Position numbers and translations under genes: made by a program. The notes below the pieces were generated by a model. The model saw only the letters and a program-made list of their open reading frames with translations, had not been told where the DNA came from and did no database searches. A stretch of DNA of 64,000 bases from an uncultured Gemmatimonadales bacterium (GTDB lineage: Bacteria; Gemmatimonadota; Gemmatimonadetes; Gemmatimonadales; GWC2-71-9). Below, in pieces: positions 1 through 64,000 of the stretch. The stretch covers positions 608,001 through 672,000 of the forward strand of contig CAWGSK010000012.1 in NCBI GenBank assembly GCA_963825055.1. Reading direction: 5' to 3'. Positions within the stretch are counted from its first letter, which is position 1. The number at the start of each line of letters is the position of its first letter.

Positions 1-1050
1 GCGCCCGCGCACGTCCGGCGCGTCCACCACGATCTGCCGGTCGAACCGGCCCGGACGGAGCAGCGCCGGATCCAGCACGTCGGGCCGGTTGGTCGCCGCG
101 AGGAGGATGACGCCTTCGTTGGACTCGAAGCCGTCCATCTCCACCAGCAGCTGGTTCAGGGTCTGCTCCCGCTCATCATGCCCCCCGCCGAGCCCCGCGC
201 CACGGTGGCGTCCCACAGCGTCGATCTCGTCAATGAAGATGATGCACGGCGCGTGTGCCTTGCCCTGTTCGAACAGGTCTCGCACGCGGCTCGCGCCGAC
301 GCCCACGAACATTTCGACAAAATCCGACCCTGACATCGAGAAGAACGGCCGTCCCGCCTCGCCCGCCACCGCCTTGGCCAGCAGGGTCTTGCCGGTGCCC
401 GGCGGGCCGACGAGCAGCGCGCCCTTCGGCAGGCGACCGCCGAGGCGGGTAAACCGCTGCGGATCCTTGAGGAACTCGATGATCTCCTGCAACTCGACCT
501 TCGCCTCGTCCGCGCCGGCCACGTCCGCGAACGTCACCTTGGGAGTGTCTCCCGAGAGCAGCTTCGCCTTGGACTTGCCGAACGAGAACGCGCGGCTGCC
601 GCCGGCCTGCAGCTGGCGCATCAGGAAGAACCAGAGGCCGAACATCACGATCCAGGGCAGCGCCGCGAGGAGGAACGTCGTGAGCCCGTTCTTCGCCGCC
701 CTGGCGGAGATGGGTACCCCGGTGTCCTCGATCCGCTTCAGGATCATCTCGCTGTTGCTGATCGGCAGGAGGACGGTGAAGCCGCGCGCCTGCCGTCCCT
801 CCTGCATGACGGGCGTGCGGAAGTCCCCGTGCAGCTCCTTGCCCTCCACCACCTCGATGTTGGCCACGTTGCCGGCATCGAGCTGCTTCACGAACTCGGT
901 GTACGTGAACTCCTGGGTCGGGCTGCTCTGCCGGCGCATCAGGTTGAACAGCGTGATGCCCAGCAGCACGACCAGCACCCAGAGGGCGAGGTTCTTGCTG
1001 AGACTTCCCCAGTTGCTCCCCGGCGAGCGGGGCGGTGTGCGTTCTGCCAT
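1..1050 (-). CDS. ftsH: ATP-dependent zinc metalloprotease FtsH (3' end runs off the window)
   Basis: Not in the ORF track; translated by hand from ATG 1050: two N-terminal TM segments, FADVAG, Walker A GPPGTGKT, Walker [50 protein letters not shown]; follows tilS-hpt. Confidence 0.98.
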
Positions 1051-1605
1051 CTATTCCAGGTCCGCTATGAACGGGAGATGCCGGTAATTCTCCGCGTGAT
1101 CCAAACCGTAGCCCACCAGGAAGGCCGGCGGGGCAAGAAATCCCGTGAACCGCAATTCCACGGGAGGTGCCGCTGCGACCTGCTTGTCCAGCAGGGCGCA
1201 GATCGCCAGACTCCGGGGCTGCCGCTCCGCGAGGAGCGACACCAACCGGTTCATGGTACGTCCACTATCAATAATATCCTCAACCAGCAGGATATGTTTG
1301 CCCTCGAGTTCCGTCTCCGGGTCATACAGCAGCCGGACATCACCGCTTGACACTTTCGCCGGGCCGTACGAACTCGCCACCAGGAAGTCCACCTGGAGCG
1401 GCCGCTCGATCTGGCGCACGAGATCGCTCAGGAAGATGAAGCTCCCCTTCAGCAGCCCCAGGACCAGCAGGTGCCCGTCGGGATACGCGGCCGTGATCTC
1501 GGCGCCCAGTTCCCGCACCCGGCCGGCGATGGTCGCCTCGTCGTAGATGATCGACTTGACGGGCTTGCCTCCCGTCCGCCGCAGCACATCAGCCGAAGCT
1601 GGCAT
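1051..1605 (-). CDS. hpt: Hypoxanthine phosphoribosyltransferase
   Basis: [34 protein letters not shown] motif, FLVGYGLD; start taken at ATG 1605. Confidence 0.96.
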
Positions 1606-2914
1606 CGACACGCACGCCCTCCGAACCTGCCTCCGGGACACCTTCCGCGCCGCGCGTCACGCGCGGCAGCCAGACAATCGTTCCTGCCCGTTCCACCACC
1701 GGCCATGCCGGACGGTGACGGCGCGCGACCCGCGCATCCTGGAGACACCGAACGACCAGTCGATGCCCGGCGCCACGCAGCGGTTGCACCCGTTCCCCGG
1801 GAAGCCAGGGGCGCACCGTGAGCGGGCCGGGCGTGAACCAGGCCGTCGCCCCCTCCCGCGCCTGCGTGGCCGGCACCCGTCCGGTCGACCACCGGAACCG
1901 CCACGCCCCCCAGGCCGCCTCCCCCGCGGAATCGTGCAGCGGAAGGATTCCTGCCGGAAGCGGCCGGGCCGCGTCACGCACGAAATGCAGGCGGCCGAAT
2001 GCCAGCTCGGCCCACCATCCGCCACCGAGGTCCGCGCGGCGCCCGCTGCCCGCCTGCCGGGCAAACGCGAACAGGCGGCTCGCGCGCGAGGGGCCCATGA
2101 GCCCGCCCGCGCGGCGCAGCGCCGCCATGAGGACCGCCGCACCCAGCGCCGAATCATAGTCCGCGAACGGGGTCACAGCAACGGACGCGCCATCGATTTC
2201 ACGCCGCCACTCGAGTGACGGGAGACGGTCCAGCGCCGCAGCCCACGCGCCACGCTGCTCCCGTGCCTGCCGCGCGGCCCGCCGCAGGCGGCGGTCCACG
2301 TCCGGAAGTCGCTCCCGGATCAGCGGCAGGATGGCGGTGCGGAGCCAGCTGCGGAGATGCCGCGGATCACGATTGGCCGGATCCTCCACCACTGGCCACC
2401 CCCGCTCCCGCACCCATGCCACGAGCTCCGCGTGGGTCCATGGCAGGAGCGGCCGGACAAGCCATCCCCTGCGCACGGCGATCCCGGCCAGGCCGGCGGG
2501 CCCGCTTCCGGCGAGCAACCGCATGAGGACGGTCTCCGACTGGTCGTCGGCGTGATGCGCGGTGAAGACCAGCGCCGCGCCGGTCTCCTCCCGGAGTGCG
2601 GTGAGCCAGGCATATCGCGCTTCGCGCGCGCGGGTCTCGCCCGCGCCGGCCCCCAGCTCCAGCCGAGTCGTCCGTACCGGGACGTCGAGCCGCTGGCCCA
2701 GCGCGCACACCGCCTCCGCCACCTCTCCGCTGCCCGGCTGTATGCCATGGTCCGCGTGTGCCACGACCAGGTCGAGCCCGTGCGCCTGGCGCGTCTCGAC
2801 CAGCAGGCCCAGGAGGGCGACGGAATCGGCGCCGCCGGACACCGCCACGATCGCGCGCCCCGCCGGCAGTTCGAGCGAGGCCAGATGCCGGGCGAAATCG
2901 GCCTGGAGACTCAC
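1589..2914 (-). CDS. tilS: tRNA(Ile)-lysidine synthetase
   Basis: VAVSGGADS PP-loop, AREARY, TAHHADDQSET, RPLL, EDPAN; GTG start 2914 overlaps upstream stop; tilS-hpt-ftsH synteny. Confidence 0.95.
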   Translation of the reverse strand: MSLQADFARHLASLELPAGRAIVAVSGGADSVALLGLLVETRQAHGLDLVVAHADHGIQPGSGEVAEAVCALGQRLDVPVRTTRLELGAGAGETRAREARYAWLTALREETGAALVFTAHHADDQSETVLMRLLAGSGPAGLAGIAVRRGWLVRPLLPWTHAELVAWVRERGWPVVEDPANRDPRHLRSWLRTAILPLIRERLPDVDRRLRRAARQAREQRGAWAAALDRLPSLEWRREIDGASVAVTPFADYDSALGAAVLMAALRRAGGLMGPSRASRLFAFARQAGSGRRADLGGGWWAELAFGRLHFVRDAARPLPAGILPLHDSAGEAAWGAWRFRWSTGRVPATQAREGATAWFTPGPLTVRPWLPGERVQPLRGAGHRLVVRCLQDARVARRHRPAWPVVERAGTIVWLPRVTRGAEGVPEAGSEGVRVDASFG

Positions 2915-3561
2915 GGGGTTCCGTCCAGGGCGGCCAGTGCCGCGCGCAGGTTGCGCCGGGCGTTCTCCTCGTAACGGCGCTGGAACCACGTGGTGCGGAA
3001 AAGCGGCTGCCGGGCCAGGAGGGATTCCAGCACCGCCTTTCTTCCCTCCCGGAATTCCCCGCCGGGCATCCATGCGTACTCGCGACGGATGGCGCTGTCG
3101 TATTCGGAGAAGACTGCGGGATCCTCGCCCAGGATGGACAGGTCGATGTCTGTAATCCACGACGCCGCGCCCTCCGCCGGGGGCCGCCCGTGCCCCGTGG
3201 CCCACACCAGCGCCTGCACCCGCTCCACCAGCGGGGACGGCACTCCGTGCGCGCGGAGCAGCGCACCGCCCACGCGGGCGCTTGCTTCCTCGTTGTCGCG
3301 CCGCGCGGGATCGTATACCAGGTCGTGGATCCAGAGTGCGGCTTCCACGGCGTCGCGATCCGGTACCCCCGGCGCGGCATCGAGCAGCGCGAAGCAGCGG
3401 TGAATATGATCGAGGTTGTGGTAGGCGCGGGCCGGCTCGCCGTATCTCGCGGCGATCACCGGCCAGCTGCCCCCGGCACCGCTCCCGATCCGCTCCAGCA
3501 GCGCCCCCCACCGGGCCTCCATGGCCTTGGCGCGGGCGCCGCCCTCCGTCGCGACCATCAT
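2911..3561 (-). CDS. Predicted HD-superfamily metal-dependent phosphohydrolase (COG4339-like)
   Basis: RAYHNLDHI, ALWIHDLVYDP, NEEASA, DIDLSILG, IRREY motifs; coupled to neighbours by 4-nt overlaps. Confidence 0.85.
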   Translation of the reverse strand: MMVATEGGARAKAMEARWGALLERIGSGAGGSWPVIAARYGEPARAYHNLDHIHRCFALLDAAPGVPDRDAVEAALWIHDLVYDPARRDNEEASARVGGALLRAHGVPSPLVERVQALVWATGHGRPPAEGAASWITDIDLSILGEDPAVFSEYDSAIRREYAWMPGGEFREGRKAVLESLLARQPLFRTTWFQRRYEENARRNLRAALAALDGTP

Positions 3562-4598
3562 GCGACGACGAGGCGTGCCACGTGGCGGCGTACCGCGCGC
3601 GCCAGGGTGACGACGGGGGAACTTCCGGTGAAGGCGCCGGCGATCGCATAGAGCGTGCGTGGGGAGAAGTCGGGTTCGTTGCTGATCGCCCAGACGCCCT
3701 CCCAGCCTTCGGGCTGCAGCTTGGACTTGAACCGGTCGAGGCCCTCGAAGTTGTAGAACCGTCTCCCCGCCCGCCGCACCACGCGGAAGGCGGTGCGAAG
3801 CCAGGCCTCCTGGCCCGCGCCCGGGCGCCCGGCGTGGCGGCTGAGCGGAGCCAGCCCCAGCGTCACGTACGCGGCTCCCCCGCGGTTCAGCTGGCGCATG
3901 GCGGCATCAATGAGAAGTTCCGCGGTGCCGTTGGGCGCCGCGCGGCCCCGGACGATCTGCTCCAGCAGCCATCCCCGGCGGGTGGGAATCGGCGAGGCAA
4001 CGAGGAAACCGACCGGGGCGTGCCCGCGCGACGCCACGAACACCCGGCGATCGAAGAGGCAGTCGAGTGTCTCGGGTTCCACCAGGAAATGGAGCGGCGG
4101 GAGCCCCCTTCCCTCGAGCCACTCATCAAGGCAGCCTCGCAGGCCGGGATCCTGTTCCGCCCGGGCCACCGGCCATTCCCGCACCCGTACCTGCTTGTTG
4201 CGCGCCCGGTTGACCTGTGACCTGATGGAGGAACAGCGGCGCACGATCCCGGGCCAGTGCCCCGGGTTCCACCATGGCTGGGCGCCCAGGAGGACGGCCG
4301 CGTGCCCCGTCCGGGCGGTGACATCGAGCAGCCGGCGCTCGGCGCCGAAGTAGCAGACCCGTTCCCCGCACCGTCTGGCATCTTCCTCGAACTCGCGTGC
4401 CACGGCGGGCAGCCGACTCTCGACGCAGACCGGTGCCCCCGCGGCCACACGTACCCCGTGACGGGTCACATGTCCGACGACGGCCTCGCCATCATGGGAA
4501 AACCAGTGGGAGATTCCGGGATTCACAATCTGGTAGGCCGTGGCGTTCCATCCGTAGCACTGGACCAGGGCGCGCACCCGTGACATCTCCGTCTCCAT
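3558..4598 (-). CDS. Stand-alone DUF2156 / MprF C-terminal-like aminoacyl-tRNA-dependent transferase domain protein
   Basis: VAAGAPV, APNGTAELLI, TLGLAPLS, FYNFEGLDRFKSKLQP-W motifs of the LPG-synthase C-terminal domain; no flippase TM domain; start ATG 4598 (4586 or GTG 4619 possible). Confidence 0.85.
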   Translation of the reverse strand: METEMSRVRALVQCYGWNATAYQIVNPGISHWFSHDGEAVVGHVTRHGVRVAAGAPVCVESRLPAVAREFEEDARRCGERVCYFGAERRLLDVTARTGHAAVLLGAQPWWNPGHWPGIVRRCSSIRSQVNRARNKQVRVREWPVARAEQDPGLRGCLDEWLEGRGLPPLHFLVEPETLDCLFDRRVFVASRGHAPVGFLVASPIPTRRGWLLEQIVRGRAAPNGTAELLIDAAMRQLNRGGAAYVTLGLAPLSRHAGRPGAGQEAWLRTAFRVVRRAGRRFYNFEGLDRFKSKLQPEGWEGVWAISNEPDFSPRTLYAIAGAFTGSSPVVTLARAVRRHVARLVVA

Positions 4599-4609
4599 GC
4601 GGGGGTGCG

Positions 4610-4894
4610 CTACGACCACGGGGCTTCCCGCCGGCGGTGGCGGAGGAGCATCAGGGCGCTTCCCGCCCAGCCTGCCCAGTTGACCAGGAACAGGATGAGC
4701 GGAGCGTCGGCGGGACGGCCCAGGCCCGCCAGCGAGCTGATTTCGTTGAAGATCAGTGCGGGCAGGAGCCCCCAGGTAAGGGGGATGCGCACCAGCCGTG
4801 GAATGGTCCATGGGAAAACGTATACCAGGGTGGCGAGTCCGGCGAGCAGCCCCGCGCCGCCGATGGCCACGAGGCGCCAGCGGGCGCGCGTCAC
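4610..4894 (-). CDS. Small hypothetical membrane protein (2-3 TM)
   Basis: Hydrophobic C-terminal part of ORF 4610..5119 from GTG 4894; fills the gap between two co-oriented genes. Confidence 0.6.
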   Translation of the reverse strand: MTRARWRLVAIGGAGLLAGLATLVYVFPWTIPRLVRIPLTWGLLPALIFNEISSLAGLGRPADAPLILFLVNWAGWAGSALMLLRHRRREAPWS

Positions 4895-4928
4895 CCGCGG
4901 CGCCCGGTGCAACGGGCGCCGGCCGCGC

Positions 4929-6275
4929 TCAGGTCGCGGCCAGCGCGGCCTCGTCCTGGAAGAAGAATCGTTCCTCGCCGAGTGCGGGCTCGAGATCGTC
5001 CAGCCAGATGGCCTCCGGGTCATGCCGGGCGAAGAAGGGCCGCAGGGCCCAGTCCGGATTCCGCCCCTGGAGCATGCGCAGCGCGAAGACGCGCTCGCCC
5101 TGCACCTCGGTGACGCCAACCACCTGCACCTTGCCGGGGAACGCGGACATGCTGGGCCCCCGTACGGTCCGCGCCAGGCCGCTCACCTGCTGGTAGGCCT
5201 CCCGGAACAGGCGCCAGGCGCGATCGAGGGAGAGTCCGAAGTAATGCTGCGCGCCGGTGTCCCTGACCACGAACATATAATAGGGCACGCATCCCAGCCG
5301 GACCTGTTCCTTCCACATGCGCGCCCAGAGCGCCGGGTCATCATTGATGTGCGCCAGCAGGGGCGACTGGGTCCGGATGGTGGCGCCGGTACGGCGCACC
5401 GCCGCGATCGCCTCATGGGCAGGGGTGGTGGACAGTTCCCGCGGGTGATTGAAGTGCGCCATGAGGGCGAGGTTGACACCCGCATCGGTCACGCGCGAGA
5501 ACAGGTCCAGGAGCTCGCCGGCATCCGGATCCGTCAGGAACCGGTAGGGCCAGTACGAGAGCGCCTTGCTGCCGATCCGGATCGAGCGCAGGCTCGGGAG
5601 CCTGGCCTCAAGCAGGGCTTCGATGTACGTGGCGAGCGTCTTCGTCCGCATGATCAGCGGGTCGCCCCCGGTGAACAGCACATCCGTGACCTCGGGATGG
5701 CGGCGCAGGTAGTCCACCAGCGCGTCCGTCTCGTTCATCGCGATCTTCAGCTCATCCATCCCGACGAACTGCGGCCACCGGAAGCAGAAGCTGCAGTACG
5801 CGTGACAGGTCTGGCCCTGGCTCGGGAAGAAGAGCACGGTCTCGCGGTACTTGTGCTGCATCCCCTTCAGCGTGTGCCCCCGCAGCGACGGCCGGTTTGC
5901 TTCCAGCTGGCCCGCCGGATGCGGACGCAACTCCAGACGGATGCGATCCGCTTCCTGACGGATGGCCCCCGGGCTCGCGCCGGCGCGCACCAGCCGGGCC
6001 ATGGCGTCGAAGTGGTGCGGCAGGAGCATGTCACGCTGGGGAAAGTTGAGGATGAACATCGGGTCGTCCGGCACCCGGTTCCAGTCGATGAGTTGCTCCA
6101 CGACATAGTTGTTCGTGCGGAAGGGCAGCACTTCACCCACCACGCGTACGGCAAACCGGAGCTCCTCGGGGAGGCCCTGGAACTGCTCGAGCTGGTCGAT
6201 ATTCCTGAGCGTCCACGGCCGGTAGCGCGGCCGCGCCGGGCGCTCAAGTTCCAGGCTGGCTGGGTAGGCGTTCAT
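4929..6275 (-). CDS. KamA-family (lysine 2,3-aminomutase-like) radical SAM protein
   Basis: CHAYCSFC (CxxxCxxC), HKYRETVL, DVLFTGGDPL, HFNHPREL, TQSPLL-IND, PYYMFV, GPSMSAFPGK (candidate PLP lysine); SD AGGGGG upstream. Confidence 0.9.
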   Translation of the reverse strand: MNAYPASLELERPARPRYRPWTLRNIDQLEQFQGLPEELRFAVRVVGEVLPFRTNNYVVEQLIDWNRVPDDPMFILNFPQRDMLLPHHFDAMARLVRAGASPGAIRQEADRIRLELRPHPAGQLEANRPSLRGHTLKGMQHKYRETVLFFPSQGQTCHAYCSFCFRWPQFVGMDELKIAMNETDALVDYLRRHPEVTDVLFTGGDPLIMRTKTLATYIEALLEARLPSLRSIRIGSKALSYWPYRFLTDPDAGELLDLFSRVTDAGVNLALMAHFNHPRELSTTPAHEAIAAVRRTGATIRTQSPLLAHINDDPALWARMWKEQVRLGCVPYYMFVVRDTGAQHYFGLSLDRAWRLFREAYQQVSGLARTVRGPSMSAFPGKVQVVGVTEVQGERVFALRMLQGRNPDWALRPFFARHDPEAIWLDDLEPALGEERFFFQDEAALAAT

Positions 6276-6661
6276 CTCGGCCCCCTGTATGAATTCACGG
6301 ACTGACTCGTGCCCGCCCGGGTTCCGGTCGGACGACGCTGGCGGAAACCCTCATGGAGGGAGCCCAGCGGCACGCCACCGGTTCCGTGACGCGCTGCGGT
6401 CCTGCCGGCAACCCGCGGAGGGGTTCGGCTGGTTCAGTGAACCGGCAGTCGCTGCAGCCGTACGAGATTCCCGGGTCGGATCGTGAGGGACCGGGAGGTT
6501 GGCGCCCGGATACTGACCGACCCCGGGGCGAAGATGGGAAATGTGACGAGGCTACAGCATTCTTAATGTGGGGCGTAAAGCGGGATATGACAAGTGTCAG
6601 GCGGCTATAGCATTGCCATGCAAGATATTACGTGTCTCCATTAAAGTACTTTCAAGGCTTG

Positions 6662-7255
6662 CTAGGTCTGGGAGGGCGAAATCCACTTCGGCTCCCTCGC
6701 CGGCGGTTTCCACGCGGTCATCCGCTGCACCAGGCGTTCCGCGCTGGAGTCGACCAGGACGAGTGCGCGGTGGGCCGGGCGGACGAATCCCTCAACGACG
6801 GCGGTGTCCAGGAACTGAAGCAGCCCGTCGAAGTATCCACCGGCGTTGAGCACCCCGAGCGGACGGGAATGGAGGCCGAGCTGGGCCCAGGTCCAGATCT
6901 CGAACAGCTCCTCCAGCGTGCCAATGCCGCCGGGCAGGGCGATAAAGGCCCGTGCGAGCTCGGCCATCAGGGCCTTCCGTTCGTGCATGGACTCCACCAC
7001 CCGCAGTTCGGTCAGCCCTGGATGCCCGATCTCGCGCTCCATCAAGCCACGCGGGAGGATACCCGTGACGCGTCCGCCCGCCGCAAGCGCCGCATCCGCC
7101 AGCGCACCCATCATGCCGAGCGCCGACCCGCCATAGACAATCCCCACCCCCTGCCCCGCCAGCAACGCACCCATCGCGCGGGCGCTGTCGGCGTACGTGG
7201 CCCGGCGTCCGGCGCTCGAGCCGCAGAACACACAGACGGGATCGATGGCCGCCAT
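6662..7255 (-). CDS. LOG family nucleotide monophosphate phosphoribohydrolase (TIGR00730-like)
   Basis: CVFCGSS, VYGG, MHERKALM, PGGIGTLEELFEIWTWAQLG. Confidence 0.95.
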   Translation of the reverse strand: MAAIDPVCVFCGSSAGRRATYADSARAMGALLAGQGVGIVYGGSALGMMGALADAALAAGGRVTGILPRGLMEREIGHPGLTELRVVESMHERKALMAELARAFIALPGGIGTLEELFEIWTWAQLGLHSRPLGVLNAGGYFDGLLQFLDTAVVEGFVRPAHRALVLVDSSAERLVQRMTAWKPPAREPKWISPSQT

Positions 7256-7722
7256 CAGGCCGACCTGTCCAGCCTGGTCAGCATCCGCAGCACGGCCACG
7301 AGAAGGATGGTGGCACCCGCCGCGAGCAGTACATGCCGCAGGCCGACCGTGATCCCGACGGCGCTGGTGGCCCAGATGGACGCGGCGGTGGTCAGCCCCC
7401 GTACCCGGTCCTCGCTGCGGGAGAGGAAGATCGTACCACCGCCGAGGAAACCGATTCCGGTGGCGACCGCGGCAATTGCCCGGACGGGATCGAACCGGGC
7501 CACGCCGGGGTTGCCGTGAAACTCGAGCATGACGAGTTCCGCCATGATGATGAACATCGCGGAGGCGATTCCCACCACCATGTGAGTCCGGAGCCCCGCA
7601 GATTTCCCCACGGTCTCACGCTCCCACCCGATAATCCCTGCGAGGACACCGGCGATGACGAGCCGGAGCAGCGCGGAAAGGTCGGTCCCGACCATCGAGG
7701 CGTCGAACAGGCGGCTCAGCAT
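7255..7722 (-). CDS. MgtC/SapB family membrane protein (short form)
   Basis: IGWERE-AGLRTHMVV, ATGIGFLGGGTI, GLTTAASIW. Confidence 0.93.
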   Translation of the reverse strand: MLSRLFDASMVGTDLSALLRLVIAGVLAGIIGWERETVGKSAGLRTHMVVGIASAMFIIMAELVMLEFHGNPGVARFDPVRAIAAVATGIGFLGGGTIFLSRSEDRVRGLTTAASIWATSAVGITVGLRHVLLAAGATILLVAVLRMLTRLDRSA

Positions 7723-8192
7723 GCTGCCGCCACCGGAAACGTGAGCAGGGGAAGCCAGCGCTCGGTGCCGGCCACCGGGGCCGCGACCTGCCCCTGCGGA
7801 ATGGCGCCCAGCCGCCGGTAGAAGGGTTCAGCGTTGGGATCAGCCTCGATCCGGATCTCCCTGCACGCGAGCCGGCGGGCCTCGTGTACGGCGTCGGCAA
7901 AAAGTGCCCGGCCGACCCCCTGTCCCATGCAGCACGGGTCGACCCAGAAGTGCATCAATTCGCAGGTCGCGCCGCGGGGCTCGATCACGTGGAACCCGGC
8001 GACCTTCCCGTCCTGCTCCGCCACACGCACGGTGCCGCGCTCGATGGTACCCGAATCAATGCTGAGGACCGGCGCCCACTCGTGGAGCCATTCGACAGGA
8101 TAGTCCCAGTGGGCCTTCGAGCGCCGGGAAAGGGCCGTGAGCAGGGCGGCCTCCCCGGTGCGCCCGGGACGGATGTGCAGGGCGGACATCAT
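7716..8192 (-). CDS. GNAT family N-acetyltransferase
   Basis: RSKAHWDY, FWVDP-MGQGVGRALF acetyl-CoA motif, ADPNAEPFY. Confidence 0.92.
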   Translation of the reverse strand: MMSALHIRPGRTGEAALLTALSRRSKAHWDYPVEWLHEWAPVLSIDSGTIERGTVRVAEQDGKVAGFHVIEPRGATCELMHFWVDPCCMGQGVGRALFADAVHEARRLACREIRIEADPNAEPFYRRLGAIPQGQVAAPVAGTERWLPLLTFPVAAAC

Positions 8193-10030
8193 GGCTCCGT
8201 CGGTGGAGGTCCCCGCAAAATAGCGCCCCCCGGACGGTGGAAGTGGAGACCCCCGTCCTCCAGGCGCACGGGGGCGGGATCGGTGGAGAAGCCGTCATCT
8301 TCCGTCGTGAAGATCACCTCCCATTTCTTTCCCCCTCCCTTCCCGCCGGCCGGCGGCCACTCGACCCGCCCGGGCCCTTCCAGGCACACCACCACGGCCA
8401 GGGTTGCCCCGTCCTCCCGTGCCTTGCGGGTGAGCCACACGCTGCTGTTGTCCGGGGCCCCCGCATCGAGCAGGCCCGGCTGCAATGACCGCCGGAACCG
8501 CAGGAGGGCCCGGCAGAGCCGAAGCACCTGCGCATGGGCCGGGGCGTCCGGCTCGCTCCAGTCCAGGTGGCTGCGCCTGAATGTGGAGGGGGTCTGGGGA
8601 TCGGGAATCCGGGCGCGGCGCGAAGGATCGGCAAATGCGCGGAAGGCGGCGAACTCGTGGCGGCGCCCCTCGGTGACCAGCCGGCCGAGTGCATCGTTGT
8701 GGTCGGTGAAATACTGGAACGGGGTCGTGGCGGCCCATTCCTGTCCCATGAAGATGAGCGGGGTCTCCGGCACCGTAAGGAGGAGCAGCGTGGCCGCCCG
8801 CCAGGCATCGGCAGGAATTTCCCCGCTGAGTCTGTCCCCCATGGCGCGGTTGCCGACCTGGTCGTGGTTCTGCAGGCACACCACGAACTGCTCGAGCGGG
8901 CGCCCCCCCGGGTCGGTGCCGCGCCGGCGTCCGCTGACGGGCCCGTGCTGCCCCGTAAAGAACCAGCCGCGGCGGATACATTCGGCCAGCTCCGTTGTCG
9001 TCCCGCAGAAGTCCGCGAAATATCCCTCGTCATCCCCCGCGAGGCGCCGCCGGACGATGTGGTGGAAATCGTCCGCCCAGACCCCGTCGAGGCCATAGCC
9101 GTCCCCGGCTGCGGGACGGATCAGCGTCGACAGGTTGCGGTGGTCCTCCGCTATGACCACCACGGGCCGCGGGACTGCCGCCCGGACCCGGCGGGCGACC
9201 TCGGCCACGATGTGCTCACGGCTCTCGTCCACGATAGCGTGCGTGGCGTCGAGTCGCAGGCCGTCCATGTGGTAGTCCCGGATCCAGTGCATCGCGTTAG
9301 CCACGACGAATTCCCGCACGGTGGGGACGCCCCCGTCGAAGTTCACCGCGTCGCCCCATGGCGTGTCGTGGCGGTCCGTGAAGAAATCGGGGCTGTAACT
9401 CGCGAGGTACGCACCATCGGGTCCGAGGTGATTGTAGACCACATCGAGGAACACGGCGATCCCGGCGTGGTGGGCCGCATCCACGAGGGACCGGAGGTCG
9501 TCAGGCGTGCCGTAACAGCGGCAGGGCGCGAACAGCGCGACTCCGTCGTAGCCCCAGTTCCAGCGGCCGGCAAAGTCGGCAACCGGCATGAGTTCCAGCG
9601 CACCGATGCCGAGGTCCCGGAGATAGGGGAGGCGTTCGGCCACGGCGCTGAAGGTGCCGGCCGGCGTAAAGGTGCCGACATGCATTTCATAGAAGGTGAG
9701 GTCCTGGAGCGGAGGCGCCTGCCAACCTGCATCGGCCCACTGATACCGGGCAGGATCCACCACCAGCGAGGGACCGTGGACCCCCTCGGGCTGGAAGCGA
9801 GACGCCGGATCCGGGAGGAGCCGCCCGTCGGGGAGGCGGTAGCGGTAGCGGGCGCCGGCGCCCACCCCCTCCACCTGCCCCTCGAACCAGCCGTGGCCGG
9901 CGGCCTCGAGCTCCGAGACGAAGGGCATCCCGTCCGCAGACTCTCCGTCCACGGCCATGCGTGCGTGTGCCGTGGCCCACACCCGGAACAGAGTTCCCGA
10001 CGAGACCGGAGTCGCGCCGAACTCAGTCAG
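8189..10030 (-). CDS. treZ: Malto-oligosyltrehalose trehalohydrolase (GH13)
   Basis: FGA-FRVWA N-terminus, [49 protein letters not shown]; probable CTG start at 10030. Confidence 0.95.
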
Positions 10031-12005
10031 CCGGTGCCTCCCCGGCCCGGAAGGCCAGCATTCCGAGGGGCGGCAGGGTGATGTTGATCGACTGGGCCTG
10101 ACCGTGCCACTCGATGGGAGACGTCGAGACGCCGCCGAGGTTCCCCTGCCCACTGCCGCCGTACAGCTCGGCATCGCTGTTCAGGGCTTCGGCCCAGTAG
10201 CCGCCGCGTGGCACGCCGATCCGGTAGTTGGCCCGCAGCACCGGGGTGAAGTTGCAGGCGAAGACCAGCGTGTCGGCGGGATTCTCACCGTGGCGGAGGA
10301 AGGTGAGCGTGCTCTGTTCGGTATCGTTGCAGTCAATCCACTGGAAGCCCGCGGGGTCGGTGTCTTTCTGCCAGAGCGCCGGCTGGGCACGATAGAAGGT
10401 GTTGAGGTCCCGCATCCACCTCTGGAGGCCGGCGTGGGCGGGCGCATCCAGCAGGTGCCAGTCCAGGCTGCTGTCGTGGTTCCATTCCCGCCACTGCCCG
10501 ATCTCCCCGCCCATGAAGAGGAGTTTCTTCCCGGACTGGCCGTACATGTAGCCGAACAGCAGGCGCAGGTTGGCAAACCGCTGCCACTCGTCGCCAGGCA
10601 TCTTGCCGACGAGCGAGCCCTTCCCGTGCACGACCTCGTCGTGGCTCAGGGGAAGGACGAAGTTCTCCGTCCAGGCGTACATGCTCCGGAAGGTGAGTTT
10701 GTTGTGGTGATATTTGCGATGGACCGGGTCCTGGGCGAAGTACTCGAGCGTGTCGTGCATCCAGCCCATGTCCCACTTCATCCCGAAGCCGAGTCCCCCG
10801 ACGTACAGTGGGCGTGAGACCATCGGCCAGGCGGTGGATTCCTCCGCGGTGGTCTGCGTGTCGGGCTGGTGCAGGTAGACCTCGCGGTTGCACTGCCGGA
10901 GGAACTCGAGCGCTTCCAGGTTCTCTCGCCCGCCGTGGATGTTGGGCACCCACTCGCCCTCCTTCCGCGAGTAGTCGAGGTAGATCATGCTGGCGACCGC
11001 GTCCACGCGCAGTCCGTCGGCGTGGAAGACCTCGAGCCAGTACAGCGCATTGCTGAGCAGGAAGCTCCGCACTTCGTGGCGGCCGTAGTTGAAGATGAAG
11101 CTGTTCCAGTCGGGGTGGAAACCCTGCCTCGGGTCCCCGTGCTCATAGAGATGCGTCCCGTCGAAGTACCCCAGCCCGTGTTCGTCCGTGGGGAAATGGG
11201 ACGGGACCCAGTCGAGGATTACGCCGATGCCGTGGCGGTGCAGCTGGTCCACCAGGAACATGAAGTCCTGCGGGCTGCCATACCGCGATGTCGGCGCGTA
11301 GTAGCCCGTCGTCTGGTAGCCCCAGGACCCGTAGAACGGGTGCTCCATGACGGGGAGGAATTCCACGTGGGTGAAGCCCATGTGTTGCAGGTACTCCACC
11401 AGGAGCGGGGCCATCTCGCGGTAGCTCAGGTGCGCGGCGGGATCGCCGGGGCGGCGCCAGCTTCCCAGGTGCATCTCGTAGACGCTCATAGGCGCGTCCA
11501 GGGCGTTTTTCCCCGCCCGGTCGCGCATCCACTCGCTGTCGCCCCAGTCGTACTCGAGGGACCAGACCCTGGAGGCGGTCCGGGGCGCTTCCTCCGCGTA
11601 GGCGGCATAGGGATCAGCCTTGTCGGCCCCGTAGCCACCCGGCGTGTCGATCCGGTACTTGTAGGCCTGGCCCCGGGCCACGCCGGGAATGAAGCCTTCC
11701 CAGATCCCGGACGACCCGCGCCGGCTCAGGTGGTGCCGCCCCGGGTCCCAGTCGTTGAAGTCGCCGACGACGCTGACGGTCCCTGCATTGGGCGCCCAGA
11801 CAGCAAAGCGCACCCCGGGTGTTCCGTCCACCTCCATCAGGTGCGAGCCGAGCCGCTCCCAGAGCCGCAGGTGGTTGCCCTCGTTGAAGAGGTACAGGTC
11901 CTGGTCGGAGATGGCGGACCCTTCCTGCCATACGGGGCCGCGCTCCGGCGGTGCTGCCGGGGCCGTCGGGCGTCGGGCCCGTGGCTTGGATGTCGATTTT
12001 GCCAT
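10023..12005 (-). CDS. glgB: 1,4-alpha-glucan branching enzyme
   Basis: [59 protein letters not shown]. Confidence 0.98.
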
Positions 12006-12042
12006 ACTGCGTCACCTTCCCCGCCCGGGGCGGGCTCCGGCA

Positions 12043-15402
<3,360 letters not shown>

Positions 15403-15416
15403 GCCTCGCCTTTCGT

Positions 15417-17456
15417 CTAGAGGTAGTAGTCGAAGTCCTGCTCCGTCCTGAGACGCCGCCGCACGCGGAAGATGTGCGCGGGCACCGCCGTGGGTTCCAG
15501 CGCGACGTAGTTGACCGGTCCGTGCCAGAGGTAGCGGGCATCGCCCAGCAGGTCGTGGACCTGGTAGGGATGTCCGGTGTCGATCCCCAGGTCATCCAGT
15601 GCCAGGGTGACCCATCCCTGCTGGGCACGGTGCGGATCCAGGTTCACCACCACCAGCATGAGGTTCGTGCCGTCGCCGCTCACCTTGGAGTAGGCGATCA
15701 ATGCCGGATTGTCCACCGGGTGGAAGCGCAGCGAGCCATTGCGATGGAACGCGGCGTTGTCCCGCCGGATCGCGTTCACCCGCGTGATGAAATCGCGCAG
15801 GCTGCCCGGCTGGTCCAGGTCCCACCACCGTACCTGGTACTTCTCGGAATCCAGGTACTCCTCGGTGCCGGGGACTCCCCGGACGTCCACCAGCTCGAAC
15901 GCCGGTCCGTACACGCCGTAGCTGGCGGTGAGCGTGGCGGCGAGCACCAGCCGGGCGCGTGATGCTGCCCGCCCGCCGTTCTGGAGGTACTCGTGCAGGA
16001 TATCCGGGGTGTTCACGAAGAAGTTCGGCCGGAGGTACTCGCTGACCTCCGTCTGCGTGAGCTCGGTCAGGTAGTCCTCGAGCTCCGCCCGGGTGTTCCG
16101 CCAGGTGAAATAGGTATACGACTGCGAGAATCCCACCTTGGCCAGGTATTCCATCACCCGGGGGCGGGTGAACGCCTCGGAAAGGAACACCACGTCGGGG
16201 TGCCGGTTCCGAACTTCGCGGATCATCCATTCCCAGAAGGCAAACGGCTTGGTGTGCGGATTGTCCACGCGAAAGATCCGCACCCCGTGCTCCACCCAGA
16301 ACAGGACCACGTCGCGCAGCGCGGCCCACAGGCCCCGCCAGTCAGGGTTCTCGAAGTGGAGCGGATAGATATCCTGGTATTTCTTGGGCGGGTTCTCCGC
16401 GTACTGGATAGTCCCGTCAGGGCGATGGCGGAACCACTCGGGGTGCTCCCGCACCCAGGGATGGTCCGGGGCAGTCTGGAACGCGATGTCCAGGGCCACC
16501 TCCAGATCGAGCGCGGCGGCGTCACGGACGAACCGGTCGAAGTCCTCCAGCGTGCCGAGCTCGGGGTGGACGGCTGTGTGGCCACCCTCATCGGCCCCGA
16601 TGCCCCAGGGGCTGCCGGGATCGCCGGGGGAGGACACGGGATTGTTGTTGGGCCCCTTGCGGTGGGCCCGTCCGATCGGGTGGACCGGCGGCAGGTAGAC
16701 GACATCAAAGCCCATCGCGGCCACGTAGGAGAGCCGGTCAGCGGCGTCGCGCAGCGTCCCGTGGCGGCCGGGTTCAGGCGAGGCCGAACGCGGGAAGAAC
16801 TCGTACCACGCCCCGACCGCCGCCCGCTCGCGCTCGACCTCCACCCGCAGCGCCTTATCATACCGGGCCGCGCGGGTGCGGTCGGGATGGAGCCGTGCAG
16901 CGGTGGCGACGGCTTCGGCAAGCGCGGCCTTTACCCGCTCATCCTGCGCACCGGATCCGCCGAGCACGCCGGCCGCCTCGCGCAGGTCAGCCGCATCGGG
17001 GCCGGCCGCCCTGTCCGCAGCGGCCCGCAGGAGTTCGGCGCCTTCCAGCAGCTCGCTGGAGACGTCCTGTCCGGCCTCGACTTTCTTGGCCAGCCCGGCG
17101 CGCCACGTCCCAAAGGCGTCGATCCAGCCCTCGACCGTATACTCCCAGAGCCCCAGACGCGGCAGCACGAAGCTCCCGCGCCAGCGATCGTTCCCGAGGG
17201 GTTCCATGGCGGATTCCTGCCATTCCCCCTCCCCTTCCCGCCAGCGCAGCACCGCAGCCACGGCATCGTGGCCTTCGGTGAACACGTCTGCCTCGACCGT
17301 CAGTGCGTCGCGCACGACGCGCTTGACCGGAAAGCGGCCGCAGTCCACCTCCGGACGGACGCCCTCCACCATCACCCGGGTGGGCGGCTGGGCCGGCGCG
17401 GCACGCCCGGCCGTGGCTGCCGACTTGCGGCGCGTCCCTGGCCGGGCATCAGTCAT
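15417..17456 (-). CDS. glgE: Alpha-1,4-glucan:maltose-1-phosphate maltosyltransferase
   Basis: [56 protein letters not shown]. Confidence 0.98.
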
Positions 17457-20400
17457 CGGCTGCCCTCCGGGGACACTGGACTCGAGGGCGTGCGGAACAC
17501 CATGACCGAGCGGCCCCGGACGCGGGCCCGCCCGCCGCGGCGCGCGGAGCGACGCGCCCAGTGGAGGCCGCCCGTGTCCAGAATGCGCTCCCAGGCCCGA
17601 CCCTCGCCGGCCGGCGGGATGCTGAACGTGATGGTCTCGGCGCCTGCGTTGAGCAGGAGCAGGAAGGTGTCATCAGTGATCGGCTCGCCATCGGCATCCG
17701 TCTCCTCGATGCTATCGCCCGCGAGGCGTACCATCAGCGCGCGGGCATAATCGGTGTCCCAGTCCCGGTCGGTCATCTCCCGGCCGTCAGGCTCATACCA
17801 CGTCAGGTCCTGCACGTCGCGGCCGCGAATCCGCCGGCCCTGGAAGAACTGGCGGCGCCGGAACACCGGATGGTCGCGGCGCAGGGAAATCACGTAGCGG
17901 CAGAAGGCGAGGAGGTCCCGGTCGGGCTTGTCGAGGTCCCAGTGGATCCAGCTGAGGGGGTTATCCTGGCAGTACGCGTTGTTGTTGCCGAGCTGGGTCC
18001 GGCCCATTTCGTCGCCGGCCACCAGCATCGGTACCCCCTGACTCAGCAGCAGGGTCGCCAGGAAGTTGCGTTTCTGGCGCTGGCGGAGGGACTGGATGGC
18101 CTGGTCGTCAGTCGGGCCCTCGACGCCGCTGTTCCAGCTCAGGTTATTGGATTCGCCATCGCGGTTCTCCTCGCCGTTGGCTTCATTGTGCTTCTCATTA
18201 TAGGACACCAGGTCCTGCAAGGTGAACCCGTCGTGTGCCGTGACGAAGTTGATACTGGCGTACGGACGGCGCCCGCTGCGGCTGTACAGGTCGCTGCTGC
18301 CGGCGAGCCGGGTGGCGAATTCGGACATCTGGCCGCCGTCGCCGCGCCAGAAGCGACGGACGTTGTCGCGGTATTTCCCGTTCCACTCGGTCCAGAGCAC
18401 GGGAAAGTTCCCGACCTGGTACCCACCCTCGCCAACGTCCCAGGGCTCCGCGATCAGCTTCACCTGGGAGAGGACTGGGTCCTGGTGAATGATATCGAAG
18501 AAGGCGCTCAGCTTGTCGACCGCAAAGAGCTCGCGCGCCAGCGCGCTGGCAAGGTCGAACCGGAAGCCGTCCACCCGCATCTCGAGGACCCAGTACCGCA
18601 GGCTGTCCATGATCAACTGGAGCACGCGCGGGTTCAGCATGTTGAGCGTGTTGCCGGTGCCGGTGAAGTCCTCGTAGAAGCGGGGCTCCCTCGGCGACAG
18701 CCGGTAATAGGCGGCGTTGTCGATCCCGCGTAGCGAGAGCGTGGGCCCCAGGTGGCTTCCCTCCGCGGTATGGTTGTAGACCACGTCGAGAATGACCTCG
18801 ATCCCCGCGGCGTGGTACGCCCGCACCATCGACTTGAATTCGCGGACCGCCTCGCCGGGCGCCGGGTTGGCGGCGTACCGCAGGTCCGGCGCGAAGAAGG
18901 CGAGGGTGTTGTAGCCCCAGTAGTTGGTCAGCCCGTTGTCAACGAGGTGGCGGTCAATCGCGTGATGGTGCACCGGCATGAGCTCGACCGCCGTGACGCC
19001 GAGGCTCCGGACATGGCGGATCACCGGCTCGGACGCGAGGCCGGCGTAGGTTCCGCGCAGCGGTTCCGGCACTTCCGGGTGCAGGCGCGTGAATCCCTTG
19101 ACGTGCAGTTCGTAGATGATCGTCTCGTGCCACGGGGTAGCGGGTGCGCGATCGTCCGCCCAGGTGAACGCGGTGTCGACCACCGCCCCGAGCGGGGCAA
19201 AGGGCGCATTGTCGCGCTCGTCCATGCTGAGATCGGCATCGGGCCCGTTCACCGTGTAGCCGAACATCTCATCCGCCCACGCGAGCGGACGCCCGATCGC
19301 CTTGGCATACGGATCCAGCACGACCTTGTTCGGATTGAACCGGTGGCCATGCCTGGGGTCCCACGGCCCATGGACGCGGTATCCATAGAGCTGGCCCGGG
19401 CGCACCCCGAGGACGCGGCTGTGCCAGACCATGTCCGTCTGCTCCACCAGCGGAACCCGGATGGATTCCCTTTCCGCCCCCGGCCCGTCGAACAGGCACA
19501 GCTCGACCGCCGTGGCGTGCTCCGAAAAAATCGCGAAGTTCACGCCAAGGCCGTCCCAGGTGGCCCCGAGGGGATACGGGGTGCCGGGCTGTGTTCGCAT
19601 CACGGGCAGGGCTCCAGTCGGGTATCGTGGGCCATCGGGCACCACGGCGGTGCCGGCCAGCAGGGGAAACCGGTCCAGCGGCCCGTCGACGGGAAGTCCG
19701 GGACGTTCCCGTCCCTCGACGGGCAGGGGGAGGCCGGCAAAGACGTCCTTCAGCCGCACATCCCGCCAGTCCTGAGGAAGAACGATAGTCGTATCGGCCC
19801 AGAGGCCCGAATCCCAGGGCCAGGCGTCCCCCTGCGCCAAGTGACCGGCCACGAGCCGGGGCACGGCCCCCACCAGGACCCGATCCCCGTGGCGCCGGGC
19901 GAACGCCAGGAGCGAGCGGGACATGGGCCCACGAACCTCGAGGGGCTCCCAGGTGCCCTCCAGGAACAGGCCCGGCATGGCGGAGCGAAGCCGCAGCAGG
20001 ACGGCGTGGACCCACAGCTTGATGCGGCCGTCCAGCCGGTCGCGCCGAAGTCCCTCCAGAAACCGCTCGTCCGTCGCCGCCTCCCGGTCCAGGTGCGAGA
20101 GCAACTCCTGCCGGCGACGGAAGTCCACCGGGCGCCGGTTGTCGGGATCCACGAGCCGGAGGTCCCAGAGCTCGCTGCCCTGGTAACAGTCCGGCACGCC
20201 CGGGGCGAGGTGTCGCAGGGCGACCTGGGACAGGCCGGCCACCATGCCCGCATCGGCCACCCTTCGCTGGAAGGGCACGAAGGACTCGAGGAATCTCCCC
20301 GAGCGGGGCCCGGTGAGACAGGCGCGCACCAGGGCGGTCATGCCGGCCTCATATTCCTGGCCCGGTGAAGCCCAGCTGGTGTGCCGCTTGGCCTCACGCA

Positions 20401-22516
20401 CCACCTTGCGCATGTATTCCTCGAGTCGATCCGCCAGCGCCTCACGCCCTGGCGCATCCATCGGATCCCCCGGCGCGGGCCAGACCCCGGTCAACACCTG
20501 GTAGAAGTGGTACTCATCGTTGCGGTCGGGAAGAAGCAGGCCCTGGCGGCGCGGGGCGCGCACCAGCCGGCTCCACGCGCGGACAGCGGCGCTCCAGGCC
20601 TCCGGCATCTCGGACAGCACGCCGATCCGGACCCGGACGTCTTCGCCGCGTTTCATGTCATGGGTCGCGGTCGCGAGCATGGCGGCGGGCCAGTGCTCCC
20701 GGCGGCGCGCGCACGCCGCGTGGAACTCTCCGGGCGCCATGCTGAAACGGGCGGGCTCGCCACCCACCTCATTGAGCGAGACCAGGAGGTTGTAGCGGTA
20801 GAACGCGGTGTCCTCGATGCCCTTGGCCTGCACCGGTCCGGTGTACTGCTGGAACCGCCGCCGGAAATGGCGGCGCTCACGCGAGAGCGCGGTCGGTGCC
20901 ACTGCCTCGCGCGGCGGCAGCAGTACGCGTTCCAGGAACTGCAGGATGGAGGGCTCCATCGTGGGATTGCGCCGCCGGACCCCGGCGAGCGCGCGCGTGA
21001 CGGTCGCGCGGTCCTCCTCACTCGCCTCACCCCCCGCCACATAGGTCCGGTAGACCGGGAAGCATGCCACGAGCTCCTGCAGCACATCCCGGAGGCTGTT
21101 GAGGGTGAAGTCCCGCGTCCGCCGGTCCATCTCCGAGAGCCGGTTGAGGTCGTGGGCGAGGACATTCAGCTCACTCGCCATGGCATTGGCCATGATGTGC
21201 TTCTTGGCCGCGTACGCGACATCCGCGAAGGGGGCACGTTTCCCGGTGAACTGCCGGCAGATGCGCCAGAGCGGCGTTTCGCCCTCCGGCTCCACCAGGA
21301 CGGCCTGGACGTCGTTCAGGAAGTCGTACCCTGTCGTCCCCGCAACCGGCCACGCCACCGGCAAGGACTCGGCCGGGCCCAGCACCTTCTCGACCACGAT
21401 CCACGGGGCGCCCGATGTCAGGCGCATGGCGCCGCGGGATTCCCTCGACAGGCGATCCAGGTAGCCGGCCGGGTCGTACAGCCCGTCCACGTGGTCCACC
21501 CGGACCCCGGTGACGCCACCCGCCTCCATGAGGTCGAAGAGCCGGCGATGCACCGCATCGAACACGTGCGGTTCCTGCACGCGGAGGCCGCCAAGCTCGT
21601 TGATATCGAAGAAGCGCCGGTAATTGATCTCGTGGCTCGCCGTCCGCCAGTACGCCAGGCGCCAGTGCTGCCGCTGCAGCAGCCCGTGCAGGGCATCGAA
21701 GCTCCCCGGCTCACCCGCCCTGCCGTTCATCGCGGCGACCGCCTGTCTGATGCCGTCCATGAGGACGGGTTCGCGTGACGCCAGCGCGGCGAGACGAAGT
21801 CGCTCCGCTTCCGCCAGGGCCGCGCGGTCCTCCCGCCAGCGTTCTCCCTCCTCACCCCGGTCCGGCAGCGATCCAAGGCGGGCCATGATGCTCCGCAGTT
21901 CCGCCAGTTCCGGTGATCCCGCCCCCCGGACGGGCGCGAGGCGGTCGAGGGCGTGCACCAGGATGATGGGCCATGTGGCCGGGCTGACCGGGAGGTTCAG
22001 CGCGCCGTAGTGCAGCTGGAAGGCGCCGTCGTCGAAGTCGAGACGGAGGCCCCCGTCCTCCAGCACGTCGCCGTACGGCTTGCCGAGTACGGGCAGGAGC
22101 ACCTTCCCCGCGAGTTCGTCCTTGAGCGGATACCAGTCGATATCGAACGCCGAGGCCCATCGCGAAGCCGGCCCGTGCGCAAGCACGTCCCGCCACCACG
22201 TGTTCGCTCCCGGCTCGAGCCCGACATGGTTCGGGACGATGTCCGCGACGAGTCCCATCCCGTGCGACGCGAGCGCAGCCGCGAGCTGGTCGAATCCCTG
22301 ATCGCCCCCGAGCTCCGGATTGATCCGGCCGTGGTCTACCGTATCGTACCCGTGACGGCTGCCCGGGCGGGCCATGAAGAAGGGAGAGGTATAGAGATCG
22401 GTGATGCCGAGGGTGTGCAGATACGGTACGAGGGCCGCAGCTTCCGCGAAGCCAGCGTCCCGGTGGAGCTGCAGGCGGTAGGTGGCGAGAGGAATGCGGG
22501 CGGGGCGGTCAGCCAG
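17453..22516 (-). CDS. treY: In-frame fusion of malto-oligosyltrehalose synthase (TreY, N-terminal) and glycogen debranching enzyme (GlgX, from ~19600)
   Basis: Tre[73 protein letters not shown]. Glg[56 protein letters not shown]. No stop between them; start either CTG 22516 (good SD) or ATG 22582. Confidence 0.92.
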
Positions 22517-22538
22517 GAGGGACTCCTCTGGATTGGTG

Positions 22539-22571
22539 AGTCGGCAGTCGGCAGTCGGCAGTCGGCAGTCG
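22539..22571. repeat. Heptamer tandem repeat (AGTCGGC) x~4.7
   Basis: Read directly; same unit recurs at 34394-34448. Confidence 0.95.
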
Positions 22572-22708
22572 TCCCTAAACATGATATGTCGTCATCGATC
22601 ATGCTGTGACGAGTGGCACCAGCCCGGCCTGAAGCGCGCCGGCATCGTTCGCGGTGTCATCCGTGCCGCCGTGATTGTCAGTTCCCTCACGGGTGCTGCG
22701 CTTCCGCC

Positions 22709-25285
22709 CTAGTAATCAAAACCGAAGCTCACGTACAGGGCGGTGCGCTCCTCGTTGTTGGCCAGGGAGATGGTGAGGTTGTTCTGGGGATTGATGAACC
22801 CGAGCGACACGCCGCCGCCGAAGGCCGTGTGCCAGGTATCGGACCGCTCGCCATCGGCAAACACGCGCCCGACATCGCCAAAGCCGAACAGCATGAGCCG
22901 GACCGGGAAGATGTACAGTGGTACGCGGCCGACCGGAACGCGGAGCTCGGCGTTGCCGTAGAGTGATCCCTCGCCGGCAAACCGGTCCTGGGCGTAACTC
23001 CGGAGGTTGCCGACCCCGCCGAGGTAGGCCGCATCGTAGAACGGGAACTCCCCCCACACGCGCCGTCCGCCGGCGCGGAGGGCGATGACGGGCGCCATCG
23101 GCACCGGCAGCGCATGGTAAGCCCGCGCCTCAGCGGTCAACGCCCCGTAGGCGGCGTCGAGATCCCAGACGGCGGGATAGTACTCTCCCGTGAAGGCGAG
23201 GACGGTGCCGGAGGCGGCGTAGTGCGGCGACTCGCGGGTATCTCTGCGGGCTCGGAGCTCGACACCGGCCTGGCCGACCGACCCCAGCCCCGCGGCGCCC
23301 AGCATGGCGAGCCGCCCGGCATCATCAGAGACCGTCCCGTAGCGGACGACGGGGCCCACCGAGAACTCCGTCCAGGGCTTCGGATTGTACGCCAGCGCCA
23401 TGTGCAGGCGGTATTCGCCGCGGTCCACGCGCCACTCCGGTCCATCGCCGCCCGCCGTCGCGTTGCCGAAGCCGTAGAAGCGCAGGACACCCAGCTCCGA
23501 CCAGGCACCCTCCATGCGCAGGTGCCAGCCGCTGGACTCCTGGCGCACGTCCCCCTCCAGGTTCACTCCCGATGCGTCATACCCCGCTGCATGCTGGTAA
23601 CGAAGCTCCCAGTCGCTGGAATAGGGACGCTTGCGGAAGCCCCCCTTCTGGTAGCGCGCCCCCAGGGTGTACACGACACCCAGGTCATCCTCGAAGGCCA
23701 GGTTGACCAGCGGTCCAACGTACCCCCCGTGATCTGGTGGAGGAGGGACCAGGGAATCCCGCCCCGGGACGAGCGGCCGGCGGTCGAGCGAATCAGGCGG
23801 ACCGTACTCGATGCCACGGGTGGGACCCTCGTCGTAGAGCCGTATGTATCCCTCCGGCCGCGAGTCCACCAGGTGGTTGTCGCCGTTCCCGCCGATTACA
23901 CGGACCACGATCGGCGAATGCCGGGCACCCGCGATGGTGGCGGAGTCGTCGCCGCCGTGCAGGTAGACCCGGAGCTGAGAAGTCTCTTCCGGGTGGAAGG
24001 TGCGGTGAAACCACCTCCCCACCCCGCTGCTGTCTCGCGCGTCGGCCAGTGACAGCGTCACCGACCCGTCGCCGGCGTATTCCACCCGGGCTCTCTCTGC
24101 CGCGTCGGTGGCATGAATGTCCACCACGCCCGCCAGGGACCGGTAGAATTTTGCGGCAATGTCGGGCAGGCCCGTCCTGCGGGCGCGGAGCTTCCCGGCC
24201 AGCCGGGCGGTGTCGGCCACGGAATAGCTGGGCGGCAGCTGTGCCACCGCCCGGCTGATCACGCGGTCGTCCAGGCGTGCCTGCAGCGCCCGGGCGACAG
24301 AATCGAACACCGGGCGTTCCAGGCCGGAGAGGAGCCGCCGGTCGAGCATGACACTGTTCAGCGTCAGGCCCTTGAGCGAGGGGTACGTGGAGTCGAATGC
24401 GATCAGCTTCGGTACGACGAACCGGCCGACCGAAATCAGGAAGCCGTCGAAATGGACGAAGGCCTGGTCCCGGTCCCGCGGGATGGGAACCCACCGCAGG
24501 TGGTCGCCGGCGGGCCGCCGGATCCATCGCCACTGGTCGGCGTGACGGTCCCAGTCGTTGATCCACATGTCGAACAACCGCGCCATGAGATACGTGCGCG
24601 CGTCCACCTGGTGTTCCGGATCCTCGTTCAGGCGCTCGAACAGCTCCTCGGTCCCCACGATCTTTCGCGCGCCGCGGAAGCCGGGCGTGTCGTCTGGCCC
24701 CTCGTCCGGCCGTTGCTCGATCAGGCCCAGCATGCCGGCGAAGCGCTCCCGGAACTCACCCAGCCGGGGGTCGTCCGGCATCACGCGCAGCCGCGGATTC
24801 ACGTGGGGGATGCCAGTGGCGTCAAGCAGCTCGCCAACCACGAGCCCGCCGAGCGGGTACATCGAGCTCACCTCGTCCTGGAAGAGGCGGTGCACCAGGC
24901 TGCCGCGCAGGTCCGCCGGGACGATGGTGGTCAGGTCCTTGTCCACCGACCGGAACACGAACTCCTGCCCCTCTGCATTCTCGAAATGGAGGGAACTGGT
25001 CTGCATCCCGCCGCCAACCTCGGTGGGAGTGAGGCCGCCGCCAAAGGTGGCGAGGTCGAGCACTGCCACGCGCACCGGCGTGTCCCAGGCGCGCCGATGA
25101 TTGCCGCCGAAGAGGAACCGGTGGAAACCGCCTGCCCGGTACCGGGCCCCGGGCACGATGGTGACGGAATCCGCTCCCGGCGGCGGGGGCTCATGTCCCT
25201 GGAGACGGTCCTGGGCGGCAAGCAGAGCCGGCAGGCACGCCAGTGACGCGGCGAGCAGGGACACAGGCAACGAGGGCACGGTCAT
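22709..25285 (-). CDS. Omp85/BamA-TamA-like outer membrane protein with N-terminal atypical kinase-like domain
   Basis: Signal peptide from ATG 25285 (ATGA overlap); GGGMQT, DWDRHADQW, PIPRDRD; C-terminal barrel strands with LRSY-DRF, YGNAELR, FGDVGRV and terminal SFGFDY. Confidence 0.85.
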   Translation of the reverse strand: MTVPSLPVSLLAASLACLPALLAAQDRLQGHEPPPPGADSVTIVPGARYRAGGFHRFLFGGNHRRAWDTPVRVAVLDLATFGGGLTPTEVGGGMQTSSLHFENAEGQEFVFRSVDKDLTTIVPADLRGSLVHRLFQDEVSSMYPLGGLVVGELLDATGIPHVNPRLRVMPDDPRLGEFRERFAGMLGLIEQRPDEGPDDTPGFRGARKIVGTEELFERLNEDPEHQVDARTYLMARLFDMWINDWDRHADQWRWIRRPAGDHLRWVPIPRDRDQAFVHFDGFLISVGRFVVPKLIAFDSTYPSLKGLTLNSVMLDRRLLSGLERPVFDSVARALQARLDDRVISRAVAQLPPSYSVADTARLAGKLRARRTGLPDIAAKFYRSLAGVVDIHATDAAERARVEYAGDGSVTLSLADARDSSGVGRWFHRTFHPEETSQLRVYLHGGDDSATIAGARHSPIVVRVIGGNGDNHLVDSRPEGYIRLYDEGPTRGIEYGPPDSLDRRPLVPGRDSLVPPPPDHGGYVGPLVNLAFEDDLGVVYTLGARYQKGGFRKRPYSSDWELRYQHAAGYDASGVNLEGDVRQESSGWHLRMEGAWSELGVLRFYGFGNATAGGDGPEWRVDRGEYRLHMALAYNPKPWTEFSVGPVVRYGTVSDDAGRLAMLGAAGLGSVGQAGVELRARRDTRESPHYAASGTVLAFTGEYYPAVWDLDAAYGALTAEARAYHALPVPMAPVIALRAGGRRVWGEFPFYDAAYLGGVGNLRSYAQDRFAGEGSLYGNAELRVPVGRVPLYIFPVRLMLFGFGDVGRVFADGERSDTWHTAFGGGVSLGFINPQNNLTISLANNEERTALYVSFGFDY

Positions 25286-26430
25286 TCGAGGTAGCTCGAG
25301 AAGGCCTCGGTCCCCCTGCCCTCGGCGTTCACGGTGACCACGCCGAGGCGGACCCGGCCGTCGTGAAAGATGTCGAGCCGCATGAATCCCGACTCGGCCG
25401 CTGCGTATTTCGTGTCCGAGCCATACTGGACCGCGGACACGTGACCGTAGTAGCCGGTGCCGCTCACCAGCAGGTGGCGGGCGTTCGAACCCGCCAGGAC
25501 CTGGAGATCGTGGTCGTGGCCGCTGGCGTAGACCAGCGGTTTGTACTTGTCGAACACCTGCTCGAGCGCGTGCCGCATCTCGCGGTTCGCGGGGCCGGAG
25601 ATGTCCTGCTCGCTGACGCCCCGTTGCCGCGCCATGGGCATGGCCGAGCCGAGGATGGGCAGTGGGATCCAGAGCCACTTCCGGAACCGGCGGAGGGGGA
25701 AGATCTGGTCGGTCAACGGGAAATACCCGCCGTGGGTTCCCCCGCTCTCGAGTGGATGGTGGCCCACGACCACGACGGCGCGATCCCCCGCCCCGGCGAG
25801 ATCGGCCGCGAGTGAGTCCAGCACCTCCTGCGGCTCGTCGGCGCTGCAGGGGTTGGGGAATTCGGGAGAGGGCTTCTGCCACTTGTGCAGCCACCACTGG
25901 GTGTCGAGCAGCACCAGCCTGAGGCGCAGGCGGATATCCACGGCCACGGGCCCGGGACATCCGCTGGAGGGAAGCAACTGGGCCAGGGTGTCACCCGCGA
26001 CCGTGATGATGGAATCCTCGCGGAGGATGGCGTTCCATCCGTCAGCGCCCATGTAGGCCCAGTCGTGATTGCCGGGGATGAAGATCGCAGGTGTCCCGGT
26101 GGTCGTTGCCACCCGCACCTGGCGCAGCAGGCGGCGCTCAGCCTCGTCGCGGTCGAGCGCGTCCGCGGCCGGAATCCCCCGTGGGTACACGTTGTCGCCG
26201 AGGAAGACAATCTCGGCCTTGTCCTTCATGGCGGTGGCCTGGCGGGCCAGTTCCTGAAGGACCGGGTCGTTCTCGGCCGGCGCGCCGGCATCGCCGACCA
26301 GGAAGAGGGTGGTCTCGACCTCGTCGGGCAGCGCGGCCACGACCGGCGGCGTAGCAGCCGGCGGGTGCCCTGCGCATGCCGCCACCGGCAGCAGCAGGAG
26401 GACGGCACCCCACTTCCAGTACTGCCCCAT
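25282..26430 (-). CDS. Metallophosphoesterase lipoprotein with purple acid phosphatase signature
   Basis: Lipobox VAAC; DAG, GDNVY, GNHD, VVGH, GHDH; ATG 26430 overlaps upstream TGA (26436 alternative). Confidence 0.92.
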   Translation of the reverse strand: MGQYWKWGAVLLLLPVAACAGHPPAATPPVVAALPDEVETTLFLVGDAGAPAENDPVLQELARQATAMKDKAEIVFLGDNVYPRGIPAADALDRDEAERRLLRQVRVATTTGTPAIFIPGNHDWAYMGADGWNAILREDSIITVAGDTLAQLLPSSGCPGPVAVDIRLRLRLVLLDTQWWLHKWQKPSPEFPNPCSADEPQEVLDSLAADLAGAGDRAVVVVGHHPLESGGTHGGYFPLTDQIFPLRRFRKWLWIPLPILGSAMPMARQRGVSEQDISGPANREMRHALEQVFDKYKPLVYASGHDHDLQVLAGSNARHLLVSGTGYYGHVSAVQYGSDTKYAAAESGFMRLDIFHDGRVRLGVVTVNAEGRGTEAFSSYLE

Positions 26431-27374
26431 CACCATTCGCGGTAGACCGTCACCATGGCCGGAGTCTTCGTGGCCTCGTCGGAGAGGATGAGGAGGCCAT
26501 CCGGCGTAATGGCGATGCCTTCGGTCTGGCGGTGCTCCTTCGGCAGCTTCCAGACCCGGAGCACCTTTCCCTCGGGCGTCACAATGGCCATCAGTTCGTC
26601 GATGCCGTCCACCATCACGTAGTTGCCCGTCCGGGGGTCCACCTCGATGCCCGACGGATGGAACTCATCGTGATCTTCGCCCTTGAAGGCCGCGAGGGGA
26701 ATGCGCATTCGCGAGAGCCGGCGGCCCACGCCCGCCCCCAGCTGCCACCGGTAGATGACGACGTGACCCTCGAGTTCCTTCCCGTGGGTGTTCTTGCATG
26801 CAAGCAGCAGCGACTCGATGGCGGGCGCGTAGGCCAGTCCCTCCATCTCGCATTCCTTGCCGAGCCGTGTGTCGCGGATGGTGAACGTGACATGCTCGCC
26901 CTCGTCCCCCTCGGACATCTCGTAGAGCTCGGCGTTGCTGGCCAGCAGGTAGACCCGGCCGCGCGCCACCGCGATCCCCTCGAAATCCTCGTGCAGCATG
27001 TGGTTGCCCACCAGGAACTGCTTGAGAACGACGCCCTGGCGATAGTCGATCTCGTAGACAATGCCGCGCTCGTCGTCATGGGTCAGCAGGCGGTCGTCCG
27101 GCGTGAGGGCGAGCCCGCTGATTTCGTTGAGCAGGTCGGGCATCATCCAGCGCGCGATCGGCGCCCCGAGGCCATCGTGCTTCAGTACCCGGGCCGTGTC
27201 TCCCCCGGCGCTGTCACCGGGCGTGGCCGCCTGCCCCGAAAGGCTGTCGAACCGGGTTGCTCTCGCGCTCAGTTCGCCGTGGTTCACCGCGGCCACGGCG
27301 GGTCCCCGCTCGCGGCAGGCACCGGCCAGGAGCGACGGCAGGACCAGAAGCAGTGCGATCCGTCGTTCAGGCAT
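26430..27374 (-). CDS. SdiA-regulated/YjiK-like beta-propeller exported protein (probable lipoprotein)
   Basis: LNEISGLA, HDDE, DFEGIA, EMEGLAY, PSGIE, QTEGIA, SDE repeats; signal ending LAGAC. Confidence 0.85.
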   Translation of the reverse strand: MPERRIALLLVLPSLLAGACRERGPAVAAVNHGELSARATRFDSLSGQAATPGDSAGGDTARVLKHDGLGAPIARWMMPDLLNEISGLALTPDDRLLTHDDERGIVYEIDYRQGVVLKQFLVGNHMLHEDFEGIAVARGRVYLLASNAELYEMSEGDEGEHVTFTIRDTRLGKECEMEGLAYAPAIESLLLACKNTHGKELEGHVVIYRWQLGAGVGRRLSRMRIPLAAFKGEDHDEFHPSGIEVDPRTGNYVMVDGIDELMAIVTPEGKVLRVWKLPKEHRQTEGIAITPDGLLILSDEATKTPAMVTVYREW

Positions 27375-28446
27375 GGGCCAGTGCATCGGAGAGGATGACC
27401 TCCGCGTCTTCAACCCGGTTCCCCACTTCGGCCCGGATGGCCGTCAGCACCTCATCCGCCGGGGTCTTCCTGCGGAGCCGGATCAGGTAATACAGTTCCG
27501 AGGGCTTCCCCTCATTGGTGATCACCTCGTCGAGGCGCCATCGCTTGGTCGTGCCGTCCAGGATGTCCTCTGCGCCCTTCTGCACGTCCGCGATGTCCTG
27601 TGTCGTCATCCAGAGCACGGCGTTGTAGCGCGATTTCTTCTTGCCGCTCGAGCCGATGATCTTGCGGAGCCGCTCGAATCGGTCGGCCAGAGCGTTGGCC
27701 TCCTTGCGGGTGAGCGAGAGCACGAGGTCGCGGTCAGGCACGGCCTGGCCGCCGTTCCCCGTGGCGAGGGCCGAAAGGGGCTCGGTCCAGGTCGCGGAGG
27801 GCCGGGGCTCCAGCACGCTCCGGCCAAAGTCCGTCCGCCAGATGGTCAGGAGCGTGAAGTTGAACACCATGGAAAGCAGGAAGCCCACCGTGGGCGCCTG
27901 GACGCCGGCGGAAAGGCCAACGCCGATCGCCAGAAAAATGAAGACCGCGTCCCGCGGGTCCTTGAGCGTGTTCCGAAAGCGCACCCCGGCCACGATGCCT
28001 GCCAGGCTGAAGGCCAGGGCGAGGCTGTTCCGCACGATCAGCACGATTCCCGAAACCACGATGGGCAGGATGATCAGCGTCTGCACGACGGACTGGCTGT
28101 AGCCGCGGACCTTCCAGGCGGACATGTAGACCCAGGCGACCGGCAGCATCAGGAGCAGCGTGCCCAGCATCATCGTGCTGGCCACGATGATGAGGTTCAG
28201 CCGGTCCGGCAGCTCCAGCTGCGGGGACGTGAACGTATCGAGATTGAGTCCGTCCTCCAGCACGCGAGGCGTGCTGGTGAGCTGCTCGAGGCGCTCCCCG
28301 GAGAACATGACCCCGGTTTCCGGGACCAGCATCACGAGGGCCGTCGTAATTCCGACGAGCACCACGTAATAGGCCAGCAGCCGCCGCACGGGCGACTGGG
28401 ATCCTATCGCGGCGAAGTCGATCAGCCTTGTCAGGAAACGCATCAC
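27367..28446 (-). CDS. DUF4956 family membrane protein (MgtC-related fold) with soluble C-terminal domain
   Basis: NSLALAFSLAGIVAGVRFRNTLKDPRDAVFIFLAIGVGLSAG is the characteristic segment; multiple TM helices. Confidence 0.85.
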   Translation of the reverse strand: MMRFLTRLIDFAAIGSQSPVRRLLAYYVVLVGITTALVMLVPETGVMFSGERLEQLTSTPRVLEDGLNLDTFTSPQLELPDRLNLIIVASTMMLGTLLLMLPVAWVYMSAWKVRGYSQSVVQTLIILPIVVSGIVLIVRNSLALAFSLAGIVAGVRFRNTLKDPRDAVFIFLAIGVGLSAGVQAPTVGFLLSMVFNFTLLTIWRTDFGRSVLEPRPSATWTEPLSALATGNGGQAVPDRDLVLSLTRKEANALADRFERLRKIIGSSGKKKSRYNAVLWMTTQDIADVQKGAEDILDGTTKRWRLDEVITNEGKPSELYYLIRLRRKTPADEVLTAIRAEVGNRVEDAEVILSDALAHA

Positions 28447-28585
28447 TGCTCCCTACAGGAACACCCGACATCGGCCGGGCGTTGCAAGTTGTTTCGAGTC
28501 ACCGACTTGGAGAGCGCATCTCAAGTATCTGCACAAACGTAGCAGGGAGATCCTCCGGGGTCTGTGACGCGCCGCACCCGCCGGC

Positions 28586-28852
28586 TCAGTCCCGACCGCG
28601 GCGGCCCCCGGCGGGGGAGATGTCGATCACCACCGCGATGACGAGGATGATGATCTGCATCGGGCCCCACGTTCCGCCGTACCAGTTGTGGACAGCCGTG
28701 TACCACAGGAGAGTGGTGGGCAGGAAGAGGAACCCAAGCACCAGCCAGAGCACGTTGGCGAAGATGCCCTGGAACCAGGAGGTGAACAGCCAGAGCAGGA
28801 CCACAACGACGCGTGGGGCGAGAAGCGCGATCAGGGCGAAGAGGCATGGCAT
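28586..28852 (-). CDS. Small hypothetical membrane protein
   Basis: 88 aa, three hydrophobic segments, LGFLFLPTTLLWY; SD GGAGG upstream. Confidence 0.85.
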   Translation of the reverse strand: MPCLFALIALLAPRVVVVLLWLFTSWFQGIFANVLWLVLGFLFLPTTLLWYTAVHNWYGGTWGPMQIIILVIAVVIDISPAGGRRGRD

Positions 28853-29007
28853 GGGACGCGACCTCCGGCAGGGGATGGGAGTCGGCAGGGCTGGTCAGTC
28901 GACCGCCCGGGCGATGGTCGAGAGCAGCGCGTTTTCGGGTTGCCGCGAATCCAGACGGGAACGCTGGACCACCCCATGGAGTCCGGCGCGGTTTCCCATT
29001 GATCCTC

Positions 29008-30378
29008 CTACGGAATCGGCAAACCCGGCGGCGACGGATAGAACGCGAGGCTCTCCGGGAAGCTGAGGTCGGTACTGGCGAACAGGTTTGGGGAAAGCGC
29101 TCCTCCGGATGTGAGCCGGTCGAGTCCGGTGGGCTGTGCCGTGATCCAGAGATTCCCCTGCGCATCGAATGCGGCGTGGTCGCTCTGGGAGGCATGCCCG
29201 GTCGTGTCGAGGCGCTGCGCCGGGGCGAGCCCTTCCTGGCGCCCGCTGAGGGCCTGCTGGGCTGCATCGTACTTCCGGAGCCCCCCGCCAACCACAGTAA
29301 GGTCGCCCGCATTGTCAAACGCGAGGCCCGAAAGGCCGGTGAGCGCGATGCTGCCGGTGTCACCGGCGATCACCAGACGGGAGCCAACGGCCGTGGCGGA
29401 GGCGCCGAGGTCCGCGCTGGCCAGTTCGACGATGGCACGATCCCCCGGGAGGCCCTGCGGATCGTCACCGATGATCCAGAGGTTGCCGGTACCATCGAAC
29501 GCGAGCGCGCGCGGGGCGACGATGTCCGGACCCTGCAGCACGACGGAAGGCGTGCGCGTCCGTGGCGTGCTGCCCGGAGCCACGAGCAATCCTGCGACCT
29601 GGTCCGCGGAGAACATCACGATCGCATCACCGCCGGCGGCGGCGATCCACAGGTTTCCGGAGGCGTCAAAGGCGAGCGCCGCGGGACGGTCAAGCGCCGT
29701 TCCCGTGAGCACGATGACCGGGTCCGGCGTGCCAGAGCTGCCGAGGTCGCCGGGCGCGAACGCGAGCACCCGGCCGGGCGTCCCCTGCCCTACCGGATCC
29801 GCCATCCAGAGGTTGCCCATGTCGTCAAAGGCAAGCCCGGGCCCCGTGGCGCTGTCATCGGTGGCGGCATCGAAATCGAGCACGACATCCGCCGCCGCGG
29901 TGCCACCCGAGGCCAGGCTGGTTGTCGGGAATGCCGCCACCGTCTGTCGTCCGGCGTTCGAGACCCACGCCTTTCCGCTGGCCGGTTGCCGCACGTATCC
30001 CACCGGGATGGTCGCCGTCGACGCGAGGGGGACGCACGCATGCCGCACCGTTCGTGCGCTGGCCCCCCACGCCGTGCCGGTCAGCGCCCCCGCTGCAGCG
30101 GGCTGCACCGTCCGGCGGATGCGAAGTTCGTATTGACCTGCGGGAATCGCGGTGAACGTCTGGGTCGCCGTCACGGTACGCGCGAACCCGGCGGGCCCCG
30201 TCACCCGGACGTCCGCCGTGACACCGGCGGGCATGCTCACCGTCACATCGAGGTTTCCTGTTCCCCCGGTGGCGCACCCGGCCGGTCCCGTGCTGCCTCC
30301 ACCCTGGCTGCCGCAGGCGGCGAGCGCCAGCAGGATGGCGGGAGCCGACCCCAGATGGCGGAGCAGTGGTACGCGCAT
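29008..30378 (-). CDS. NHL-repeat beta-propeller lipoprotein
   Basis: Lipobox LAAC; repeated LAFDxxGNLW units (about 6). Confidence 0.88.
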   Translation of the reverse strand: MRVPLLRHLGSAPAILLALAACGSQGGGSTGPAGCATGGTGNLDVTVSMPAGVTADVRVTGPAGFARTVTATQTFTAIPAGQYELRIRRTVQPAAAGALTGTAWGASARTVRHACVPLASTATIPVGYVRQPASGKAWVSNAGRQTVAAFPTTSLASGGTAAADVVLDFDAATDDSATGPGLAFDDMGNLWMADPVGQGTPGRVLAFAPGDLGSSGTPDPVIVLTGTALDRPAALAFDASGNLWIAAAGGDAIVMFSADQVAGLLVAPGSTPRTRTPSVVLQGPDIVAPRALAFDGTGNLWIIGDDPQGLPGDRAIVELASADLGASATAVGSRLVIAGDTGSIALTGLSGLAFDNAGDLTVVGGGLRKYDAAQQALSGRQEGLAPAQRLDTTGHASQSDHAAFDAQGNLWITAQPTGLDRLTSGGALSPNLFASTDLSFPESLAFYPSPPGLPIP

Positions 30379-30451
30379 GACAGCCTCACGGTAGCGGGGA
30401 AACCTCTGCCTCCATGAAGCGGGCCGCGGCGGTTCCGTGCCGTGACCCGAC

Positions 30452-30793
30452 TCACCTCATGATGACATACAGCAGCAGCCCGGCAACCAGGAGCGCCACC
30501 AGGACGGCGCCGGCCGGGCCACGGACCCACCCGGGCAGGCGCGCCCGGCGGCGGGCTACAAGCGCGCCCTCGGGCGTGAACGTATACACCCGACCGCTCC
30601 CGAACTGCCGGATCCACCCCCGGGCGGCCGTCTCAGCCAGCAGACGGTCCAGGCGGTTGATCTCGCTCCCGAGATAGACCTGGTCGAACACCGGGGTCAG
30701 GTCAACGGCGCGATCCGGTTCGGGACCAGATCCCCGCCGCCGGAGCGTTTCCGTCATGGCGGCGAGCACGTCCTCGGGAGTCTGCACCGCCAC
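30452..30793 (-). CDS. Hypothetical protein with C-terminal TM anchor (possible winged-helix N-domain)
   Basis: GTG 30793 directly after the nhaA stop; ARGWIRQ-G-RVYTFTPEG resembles a wHTH wing; hydrophobic C-terminus. Confidence 0.6.
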   Translation of the reverse strand: MAVQTPEDVLAAMTETLRRRGSGPEPDRAVDLTPVFDQVYLGSEINRLDRLLAETAARGWIRQFGSGRVYTFTPEGALVARRRARLPGWVRGPAGAVLVALLVAGLLLYVIMR

Positions 30794-30795
30794 AG

Positions 30796-32133
30796 TTACG
30801 CGCCCTCCACGGCGGCCGGCCCCGTACGCATCCCGTGCAGCAGGATCCACCCCGCGAGCCCGGCAACGAGGGATGCCCCGAGGATGCCGAGCTTGGCGGC
30901 CTGGAGCAGCCCGGCATCCCGGAAGGCCAGACCCGCAATGAACAGGGACATGGTGAACCCGATGCCGGCCAGCGCCGCGACGCCGTACAGGCCCCTCCAG
31001 GTCACCCCCTCCGGAAGCTGCGCCAGCCCCAGCCGCACCGCCAGCCAGCTCAGCAGCGAAATGCCCAGCGGCTTGCCGATCACCAGCCCGGCGGCGACCC
31101 CGAGAACCACCGGGTGGCGGGCGAGCTCCGCGCCTACGCCCCCCAGGGACACGCCCGCGTTGGCCAGCGCGAAGAGCGGCATGATGATGAAGGCGACTAC
31201 CCCATGCAGGCCCTGCTCCAGCCGCGCCAGCGGCGCCTGGGCCTGGTCGGTGAGGTGCTGCAGGTGATGCAGCGCGTACTGATGGTCCTGGTTGGTGAGG
31301 ATGGTGCGGCCTTCGGCGCACGACTGCTCAAATCCGGCGAGCGCCTCGCGCGCGCCGGACAGGAACGAGCGCTCATCAATCCGGGTCCGGGCCGGAATGG
31401 CCATCGCGAGCAGCACCCCGGCGACGGTCGCGTGCACACCCGACGCGAACACCGCCCCCCAGAGGGCAAGACCGATCACCGCATAGGCCCAGGGGCTCCG
31501 GACGCCCACCCGGTTCGCGATGACCGCAAGGCACAGCAGGGCGCCCGCCGCCACCAGTGGTCCGACGACGATGCCACCGGCGTAGAAGAGGGCGATGACG
31601 AGGACGGCGCCGATGTCGTCCACGATGGCCAGGGCCGCGAGGAAGACCCGGAGCCCCGGCGGAATACCGCGACCAAACAGCGCCAGGACCCCGAGCGCAA
31701 AGGCAATGTCGGTCGCCATCGGGATGCCCCACCCCGCCGCGCCAGGACCCCGTGCGTTGATCAGGGCATACAGCGCGGCGGGGACCAGCATGCCTCCCAG
31801 GGCGCCGGCCATGGGCAGGGCGGCACTTCGAAGGGTGGATAACTCGCCCGCCAGCACCTCACGCTTGATCTCGAGCCCGACCAGAAAGAAGAAGACGGCC
31901 ATCAGGCCATCATTGATGAGGTGGTGCAGCGTGGCGCGCACGGCGAACGACCCCGCCCCCACCACAATCTCCGTCTCCCAGAGGTGATGGTAGCTGTCGG
32001 CGAACGGGCTGTTGGCCCAGGCGAGTGCCAGCGCCGCGTTGAACAGGAGGACCAGGCCGCCGGCCGACTCGATGGCAAAGAAGCGGCGGAACGGCTCGAA
32101 GGCCCGCTCGATCAGGGGCGTCCGCCCGCTCAT
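30796..32133 (-). CDS. nhaA: Na+/H+ antiporter NhaA
   Basis: [52 protein letters not shown]. Confidence 0.97.
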
Positions 32134-32621
32134 GACGCGGGGGGACGCAACTGGACGCTGCACGAGGCAAGCCCGCGCTTCTCCAGGTACTGCTGGTGAT
32201 ACGCTTCGGCGGGATGGAAGGGCGGGGCCGGCTCGATCTCCGTCACGATCGGATTACGCCACCGGCCCGAGGCGGCCAGCCGGTCGCGGGAGGCACGCGC
32301 GGCGGCTTCCTGCTCCGGCGAATGGTAGAAGATCACCGACCGGTACTGGCTTCCCACGTCCGGTCCCTGCCGGTTCATCGTGGTCGGGTCGTGCTCGTTC
32401 CAGAAGACGTCGAGCAGCCGGTCATAGTCAACGACCGACGGATCGAACTCCACCTCCACCACCTCGGCGTGCCCGGTCCGGTCACTGCAGACATCCCTGT
32501 ACGTCGGGTTGTCCGTGGTGCCGCCGGCGTAGCCTGCCCGGGTCGCCACGACCCCGGGCAGCCGCCGGAACGCAGCCTCCACCCCCCAGAAACACCCCGC
32601 GCCGAAAGTCGCCTTCTCCAT
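32130..32621 (-). CDS. msrA: Peptide methionine sulfoxide reductase MsrA
   Basis: [43 protein letters not shown]; catalytic residue is TGT (Cys). Confidence 0.97.
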
Positions 32622-32646
32622 ATGAACCACCCTTTCGATACGATTG

Positions 32647-33129
32647 TCAGCGGGACTCGCCATCGCGCCCGATGCGGGAGTGCACACCCTGGCGGAGCCA
32701 GTTGAAACTGCGCTCGAGGTACTCCATCCCGACCAGCACCAGCAGCGCCACCACGGTCACCGCAAATGCGGCCGGCAGGTAGCCCAGGCCGATCGCGGCC
32801 CCGATGGCGGCGAGCAGCCAGACCACCGAGGCGCTGGTCACTCCCACAACGATCCCATCACGCGACAGGATCACCCCGGCCCCCAGGAAGCCGATGCCGG
32901 TAACCACCTGGCCCAGCACCCGCGTCGGGTCATTGGGGCCACCAAGCGCCGCGCCGAGCTGCACGAAGAACACCGTCCCGAGACACACGAGGACGCTCGT
33001 CCGCATCCCGGCCGGTTTCCCGCGAACCTGGCGCTCGAGCCCGATGGCTCCGCCGCAGGCCAGGCCCGCGCCGACGCGGATCCAGAACTCGGCGTTCGCG
33101 GGGTCGAGAAAAGGCTCTGCGGGCAGCAT
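32647..33129 (-). CDS. MgtC/SapB family membrane protein (second paralog)
   Basis: [41 protein letters not shown]. Confidence 0.93.
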
Positions 33130-33179
33130 GGACGCTCCGGGGAGGGAGGGATGGTGGGAAGATAATGGCGGAGAGTGAA

Positions 33180-33280
33180 CAGGGCGGTCGGATGAACAGG
33201 GCGGGCCAGGGCGGCCAGGGCGGACAGGGTGGTCGAAGGACAGGGCGGTCGGAGAAGGGCGGACGAGGACAGGGCGGACG
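33180..33280. repeat. Degenerate 9-mer repeat (CAGGGCGGN)
   Basis: Read directly in the divergent intergenic region; related to arrays at 46705-46783 and 61189-61275. Confidence 0.7.
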
Positions 33281-33335
33281 AGAGAGCTCAAGGGCCGAGT
33301 GCTATCGACGGCCACCCCCGCGGACATGCGCATTG

Positions 33336-33378
33336 CCACTCCCGACTCCCTACTGCCTGTTGCCTACTCCCTATTGCC
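33336..33378. repeat. Degenerate heptamer repeat (CTACTCC/CTACTGC type)
   Basis: gccactcccgactccctactgcctgttgcctactccctattgcc. Confidence 0.65.
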
Positions 33379-33488
33379 TCCGGCCCTGCCCTGCAACTCC
33401 AGAAACCCGCCACGCCATATTCCGTAGGGCTCCATTAACGTTCGCCCATTCCGCCGGCCCTGCCGGCATTTCCGGAGGTCACAACCGC

Positions 33489-34214
33489 ATGCTGTACAGT
33501 CTTTCCCTGATGCTCCTCCTGGCCGGGTCAGCCGGCCCCTCGCCGGCCAACGGCGAGGAGCTCATCCGCGCCATGCATGCCCGGTACGCCGGGTCCTGGT
33601 ACAAGACCCTCACCTTTACGCAGAAGACCACCAAGCCGGACGGCTCGGTGGAGACCTGGTACGAAGCCGCGAGCATTCCCGGCAGGCTCCGGATCGACAT
33701 CGCCCCGGTGGACAGCGGCAACATGCTGCTGTTCCGGTCCGATTCGATCTACCAGTTCCAGCGTGGCGAGGTGGCCGCCGCGCAGCCCTTCGTCCACCCG
33801 CTCATGGTTCTCGGCTTCGATGTCTATGCCGACCCGGTGGACGTGACCGTGAACAAGCTCAAGGATCTGGGCTTCGACCTGGCCACCATGCACGAAACCA
33901 CCTGGCAGGGCCGGCCGGTTTACGTCGTGGGCGCCGCAGCGGGTGACACCACCGTCAACCAGTTCTGGGTCGACAAAGACCGCCTGCTCTTCGTCCGGAT
34001 GCTCCAGAAGGCCCGCAACGGGGCGATCGTGGAAACCCAGTTCAACAAGTACGAGAAGGTCGGCGGCGGCTGGGTCTCCCCCGAGGTGCTGTTCATGCGG
34101 GACGGAAAGGTGCTCACCTCGGAGGAGTACAGCGACATGAAGGCGGACGTGAAGCTGCCCGAAGGGCTGTTCGCGCCGGAGTACTCGAAGCCGGAGTGGA
34201 TTGGACAGCGGTGA
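33489..34214 (+). CDS. Exported protein, LolA-like / lipoprotein-sorting fold
   Basis: SD GGAGG, signal peptide, TLTFTQ, GRLRID, WQGRPVYVV, FWVDKDRLL; strong GC3 codon bias. Confidence 0.75.
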   Translation: MLYSLSLMLLLAGSAGPSPANGEELIRAMHARYAGSWYKTLTFTQKTTKPDGSVETWYEAASIPGRLRIDIAPVDSGNMLLFRSDSIYQFQRGEVAAAQPFVHPLMVLGFDVYADPVDVTVNKLKDLGFDLATMHETTWQGRPVYVVGAAAGDTTVNQFWVDKDRLLFVRMLQKARNGAIVETQFNKYEKVGGGWVSPEVLFMRDGKVLTSEEYSDMKADVKLPEGLFAPEYSKPEWIGQR

Positions 34215-34233
34215 ACGGTGAACGGTAAGAAGT

Positions 34234-34268
34234 GAACGGGGGGTCCCGGCGTGCCGGGACCCCCGTTC
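34234..34268. terminator. Long GC hairpin between convergent CDS and tRNA-Pro (likely bidirectional terminator)
   Basis: GAACGGGGGGTCCCGGC..GCCGGGACCCCCGTTC inverted repeat with one bulge. Confidence 0.75.
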
Positions 34269-34275
34269 GTTTCAG

Positions 34276-34349
34276 TCGGGGCGGCCGGATTCGAACCGGC
34301 GACCCCCTGCTCCCAAAGCAGGTGCGCTACCGGACTGCGCCACGCCCCG
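34276..34349 (-). tRNA. tRNA-Pro(TGG)
   Basis: CGGGGCGTGGCGCAGTCCGGTAGCGCACCTGCTTTGGGAGCAGGGGGTCGCCGGTTCGAATCCGGCCGCCCCGA folds as a cloverleaf; CCA not encoded. Confidence 0.98.
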
Positions 34350-34362
34350 ATGATCGCGGACT

Positions 34363-34371
34363 AATATAGCA
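34363..34371 (-). promoter_or_regulatory. Putative extended -10 promoter element for tRNA-Pro
   Basis: TGcTATATT 13 nt upstream of the tRNA 5' end. Confidence 0.5.
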
Positions 34372-34393
34372 CTGGGAGGTCAGCGGGCATGGG

Positions 34394-34538
34394 GTCGGCA
34401 GTCGGCAGTCGGCAGTCGGCAATAACGGTCGGCAGTCGGCAGTCGGCAATCGGCCGACCAGCACCGTGCGTCGCAGACTCACCGCTCACCGTTTACCGTT
34501 CACCGTTCACCCTTCTCCATCTACCATTCACCCTTCAC
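34394..34538. repeat. Two heptamer arrays: (GTCGGCA)x4+3 and degenerate (TCACCGT)x~8
   Basis: Read directly; the TCACCGT array is the reverse complement of the CGGTGAA array at 34209-34238. Confidence 0.9.
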
Positions 34539-35145
34539 TCCGTAGTCTCTCCACCAGCTTCTCGAGCGCCCTGCCCCGGTGGCTCACTGCATCCTTCTCC
34601 TCCGCCGTCGCCTCACCGAACGTCTTCTCAAGGTCATCGCTCAGGAAGTAGGGATCGTAGCCGAAGCCGGCGTCTCCCCGCGGCTCGGTGGTGATGGTAC
34701 CGGTGCAGCGGCCCTCGAAGATCTCGACCGGCGCCCCGGGCGAGGGCAGGTAGGCCAGGACCGCCCGGTACTGGGCCCGGCGGCGGTTGCCGGTGGCACC
34801 CGCGAGGCGGCGCAGCATCTCCCTGTTGTTGGCGGCATCGACCTCGGCCGGGCGCCCCTCCGCGCCGGCCCACCGCTTCGACCGCACGCCCGGCGCACCC
34901 CCTAGTGAGAGCACCTCGAGACCCGAATCATCGGCAACGGTGGGCAGTCCCCTCCGCTTCGCGAAATAGGCGGCCTTGGCCTCCGCGTTCGCCGAGAAGG
35001 AGTCGTGCACCTCGAGGCGCTCCTCCTCCAGCCGTTCGCCGATGCCGACCTCGTCCGGGAACACGACCTCGACACCGGCTGCCTCCAGCACGCGGCGCAC
35101 CTCGCGCTGCTTGCCGGCGCTCCGGGTGGCAAACAGCAGCTTCAC
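34528..35145 (-). CDS. rdgB: Non-canonical purine NTP pyrophosphatase (RdgB/HAM1)
   Basis: ATRSAGK, NAEAKA, ADDSGL, GAPGVRS, GFGYDP, SHRGRAL; follows rph. Confidence 0.96.
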   Translation of the reverse strand: MKLLFATRSAGKQREVRRVLEAAGVEVVFPDEVGIGERLEEERLEVHDSFSANAEAKAAYFAKRRGLPTVADDSGLEVLSLGGAPGVRSKRWAGAEGRPAEVDAANNREMLRRLAGATGNRRRAQYRAVLAYLPSPGAPVEIFEGRCTGTITTEPRGDAGFGYDPYFLSDDLEKTFGEATAEEKDAVSHRGRALEKLVERLRSEG

Positions 35146-35852
35146 CAGCCGAGCGCCTCGCGCTGCGCCTGAAAGAGCTGGCGGATACCACCCTGCGCCA
35201 GGTCCACGATGGCGTCGAGGTCGGCACGGCTGAACAAGCCCTGCTCCGCCGTCCCCTGGACCTCGACGAACTGGTCAGGCTCGGCCATGACCACGTTGGC
35301 GTCCACCACCGCGTCACGGTCCTCGGTGTAGGCCAGGTCGAGCAGCCGGGTCTCCCCCACAACCCCCGCCGAGACCGCCGCGACCAGCTGACCAAAGGGA
35401 CTCTCCACTCCTGTCTCCCTGGAAAGCCAGGCGCAGGCATCCGCCAGGGCGACGCACCCGCCGGTGATGGACGCGGTCCGGGTGCCGCCGTCGGCCTGGA
35501 GCACGTCGCAGTCGATCCGGATGGTGTACTCGCCGAACGCGAGGGTCTTCATCGCGGCCCGGAGCGAGCGCCCGACCAGGCGCTGGATCTCCTGCGTGCG
35601 CCCGCCGGGGCCGTTGCGCTCCCGCGAGGTGCGCTCCGAGGTGGCGCGCGGGAGCATCGCGTACTCGGCCGTCACCCAGCCGCTGCCGCTCCCCTTCCGC
35701 CAGCCGGGAACACCTGCCTCCACGCTCGCGGTGCAGTGGACCAGGGTCCCGCCCATGCGGATCAGGCACGAGCCCTCCGCATACGGGTTGGCATTCCGCT
35801 CGAGCACGACGGGACGGAGGGCCCCGGCCGCGCGGCCGTCAGGACGTTCCAC
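35142..35852 (-). CDS. rph: Ribonuclease PH
   Basis: [58 protein letters not shown] 35852. Confidence 0.97.
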
Positions 35853-36315
35853 GGATACGCTCCACGATGTCGGAGGAAGAAAAACCGGGCACCAGGTCGA
35901 GGCATTCCACTCGTCCGCCCCGCCGCTCCACAAGGTCGGCGCCGACGACGGTGTCCCGGGTATAGTCACCGCCCTTGACCAGGACGTCAGGCTCCAGCGC
36001 CTCAATGAGGGCCAGCGGCGTGTCCTCGTCGAACAGGACGACGCAGTCGACGGCGGCAAGGCCGGCGACAAGCCGGGCCCGGGCGGCCTCGTCCACCACC
36101 GGCCGCCCCGTCCCCTTGGCCAGGCGCCGGGCGGAGCGCTGCGTATTGATTCCCACGACGAGTGCGTCGCCCAGCGACCGCGCGCGCTCCAGCAGGGTGA
36201 CGTGACCGGGATGCAGGAGGTCGAACACGCCGTTGGTGAACACGACGGTCCCGCCGGTCTCCCGGCGCCACGCCGCGGCAGCGTCACGCGTCCGGATCTT
36301 CCCTGTCGTATCCAT
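35839..36315 (-). CDS. rfaE2: D-glycero-beta-D-manno-heptose 1-phosphate adenylyltransferase (RfaE domain II)
   Basis: [33 protein letters not shown]. Confidence 0.93.
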
Positions 36316-37637
36316 CAGGCCTCGCCTCCGGGTGGTGGTGGACCGGGATCCCCGTTCCCTTCGTCCGGCACGGTGCCGTCCTGGCGATGGAAGATGAGCT
36401 TGAGCCCGATCGGCGCCACGAAGGTGGTGGCCATGACCATCACCAGCAGGGCGCTGAAGACCTCTTCGTTGAAGATCCCCATCCGCCGGCCGAGGTCGGC
36501 GAAAATGAGCCCGACCTCACCGCGCGGGACCATGCCGGTGCCGACCGCAAGCTTGTTGAAGCTCTCCCACGGGGCGGCCCAGCCGGCTGCCAGCTTGCCC
36601 ACGAAGGCGATCAGCGTCAGGATCAGCGCGATGAGCAGGACGCCTCCCGCGCCGGGCCGGAACGGATTCAGCACGTCCAGGTCGACCGCGGCGCCCACGC
36701 TCACGAAGAACACGGGGGTGAACACCGCGGCCACCGGCTTGATCTCATGCTCGATGATATCGAACTGGTTCGTGCCAGAGAGAATGAGTCCGGCGGCGAA
36801 GGCGCCGATGATCAGGGCCGATCCGGCCACCGCGGCCAGCGCGGCGAGACCGATGGCGAAGGCGAACGCGAAGGCGAGCAGGACGTATCGCACCCGCATC
36901 CGGTCGATCAGGTTGAACAGCTTGGGGACGAGCAGGCTTCCCACGATCACCGCCATCACCAGGAACCCCACCGCGACGGCGAGGGTCTTGCCGACGCCGA
37001 GCACGCTGACCGAGCTGCCGGCGGCGATGCCCGAGGCGACCGTCAGCATCACGAGGCCCAGGACGTCATCGATGACGGCGGCGCCCACGATGACCCGGGC
37101 CTCGCTGGTATGCATGCGCCCGAGGTCGCTCAGGACCCGCGCGGTGATCCCGACGCTGGTGGCGGTGAGCGTGGCGCCCACGAAGATGGCCGCGGTCCCG
37201 GTGGAGCCGGCGGACGCCATCAGCGGATGGGCCCCGGACATCCAGTAGAGCACGCCGAGCCCGAACGGCACCACCACGCCGACACCGGCGACGGCGAGGG
37301 AGGCCGGCCCGACGCGGAACATCTCCTTCAGGTCTGTCTCGAGCCCGATCTCGAAGAGGAGGAGCAGGACGCCGAGTTCGGCCAGGATGTGGATGTAGTC
37401 GCCGACGAGCCCCTCGGTGGGAACCCAGCCCAGCAGGGTCCGCCCGAGGATGACGCCCGCCAGCAGCTCCCCCAGCACCGCGGGCTGGCCGATCCGCTCG
37501 GCCAGCTCGCCCATGATCTTGCCGAGCACCAGGATGGAGGCAAGCGCGAAGAGCAGGCGGGGAACCTGCTCGCCGCTGGCCGCGGCGGCCAGTGGCGTCG
37601 GGGCCAGCAGAAACAACAACAGCCCGGCGACGAGCAC
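36315..37637 (-). CDS. Cation:proton antiporter (CPA2/KefB-NapA-like)
   Basis: [54 protein letters not shown]; start uncertain. Confidence 0.92.
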
Positions 37638-37677
37638 CGGGCGCAGGGACCACGGGAACCGGTGCCGCCGCCCTCCC

Positions 37678-38046
37678 CTAGAGCGGCTCCGTCGCACGTG
37701 GCGTGAAGTTGAACGTATGGTTGAAGAAGGGGAGATTGACACGTTCGCTGTACTCGGTCGTTATGGTGATCGTGCGCGGGCGCCCGGAGCGCTTGATGAC
37801 GAAGCGCTGGGCATCCTCGGGCAGGTGCAGTTGCTCCGCCCTCGTACGCAGGCGGCGCCTAATGGTTGCATCCGTCAGGCTCGGCGCGAGCCGGGCGTTC
37901 GATCGCATCTCGTCCCGCAACTGGTAGTATCGCCAGTACACCTGGCCGATGTTTACGCCGTAAAAGAGAATCCCGGCGAACAGCAGCAGGGAAAACAGGC
38001 AGCCCATCGTGCTGCCGCCGCGACGGCGATCCTGATGTCTCACCAT
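37678..38046 (-). CDS. Hypothetical single-TM protein, DUF4845/pilin-like N-terminus
   Basis: Basic leader RRRG followed by hydrophobic helix and small alpha/beta domain. Confidence 0.7.
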   Translation of the reverse strand: MVRHQDRRRGGSTMGCLFSLLLFAGILFYGVNIGQVYWRYYQLRDEMRSNARLAPSLTDATIRRRLRTRAEQLHLPEDAQRFVIKRSGRPRTITITTEYSERVNLPFFNHTFNFTPRATEPL

Positions 38047-38567
38047 TGCGATTGAGCCCCGTCCACGATGTTGGTGACGAGCTGGTCGAGCGCCTTGCGG
38101 CGCCCCTCCGTTTCCCGGCCGGGCTCGTAGTCCCCTTCCAGGTTCATGCCGTTGCGTTGCCACAGCGTCTTGCCGGTCTGCTGGTTCACGATCTCGACGG
38201 TGACCGTCATCTGCACCAGCCGCCGGGTCACGTTCACCTGGTTGCCCGAGGTGCCGGTATACGCCACCGGCACGTCGGGCTCATAGCGGGTGATGGTCCC
38301 GCGCACGAGCGCGTCCGCGTTCGCCTCGCCCGCCTGCCGGAGCCCGAGGCGGTTCTCGACCGCCTCCCGGACCGAACGCACGACTTCCTGGGTCAGCGTT
38401 GGTTCCGAAGTCAGGTTCTCGAACGGCAGCACGGCAACGGTGTTGATCTCCGGGGGAAAGCCGCCACCGGCAAATCCATAGCACGCGGCGGCGGCCAGCA
38501 GCAGGCTAAGGCTCGCCAGGCGCCCAGATCTCGGAGGGAAATGCTGAATCCGTCGCGGTTTCGACAA
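38040..38567 (-). CDS. lptE: LptE-like LPS assembly lipoprotein
   Basis: AAAC-YGF lipoprotein start, TVAVLPFENLT, ADALVRGTITRY, GKTLW; start uncertain. Confidence 0.75.
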   Translation of the reverse strand: MSKPRRIQHFPPRSGRLASLSLLLAAAACYGFAGGGFPPEINTVAVLPFENLTSEPTLTQEVVRSVREAVENRLGLRQAGEANADALVRGTITRYEPDVPVAYTGTSGNQVNVTRRLVQMTVTVEIVNQQTGKTLWQRNGMNLEGDYEPGRETEGRRKALDQLVTNIVDGAQSQW

Positions 38568-39213
38568 AGGTCAAGTCCAATCGTGCCGGGATCCGTGGGA
38601 CCGTGAGGCGGGCCTTGGATGGCCGGCCATCGGGACCGAACTCGGTTTCTGCCTTGCCCACGACTTTCCCGGCCTGCCGGACGATAGTCACCAGCCGGGG
38701 GCGCTCGCCACTGCTGAGGGCATATTCGATCGTATCGCCCGCGGCCGCGTAGTACCAGGCCGTGAGCCGCTCCGTCTCCAGGCCCCGCACTTCCACGCCC
38801 GCCGCGGGCCCCAGGGCGATACCGAACAGGCTCCACATGAGCGGATAGTCCGGCACCAGGTTCTCGAGTGCCTCGGGTGGTTCCACCCAGAGGGCGGAAT
38901 CCCCCACGACCACCGCCGCCATCCGGCCCGTGCCCAGCGGGCCCCGGGCGTCAAACCGGATCGAGTCCGGCGCCGCGATCCGGGCGCTGCCCCGGCCACC
39001 GGCACTGGCCCGGTCGTCCCGGAACAGCCACCGGAAACGGTACAGGGTATGCCCGGTGGGGGCCGTCACCCCGGCCCAGGCCCGGGCCTGATCGGGCGTC
39101 GCGGGAGCGGCGGTGCGCGGCACCACAGGCGCGATGCTGCCGCCACAGCCGGCAAGCAACACGACAAGATACGCCGGCCGAAACACCCGGTCAAGCGAAA
39201 ACCGTTGTGGCAT
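38506..39213 (-). CDS. Hypothetical lipoprotein (possible LolB/DUF4292-like beta sheet)
   Basis: Lipobox LAGC; GRGSARIAAPDSIRFDARGPLG; TGATG coupling to upstream gene. Confidence 0.7.
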   Translation of the reverse strand: MPQRFSLDRVFRPAYLVVLLAGCGGSIAPVVPRTAAPATPDQARAWAGVTAPTGHTLYRFRWLFRDDRASAGGRGSARIAAPDSIRFDARGPLGTGRMAAVVVGDSALWVEPPEALENLVPDYPLMWSLFGIALGPAAGVEVRGLETERLTAWYYAAAGDTIEYALSSGERPRLVTIVRQAGKVVGKAETEFGPDGRPSKARLTVPRIPARLDLTFVETATDSAFPSEIWAPGEP

Positions 39214-42050
39214 CAGTAGTTATAGCCAAAAAAGAACTGCACGAATCCCCGGTTGCGATCTTCGGCGGAAAATGGATAGCCGAGGAAGTTCTTGTCGCTG
39301 AACTTTCGGCCCCAGTCGAGGCGGATCACCGCCAGCGGTCCCAGCGCGAGCCGGAAGCTTATTCCATAGCTCCCGAGCAGCGCCCTCGAATCGTAATCGC
39401 GGAACCATGCCTTGCCCAAGTCGCCGAAAAAGGCGCCCTGGATCCCGGGAAACCGGACATCGCCGATGGGGGTGCCGAACGTGAGGTGGTTGAGGAGGGG
39501 GAAGCGCAGTTCCTGGTTCAACATCCAGGCCCGGGAGCCGACGATGGTACCGAAGAGGGGGTACCCGCGCAGGGCGCTGGTCCCGCCGATGTTCACCCGC
39601 CGGGGACGGTCGCCCCCGCTGTAGAAACCCATGGCCCGGACCGCATAGGCGCTGCGCCGGCCGAGCCGGAAGTAGTGGCGCCAGTCGAGGTTCAGCAGGT
39701 AACTGTCGAACCGGGCGTTGCTGAAGTCGCTGGTGAGGCCGGCGGTGATGCGGAAGCGCCCGCCGTCGATCGGGCCGGAGGGAAGCCACAGGGCGTTGTC
39801 ACGCACGTAGCTCACGAAGCTGGATGACAGCCACCCCACCCGGCGGAGGCCCTCCGCGGGTGGCACGGCCGACCCGTCCGGGAAGTCGAAGTCGGTCCGG
39901 TCCGAGCGCTCGACCACCACCTGGCCCTCCACCCGCTCGAACCGGTTGAGCGGATACCGCAGCAGGCCGAGGGCTCCGAACGTCTGCTCGCGATAGGCGA
40001 TGGTCAGCCGGTCCTGGTAGGCCGCGCCCTTGAGACGGAACGCGCCAATACCCCAGTTGAGCCGCCGCTTCTGATTGATGTAGATCCCGCTCGCATTGAT
40101 GTTCTCGAAAATGCTGCCGAGGTCCTTCCCCTGGAAGGAGGAGAGGCCGAAGATGAGCGCCTCGTCACTCAGCAGGTCGCTCAGGAAGAGCTGGATGCCC
40201 TGGGCTCCGCCGTAGCCGGGAATGAAAACAGCGTCACCCCCGGCGAAGTCGAGCGTGAAGCGGCGGCGGTAGGGATGGCCGTCCACCTCGTACGCGCTCG
40301 TGTCGCGCCCGGAGGTCCACTCCCAGGAGGGAGCCTCCGCCAGGGCCGGGGTCCCCCCGAAGGTCTCGTGCTGTGCCTCCGGGTCCTCGGGGACGTAGTA
40401 GAGATTCCAGCTCAGATCGTGGAAGCCGCCGACGAGGAGGCCCTGCCGATCCGGCAGCCAGGTGGGGTCGAATGCACCGGTCCACGAGCTTGTCTCGCGA
40501 CGTCCATGCCCCAGGCTGTCCACCGAGAACACGTTGAGGACACCGTCCCGGCTCGACGCATAGTAGATCCGCCCGTTTGCCGCCCATCGCGGCGTCTCGT
40601 CCACCCAGTCGCCGTTGGTGACCTGGGTGATGCGGCCGGTGGCAAGCTCACAGGTGAACAGGTTCACCGCGCCCTCTCCCCCGCCGGCGGTGCGGTCGCT
40701 GGCGAACACCAGCCGGGTGCCGTCCGGGCTCAGGCTCGGATCGATGTCCTGGTAGGGATCATCCGTCAGGTGCTCGAGTTCGCCGCCCGGCAGGCGCACG
40801 CGGTAGAGGTCCGACAGGCCGCTCTCCGCGAGCCCGCTGAAGATGACGCTCTCGCCATCGGGCCCCCAGACGGGTGACAGCACCGACACGAGCCCCGGGA
40901 ACTGGTAGCGGCCGACGACCTTGCGCGCGCGCACGTCGAAGATGACGAGCGCGTCGCGGTCGCCCGACTGGGAAGAGAAGAGCAGCAGGCCCGGCCTCGA
41001 GGCATCCAGCCGCGAGTCGAACGGATGGAAGCCTTCGAGTTCGGTCGAGCGTCCCGCCTCGATGATCCGCTGGGCCCCGCCCCCGTCGAGCGGCCGGCGC
41101 ATGATGGTGATGTACCCACGGTCGGGCGAGAGGTAGTACACCTGGGTGCTGTCGCCGGCCCCGGCCGCCTCGGGCTTCAGGGCGAGCGTGGCCAGGCGAC
41201 GGCCCTCCACGTCGAGCGGCTCGAGGTCCTGCGCGACCGGGTAGTAGGCCCGGCGCATGGCCAGCTGGAATTCGTCGTTCAGCTGGCCCAGGGTTCGGCC
41301 GTAGACCGCGAGGATCGCCTCCTCGAACGAGTTGTAGCGCCACATGTCGCGGTAGAACATCGCCACGCGCCAGTCGCCGTACGTGTCCGCCAGCCAGCGG
41401 TGAATCCGCCCGCCGATCGGATAGACGATGCCACCCCCCGCGAAGCGCAGTTCCTCGATGCCCGGGAGCCGGCCCGAAAGGGTCAGGTCCCGCATGATCA
41501 TCTCGTCGCGCGCATCCTGGCCCCCGGACCAGAGCTCGGCCAGGCCCTCGCTCCACCAGAGGGGCGTCTGCACGTGGTTCCGCGCGTTCCTGTAGTAATT
41601 CTCCGTCAGCCAGCTCAACTGGAAGACGTGCACCATCTCGTGGCGGAGCGTGTGGCGGAACTCGGCGAGGTTCCCCCGGTACGGGAGCGAGACCCGCCGC
41701 TTCAGGAAGTCCGTCGCGCCGAGCAGTCCCTCGGGGGGAATGAACGGGAGGATATTCGTCTGCTCGAAGTCGGCGTGCGACGCGTAGACGATGACGGGGA
41801 TCCGCGTCGTGACCTCGTGACCGAACTGGAGGGACAGCGTGTCGTAGCTGCGCTCGGCGTAGTCCAGCGCCACCGGGGCCAGGTGCGCCTCGGCGGGATA
41901 GTAGTAGAGGTCGACGTGCGGGCCCTTCAGGACCTGCCAGTCGAAGTCGCGATACTGGATCTTGTTCTGCCCGAACGAGAAGAACTGGGCCGCGGCGGGT
42001 GCCGCGGCCCCGAACACCAGCCCGAGCAGCAGGATACCCCATCGTGTCAT
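39213..42050 (-). CDS. Omp85-family protein with N-terminal HExxH metallopeptidase-like domain and PD40/TolB-like propeller
   Basis: Signal peptide, FGQNKIQY, HEMVH + WWSEGLAE, PD40 repeats (PSLSPDGTRLVFASDR), barrel LRGY, ELRFP, FGDLG, terminal FFGYNY. Confidence 0.88.
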   Translation of the reverse strand: MTRWGILLLGLVFGAAAPAAAQFFSFGQNKIQYRDFDWQVLKGPHVDLYYYPAEAHLAPVALDYAERSYDTLSLQFGHEVTTRIPVIVYASHADFEQTNILPFIPPEGLLGATDFLKRRVSLPYRGNLAEFRHTLRHEMVHVFQLSWLTENYYRNARNHVQTPLWWSEGLAELWSGGQDARDEMIMRDLTLSGRLPGIEELRFAGGGIVYPIGGRIHRWLADTYGDWRVAMFYRDMWRYNSFEEAILAVYGRTLGQLNDEFQLAMRRAYYPVAQDLEPLDVEGRRLATLALKPEAAGAGDSTQVYYLSPDRGYITIMRRPLDGGGAQRIIEAGRSTELEGFHPFDSRLDASRPGLLLFSSQSGDRDALVIFDVRARKVVGRYQFPGLVSVLSPVWGPDGESVIFSGLAESGLSDLYRVRLPGGELEHLTDDPYQDIDPSLSPDGTRLVFASDRTAGGGEGAVNLFTCELATGRITQVTNGDWVDETPRWAANGRIYYASSRDGVLNVFSVDSLGHGRRETSSWTGAFDPTWLPDRQGLLVGGFHDLSWNLYYVPEDPEAQHETFGGTPALAEAPSWEWTSGRDTSAYEVDGHPYRRRFTLDFAGGDAVFIPGYGGAQGIQLFLSDLLSDEALIFGLSSFQGKDLGSIFENINASGIYINQKRRLNWGIGAFRLKGAAYQDRLTIAYREQTFGALGLLRYPLNRFERVEGQVVVERSDRTDFDFPDGSAVPPAEGLRRVGWLSSSFVSYVRDNALWLPSGPIDGGRFRITAGLTSDFSNARFDSYLLNLDWRHYFRLGRRSAYAVRAMGFYSGGDRPRRVNIGGTSALRGYPLFGTIVGSRAWMLNQELRFPLLNHLTFGTPIGDVRFPGIQGAFFGDLGKAWFRDYDSRALLGSYGISFRLALGPLAVIRLDWGRKFSDKNFLGYPFSAEDRNRGFVQFFFGYNY

Positions 42051-44086
42051 CGTCGAATGGTCCGGATCAGGTCTCCCTGGGTTACCCGCAACAGGGCCGC
42101 ACGCGAGCCCACGATGCGACCGAATACCGTGTAGTTGCCGTCGAGATGCGGCTGCGGGCTCAGCGTGATGAACCACTGGCTCGAGCCGGTGTCTGGCCCG
42201 GACAGGGCCATCCCCACGGTCACCGATTCATAGCGGCGGCGGTTGATCTCGTCCCGGATCGCGCCGCCCGGGCCGCCCCAGCCGTCGCCCCGCGGATCGC
42301 CATCCTGCACCACGAAGTTCGGCACCACGCGGTGCCAGCGGTTCCCGTCGAAGAAGTGACGGTCCACCAGCAGCAGGAAATTCGTCACCGTGAGCGGCGC
42401 GTCAGGGCCGAACAGTTCAATCTCGAGCGTGCCACGCTGCTCCGTCTCCAGGAAGACGTGAGGCATGCGGTCGGGCGACGACGGGACGAGATAACGCCGC
42501 GCGAGGTCCCGGTAATCCTGGAGCGTCCGCCCGGTCTCGATAGGCCAGGCGGCCCCCCAGAGGGCAGACGCATCGGGCCAGGAATCCACCGCCCACCGCC
42601 GGATGAGATACGAATCCGGGCGGGGCGCTTCGAGCAGGAACTGGTCATCCACCGCCTGCCGCCCCTCGGGCGATTCGCCGGCGATGGCGGCGAGTCCACC
42701 CAGGGCCGCCAGGGCCGCGTCAGGGAACGAATCGGCGGAGGCGCGCCGGTACGCCGCCGCAAGACCGGCGATGTCGCCCTTTTCCTTGAGACGACCGACC
42801 ACCCCCGCAGCCACACTCCGCACCGCGGCATCGGGACTGGCCAGGCGCTCGCGCGCCGCCCGGGCGAGGAGCGGACCGGGCTCCTCCTCCCTGTCACTCC
42901 ACGCCTGGAGCAGGGCCGCGACGACTCGTGGATCGGGATCGGTGAGCAGCGACTTCCACTCGGGGCGGTCTGGATCGCCCAGCAGGGCCCACGCTTCCGC
43001 GGCGGTGGACCGGGTCCGCCAGTCGGCCCCCTGCCGCCATGAGGCCTCGAGGCGCTGGAAGGCGCTGGTATCGACCCTCGCGAGAGCAACGAGCGCCTCG
43101 CGCTGGAGCGCGAAGAGACGGCTCCCGGTGAACGCGCGCACGAGCGCGGCCACTGCCTCACTCCCACCCAGCCGCCCGAGGGCGGCTGCCGCGGTGACGC
43201 GGACATTCGGGTCCGGGTCGTCGAGGTGCGGTATGACGGTGCCCGCCAGGGCCGAGTCCCGCCACGTGGCGAGCGCGCGGAGGGCGTTGATCCTGACGCC
43301 GGCGTCCTCGTCGTCCGTCGCGCGGGTGAGCGCCGTGCGCACTGCGTCCGGCGCGAGGCCCGCCGAATCGGTGTAGGCCGGCGTGAAGGGGCGCACGGCC
43401 CACGAGCGGATAATCGCGTCGGGATCCTCCATGGCAAGCAGGATGTCGCTCCCGGCGGCCCCGACGCGGAGCCGTCCCAGCGTGTAGATCGCCGCCTTGC
43501 GCCGGACGATGGAGGTGTCCCTCGCGAAGCGGGCCAGGTCGGCCGATGGGGCGTTCTCGCCGAGGCGCCAGCTCTCCCGCACGACCGCGTCCACGGTCGC
43601 GACCGGATCGGTCCCGGCGAGATCGGGGTTGCCGCGCAGGATCACGCTGAAGAAACGGCCCACCGCGGCGCCGCCGATGCGCGAAAGGGCCGTGATGCCT
43701 TCGACGGCCGCCTCCGATGACAGGGCCGGGCTGGTGGCAAATCGTTCCATCACCGGCCCGGCGGATGCGCTGTCGGCGATGAGCCCCAGGGCAAAGAGCG
43801 CCACGGCCTGGACGCTCGAGTCGCGGTCAATGAGCACCGGCAGCAGGAGCGCCACCCCGCGCGGATCGCGAAGCCGGCCGACGGCGAGTGCCGCCGCGCG
43901 GCGTACCTCCGGGTCGGCGTGCTCCAGCGCGCGGCGGAACAGCCCCGCGTCGAAGGACCGCGCATCTTCGGCCTTGAGGAGGGGGGCCAGTGCCTCGACC
44001 AGGGCGGCATCGCCCTGGGCGTCCGCCCGCGCCGGGGCCGCGGCCAGGGCGGCGAGCGCCACCACGGCGAGCCACGCGCGCCTCAT
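42047..44086 (-). CDS. Exported HEAT-repeat protein with C-terminal cyclophilin-type PPIase
   Basis: Signal peptide; repeated DxDxxVRxxAAxALG; APLTVTNF, HRVVPNFVVQDGDP, DTGSSQWFI, PHLDGNYTVFG. Confidence 0.92.
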   Translation of the reverse strand: MRRAWLAVVALAALAAAPARADAQGDAALVEALAPLLKAEDARSFDAGLFRRALEHADPEVRRAAALAVGRLRDPRGVALLLPVLIDRDSSVQAVALFALGLIADSASAGPVMERFATSPALSSEAAVEGITALSRIGGAAVGRFFSVILRGNPDLAGTDPVATVDAVVRESWRLGENAPSADLARFARDTSIVRRKAAIYTLGRLRVGAAGSDILLAMEDPDAIIRSWAVRPFTPAYTDSAGLAPDAVRTALTRATDDEDAGVRINALRALATWRDSALAGTVIPHLDDPDPNVRVTAAAALGRLGGSEAVAALVRAFTGSRLFALQREALVALARVDTSAFQRLEASWRQGADWRTRSTAAEAWALLGDPDRPEWKSLLTDPDPRVVAALLQAWSDREEEPGPLLARAARERLASPDAAVRSVAAGVVGRLKEKGDIAGLAAAYRRASADSFPDAALAALGGLAAIAGESPEGRQAVDDQFLLEAPRPDSYLIRRWAVDSWPDASALWGAAWPIETGRTLQDYRDLARRYLVPSSPDRMPHVFLETEQRGTLEIELFGPDAPLTVTNFLLLVDRHFFDGNRWHRVVPNFVVQDGDPRGDGWGGPGGAIRDEINRRRYESVTVGMALSGPDTGSSQWFITLSPQPHLDGNYTVFGRIVGSRAALLRVTQGDLIRTIRR

Positions 44087-44514
44087 GCATCCTCCGCGAC
44101 GTGAAGCAGCGTGGAGACCTGCGGCGGAAGCCGGGTAGGGCGCTGGGCCTGGTTCAGGGAGATCATGGTCGTCTCGGCGGTGGCGAGCAGGGTGCCGGTA
44201 GCGGCGTGGGTGACCTGGTAACGGAAGATGACGCGGCGTGACGCCACGTCAGATACCCAGCACCGGATCCGGACGACATCGTCGTACCGGGCGGGCTGGA
44301 TGTAGCGGATGCGCAGGTCGGCCACCGCGAGCCGGATGCCCATGGCCTCCACCTCACGGTAGCTCATGCCGGCCTCGCGGAGGTGCTCCGTGCGGGCCAC
44401 GTCCAGCCAGATAACGTAATTGGCGTGGTAGACCACACCCATCTGGTCGGTTTCGGAATAGTTGACGCGTACCGTCGTCTCGGTCACGACCCCGGTCGCT
44501 GGGGGGTGGTTCAT
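44083..44514 (-). CDS. Acyl-CoA thioesterase (YbgC/FadM hotdog family)
   Basis: RVNYSETDQMGVVYHANY, ARTEHL, PARYDD. Confidence 0.93.
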   Translation of the reverse strand: MNHPPATGVVTETTVRVNYSETDQMGVVYHANYVIWLDVARTEHLREAGMSYREVEAMGIRLAVADLRIRYIQPARYDDVVRIRCWVSDVASRRVIFRYQVTHAATGTLLATAETTMISLNQAQRPTRLPPQVSTLLHVAEDA

Positions 44515-44613
44515 GGGTACTCCGGCTCGTCGGGACGGTTCTGGCGGAACCCGTAAGCTAATCATCCCCGGCGCGGCCGTTGCCCGTGACGGGGGGCCGG
44601 CCTATCTTCGGCC

Positions 44614-45348
44614 GTGCCCAGAGAGCGCCTCGTCATCCTCTCCGATGCGCACCTCGGTGCGACCCCTCCCGACGTCGAGGAGGCGCTGCTGGCGTTCCTG
44701 GAGCGTGTCCCGGACCTCGGTGACAGCCTGCTCCTGAACGGCGACGTCTTCGATTTCTGGTTCGAATACCGCCGGGTGATCCCCCGGACGGGCTTTCACG
44801 TGGTGGCGGCGCTGGCGCGGCTGCGCCGGCGGATGCCTGTCACGATGGTTGGCGGCAACCACGACCGCTGGGGCGGAAGTTTCTGGGACGAGCAACTGGA
44901 CATCCCGTTCCACCCGAAGGAAGCCCGTCTTCAGGTGGGCCGGCGCGAGGTGCTCGCGGTGCACGGCGACGGGATCACCGAGTCCCACTGGTCCGCGACC
45001 CTCATGCATCGTCTCACCAGCTCGCCCGCACTCATCGCCATGTACCGGGCGCTCCACCCGAGCATCGGGTTCTGGCTCGCCGACCGGATGAGCCACCGCC
45101 TGGGCGACACGACCCGGGATCGGGAACTGCTCGACCTCGCCGCGCGCCGCCAGCAGGAATGGGCCGAGCGCCGCCTGGCGGATGAGCCGTCCCTGGGCCT
45201 GATCGTCATGGGCCACACGCACCGTCCGGCGCTCTCGGAACCCTTCCCCGGGCGGCAGTACCTGAACCCCGGCGCGTGGCTGGAGGGAGGGTGCTATGCG
45301 ATTGCGACGGAAGAGGGGGCGGAGCTAGCGGTGACTAGTGACTGGTGA
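44614..45348 (+). CDS. lpxH: UDP-2,3-diacylglucosamine diphosphatase-like metallophosphoesterase
   Basis: SDAHLG, GDVFDFWFEY, GNHD, HGDG, GHTH, YLNPGAW. Confidence 0.85.
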   Translation: MPRERLVILSDAHLGATPPDVEEALLAFLERVPDLGDSLLLNGDVFDFWFEYRRVIPRTGFHVVAALARLRRRMPVTMVGGNHDRWGGSFWDEQLDIPFHPKEARLQVGRREVLAVHGDGITESHWSATLMHRLTSSPALIAMYRALHPSIGFWLADRMSHRLGDTTRDRELLDLAARRQQEWAERRLADEPSLGLIVMGHTHRPALSEPFPGRQYLNPGAWLEGGCYAIATEEGAELAVTSDW

Positions 45349-45465
45349 TTAGTGACTAGTGCTTTGAGGCTGGCCGCCCGTGCAGGATTGCGAGGGTCCC
45401 AGGCAGAATCACCTACTCCACACGACTCACCAGTCACTAGTCACCAGTCACCAGTCACCAGTCAC
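45331..45465. repeat. Element with inverted heptamer arms (GTGACTA)n ... (TCACCAG/TCACTAG)n around a ~60 nt core
   Basis: Arms 45331-45365 and 45427-45465 are reverse complements; lies between convergent stops. Confidence 0.9.
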
Positions 45466-46256
45466 TGCATCACCACCAGTTCCGCCCCGGTCAGCCGCTC
45501 CCCGATGAATCGCGAGCCCACCTGGCGGAAGCGCGGTTCGTCGTCGCTCACCACGAACCGGTGCGTCACTTGCGTGCCCCCCTCCGACAGCAGCCCGGCC
45601 TCACGCAACACCGACTCCGCGGTGGAGGCGGTTTCTTCCGCGCTGTCGATCAGTCGGACATCGTCCCCCAGCACCTGATGCAGCAGCGGCTTGAGCAGGG
45701 GATAGTGCGTGCAGCCCAGTACCAGCGTGTCGATGCCCTGGGACTGGAGCGGGTCGAGGTACTCCCGGGCCACGAGCGCGGTCGCAGGGTGGTCGAACCA
45801 CCCCTCCTCCACCAGCGGAACGAAGAGCGGGCACGCCCGCTGCTCCACCCGCGTGCCGGGGGCGAGGGCCTGGATGGCCCGGCGGTACGCATCGCTCGCG
45901 ATGGTGCCTGCCGTCCCGATGACGCCGATGCCACCGCCCCGGCTCGCCTGGACGGCCGCGCGCGACCCGGGCTCGATCACCCCGATGACCGGAACGGGCG
46001 AGCGGGCCTTCAGGTCATCCAGGGCGTGGGCGGTGCTCGTATTGCACGCCACCACCACCGCCTTCACCCCCTGGCCCAGCAGCCACTCGAGGATCTCGCG
46101 GCTGTAGCGCCGGACGGTCTCCGGCGACTTGGGGCCGTACGGCACCCGGGCGGTGTCCCCGAAATAGATGGTGCTCTCCCCGGGCAGCCGGTCGTAGATC
46201 GCGCGCGCGACGGTGAGGCCGCCGATGCCGGAATCGAAGATGCCGATGGGAGACAC
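45462..46256 (-). CDS. murI: Glutamate racemase
   Basis: IGIFDSGIGGLTV, DTARVPYG, VACNTS, LGCTHYP. Confidence 0.98.
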   Translation of the reverse strand: MSPIGIFDSGIGGLTVARAIYDRLPGESTIYFGDTARVPYGPKSPETVRRYSREILEWLLGQGVKAVVVACNTSTAHALDDLKARSPVPVIGVIEPGSRAAVQASRGGGIGVIGTAGTIASDAYRRAIQALAPGTRVEQRACPLFVPLVEEGWFDHPATALVAREYLDPLQSQGIDTLVLGCTHYPLLKPLLHQVLGDDVRLIDSAEETASTAESVLREAGLLSEGGTQVTHRFVVSDDEPRFRQVGSRFIGERLTGAELVVMQ

Positions 46257-46259
46257 GGC

Positions 46260-46793
46260 TCATCGGATCGCCGGGAGGGGAGCCTGCACCCCGATCCCGC
46301 CCGGGATGGTGCGGAGCTTGAGGTCCTCGGGGAAATCCCACAGGTGTGCCGACACGTACGCCTCGAGACCGGACATGAGATGATTGAACGCCAGCAGGAT
46401 GAGCCAGTCCTGCTGCTCCTTCTTCTTGGGGTCCACCCGCGCCGAACCGGTACGGCGCAGGTAGTCCAGCTCGTGCGTGGTCCGGAGCGTCATCGCGACC
46501 CCCACGCCCTCCACCGCGACGAAGATGGCCCCGGTCAGCTTCCGGTCCAGCCTGCTCTGGCCCCAGCCGGGCACCAGGAAGCTCCGCCACATGGCCCCCA
46601 TCGGGCTCAGGTGCCGGACCGCCAGCGTGTCCACCTGCGCCACCGGGCCCGCCACGCCCTGTACAGTATCGACGCGGACCAGGACGGAGTCCTGCGCCTG
46701 GAGGGGGGCGGACAAGGCGGTCAGGGCGGACAAGGCGGTCAGGGCGGACAAGACGGACAGACGGACAGGCGGACGGGCAGACGGGAATCTCAT
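46260..46793 (-). CDS. Hypothetical exported/membrane protein (DUF5683-like)
   Basis: SPMGAMWRSFLVPGWGQ, EAYVSAHL-DF; signal peptide encoded by a tandem repeat. Confidence 0.75.
   Translation of the reverse strand: MRFPSARPPVRLSVLSALTALSALTALSAPLQAQDSVLVRVDTVQGVAGPVAQVDTLAVRHLSPMGAMWRSFLVPGWGQSRLDRKLTGAIFVAVEGVGVAMTLRTTHELDYLRRTGSARVDPKKKEQQDWLILLAFNHLMSGLEAYVSAHLWDFPEDLKLRTIPGGIGVQAPLPAIR
46705..46783. repeat. 9-mer/8-mer repeat (CAAGGCGGT/CAGGGCGGA/CAGACGGA) inside a CDS 5' end
   Basis: Read directly; translates as ARPPVRLSVLSALTALSALTALSAP. Confidence 0.85.
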
Positions 46794-47683
46794 CCGACCG
46801 CCAGGACGGGAAGGGCCCGGGGAACGAGTTCCACCACGACCAGCCCGGCGTCATAGCGCCGCAGCTCGCCATCAAGGTGCGCGGTCAGCGGCTCCGGCGA
46901 GTCGATCTCCAGGCGGGTAGTCCGTTCCATGGTCACGTGGCGGAAGCGGGTGTGGCGCCCGAGCATGACGAACGGGAGCCGGAGGAGGAGGCCGGGGAGC
47001 CAGAGGGGGGCGACGCGGCAGAGGTCGAGGTAGCCATCATCGGGACGGGCATCCGGCGTAAGATAGAAGCCGCCGCCGGTGGACACACCATTGCCGGCTT
47101 CCAGAAGATAGACCGGGCCCGCAAATTCGCGGGAGTCGGTGCGGAGCCGCAGGTCGAGCGGGCGGTATGACGGCAGGGTGCGGAGCACGGCGACCAGATA
47201 GAGCAGCAAACCGGGGACCCGGTGGCTCCGGCGCACCCGGGCGGCGACCGCGGCATCGAAGCCGATCCCGAATGCATTGACGAAGTAGAGCCCCCCGACC
47301 CGCCCGACATCGAACCGGCGTTCCCGGGCCTGCGCAAGCCGGTCCAGCGCCTGGTCGGCGCGGAGGCCGGCCGTACCGACCAGCCGGGCGAAGTCGTTCC
47401 CGGTGCCCACCGGAACGACCCCGAGCGTCGGCGGAACGTCGCGCCCGGCGGTCAGGAGGCCGTTGGCCGCCTCGTGCACCGTGCCGTCGCCACCAACCAC
47501 GATGACCCGCGCACAGTCGCGCTGCGCAGCGCTCCGGGCCAGGTGCGTCGCGTGCCCTGGCGCCTCGGTCTCCTGGAGGGTCACATCGCGCCAGTGCCGG
47601 GCGGCGTGCCGTACCACGGCGCGGCCGGCAGCCCTCCCGCGGCCCCGCCCTGCCACCGGATTCACCAGTACAAGCGTCGACAT
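46790..47683 (-). CDS. Diacylglycerol/lipid kinase family protein (YegS/DgkB-like)
   Basis: VNPVAG, GGDGTVHE, PVGTGNDFA, GIGFDA, DDGYLD, HLDGE. Confidence 0.93.
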   Translation of the reverse strand: MSTLVLVNPVAGRGRGRAAGRAVVRHAARHWRDVTLQETEAPGHATHLARSAAQRDCARVIVVGGDGTVHEAANGLLTAGRDVPPTLGVVPVGTGNDFARLVGTAGLRADQALDRLAQARERRFDVGRVGGLYFVNAFGIGFDAAVAARVRRSHRVPGLLLYLVAVLRTLPSYRPLDLRLRTDSREFAGPVYLLEAGNGVSTGGGFYLTPDARPDDGYLDLCRVAPLWLPGLLLRLPFVMLGRHTRFRHVTMERTTRLEIDSPEPLTAHLDGELRRYDAGLVVVELVPRALPVLAVG

Positions 47684-47724
47684 CAGGCACGCCTCCCGGA
47701 ACGGAGCGCCCGCGGAATGACGCA

Positions 47725-47818
47725 CGGGAGCGTGTGGGAATCGAACCCACCGGAGGCTCCTGGGAGTCTCCGTCGCGGTTTTGAAGACCGGCCGGGCCAC
47801 CAGGCCCGATCCACCCCC
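47725..47818 (-). tRNA. selC: tRNA-Sec (TCA)
   Basis: 94 nt; extended acceptor stem, 6-bp D stem CGGGCC/GGCCCG with TGGT loop, anticodon loop CTTCAAA, long variable arm, T arm GTGGG-TTCGATT-CCCAC, G discriminator. Confidence 0.95.
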
Positions 47819-47822
47819 TTGG

Positions 47823-47967
47823 TAGTGACTAGTGACTAGTGACTAGTGACTGGTGATTAGTGATTAGTGCTTTAGTGCCGGGTTCTGCAGCGAGACAGGA
47901 ACCTCCCGCATGGAGCCCTCCCTCCAATCACTACTCACTACTCACTACTCACTAGTCACTAGTCACT
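47823..47967. repeat. Second element with inverted heptamer arms (GTGACTA)n ... (TCACTAC/TCACTAG)n
   Basis: 47839-47873 matches 45331-45365 at 34 of 35 nt. Confidence 0.92.
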
Positions 47968-47975
47968 CGTCCTGC

Positions 47976-48365
47976 TCACTGCTCACCCATCACCGCCACC
48001 AGATCAATCTCCACCCTCACTCCCTTCGGCAGCCCCGCCACCGCCACGGTGCTGCGCGCGGGCTTGTGGTCCCCGAAGGCCTCCGCGTAGATGGTGTTCA
48101 TGGCCGGGAAGTCGTTCATGTCGGCCAGGAAGACGGTCGCCTTGACGACGCGGGAAAGGTCGGTACCCGCAGCCGAGAGCACGGCCTCCAGGTTCCGGAA
48201 CACCTGGCGGGTCTGGTCTTCCACGGTGTCGGTGGAGACCACCCCGGTGGCGGGGTCGAGCGCAATCTGCCCCGCGGTGAACACCAGCCCGCCAGCGATG
48301 GTGGCCTGGCTGTAGGGCCCGATGGCCTGGGGCGCCCTGTCGGTTGCCACGATCCTGATGCTCAC
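47976..48365 (-). CDS. ridA: RidA/YjgF family enamine deaminase
   Basis: APQAIGPYSQA, AGQIALDP, VVKATVFLADMNDF, PARSTV, VEID; GTG 48365 overlaps fhs stop. Confidence 0.95.
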   Translation of the reverse strand: MSIRIVATDRAPQAIGPYSQATIAGGLVFTAGQIALDPATGVVSTDTVEDQTRQVFRNLEAVLSAAGTDLSRVVKATVFLADMNDFPAMNTIYAEAFGDHKPARSTVAVAGLPKGVRVEIDLVAVMGEQ

Positions 48366-50044
48366 TAGAACAGTCCCTCGATAGAGCCGTCGGAATTGAC
48401 CCGGATCGCCTCGGCGGACGGGGTCCGCGCGAGACCGGGCATGGTCATGATGTCGCCCGCGAGCGCCACGACGAACCCGGCCCCCGCGGAGGGCGTCACG
48501 TCGCGGATGGTGATGCGGAAGCCGGTCGGGCGGCCCAGCTTCGACGGATCGTCGCTGAAACTCATCTGCGTCTTGGCGATGCAGACCGCCGTCTCGCCCA
48601 GGCCCATCGACTCGCACTGCGCGATGGACCGGTTGGCCTCCTTCGTGTAGTCCACTCCGCCGGCGCCGTAGATCTCGCGCGCGACAGTCTCGATCTTCTC
48701 CTTGATGGGCGCCTTCGCATCATACAGCGGCGCGAAGCTCGCCGTGTCCTCCTCGAGCGCCGCCAGCACCTCCTGCGCTACCGCCTCGCCACCCTCGCCG
48801 CCCTTCGCCCAGACGTCGGAGAGGGCCGCCCGGACGCCCCAGCCCTTCGCGGCCTCAAGCACGGTGTCCAGTTCTTCCTGGCTGTCCGTGATGAAGCGGT
48901 TCAGCGCCACGATCACCGGCACGCCGAATTTCCGCACGTTGGCGACATGCGCCTCGAGGTTCACCATGCCCCGCTTCAGGGCCTCGACATCGGGTCTGGT
49001 GAGGTCCTCGAGCCTGACCCCGCCATTGTACTTGAGCGCCCTGATGGTCGCCACCACGACGGCCGCCTCCGGGTTGAGCCCGCCGGAACGGCACTTGATG
49101 TCAAAGAATTTCTCGGCGCCCAGGTCGGCGCCGAATCCGGCCTCGGTGAGCACGATGTCCGCGAGGCCGAGGGCGAGTTTCGTCGCCACGATGGAGTTGC
49201 AGCCGTGGGCGATGTTCCCGAACGGACCACCGTGCACCAGGGCCGGCCCGCCCTCGATGGTCTGCACGAGGTTGGGCAGGATGGCATCCTTGAGCAGCAG
49301 CGTCATCGCGCCGCTCGCCTTCAGGTCCCGCGCGGTGACCGGCCGCCTGTCCCGGGTGAGGCCGACGATGATCCGCCCCAGTCGCGCCTCGAGGTCCTCG
49401 ATGTCGGTCGCCAGGCAGAGGATCGCCATGACTTCGCTGCCCGGCACGATGACGAAGCGGTCTTCCCGCGCGATGCCGCCGTTCAGCCCGCCGAGTGCGA
49501 CGACGACGTGCCGCAGCGCACGGTCGTTCATGTCGATTGTGCGGGGCCACGCGATGCGGCGCGGGTCGAGGCCCAGCGCATTCCCATGGTGCATGTGGTT
49601 GTCCAGCATCGCCGAGAGCAGGTTGTGCGCCGACGCAATGGCGTGGAAATCACCGGTGAAGTGCAGGTTGATCTCGTCCATCGGGACGATCTGGGCGTAC
49701 CCGCCGCCGGCGGCTCCGCCCTTGATGCCGAATACCGGGCCGAGGGAGGGTTCACGGATCGCCAGCAGCGCATTCTTGCCGAGGCGGCGCATGGCCATCG
49801 CCACCCCGACGAGACAGGTGCTCTTTCCCTCCCCCGCAGGCGTGGGGTTGATCCCGGTCACCAGCACCAGCCGCCCGCGGGGCTTCTTGTGCGCGGCTAT
49901 GGCCTCCGGACTTATCTTCGCCTTGTAGCGCCCGTAGGGGAGGATGTCGTCGGGACCAAGCCCCAGCTCGGCGGCTACGTCGGCGATCGGCCGCAGCGTC
50001 GCGGCCTGGGCGATTTCGATGTCGGACGGAACTTTGGTGGGCAA
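48365..50044 (-). CDS. fhs: Formate--tetrahydrofolate ligase
   Basis: SDIEIAQ, PTPAGEGKST, GIKGGAAGGGY, HGGPFGNIAHG, TEAGFGADLGAEKF, IMTMPGL; TTG start. Confidence 0.98.
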   Translation of the reverse strand: MPTKVPSDIEIAQAATLRPIADVAAELGLGPDDILPYGRYKAKISPEAIAAHKKPRGRLVLVTGINPTPAGEGKSTCLVGVAMAMRRLGKNALLAIREPSLGPVFGIKGGAAGGGYAQIVPMDEINLHFTGDFHAIASAHNLLSAMLDNHMHHGNALGLDPRRIAWPRTIDMNDRALRHVVVALGGLNGGIAREDRFVIVPGSEVMAILCLATDIEDLEARLGRIIVGLTRDRRPVTARDLKASGAMTLLLKDAILPNLVQTIEGGPALVHGGPFGNIAHGCNSIVATKLALGLADIVLTEAGFGADLGAEKFFDIKCRSGGLNPEAAVVVATIRALKYNGGVRLEDLTRPDVEALKRGMVNLEAHVANVRKFGVPVIVALNRFITDSQEELDTVLEAAKGWGVRAALSDVWAKGGEGGEAVAQEVLAALEEDTASFAPLYDAKAPIKEKIETVAREIYGAGGVDYTKEANRSIAQCESMGLGETAVCIAKTQMSFSDDPSKLGRPTGFRITIRDVTPSAGAGFVVALAGDIMTMPGLARTPSAEAIRVNSDGSIEGLF

Positions 50045-50075
50045 GGTTGGGATCCTCGGTCAAAATGAGCAGTCG

Positions 50076-50215
50076 GCAAGTAGCAAGTAGCAAGGCAGCG
50101 AGTGGCGAGTGGCGAGTAGCGAGCAGCGAGCAATAAGTCGGGGTGGCTGTCAGTAGCCGGGCGATCGTCCACCACTTGCCACTTGCCACTTGCTACTCGC
50201 TTTTCGCTATTCGCT
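50076..50215. repeat. Third inverted-arm heptamer element, (GCGAGTA/GCAAGTA)n ... (CCACTTG/TACTCGC)n
   Basis: Arms 50076-50132 and 50172-50215; right arm overlaps the tatD stop. Confidence 0.85.
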
Positions 50216-50966
50216 CCCCGAACACCCGTCGGGCATTCTCCCCGGTAATCCTGACCATCTCCTCCGTCGAGAGGCCCCGGGCCCGGGCGAGGCAGGCGAC
50301 CACCTCCGTCACGAACGCCGGCTCGTTCCGCTTTCCGCGGTGCGGCACGGGGGCAAGATAGGGGGCATCGGTCTCGACCAGAAGGCGATCGAGCGGCGGC
50401 AGGGCCAGCGCCGCCTCGTCCTTCCAGCTTTTGAACGTGATCATCCCGCTGAAGCTCACGTAGTGCCCGAGCGTGAGTCCGGTCTCGAGCAGTGACGGCC
50501 CGGAACTGAAGGAATGCAGGATGGCGAGGGTTTCCGGGTGGGCCCGGAGGGCGGCCGAGACGTCGTCGTCGGCTTCCCGCGCGTGGATCACCGCCGGTTT
50601 GCGCGCCGCAGCGGCCATCTCGAGCTGCCGGTCGAACACGCGGCGCTGGACGTCGCGGGGGGAGTGGTCGTAGTGGTAGTCCAGGCCCATCTCGCCGGCG
50701 GCGACGATGCGCGGGTCGCCCAGCGTCTCCTCGAGCCAGTCTTCCGTCGCCTCGTCCCAGCCCGAGGCGTCGTGCGGGTGGATGCCGGCGGTGGCGGAGA
50801 CGCGCCGGTGACTCCCGGCGAGTTCCAGCGCGGTGGCGGCTGCCTCCCGCGACTCCCCGATAACGACAACGTGCCCGACCCCGGCCTCCAGGGCCCGGGC
50901 GAGCACGTCGTCCCGGTCAGCCGAGAACGCCCCGGCTGCCAGGTGGCAGTGGGAGTCGACCAGCAC
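50193..50966 (-). CDS. tatD: TatD family hydrolase
   Basis: DSHCHL, GIHPH, GEMGLDY, IHAREA, HSFS, ETDAPYLAP. Confidence 0.96.
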   Translation of the reverse strand: MLVDSHCHLAAGAFSADRDDVLARALEAGVGHVVVIGESREAAATALELAGSHRRVSATAGIHPHDASGWDEATEDWLEETLGDPRIVAAGEMGLDYHYDHSPRDVQRRVFDRQLEMAAAARKPAVIHAREADDDVSAALRAHPETLAILHSFSSGPSLLETGLTLGHYVSFSGMITFKSWKDEAALALPPLDRLLVETDAPYLAPVPHRGKRNEPAFVTEVVACLARARGLSTEEMVRITGENARRVFGERIAKSE

Positions 50967-51944
50967 TCAGGCGACCGGCTGTGCCTTGCGGCCTCCCTGC
51001 CGGGGCGTGGCCTTCCGCACCCCGTGCACGTCGGCGCCGGGCCACTTCTGCTCGATCCACATCAGCACCGGCGAGGCGATGAAGATGGACGAAAACGTGC
51101 CCGTGAAGACGCCGAAGAGCATGACCAGGGCGAACGGCCGGATCACCTCGCCGCCGAAAATGGTCAGCGCCGTCAGCGTGGCCAGGGTCGTGCCGTGGGT
51201 CAGCACGCTCCGCGGGAGCGTCTCGTTGATCGAACGGTTCAGGATGTCCACGAACGTCTCGCGCTTGAGCTTGTGGAGGTTTTCCCGGACCCGGTCGAAG
51301 ATGATGATCGTATCGTTCAGCGAGTACCCGACCATCGACAGCACCGCCGCCACCACGACCAGGCTCACCTCGAGGTGCATCACGCTGATGAACGCGATCG
51401 TGGCGATGATGTCGTGCGCGGTGGCCAGCACGGCCGCCAGGCCGAAGCGCCACTCGAACCGGTAGGCGAGGTAGGCCAGCACGGCGAAGAACGACAGGAA
51501 GATGGCCAGGAAGGCCTTCTGCTGGAGTTCCGCGCCGACCTTCGGACTCACCGCCTCTGCCCGGTCGATCGAGAACGTCACCGCGCTTCCCAGGGTGCCG
51601 GAGAGGGCTTCGGTCACCGCGCCCTTGGCGGCCTGGGTGTCATTCGGGTCGATCCCCGCGCGGGTGATCCGGGCGCGGATGGTGTATTCCCGGTCGCTGC
51701 CGAAGCGCTGGATTTCGGCGCCGTGGATGCCCGCCTGGTCCAGCCCGCTCCGCAGCGCCGACACGTCCACCGGCGCGCTGGTCTGGATCTGGACCAGGGT
51801 GCCGCCGGTGAACTCGATGCTGTAGTTGAGCCCGCCAATCACCAGGAAGATGAGGCCCGGCACCACCACGAGCACCGTGGCCCAGATCGCCTTCCAGCGG
51901 TAGGCGATGAAGTCGTATTTCGCGTGGGCGAAGAGTCTCAGCAT
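50967..51944 (-). CDS. secF: Protein translocase subunit SecF
   Basis: IEFTGGT, YRFE, HDII, GYSLNDTIIIFDRVRE, SSIFIASP. Confidence 0.98.
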   Translation of the reverse strand: MLRLFAHAKYDFIAYRWKAIWATVLVVVPGLIFLVIGGLNYSIEFTGGTLVQIQTSAPVDVSALRSGLDQAGIHGAEIQRFGSDREYTIRARITRAGIDPNDTQAAKGAVTEALSGTLGSAVTFSIDRAEAVSPKVGAELQQKAFLAIFLSFFAVLAYLAYRFEWRFGLAAVLATAHDIIATIAFISVMHLEVSLVVVAAVLSMVGYSLNDTIIIFDRVRENLHKLKRETFVDILNRSINETLPRSVLTHGTTLATLTALTIFGGEVIRPFALVMLFGVFTGTFSSIFIASPVLMWIEQKWPGADVHGVRKATPRQGGRKAQPVA

Positions 51945-51946
51945 GG

Positions 51947-53635
51947 TCAGATACTCAGCGTGGACATGGCCGGACGGCGGTCGAGCCAGATCATGAAGAA
52001 GGTCCGGGTCACGAAGATGGCCGTGATCATGGAGGCGATGATGCCCATGATGAGCGTCACCGCGAAGCCCTTGACCGGCCCGGTGCCGAACTGGAAGAGG
52101 AACAGCGCGGTGAGCACGGTGCTGACGTTGGAGTCGATGATGGCGCTCATCGCGTGGCGGAAGCCCTCATCCACGCTCAGGCGCACCGTCTTGCCCAGGA
52201 GGAGTTCCTCCCGGATCCGCTCGAAGATCAGCACGTTGGCGTCCACCGCGATGCCGATCGACAGCACCAGGCCCGCCAGCCCCGGCAGGGTGAGGGTCGC
52301 GTCGATCATCGCGAGGCCGCCCATGGCAAAGAGCACGTAGAGGGCCAGCGCCAGGATCGCCAGCAGGCCCGACAGGCGGTAATAGCCGGCCATGATCACG
52401 ATTACGAGCAGCATGCCCACGATGCCCGCCGTGAGGCCCGCCCGGATCGAGTCGGCGCCGAGGCTCGGCCCCACCTGCCGCTCGTCAACGATCTTGAGCG
52501 GGATCGGCAGCGCGCCGGCCTTGAGCGTGAGGGCCAGGTCCTGCGCCTCCTGGATCGGCCGGCTGCCGAGCGTGATCTGCCCGTTCCGGGTGATCTGGCT
52601 CTGGATGATCGGCGGCCGCCCCTGGACCCGGCCGTCCAGCAGGATGGCCATGTAGTCGCCGACGTGCGCCGCGGTCTCGCGGCCGAACTGCCGGCCGCCC
52701 GCCCGGTCGAGCTGGAACGTGACGACGGAGCCCTGCGTGGTCTGGTCCAGCGACGCCTGCGCGTCCACCAGCCGCTCACCGGTGATGATCGGCTTGTCCT
52801 CCAGCGCGTAGAGCAGACGGTAGGACTGCGTGCCCGCCACCTGTGACTGGCTCAGCCAGCGGAAGGTGATGCCGCGCGGGATGAGCCGCTGGATCTCCGG
52901 CAGGCTCAGGATGCTGTCCACCCTGGGCCAGGCGCCTTCCGGCACGACGAACTCGCCGGGAATGGGGGCGAAGCCGGCCTCGCTGCTCGGCCGCACCAGG
53001 CTCTCCAGCACGCCGCCCGTGGCAAGGGTCGTGGTGTCACCCGCCGCGGCCGAATCGCCGGGCGCCGCGGTGCTGTCAGTGCCGGCGCTGTCCGAGGCGG
53101 AATCGCCCTGGAGGAGCTGCTGGACGGCCGAGGGCGCGGACGGTGCCGCGCCGGGGCCCGCGGTAATCCCGAGCCGCCGCGCGACGCGGTCCATGGCGGG
53201 GAGGGCCCGCTCGAACTGGCCCGACTTGTCCGTGATCATGAACTCGAGGAAGGCAGCCCGCTGCACGATGCCCTTGGCGCGGTCCGGGTCGCTCTGGCCC
53301 GCGAGCTCGACGATGATCCGGTTGTCACCCACCTGCTGGATGAGCGGCTCGGTGACACCGAACTCGTCAATCCGCTTCCGGAGCACGGTGAGGGCGAGGC
53401 CCAGGTCGCGCTTCTTGTCGGTGCTGACGCGTTTCGACTCGTCGAGCTCGAGCGCCAGGTGCATGCCGCCCTGGAGGTCGAGGCCGAGCGACGGATGGTA
53501 GACGGTATCGGTCACCTCGACCGACCGGCCGTCAATCACCTGCGTCCGCTGCACGGTGCTCGGGATGAGCTGCCAGATGGAGATCGCGGCCAGCACCGCG
53601 ATCAGGATGAGTCGGGATCGGATGGAAGCAAACAT
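51947..53635 (-). CDS. secD: Protein translocase subunit SecD
   Basis: LGLDLQGG, RIDEFGV, GPSLG, LTLPGLAG, AVDANVLIFERIREE, GPVKGFAVTL. Confidence 0.98.
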   Translation of the reverse strand: MFASIRSRLILIAVLAAISIWQLIPSTVQRTQVIDGRSVEVTDTVYHPSLGLDLQGGMHLALELDESKRVSTDKKRDLGLALTVLRKRIDEFGVTEPLIQQVGDNRIIVELAGQSDPDRAKGIVQRAAFLEFMITDKSGQFERALPAMDRVARRLGITAGPGAAPSAPSAVQQLLQGDSASDSAGTDSTAAPGDSAAAGDTTTLATGGVLESLVRPSSEAGFAPIPGEFVVPEGAWPRVDSILSLPEIQRLIPRGITFRWLSQSQVAGTQSYRLLYALEDKPIITGERLVDAQASLDQTTQGSVVTFQLDRAGGRQFGRETAAHVGDYMAILLDGRVQGRPPIIQSQITRNGQITLGSRPIQEAQDLALTLKAGALPIPLKIVDERQVGPSLGADSIRAGLTAGIVGMLLVIVIMAGYYRLSGLLAILALALYVLFAMGGLAMIDATLTLPGLAGLVLSIGIAVDANVLIFERIREELLLGKTVRLSVDEGFRHAMSAIIDSNVSTVLTALFLFQFGTGPVKGFAVTLIMGIIASMITAIFVTRTFFMIWLDRRPAMSTLSI

Positions 53636-53665
53636 GTCGTGAAGCCTGGCCTTGCCTTCCTGGGG

Positions 53666-54592
53666 TTAGATCCGGCCGCTCGCGGCGAGCTGCCGCCGGG
53701 CGACCGCCTGGTCCTGCGCGAGCTGCTCCCGCAGCCCATCCACCGAATCGAACCGCCGCGTATCCCGGATGCGGTCGACCCATTCCAGCCGGACCCACGC
53801 GTCGTACAGGTCCGCGTCCACGTCGAACAGGTGCGCCTCGATGGTCCGGCCGCCGTCGGCGAACGTGGGCCGGGTGCCCTGGTTCAGCATGCCACCCGCG
53901 CGCCCGCCATGCCACTCCACCACCACGCTGTACACCCCGTCCGGCGGCAGGAGCTTGTCCGCCGGCACGTCACCAAGGTTGATGGTCGGGATCCCGATCG
54001 TGCGGCCCCGCCCCGCCCCGCGCACCACTCGTCCGCTGACCGAATACGGCCGGCCCAGCAACTGCCGCGCGGTGGCGAGGTCACCGCCCGTAACCGCCCG
54101 GCGGATCTGCGTACTGCTCACGGGGTGGCTGCCCACCTCCACCGGCCCGACCACGTCCACCCCGAAGCCGTCCTCGGCGCCGAGCTGGCGCAGCGTGTCC
54201 ACGTCCCCGCTCCGGCCGCGGCCGAACCCGTGATCGTACCCGATCACCAGCTCCCGCATGTCGAACCGCCCGCGCAGCACCTCGCGCACGAACCGGTCCG
54301 GCGTCATGGCCGCGAGCGCCCGGTCGAAGCGGAGGAACACGACGTGGTCGAGTTCCGTCTGCGCCAGGACCTCGCGCCGTTCCGCAGCCGTCGTGAGCAG
54401 CGGTGGCGCCGCCGCCGGATTCACCACCTCGAGCGGATGGGGCTCGAAGGTCACGAGGAGGCTCCGCCGCCCGGCCGCGCGGGCCCGCGAGGCGATCTCG
54501 TCCAGCACCACGCGGTGCCCCGGGTGGACCCCGTCGAAGGTGCCGACGGTGACCGTGGCCCCTTCCGGATGGGGGCCGAAGGCGCCGCTCAT
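53666..54592 (-). CDS. ribF: Bifunctional riboflavin kinase / FAD synthetase
   Basis: [51 protein letters not shown] 54592. Confidence 0.97.
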
Positions 54593-55450
54593 GCCGGGAC
54601 CAGCACCACCACCGGCTGGAGCCAGCCGTCCTCGCCCGCCGTCGCGACCGCCGCGACCGATTCGCCGTCCCGCAGGATGACGGTGCCATCCGTGCCGGGG
54701 CGCCGGATCGGCCGCCCGTGGCCGACCGCGTCCCGCTCCTCCGACTCGAGCTGGAGCTGCGGCAGGTGGTCGAGCACCGTGTGCGCGGGGCGCACATCGC
54801 CAGGGTCCAGGTCCTCGAGCGCCACGGCATCCTCCACCCGGAGCGAACCGATCGCCTCGCGGCGGAGCGCCGTCAGGTGCGCGCCGGTGCCCAGCGCCTC
54901 GCCCAGGTCCCGTGCGATGGCCCGGATGTAGGTCCCGGCGCTCACCGCGGCCCGGAAGTCCACCTCGTCGCCCCGGCGCTCCAGCAGCTCCAGCGCGTGG
55001 ATCGTCACCGGGACCTCCGGCAGTGTGACCGTCTCGCCCCGCCGCGCCAGGCGGTAGCTCCGCACACCCCCCACCTTCTTGGCGCTGAACTCCGGCGGGC
55101 GCTGCGGGTGGGTGCCCAGCATCCGCTGACATGGCACCTGTCAGCGCCGCATCGTCCACCCCGGCCACCGCCTCCGCCCGTGCAGGCTCGCCTGACGGCG
55201 AGCCCGTGGAGTCGTCGGTCGTCGTGGCCACTCCCAGCCGCATCGTGGCCCGGTACACCTTGGGCTCCTGGGGTGCGAAGCGCGCCAGCCGCGTCGCGCG
55301 GCCGAGGAGCACCACCAGCAGCCCGGATGCGAAGGGGTCGAGCGTACCGGTATGCCCCGCGGAGCGCTCACCCGTTGCCCGCCTGACCCGCGTGACCACG
55401 TCGTGCGAGGTCGGTCCGGCGGGCTTGTCGACCAGGACCACCCCCGTCAG
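54589..55450 (-). pseudogene. truB: tRNA pseudouridine(55) synthase TruB, interrupted by a +1 insertion near 55129
   Basis: [12 protein letters not shown] and [12 protein letters not shown] in one frame; [21 protein letters not shown] in another; removing one base restores [14 protein letters not shown]. Confidence 0.88.
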
Positions 55451-55815
55451 CCGTCCCCCTCGTCGGTCTTGAGGTCGGCGAGGATCTGGTTGATCCTGGC
55501 GGCCTGCTCCAGCCCGCGGTCCAGTTCGAACCTGAGTTCGGGGACGATCCGGGTCGACAGCGAACGGCCGACCTTCGTGCGGAGGAACCCGGTGGCGCTC
55601 TGCAGCCCCTCGAGGGCGCGCATCTTCTCGTCCTCGTCGCCCATGACGCTCACCATGACCCGGGCGGAGGAGAGATCGCCCGTCACCTCGACCCCTGTCA
55701 CGGTGACGAACCCGACCCGCGGATCCCGCACCTCGCGGGTCAGCGCGTCGGCCACCACCTGCCGGATGGTCTCCCCCACCTGTTCGGGCCGGTGCGACCC
55801 GCCGCGTCCCCTCAT
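55447..55815 (-). CDS. rbfA: Ribosome-binding factor A
   Basis: VRDPRVG-VTVT, DLSSARV, GFLR, VPELRF. Confidence 0.97.
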
Positions 55816-56093
55816 AGGAAAGCTTCCTCTGTCCCGATGATGCGGACCCCGTCCGCGTCTTCGACCTTCCGGTCCGCGCGACGCAGGATGCCCTGCACCG
55901 CCGTGCGGTCACTCCCGATCGCCGCGCAGGCGACTTCCGCCCGCTGCCAGGTGTCCTGCTGCCCTGTCTCGGCGACCGTCACGTTCAGGTCGCGCCGGAG
56001 GCCCGCCTTGAGCGACTGCAGGATGCCCCGCTTCTCCTTCAGCGAATGGCAGCCGGGCAGCTGGAGGTCCCACGCCCGGACACCCACCACCAC
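55812..56093 (-). CDS. DUF503 (YlxP-like) protein
   Basis: SLKEKR, NVTVAE-QD-WQRA; located between infB and rbfA. Confidence 0.92.
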
Positions 56094-56103
56094 GTTCCCG
56101 CCC

Positions 56104-58863
56104 TCAGACCGCGCCGGACGAGGCGCTGGCCTCCAGCGTGCGCTTCACTTCCTCGGTCCGGTAAGCCTCGATCACGTCGCCGACCTTGAGGTCGTTGTAG
56201 TTCTCGATGGCGATGCCGCACTCGAGGCCCTCGCGGACTTCCTTGACGTCGTCCTTGAAGCGCTTGAGGCTCGAGAGGTTGCCGGCATACACCTCGACAC
56301 CGTCCCGCAGCACGCGCGCCTTCGCGGTCCGGGAGATGGTGCCGCTCGTCACCTGGCAGCCGGCGATGGTACCGACCCGGCTCACCTTGAAGAGCTGCAG
56401 CACCTTCGCCTCGCCCAGCACCGTCTCGCGCTCTTCCGGCTTGAGCAGGCCCTCGAGGGCGTTGCGCACGTCCTCGACCGCCTCGTAGATGACGCGGTAG
56501 GTGCGGATGTCCACCTGCTCGCGCTCCGCGGCCGCCCGGGCGTTGCTGTCGGGACGGACGTGGAAGCCGAGGATCATGGCTCCCGATGCCTTGGCGAGCA
56601 GGATGTCGCTCTCGCTGATGGCACCGACGCCCCGGTGGACGACGTCCACCTTGACCTCGGAGGTACCGAGCTGGGCGAGCGCGTCGGCCAGGGCCTCGGC
56701 GGGACCGCCCTGGTCGGCCTTGATGATGAGCCGGAGGTTGGCGACCTCGCCTTCCTGCAGGGCGCGGCTCAGGTCCTCCAGCGTGCCGGCGCGGGCGGTG
56801 CGGCGGTTCTGCGCCTCCCGCTCCAGCCGCTGGCGCTTCTGGGCGATCCCGCGCGCCTCGTTGGCGTCCGTGACCACGGAGAAGTTGTCGCCCGCCGCCG
56901 GAACGCCGTCGAAGCCCAGGATCTGGACCGGGATGGACGGGCCGGCCTCCTTCACGGTCTTGCCGCGCTCGTCGAACATCGCGCGGACGCGGCCGCTGTA
57001 CATGCCGCAGATGAAGTCGTCGCCGACTTTGAGGTTGCCGCGCTGCACCAGGATGGTGGCCAGCGGGCCCTTGCCCGGGTCAAGCGTCGCCTCGAGGACC
57101 GTGCCCTGCGCCGTGCGGTCGGGATTGGCCTTCAGGTCAAGGATTTCGGCCTGGAGCAGTACCTGGTCCAGCAGCTGGTCCACCCCGGTGCCCTTCTTGG
57201 CGGAAATCGGGGTCGCCAGCACGTTGCCGCCGAACTCCTCGAGCACGACGCTGTGCTGGAGGAGGTCCTGCTTGACCTTGTCGACGTTGGCGCTCGGCAG
57301 GTCGATCTTGTTGATCGCCACCACCATCGGCACGCCGGCATTCTTTGCGTGGCTGATCGCCTCGATGGTCTGCGGCATGACCTGGTCGTCCGCCGCCACC
57401 ACCAGCACGACGATGTCCGTCACCTGCGCGCCGCGGGCCCGCATGGCGGTGAAGGCCTGGTGACCCGGGGTGTCCAGGAAGGTCATCGTCTTCCCGTTCG
57501 GCAGCTCGACGTGGTACGCGCCGATGTGCTGCGTGATGCCGCCGGCCTCACCCGCGACGATGTTCTCCTTGCGGATGTAATCGAGGAGCGAGGTCTTGCC
57601 GTGGTCCACGTGGCCCATGATGGTGACGACGGGCGAGCGCGGTGCGAGATCCTCCTCGGCGTCCGGCGTCTCCTGGTCCTCCACGTCCATCTGGTACTCG
57701 GTCTCGCGGAGCGCCTCGAAGCCGAACGCCGAGGCGATCAGCTCGATCTGGTCGAAGTCGAGCCGCTGGTTCACCGTCACCATCAGGCCCAGTTCCTTGA
57801 ACGCGAACTGGACGATCTGGGTCGCGGAGACCTTCATCGTGTCGGCGAGCTCGGAGACGGACACGAACTCGTTCACGTGAATCAGCGTCTTCTCGCGTTC
57901 CCGCTCCTCCGCCGCCTTGCCGGCCTGCACTTCCCGATAGCTCGGCTCGTCGCTCCGGCCGCGGCCCTTGCGGCCACCGCTGCCGCCCCGCATGCCCTGG
58001 AGGGTCTTCATGATGTTCGCCTGCACCTGGTCCTGGTCCACCGAGGCCCTCCGGCCCTTGCGACCCTTGCGCCGCCCGGCCCCGCGCTCGGCATCGGGGC
58101 CAAAGCGGTTCTCGCGGGTGGGCGCGCCGCTGCTGCTGAAGACCGGCTTCGGCCCGCTCCGGGGCGCACCCGGGCCGGCCGCGGGACGTACGCCGGCGGC
58201 GGGACGCTGGATCTTCTTCGGGATGAACGGCTGCCTGGCCGGGCTGGACGGACGCGACGGTGCCGCGGGCGCCTGCTCGGCGGCCGGGGTGTCCGCGTCA
58301 GCATCCAGGGACGCGGCGGCTTCGGCGGGCGCCTCGGCTTCCGCCTCTTCCTCCTGGTCAGCGGGCGGCAGGTCCTTGAACAGGGCGCGGGCGCGCTCTT
58401 CAATACTCGCAGCGGTGCGCGACACTTCCGGCTCGGCGGCCTCGATCGCGGCTTCGCGCTCGAGTTCCATCGCCAGGGCCTCGGCCTCTTCCTCGGCCCG
58501 GACGCGCGCTTCCGCCTCGGCCACTTCGGCCGCGGTGCGGCGCCGGCGGGCGGGCTTGGGCGGCGCGGGCGGCGCCTCCGGTTCGGCCTTCTTGCGCCGG
58601 GTGGTGGTCTTCCTGGCTGTCTTGGTCGCCTTGGCGGTCTTCTCCTTGGTCGTGCGGGCGGTCCGGCGCCCCTTCTTCGGGGCGGTCTCGCTGCCCTTGC
58701 GCTTCTCGCGCTCCCAGCGCAGCCGGGCCTTGGCCACCTGGTCGGATTCCAGCGCCGACAGGTGGGACCGGACAAAGATGTTCATGTCCCGGAGCATCGT
58801 CAGGAGACGCTCCGATTCAATCCCGAATTCCGCCGCGAGTTCATGCACTCTGGTCTTGACCAC
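56104..58863 (-). CDS. infB: Translation initiation factor IF-2
   Basis: [37 protein letters not shown]. Confidence 0.99.
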
Positions 58864-58883
58864 TCACTCCTCCATCACGGACT

Positions 58884-59180
58884 TCACGACACCGCGCGTT
58901 GGATGCCGTCTGCCAGGGCACGGTCCCGCACCCCGGCCGCCATCACCGGGGGCCGGCCCAGTCGCGCGCCGATCTCGTCGGCCTCCGGCCCCCGTACCAC
59001 GAGCACCTGCCTGGCCCGCGCCAGGCGCTCCACTTTTTCCATCGCGCGCGGGCTGGCGTCGGACGCCATGACCACGCATGCGAACTCGTCCCGCTGCAAT
59101 CCGCGCCGCACCGCCTCGACCCCGACGGCAACACCGCCGGAACGCAGGCCCAGCCCGAGCAGGCCCAGCAGCCGGCTCAT
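58884..59180 (-). CDS. L7Ae/YlxQ-like RNA-binding protein
   Basis: LGLLGLG-R-G, VMASDAS, IGARLGR; between nusA and infB. Confidence 0.88.
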   Translation of the reverse strand: MSRLLGLLGLGLRSGGVAVGVEAVRRGLQRDEFACVVMASDASPRAMEKVERLARARQVLVVRGPEADEIGARLGRPPVMAAGVRDRALADGIQRAVS

Positions 59181-60586
59181 GCCTCCGGCGCGGACTCCGG
59201 CGCGGATTCCTTCACGGGCTCCGGCGCCGATTCCGGCGCGGCCTCCGGCGTGGCTGCCGGGGCGGGCTCCGCGGTGGCGGAGCCCTCGTCGCCCTCCTCC
59301 GTCAACTCGGCGAGGAAGCCGAGCAACTGCTCGGCGGATTCGGCCGTCATGCCCGGGATGCGGAGCAGGTCCTCACGCTCGAGGTCCAGGACGTCGTTGA
59401 GGGTCGTAAAGCCGGCGTTGTTGAGCAGCGCGACGAGTTCGGGGCTCATCCCCTCGAGGTCGGTCAGCGGCACCTGCATCGCCTGCTCATCCTCCTCCGG
59501 CAGCGGGGCGAACAGCGGGCCCTCGCCCCCACGCTCCAGCCACTCGCGGCTGGAGTACAGGTCGATCTTCCATCCCGAAAGCTCCGAGGCGAGACGGACG
59601 TTCTGGCCGTTGCGCCCGATGGCCAGCGAGAGCTGGTCCTCGTCCACGATGGCCTGGATCGTCTTGCTCACCGGATCACTGAAGACCCGGGCAACGCGCG
59701 CCGGCGCCAGGGCGAGGCGGGCGAACCGCTCCGGATCGGGCGACCATGGCACGATGTCGATCCGCTCGCCGCCGAGCTCGTTGACCACAGCCTGGACGCG
59801 CGAACCCTTGAGCCCGACACAGGCGCCCACCGGGTCGATCGCGTCGTCCCGGGAAATGACGGCCACCTTCGTCCGGCTGCCGACCTCACGGGCCCACGCA
59901 CGAATCTCCACGATGCCCTGCTGGATCTCGGGGACCTCGAGCTTGAACAGCGCCTTCACGAAGAGCGGGTCGCCCCGGGAGAGAATGAGCCGCGGCCCCT
60001 TGGGGGTCTCCTCGATCCGCTTCAGGACAGCGCGGATCGTGTCGCCCTGGTGGAAGTGTTCGCGGTGGTTCTGCTCGCGGTAGGGGATGATGGCCTCGGC
60101 CTCGCGGAAACGGTTCAGCATGATCACGAGCTTGCCGCGCTCGATCTGCTGGATCTCGCCGCTCAGGAGCTCGCCGACCTTGCCCGAGAACTCCTCCCGG
60201 ATCCGGTTCCGCTCGCCCTCGCGCACCCGCTGGATGATCCGCTGCTTGGCGGCCTGCACTGCCCCGCGGCCGAACATCTCGAAGGGTACGTCCTCCTCGA
60301 GCATGTCGCCGACCTGGAACTCCTCGTCCGTGAAGCGGGCCTCCTCGAGCGAGACTTCCTCGCTGGGATCCTCCACCGCCTCCACCACGCGGCGCAGCCG
60401 CACGACCCGGATGCCGCCCTTCATCTCGTCGAACGAGATCTCGAAGCGGACGTTGGGACCGAACTTCTTGACCAGTGCCGCCTGGATGCCATCCTGGAGC
60501 AGGTCGAGCAGCTCGGAACGTTCCAGTTGTTTGACGCTGGTCAGCTCACGAATGGCCGCCAGCACTTCAGCCGAACCCGACATCAC
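59177..60586 (-). CDS. nusA: Transcription termination/antitermination factor NusA
   Basis: FGRGAVQAAKQ, LEVPEI, DPVGACVG, AIGRNGQNVRLAS; acidic HhH-like C-terminal extension. Confidence 0.99.
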   Translation of the reverse strand: MMSGSAEVLAAIRELTSVKQLERSELLDLLQDGIQAALVKKFGPNVRFEISFDEMKGGIRVVRLRRVVEAVEDPSEEVSLEEARFTDEEFQVGDMLEEDVPFEMFGRGAVQAAKQRIIQRVREGERNRIREEFSGKVGELLSGEIQQIERGKLVIMLNRFREAEAIIPYREQNHREHFHQGDTIRAVLKRIEETPKGPRLILSRGDPLFVKALFKLEVPEIQQGIVEIRAWAREVGSRTKVAVISRDDAIDPVGACVGLKGSRVQAVVNELGGERIDIVPWSPDPERFARLALAPARVARVFSDPVSKTIQAIVDEDQLSLAIGRNGQNVRLASELSGWKIDLYSSREWLERGGEGPLFAPLPEEDEQAMQVPLTDLEGMSPELVALLNNAGFTTLNDVLDLEREDLLRIPGMTAESAEQLLGFLAELTEEGDEGSATAEPAPAATPEAAPESAPEPVKESAPESAPEA

Positions 60587-61077
60587 CTTTTTCTCCCTTT
60601 GGGCCGCCCCACGGCCGGCCAGTCCACGACCAGTGTGGCGTCCTTAATCTCCTCGCGCGGGATCGCGCGTTCCTCATTATCCGGAAACCGCAGTACCACC
60701 GTCTCTTCGTCCGGCACGTCCACGATGGTGGCGGTGGGATGCCCCTGGAAGGGCCCCTTTACCTTCACCTCGCGTCCGACGAACCGCCGCCAGTGCTCCG
60801 CAAAGCGCACCGGCCGTTCCAGCCCGGGCGAACTCACCTCGAGCACATAACGCGGCGCAACCGACTCCCCCGATTCGAGGAACCGCTCCAGCGACCGGCT
60901 TACCAGGGTACAGTCCGCGGCGGTTACCCCTTGCCCGGGACTGCTGCCTGGCCGGTCAATCCTGACCTGTAACAGGGGACGCTGCACCGACCCGCGCTGG
61001 CGGAAGTCCACCAGCTCAAATCCCATCGCCTCGACGTGGCGTCGGACCGGATCGAGCAGTTCGTCGGGAGGATTCAC
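60583..61077 (-). CDS. rimP: Ribosome maturation factor RimP
   Basis: DCTLVSR, YVLEVSSPGLERP, VVDW. Confidence 0.96.
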   Translation of the reverse strand: MNPPDELLDPVRRHVEAMGFELVDFRQRGSVQRPLLQVRIDRPGSSPGQGVTAADCTLVSRSLERFLESGESVAPRYVLEVSSPGLERPVRFAEHWRRFVGREVKVKGPFQGHPTATIVDVPDEETVVLRFPDNEERAIPREEIKDATLVVDWPAVGRPKGRKR

Positions 61078-61088
61078 CCTTGGGCCAT

Positions 61089-61114
61089 AAAAAAATGTGG
61101 GGAACTCCCCACAT
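61089..61114 (-). terminator. Leader terminator/attenuator hairpin upstream of rimP
   Basis: ATGTGGGG-4nt-CCCCACAT followed by a T run on the minus strand, 12 nt before the GTG. Confidence 0.75.
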
Positions 61115-61188
61115 CACACCAACTGCAAACACAAGTTCCCGGGACAGCGGGATAATTGTAACCGTCGGAGGGGAGGCAGTCAATTGTC

Positions 61189-61305
61189 GGGCGGTCAGGC
61201 GGTCAGGCGGTCAGGGCGGTCGGGCGGTCGGGCGGTCGGGCGGTCAGGCGGTCAGGCGGTCAGGCGGTCAGGCGGAGGGGCCGCCGTTCACCGTTTACCG
61301 TTCAC
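61189..61305. repeat. Octamer array (RGGCGGTC)x~10 plus a short (CGTTCAC) array
   Basis: Read directly between the pgeF stop and the rimP promoter region. Confidence 0.92.
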
Positions 61306-62063
61306 GCCTTCAGGGAAAGATACGCCACCATCCTCCCATCCCTCCCCCCGCTGGCCCGGTGGCTGTGGAACCAGGAGTCGTGGGCCGAGCAGTATTGTGA
61401 TGTGGAGATAGTCCGAACGCCCAGCGCCTCGGCCTGGCGAGCGATGACCCCGCGCAGGTCGGCATGCCATGGACCGGACTCCACTCGCTCGAGCCCGAGT
61501 GCATCCATAACCTCAGAACCTACTTCATAGCACTGGTCACATATTCCTACACCACAGTGCATTACGATATTTGTCGGATCTGATCCATAGTGAGTGTTCA
61601 GGGCCTCGACGCCGGCCTCGAGCATCCCCGCGGCGGTGCCGCGCCACCCGCTGTGGAGCAGCCCGACGGCCCTGGTCACCGGGTCCAGCAGGTAGACCGG
61701 AATGCAGTCTGCCACGGTCACGGAGAGCATGATGCCGGGCTCGTCCGTCACATGGCCGTCCACCCCATCCACCAGCAGCCAGCCCTCCACCCGGTCCCGC
61801 CGGCCGATGTCCGTGCCATGGACCTGGTGGCCCAGGACGACTCCATGGATCCCGGGCTCCATCCGCCGGAGGGCGGACCAGCGGCGCATCACGTCCCCCA
61901 CGGGGCGCCCACCCCAGAGCCCGAGGTCATACGACCCCGCCGCGTCGCCCCGGCCGGTAATCCCGGCGATCACCCCATGTTTCTCGCGCCAGCCAGGAAC
62001 CTCAAAGAGTGGGAGGTCGCCCTCGACCCGCTCCTCCCTGACGGAGGTCACTTCCCCGATCAC
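61302..62063 (-). CDS. pgeF: PgeF/YfiH family (peptidoglycan editing / purine nucleoside phosphorylase, laccase-domain)
   Basis: HQVHG, DGHVT, VADCIPV, HSGWRG, CYEVG, FHSHR, GRM; GTGA overlap with murA. Confidence 0.92.
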   Translation of the reverse strand: MIGEVTSVREERVEGDLPLFEVPGWREKHGVIAGITGRGDAAGSYDLGLWGGRPVGDVMRRWSALRRMEPGIHGVVLGHQVHGTDIGRRDRVEGWLLVDGVDGHVTDEPGIMLSVTVADCIPVYLLDPVTRAVGLLHSGWRGTAAGMLEAGVEALNTHYGSDPTNIVMHCGVGICDQCYEVGSEVMDALGLERVESGPWHADLRGVIARQAEALGVRTISTSQYCSAHDSWFHSHRASGGRDGRMVAYLSLKA

Positions 62064-63340
62064 TCGACCCGCTCGATCTCGGCGCCCAGTTCGCGGAGCC
62101 GGACGTCGATCCGCTCGTAGCCCCGCTCGATCTGGCCGACGTTGTGGATGGTGCTGGTGCCCTCGGCGGCGAGGGCCGCCACCAGCATGGCCATGCCGGC
62201 CCGGATGTCGGGCGACTCCACCACCCCGCCCCGGAGCTGGCTCGGCCCGTTGATGACGGCGCGGTGCGGGTCGCAGAGCACGATCCGGGCGCCCATCCCG
62301 ATCAGCTTGTCCACGAAGAACAGGCGCGACTCGAACATCTTCTCGAAGATGAGCAGCATGCCGTGGCACTGGGTCGCGGTCACGATGGCAATGGACATCG
62401 CGTCGGCCGGGAACGCGGGCCAGGGGCCGTCCTCCAGCTTCGGCACGTGGCCGCCCAGGTCCGGCTTGATCCGCCGCTCCTGTCCGGCGTCCACGATGAG
62501 CTGATCACCGTCCATCCTGGCGTGGACGCCGAGGCGCTCGAAGCCGAGCAGCGTACTGCGGAGATCCTCCGGGCGGACCGGGCTGATCGTGAGGTGGCTG
62601 TTGGTGGCGGCGGCGAGGCCGATGAAGCTCGCCACCTCGATGTGATCGACCCCGATGCTGCACTTCGCCCCGTGCAGCGGCAGGCCGCCCTCGATGGTAT
62701 AGACGTTAGTACCGATCCCCTCGATGGACGCGCCCATGGCGACCAGGCCGCGGGCGAGGTCCTGTACGTGGGGCTCGGCGGCCGCGTTGGACAGCACCGT
62801 CCGGCCCTTCGCCGCGACGGCGGCCATCAGCGCGTTCTCGGTGCCGGTCACGCTGGGCTCGTCCAGGAAGATGTCGGTCCCGATCAGGCGCTTCCCTTCC
62901 AGCTCGTAGCGGTCGCCCACCATCACCTGGGCGCCCAGCCGTTCGAGGGCCAGGAAGTGGGTGTCCACCCGCCGGCGGCCTATCACGTCGCCGCCCGGGG
63001 GCGGCAGGTTGACCGACCCGAAGCGGGCAAGCAGCGGCCCGGCCAGCAGGATCGAGGCGCGGATCCGGGAGCAGAGGGCCGCGTCCAGCGGTTTCGGGGT
63101 CACGTTCCGGCAGTCCAGTGTGATCGCGCTGGGCCCGGTCCATTCCGTCGTGGCCCCCAGGTCTCCCAGGAGGGCGAGCATGGTCTCGACGTCCCGGATC
63201 CGGGGGATGTTCTCGAGTTCCACGGGCCCGTCGGCGAGGATGGTCGCGGCGAGCAGCGGCAGGGCGGCGTTCTTGTTGCCGGAGGGGCGGACCGACCCGC
63301 GGAGCGCGCGGCCGCCGGTCACGCGGAATTGAGGAGGCAT
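62060..63340 (-). CDS. murA: UDP-N-acetylglucosamine 1-carboxyvinyltransferase
   Basis: GNKNAALP, RASIL, PGGDVIGRR, SVTGTEN, NAAAEP, PDIRAG, IERGYE. Confidence 0.98.
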   Translation of the reverse strand: MPPQFRVTGGRALRGSVRPSGNKNAALPLLAATILADGPVELENIPRIRDVETMLALLGDLGATTEWTGPSAITLDCRNVTPKPLDAALCSRIRASILLAGPLLARFGSVNLPPPGGDVIGRRRVDTHFLALERLGAQVMVGDRYELEGKRLIGTDIFLDEPSVTGTENALMAAVAAKGRTVLSNAAAEPHVQDLARGLVAMGASIEGIGTNVYTIEGGLPLHGAKCSIGVDHIEVASFIGLAAATNSHLTISPVRPEDLRSTLLGFERLGVHARMDGDQLIVDAGQERRIKPDLGGHVPKLEDGPWPAFPADAMSIAIVTATQCHGMLLIFEKMFESRLFFVDKLIGMGARIVLCDPHRAVINGPSQLRGGVVESPDIRAGMAMLVAALAAEGTSTIHNVGQIERGYERIDVRLRELGAEIERVE

Positions 63341-63423
63341 GGCGTAAGGTCACCGGGAAAGCGGAGGGCCGTCAAGCCGTCGGTGTGGCGGGTCACGGCG
63401 AACCGGGTACGGCACGGCGTTAT

Positions 63424-63443
63424 CTTACCGCAGTTGCGGTAAG
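63424..63443. promoter_or_regulatory. Perfect 9-2-9 palindrome, candidate operator in divergent promoter region
   Basis: CTTACCGCA-GT-TGCGGTAAG. Confidence 0.5.
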
Positions 63444-63465
63444 TTACCACCCGGGAGGTGAGCCC

Positions 63466-63966
63466 ATGGTCGTCGCGCTGTTCCTGCAGCAGCAAACACC
63501 CGTGACACTCGAGAGCGGCTGGGTCGGGCCGGTCATCGCGATCAGCCTGCTCATCATCGCCAGCGGCGCGCTCATGGCCGGCATAGCGCTCCTGCTGGTG
63601 CTCCGTGAAATCAAGGAACAGACCGTCAAGATCAGCACGACCATCGATACGGCGCAGGCCGCCATGCAGCGCATCGGCCAGCAGCTCAGGGACGCGAGCA
63701 GCGAGGGCCGGCACATCCTCCACCTCGTCCGCCACGAGACCGAGGCCTTTGCGAAGACCAGCCGCAAGATCCGGCGGAAGGTCATGCGCGGCAGCAAGCG
63801 GGTGGAGCAGCGGCTGGAAGACCTGGACGCGCTCTATGAAGTGGTCTATGACGAAGTGGCGGACACGGCGCTCACCGCTGCCAGCACCGTGCATACCATC
63901 CGGACCGGCGGCAAGTGGGTCCGGCGGATCAAGCGCTTCTTTCCCCGTTCGCGCCGGCGCAAGTGA
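63466..63966 (+). CDS. Hypothetical single-TM coiled-coil protein (DUF948-like)
   Basis: SD GGAGGTG, TM helix followed by heptad-rich helical region. Confidence 0.8.
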   Translation: MVVALFLQQQTPVTLESGWVGPVIAISLLIIASGALMAGIALLLVLREIKEQTVKISTTIDTAQAAMQRIGQQLRDASSEGRHILHLVRHETEAFAKTSRKIRRKVMRGSKRVEQRLEDLDALYEVVYDEVADTALTAASTVHTIRTGGKWVRRIKRFFPRSRRRK

Positions 63967-64000
63967 CTCTCCCACGCCTGCTGCTGGCCTTCATGGCCGT

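Follow-up and report, generated by a model that had tools for sequence, protein, structure and literature searches.

A predicted kinase-fold domain on an Omp85 barrel in a Gemmatimonadales bacterium and its candidate partners in a proposed periplasmic phosphorylation module

The kinase-Omp85 protein encoded in the 64,000-nucleotide stretch of Gemmatimonadales DNA analysed here (the window) bears, between its signal peptide and its outer-membrane barrel, a domain whose confident structural model predicts a protein-kinase fold with near certainty. Its catalytic residues are conserved across two phyla, and its gene is the last of four that overlap stop to start and that also encode a phosphatase, a β-propeller and a DUF4956 inner-membrane protein. 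The best explanation at hand, to which we give slightly less than an even chance, is a periplasmic kinase/phosphatase module that would receive its phosphoryl donor by way of a co-encoded inner-membrane partner. The protein itself is a member of a catalogued, apparently unstudied subfamily; what would be new is a kinase circuit in the periplasm whose inner-membrane partners can be exchanged, a variant of the CotH-DUF4956-polyphosphate cassette.

The kinase-Omp85 gene (Table 1) begins with an ATG that overlaps the TGA of the gene upstream. A longer reading frame of 1083 residues starting at 25960 was rejected: it would run across the phosphatase gene in a different frame, and the nearest homologues have about 850-870 residues. 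The full-length AF2 model is confident (pLDDT 91.9, pTM 0.89), with low confidence for the helix of residues 8-29 in the signal region, where the most hydrophobic 15-residue windows start at residues 6-10. The short all-β domain comprises ten short strands in the AF2 model and two GGxD/GGxGD turns, and residues 384-520 gave no named family in the cluster atlas. The barrel, with its 16 strands counted by DSSP on the model, resembles those of TamA (Z 28.3) and BamA (Z 27.5), and residues 620-843 match the Pfam Omp85 family (PF01103; E 5.6e-10, 39.7 bits against a cut-off of 24). Searches of the protein against Pfam and NCBIfam returned no POTRA family; the POTRA site is occupied instead by the modelled kinase fold and the all-β stretch, in agreement with the first-pass annotation, which had placed a kinase-like domain on this barrel in place of POTRA domains. 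A scan for promoters and terminators returned matches at chance level.

Table 1. Features of the kinase-Omp85 gene and the genes upstream of it (positions in the window)
Feature	Position	Strand	Basis
Kinase-Omp85 gene, 858 aa	22709..25285	minus	signal peptide, kinase-fold domain, β-rich domain, 16-strand barrel
Predicted Sec signal peptide, residues 1-24	25214..25285	minus	hydropathy and sequence
Predicted CotH/PI4KII/HipA-like kinase-fold domain, residues 36-386	24128..25180	minus	domain model, pLDDT 93.7
Gly-rich loop GGGxQT (residues 91-96) and β3 R112...K116	24938..25018	minus	conservation
VGGGMQT, residues 90-96	24998..25018	minus
FRSVDK, residues 111-116	24938..24955	minus
Catalytic loop DWDRHxDQ (D246) and metal-binding loop PRDRD (D271, D273)	24458..24577	minus	conservation
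LFDMWINDWDRHADQW, residues 237-252	24530..24577	minus
PIPRDRDQAF, residues 267-276	24458..24487	minus
Short all-β domain, beta-roll-like, residues 387-490	23816..24127	minus	model and motifs
16-strand Omp85 barrel, residues 521-858	22712..23725	minus	loop-6 LRSY motif, aromatic C-terminus
Purple-acid-phosphatase-type metallophosphoesterase, predicted lipoprotein (VAAC)	25282..26430	minus	PF00149, E 1e-6
SdiA-regulated/YjiK-like β-propeller, predicted exported	26430..27374	minus	PF06977, E 7.9e-6
DUF4956 inner-membrane protein, MgtC-like TM region, first gene of the unit	27367..28443	minus	PF16316, E 6.3e-8

Modelled in isolation, the kinase domain finds its best structural matches in CotH (5jda; Z 14.8, rmsd 4.2, 251 residues aligned), PI4KII-alpha (Z 14.2) and CtkA (Z 13.1), followed by PI4KIII-beta and HipA (Z 11.5). 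Each of the 50 fold matches listed is a chain of the protein-kinase-like superfamily, and Foldseek recovers PI4KII-alpha at E 1.2e-5. The bilobed kinase returned by structure prediction and fold search bears out what had been proposed from motifs in the first-pass annotation, which named PI3/PI4-kinase, HipA and CotH; PI4KII, PI4KIII, HipA and CotH are indeed among the leading matches. As the top matches are tied, no substrate class follows from them. Type II PI4K, CtkA, HipA and Fam20 are DRHxxN atypical kinases, a label partly seen here in the CtkA alignment; they share with the domain its fold (Z 10-14) and a DRH catalytic loop but only 8-15% identity, so that a substrate class is not transferable from them either. 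CotH (PF08757; B. cereus 5jda) is similar in its P-x-D-x-D metal loop and in being exported, whereas the kinase-Omp85 domain lies under the Pfam cut-off, has a short catalytic loop of the DRHxxQ/N type and is fused to an Omp85 barrel. At the sequence level, residues 1-600 have no match in Pfam or NCBIfam, and the Pfam CotH family does not match the protein and gives weak matches to just 4 of 87 members, the best at E 0.0048. A phmmer search of the PDB returned no match, a profile search of the PDB returned only CtkA (E 0.16), and the cluster atlas offers unnamed clusters for the domain, with CotH and HipA as leads scoring below 0.9.

All of the motifs quoted in the first-pass annotation lie in the 858-residue reading frame, and only the span of LFDMWINDWDRHADQW, given there as about 24530-24566, was slightly short. 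The hallmarks of a kinase are present, namely a catalytic Asp (D246), a metal-binding Asp (D271), basic residues at β3 (R112/K116) and an αC acid (D137), with the equivalences to kinases drawn from secondary structure and a weak CotH profile alignment. This alignment (hhalign against a four-sequence Pfam-CotH alignment, probability 3%) places DWD on NWD and WVPIPRDRD on WIPWD, and thus sets the DRHxDQ and RDRD sequences, proposed earlier as variants of kinase loops, on the catalytic and metal-binding loops of CotH. D246 and D271 are 25 residues apart, and the catalytically essential aspartates reported for B. subtilis CotH, D228 and D251, are 23 apart (PMC7821199). Among the top 120 homologues, chosen by whole-protein score without motif selection and 42-89% identical, R112, K116, D137, E190, D244, D246, R247, H248, D271, R272 and D273 are each kept in all 120, as are Q95 and T96, and Q251 is replaced by the canonical Asn in 19. 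An alignment free of any motif filter, made from 83 further domains in the genome samples, retains D246 in 80, D271 in 82 and D273 in 82; each of the three is present in 41 of the 42 Gemmatimonadota domains, and the corresponding counts for the 41 Bacteroidota domains are 39, 41 and 41. His248 varies in 6 of the 42 Gemmatimonadota domains, and three copies of the domain (L170, L173 and L174) are degenerate. The family is large, with 2468 proteins among 8000 candidates and 2806 cluster representatives matched by the N-terminal region. Judged by the aligned sequences, the kinase motifs are not a product of chance, and the conservation of the DRH and DRD residues in homologues gives no refutation of the kinase assignment. 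The domain is very probably catalytically active.

The location of the domain was approached by superposing the barrel on those of BamA (8pzu, 6lyr, 8bo2), whereupon residues 127-131 of the model overlay BamA residues 201-203 and residues 506-516 overlay 385-391. These BamA residues, which we take to be periplasmic POTRA positions, set the kinase domain on the periplasmic side in the model, with the proviso that AlphaFold placement of a passenger domain is no proof of topology; the domain is accordingly predicted, with good but not full confidence, to face the periplasm. Of the two options raised initially, that the kinase is anchored or that it is exported by its own barrel, the model favours the former and disfavours the latter. 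A precedent is offered by PlpD, a patatin-Omp85 protein that likewise carries an enzyme domain on an Omp85 barrel; that domain was shown to be periplasmic and an earlier claim of surface display was overturned (PMC11116518). The enzyme domain of PlpD is patatin-like, unlike the kinase fold of kinase-Omp85.

The layout of the protein had been tabulated before. A 'Metallo' subfamily of Omp85 proteins was defined by Heinz and Lithgow (2014; PMC4104836) as metalloproteases, and the word 'kinase' does not occur in the main text of that article. By our count of the printed rows of its Table S3, all 62 Metallo entries have the CtkA-kinase column filled, with Phyre2 matches to 3akj at 99.6-99.8, and 17 of the 62 are without a phosphatase match, 15 of these being labelled 'truncated'; one row of Table S2 combines PF01103 with PF08757. 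Like these proteins, as tabulated, the present one has an Omp85 barrel, no POTRA domain and an N-terminal CtkA-like kinase domain, but its PF00149 domain is a separate, overlapping upstream gene with purple-acid-phosphatase motifs. The short form of kinase-Omp85 is therefore split rather than truncated, and the published subfamily, as its Table S3 stands, includes this short form since 17 of its members are without PF00149. The link to the subfamily is drawn from fused Bacteroidota proteins with this architecture, single chains of about 1245 residues that unite phosphatase, kinase and barrel and whose kinase domain is matched (P0187); 11 of 20 such chains bear a lipobox by a strict pattern. 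The kinase-on-Omp85 arrangement, short form included, is thus on record since 2014, undiscussed in the main text. A full-text literature search found no functional study of a kinase-Omp85 protein; most subscription journals lie beyond its coverage, and such a study may exist.

The four genes of the unit start at 28443 (DUF4956), 27374 (propeller), 26430 (metallophosphoesterase) and 25285 (kinase-barrel). The metallophosphoesterase displays the motifs GDAG, GDNVY, GNHD, VVGHHP and GHDH, and the propeller, whose stop overlaps the phosphatase start, has invariant D/E residues; prediction of a complex between the propeller and residues 36-500 of the kinase-Omp85 protein scored 0.00 and speaks neither for nor against an interaction. 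A profile of the DUF4956 protein retrieved no solved relative, neither a VTC nor an MgtC chain, and a DUF4956 paralogue gives a weak MgtC match. The same genome contains a second set of DUF4956, CotH and phosphatase genes, on C34. A related arrangement is known from Gram-positive pel loci, in which cotH, a polyphosphate polymerase and DUF4956 are reported to be contiguous (10.1101/768473; 10.1101/2024.04.20.589940; PMC12345266), and the authors of the last of these state that the trio was not found outside pel loci. The CotH cassette of these loci resembles the kinase-Omp85 neighbourhoods in combining DUF4956 with polyphosphate-making genes and differs in that kinase-Omp85 has a CYTH-PPK1 fusion as its polyphosphate partner instead of a stand-alone VTC-like protein.

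The kinase domain is present in 48 of 151 Gemmatimonadota genomes and in 84 of 201 genomes sampled from the Bacteroidota phylum, the latter defined as the phylum of a Chitinophagaceae genome. Neighbours within about 19 kb were surveyed at two sets of loci. In Gemmatimonadota, 40 of the 47 other kinase-positive genomes contributed one locus each (seven with partial or weak matches were left out, and one copy was taken where a genome has several); the second set consists of 40 Bacteroidota loci from 39 genomes, which were selected for long fused frames, so that the count of fusions there is a product of selection. These counts include kin and hence are not independent, and a single-copy gene has a background of 0.5% per neighbourhood. 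The Gemmatimonadota loci comprise 18 with DUF4956 and 11 with NTT-like genes, none having both, together with a PAP-type phosphatase in 18, a second phosphatase in 7, the propeller in 12, PPK1 in 9 (8 of them carrying an N-terminal CYTH domain) and Ser/Thr kinases in 17, against a background of about 23%. The Bacteroidota loci are instead marked by PycTM (29) and cyclase-like genes (23), along with the propeller in 13, PPK1 in 1 and DUF4956 in 0, and the 79 related loci yield DUF4956 in 28, PPK1 in 21, PycTM in 11 and NTT in 4. None of DUF4956, NTT or PycTM occurs in 11 of the 40 loci of each sample. Where NTT genes are present, the kinase-barrel gene lies between a plain NTT and an NTT-HEAT gene, all on the same strand.

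At the genome level, DUF4956 accompanies the kinase in 33 of 48 positive genomes, and a close NTT orthologue is found in 12 of the remaining 15; conversely, of the 18 genomes that encode a full-length close NTT, 17 have the kinase. On a quick tree the NTT loci fall into a single Gemmatimonadales subclade, with 3 changes, so that the NTT link may reflect one event; this clustering, together with synteny in Bacteroidota, implies few independent events overall. The NTT-like proteins score 25-43 bits against a TIGR00769 cut-off of 387. The genome at hand, 87% complete, has no NTT match, and its only PPK1 gene is unfused and lies about 435 kb from kinase-Omp85. DUF4956 occurs also in 32 genomes that lack kinase-Omp85, 29 of which possess a Pfam CotH gene or a member of C1, an exported family with kinase-like residues found beside other DUF4956 genes. 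As a kinase C1 was not confirmed (Pfam CotH matched 1 of 15 members at E 0.017, no PDB match was found, and hhalign gave 0.3% against both the kinase-Omp85 domain and CotH); since it was moreover found from DUF4956 loci, any count that includes it serves only as a lead.

In the mechanism favoured here, the Omp85 barrel would not act as a translocase but would anchor the kinase at the outer membrane, as in PlpD, and the periplasm-facing kinase would phosphorylate an acceptor in the envelope. This acceptor would most probably be a protein or glycoconjugate lying on the outer membrane's inner face. The phosphatase encoded next to the kinase would remove the phosphoryl mark, and the donor would be passed outward by the co-encoded inner-membrane protein, a swappable part that may be DUF4956 here, the NTT-like pair in the one Gemmatimonadales subclade and PycTM in Bacteroidota and Ignavibacteria. 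Donor, substrate and transport are all inferred; in the gene context, DUF4956, the NTT-like pair, PycTM and PPK1 are the candidates for donor supply. Whether an inner-membrane partner delivers the donor at all is evenly balanced. If it does, the donor would be ATP by a modest preference, and polyphosphate would be a possible but rather doubtful choice; the NTT-like carriers point to ATP, and CYTH-PPK1 to polyphosphate or to ATP regeneration. A purely polyphosphate reading has been lowered because among 40 Bacteroidota loci PPK1 is close by in a single one and because it is distant in the genome at hand, observations that, with the NTT-free state of this genome and the partnerless loci, stand against donor delivery in general. 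DUF4956 is noted for its resemblance to MgtC, itself described as a regulator, and a literature search found no report of transport by either DUF4956 or PycTM. Characterized NTTs are importers of nucleotides, and the role of such carriers in free-living bacteria is described as unexplained (PMC5381601).

The import activity of those carriers lends itself to an opposite, though unlikely, account, in which exported phosphatases, barrel and kinase domain would together process organophosphates, nucleotides or polyphosphate from outside and the partner would import the products, with the flow directed inward. At least one exported phosphatase-like gene does occur in 28 of the 40 Gemmatimonadota loci, and PPK1, Ppx, SixA and PAP2 recur near kinase-Omp85; such scavenging would nonetheless leave a full kinase active site without a role, phosphate-uptake genes are absent among the recurrent neighbour families annotated, and barrels of the BamA/TamA type are closed outward in structures cited by Heinz and Lithgow (PMC4104836). 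The same inner-membrane proteins might, with still lower probability, serve as receptors or targets rather than as donor conduits, the kinase and phosphatase modifying DUF4956, PycTM or NTT-HEAT on their periplasmic side in a trans-envelope signalling pathway that connects to Ser/Thr kinases or cyclases in the cytoplasm. Class III cyclase-like genes in 23 of 40 Bacteroidota loci, the Ser/Thr kinases of 17 of 40 Gemmatimonadota loci and the regulatory-type MgtC/ACT build of DUF4956 are consistent with signalling, but Ser/Thr kinases are abundant enough to be expected in about 23% of neighbourhoods, the cyclase loci belong mostly to one syntenic group, and the source of the donor is left unaccounted for.

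Two further alternatives concern the kinase-Omp85 protein itself. The barrel might move the kinase to the cell surface in the manner of a type V autotransporter, as an effector acting on other cells and using ATP from outside, an option raised for the Metallo-Omp85 family by Heinz and Lithgow (PMC4104836). The β-rich segment ahead of the barrel is reminiscent of passenger domains, and CtkA, a close fold match, is called proinflammatory in its PDB title. This is nevertheless decidedly unlikely given that the model has the kinase on the POTRA side, that POTRA domains are absent, that the analogous claim for PlpD was overturned (PMC11116518), that at least 11 of 20 fused forms carry a lipobox by the strict pattern, and that the link with inner-membrane genes would be unaccounted for. 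It is highly improbable that the domain is instead a pseudokinase scaffold on an outer-membrane assembly factor, binding nucleotide or partners without catalysis. The Gln that replaces the usual Asn in the catalytic loop of most members, the Lys placed after β3 with an Arg at the β3 end, and the three degenerate copies would suit a scaffold, but of 83 domains drawn from two phyla, 80-82 retain the catalytic and metal-binding aspartates, and the kinase has a phosphatase either fused to it or encoded next door.

By the textbook view ATP is absent from the periplasm, yet exported kinase-fold proteins are common, which raises the question of their donor. As the layout of the protein is already catalogued, interest lies in the system rather than in this copy: in this family a phosphatase accompanies a conserved kinase site, the inner-membrane partner families are mutually exclusive and one of them is related to ATP/ADP carriers, and the occurrence of the fused form in Bacteroidota, a group with genetically tractable laboratory species among its members, makes the system directly testable. 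It is a tentative proposal, and one that we hold to be less probable than not, that diderm bacteria of several phyla share a dedicated periplasmic phosphorylation circuit in which an atypical kinase anchored in the outer membrane and a phosphatase are served by DUF4956, free-living NTT and PycTM proteins as interchangeable exporters of ATP or polyphosphate. If true, it would give a common function to three orphan membrane families and would explain the donor of exported CotH-type kinases.

A second kinase-Omp85 protein is encoded in the genome of the window (L080). It shares 42% identity with the window copy and keeps the motifs intact, and none of the operon partners adjoins it. Five homologues (P0361, P0367, P0370, P0371 and P0382) are kinase-only proteins of 381-395 aa that lack the barrel and start with a hydrophobic segment at the N-terminus, and these look to be complete proteins. 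The kinase-Omp85 copies of three loci (L170, L173 and L174) are degenerate, lack the catalytic Asp and are likely pseudokinases.

DUF4956 is also found beside another exported family, here termed C1, of about 340 aa, whose invariant residues are kinase-like and which is probably a candidate CotH-like family. C1 adjoins DUF4956 in 15 of 20 hand-picked loci devoid of kinase-Omp85 (L191-L210), and is present in 47 of the 151 sampled Gemmatimonadota genomes. Where the NTT pair (plain NTT and NTT-HEAT genes) does not adjoin kinase-Omp85, C1 genes lie within about 6 kb of it in three related genomes (L224, L225 and L226); no such link was seen in three other genomes examined.

Genes for CYTH-PPK1 fusion proteins often adjoin a DUF4956 or kinase-Omp85 gene, and an apparent DUF4956-PPK1 fusion is neighboured by CHAD, SixA, PPK1 and Ppx genes. 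Within the window, the downstream cluster is named from its sequence as a presumed glycogen/trehalose cluster, and its 1709-aa ORF is taken to be a fusion of maltooligosyl-trehalose synthase with a GlgX-like debranching enzyme. The MgtC-family gene was not a recurrent neighbour among the loci examined.

Coordinates of the features discussed (G000, genome of the window; C34, one of its contigs; L, fetched loci)
Feature	Location	Strand	Remarks
Presumed glycogen/trehalose cluster	window 10023-22582	(-)	downstream
MgtC-family gene	window 32647-33165	(-)	4 kb upstream of operon
Second kinase-Omp85 copy	G000:C34:120297-122750 (L080)		same genome as window
C1 member	L200:5999-7012		14 more in L191-L210
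CYTH-PPK1 fusion proteins	L012:10586-13798; L002:4858-7917; L038:8605-11730		about 1020-1070 aa
Apparent DUF4956-PPK1 fusion	L197 (G109:C7:73000-88000)		single 943-aa frame; matches to both DUF4956 and PPK1 seeds
DUF4956, TPR protein, CotH/beta-helix protein, metallophosphoesterase (in this order)	G000:C34 about 17900-24200 (L223:7887-14156)		

The last of these sets contains the second DUF4956 gene of the window's genome, and its adjoining genes, judged by their motifs, are presumably for sulfate activation and a flippase. Compared with the window operon, it displays a common triad of membrane protein, exported kinase and phosphatase.
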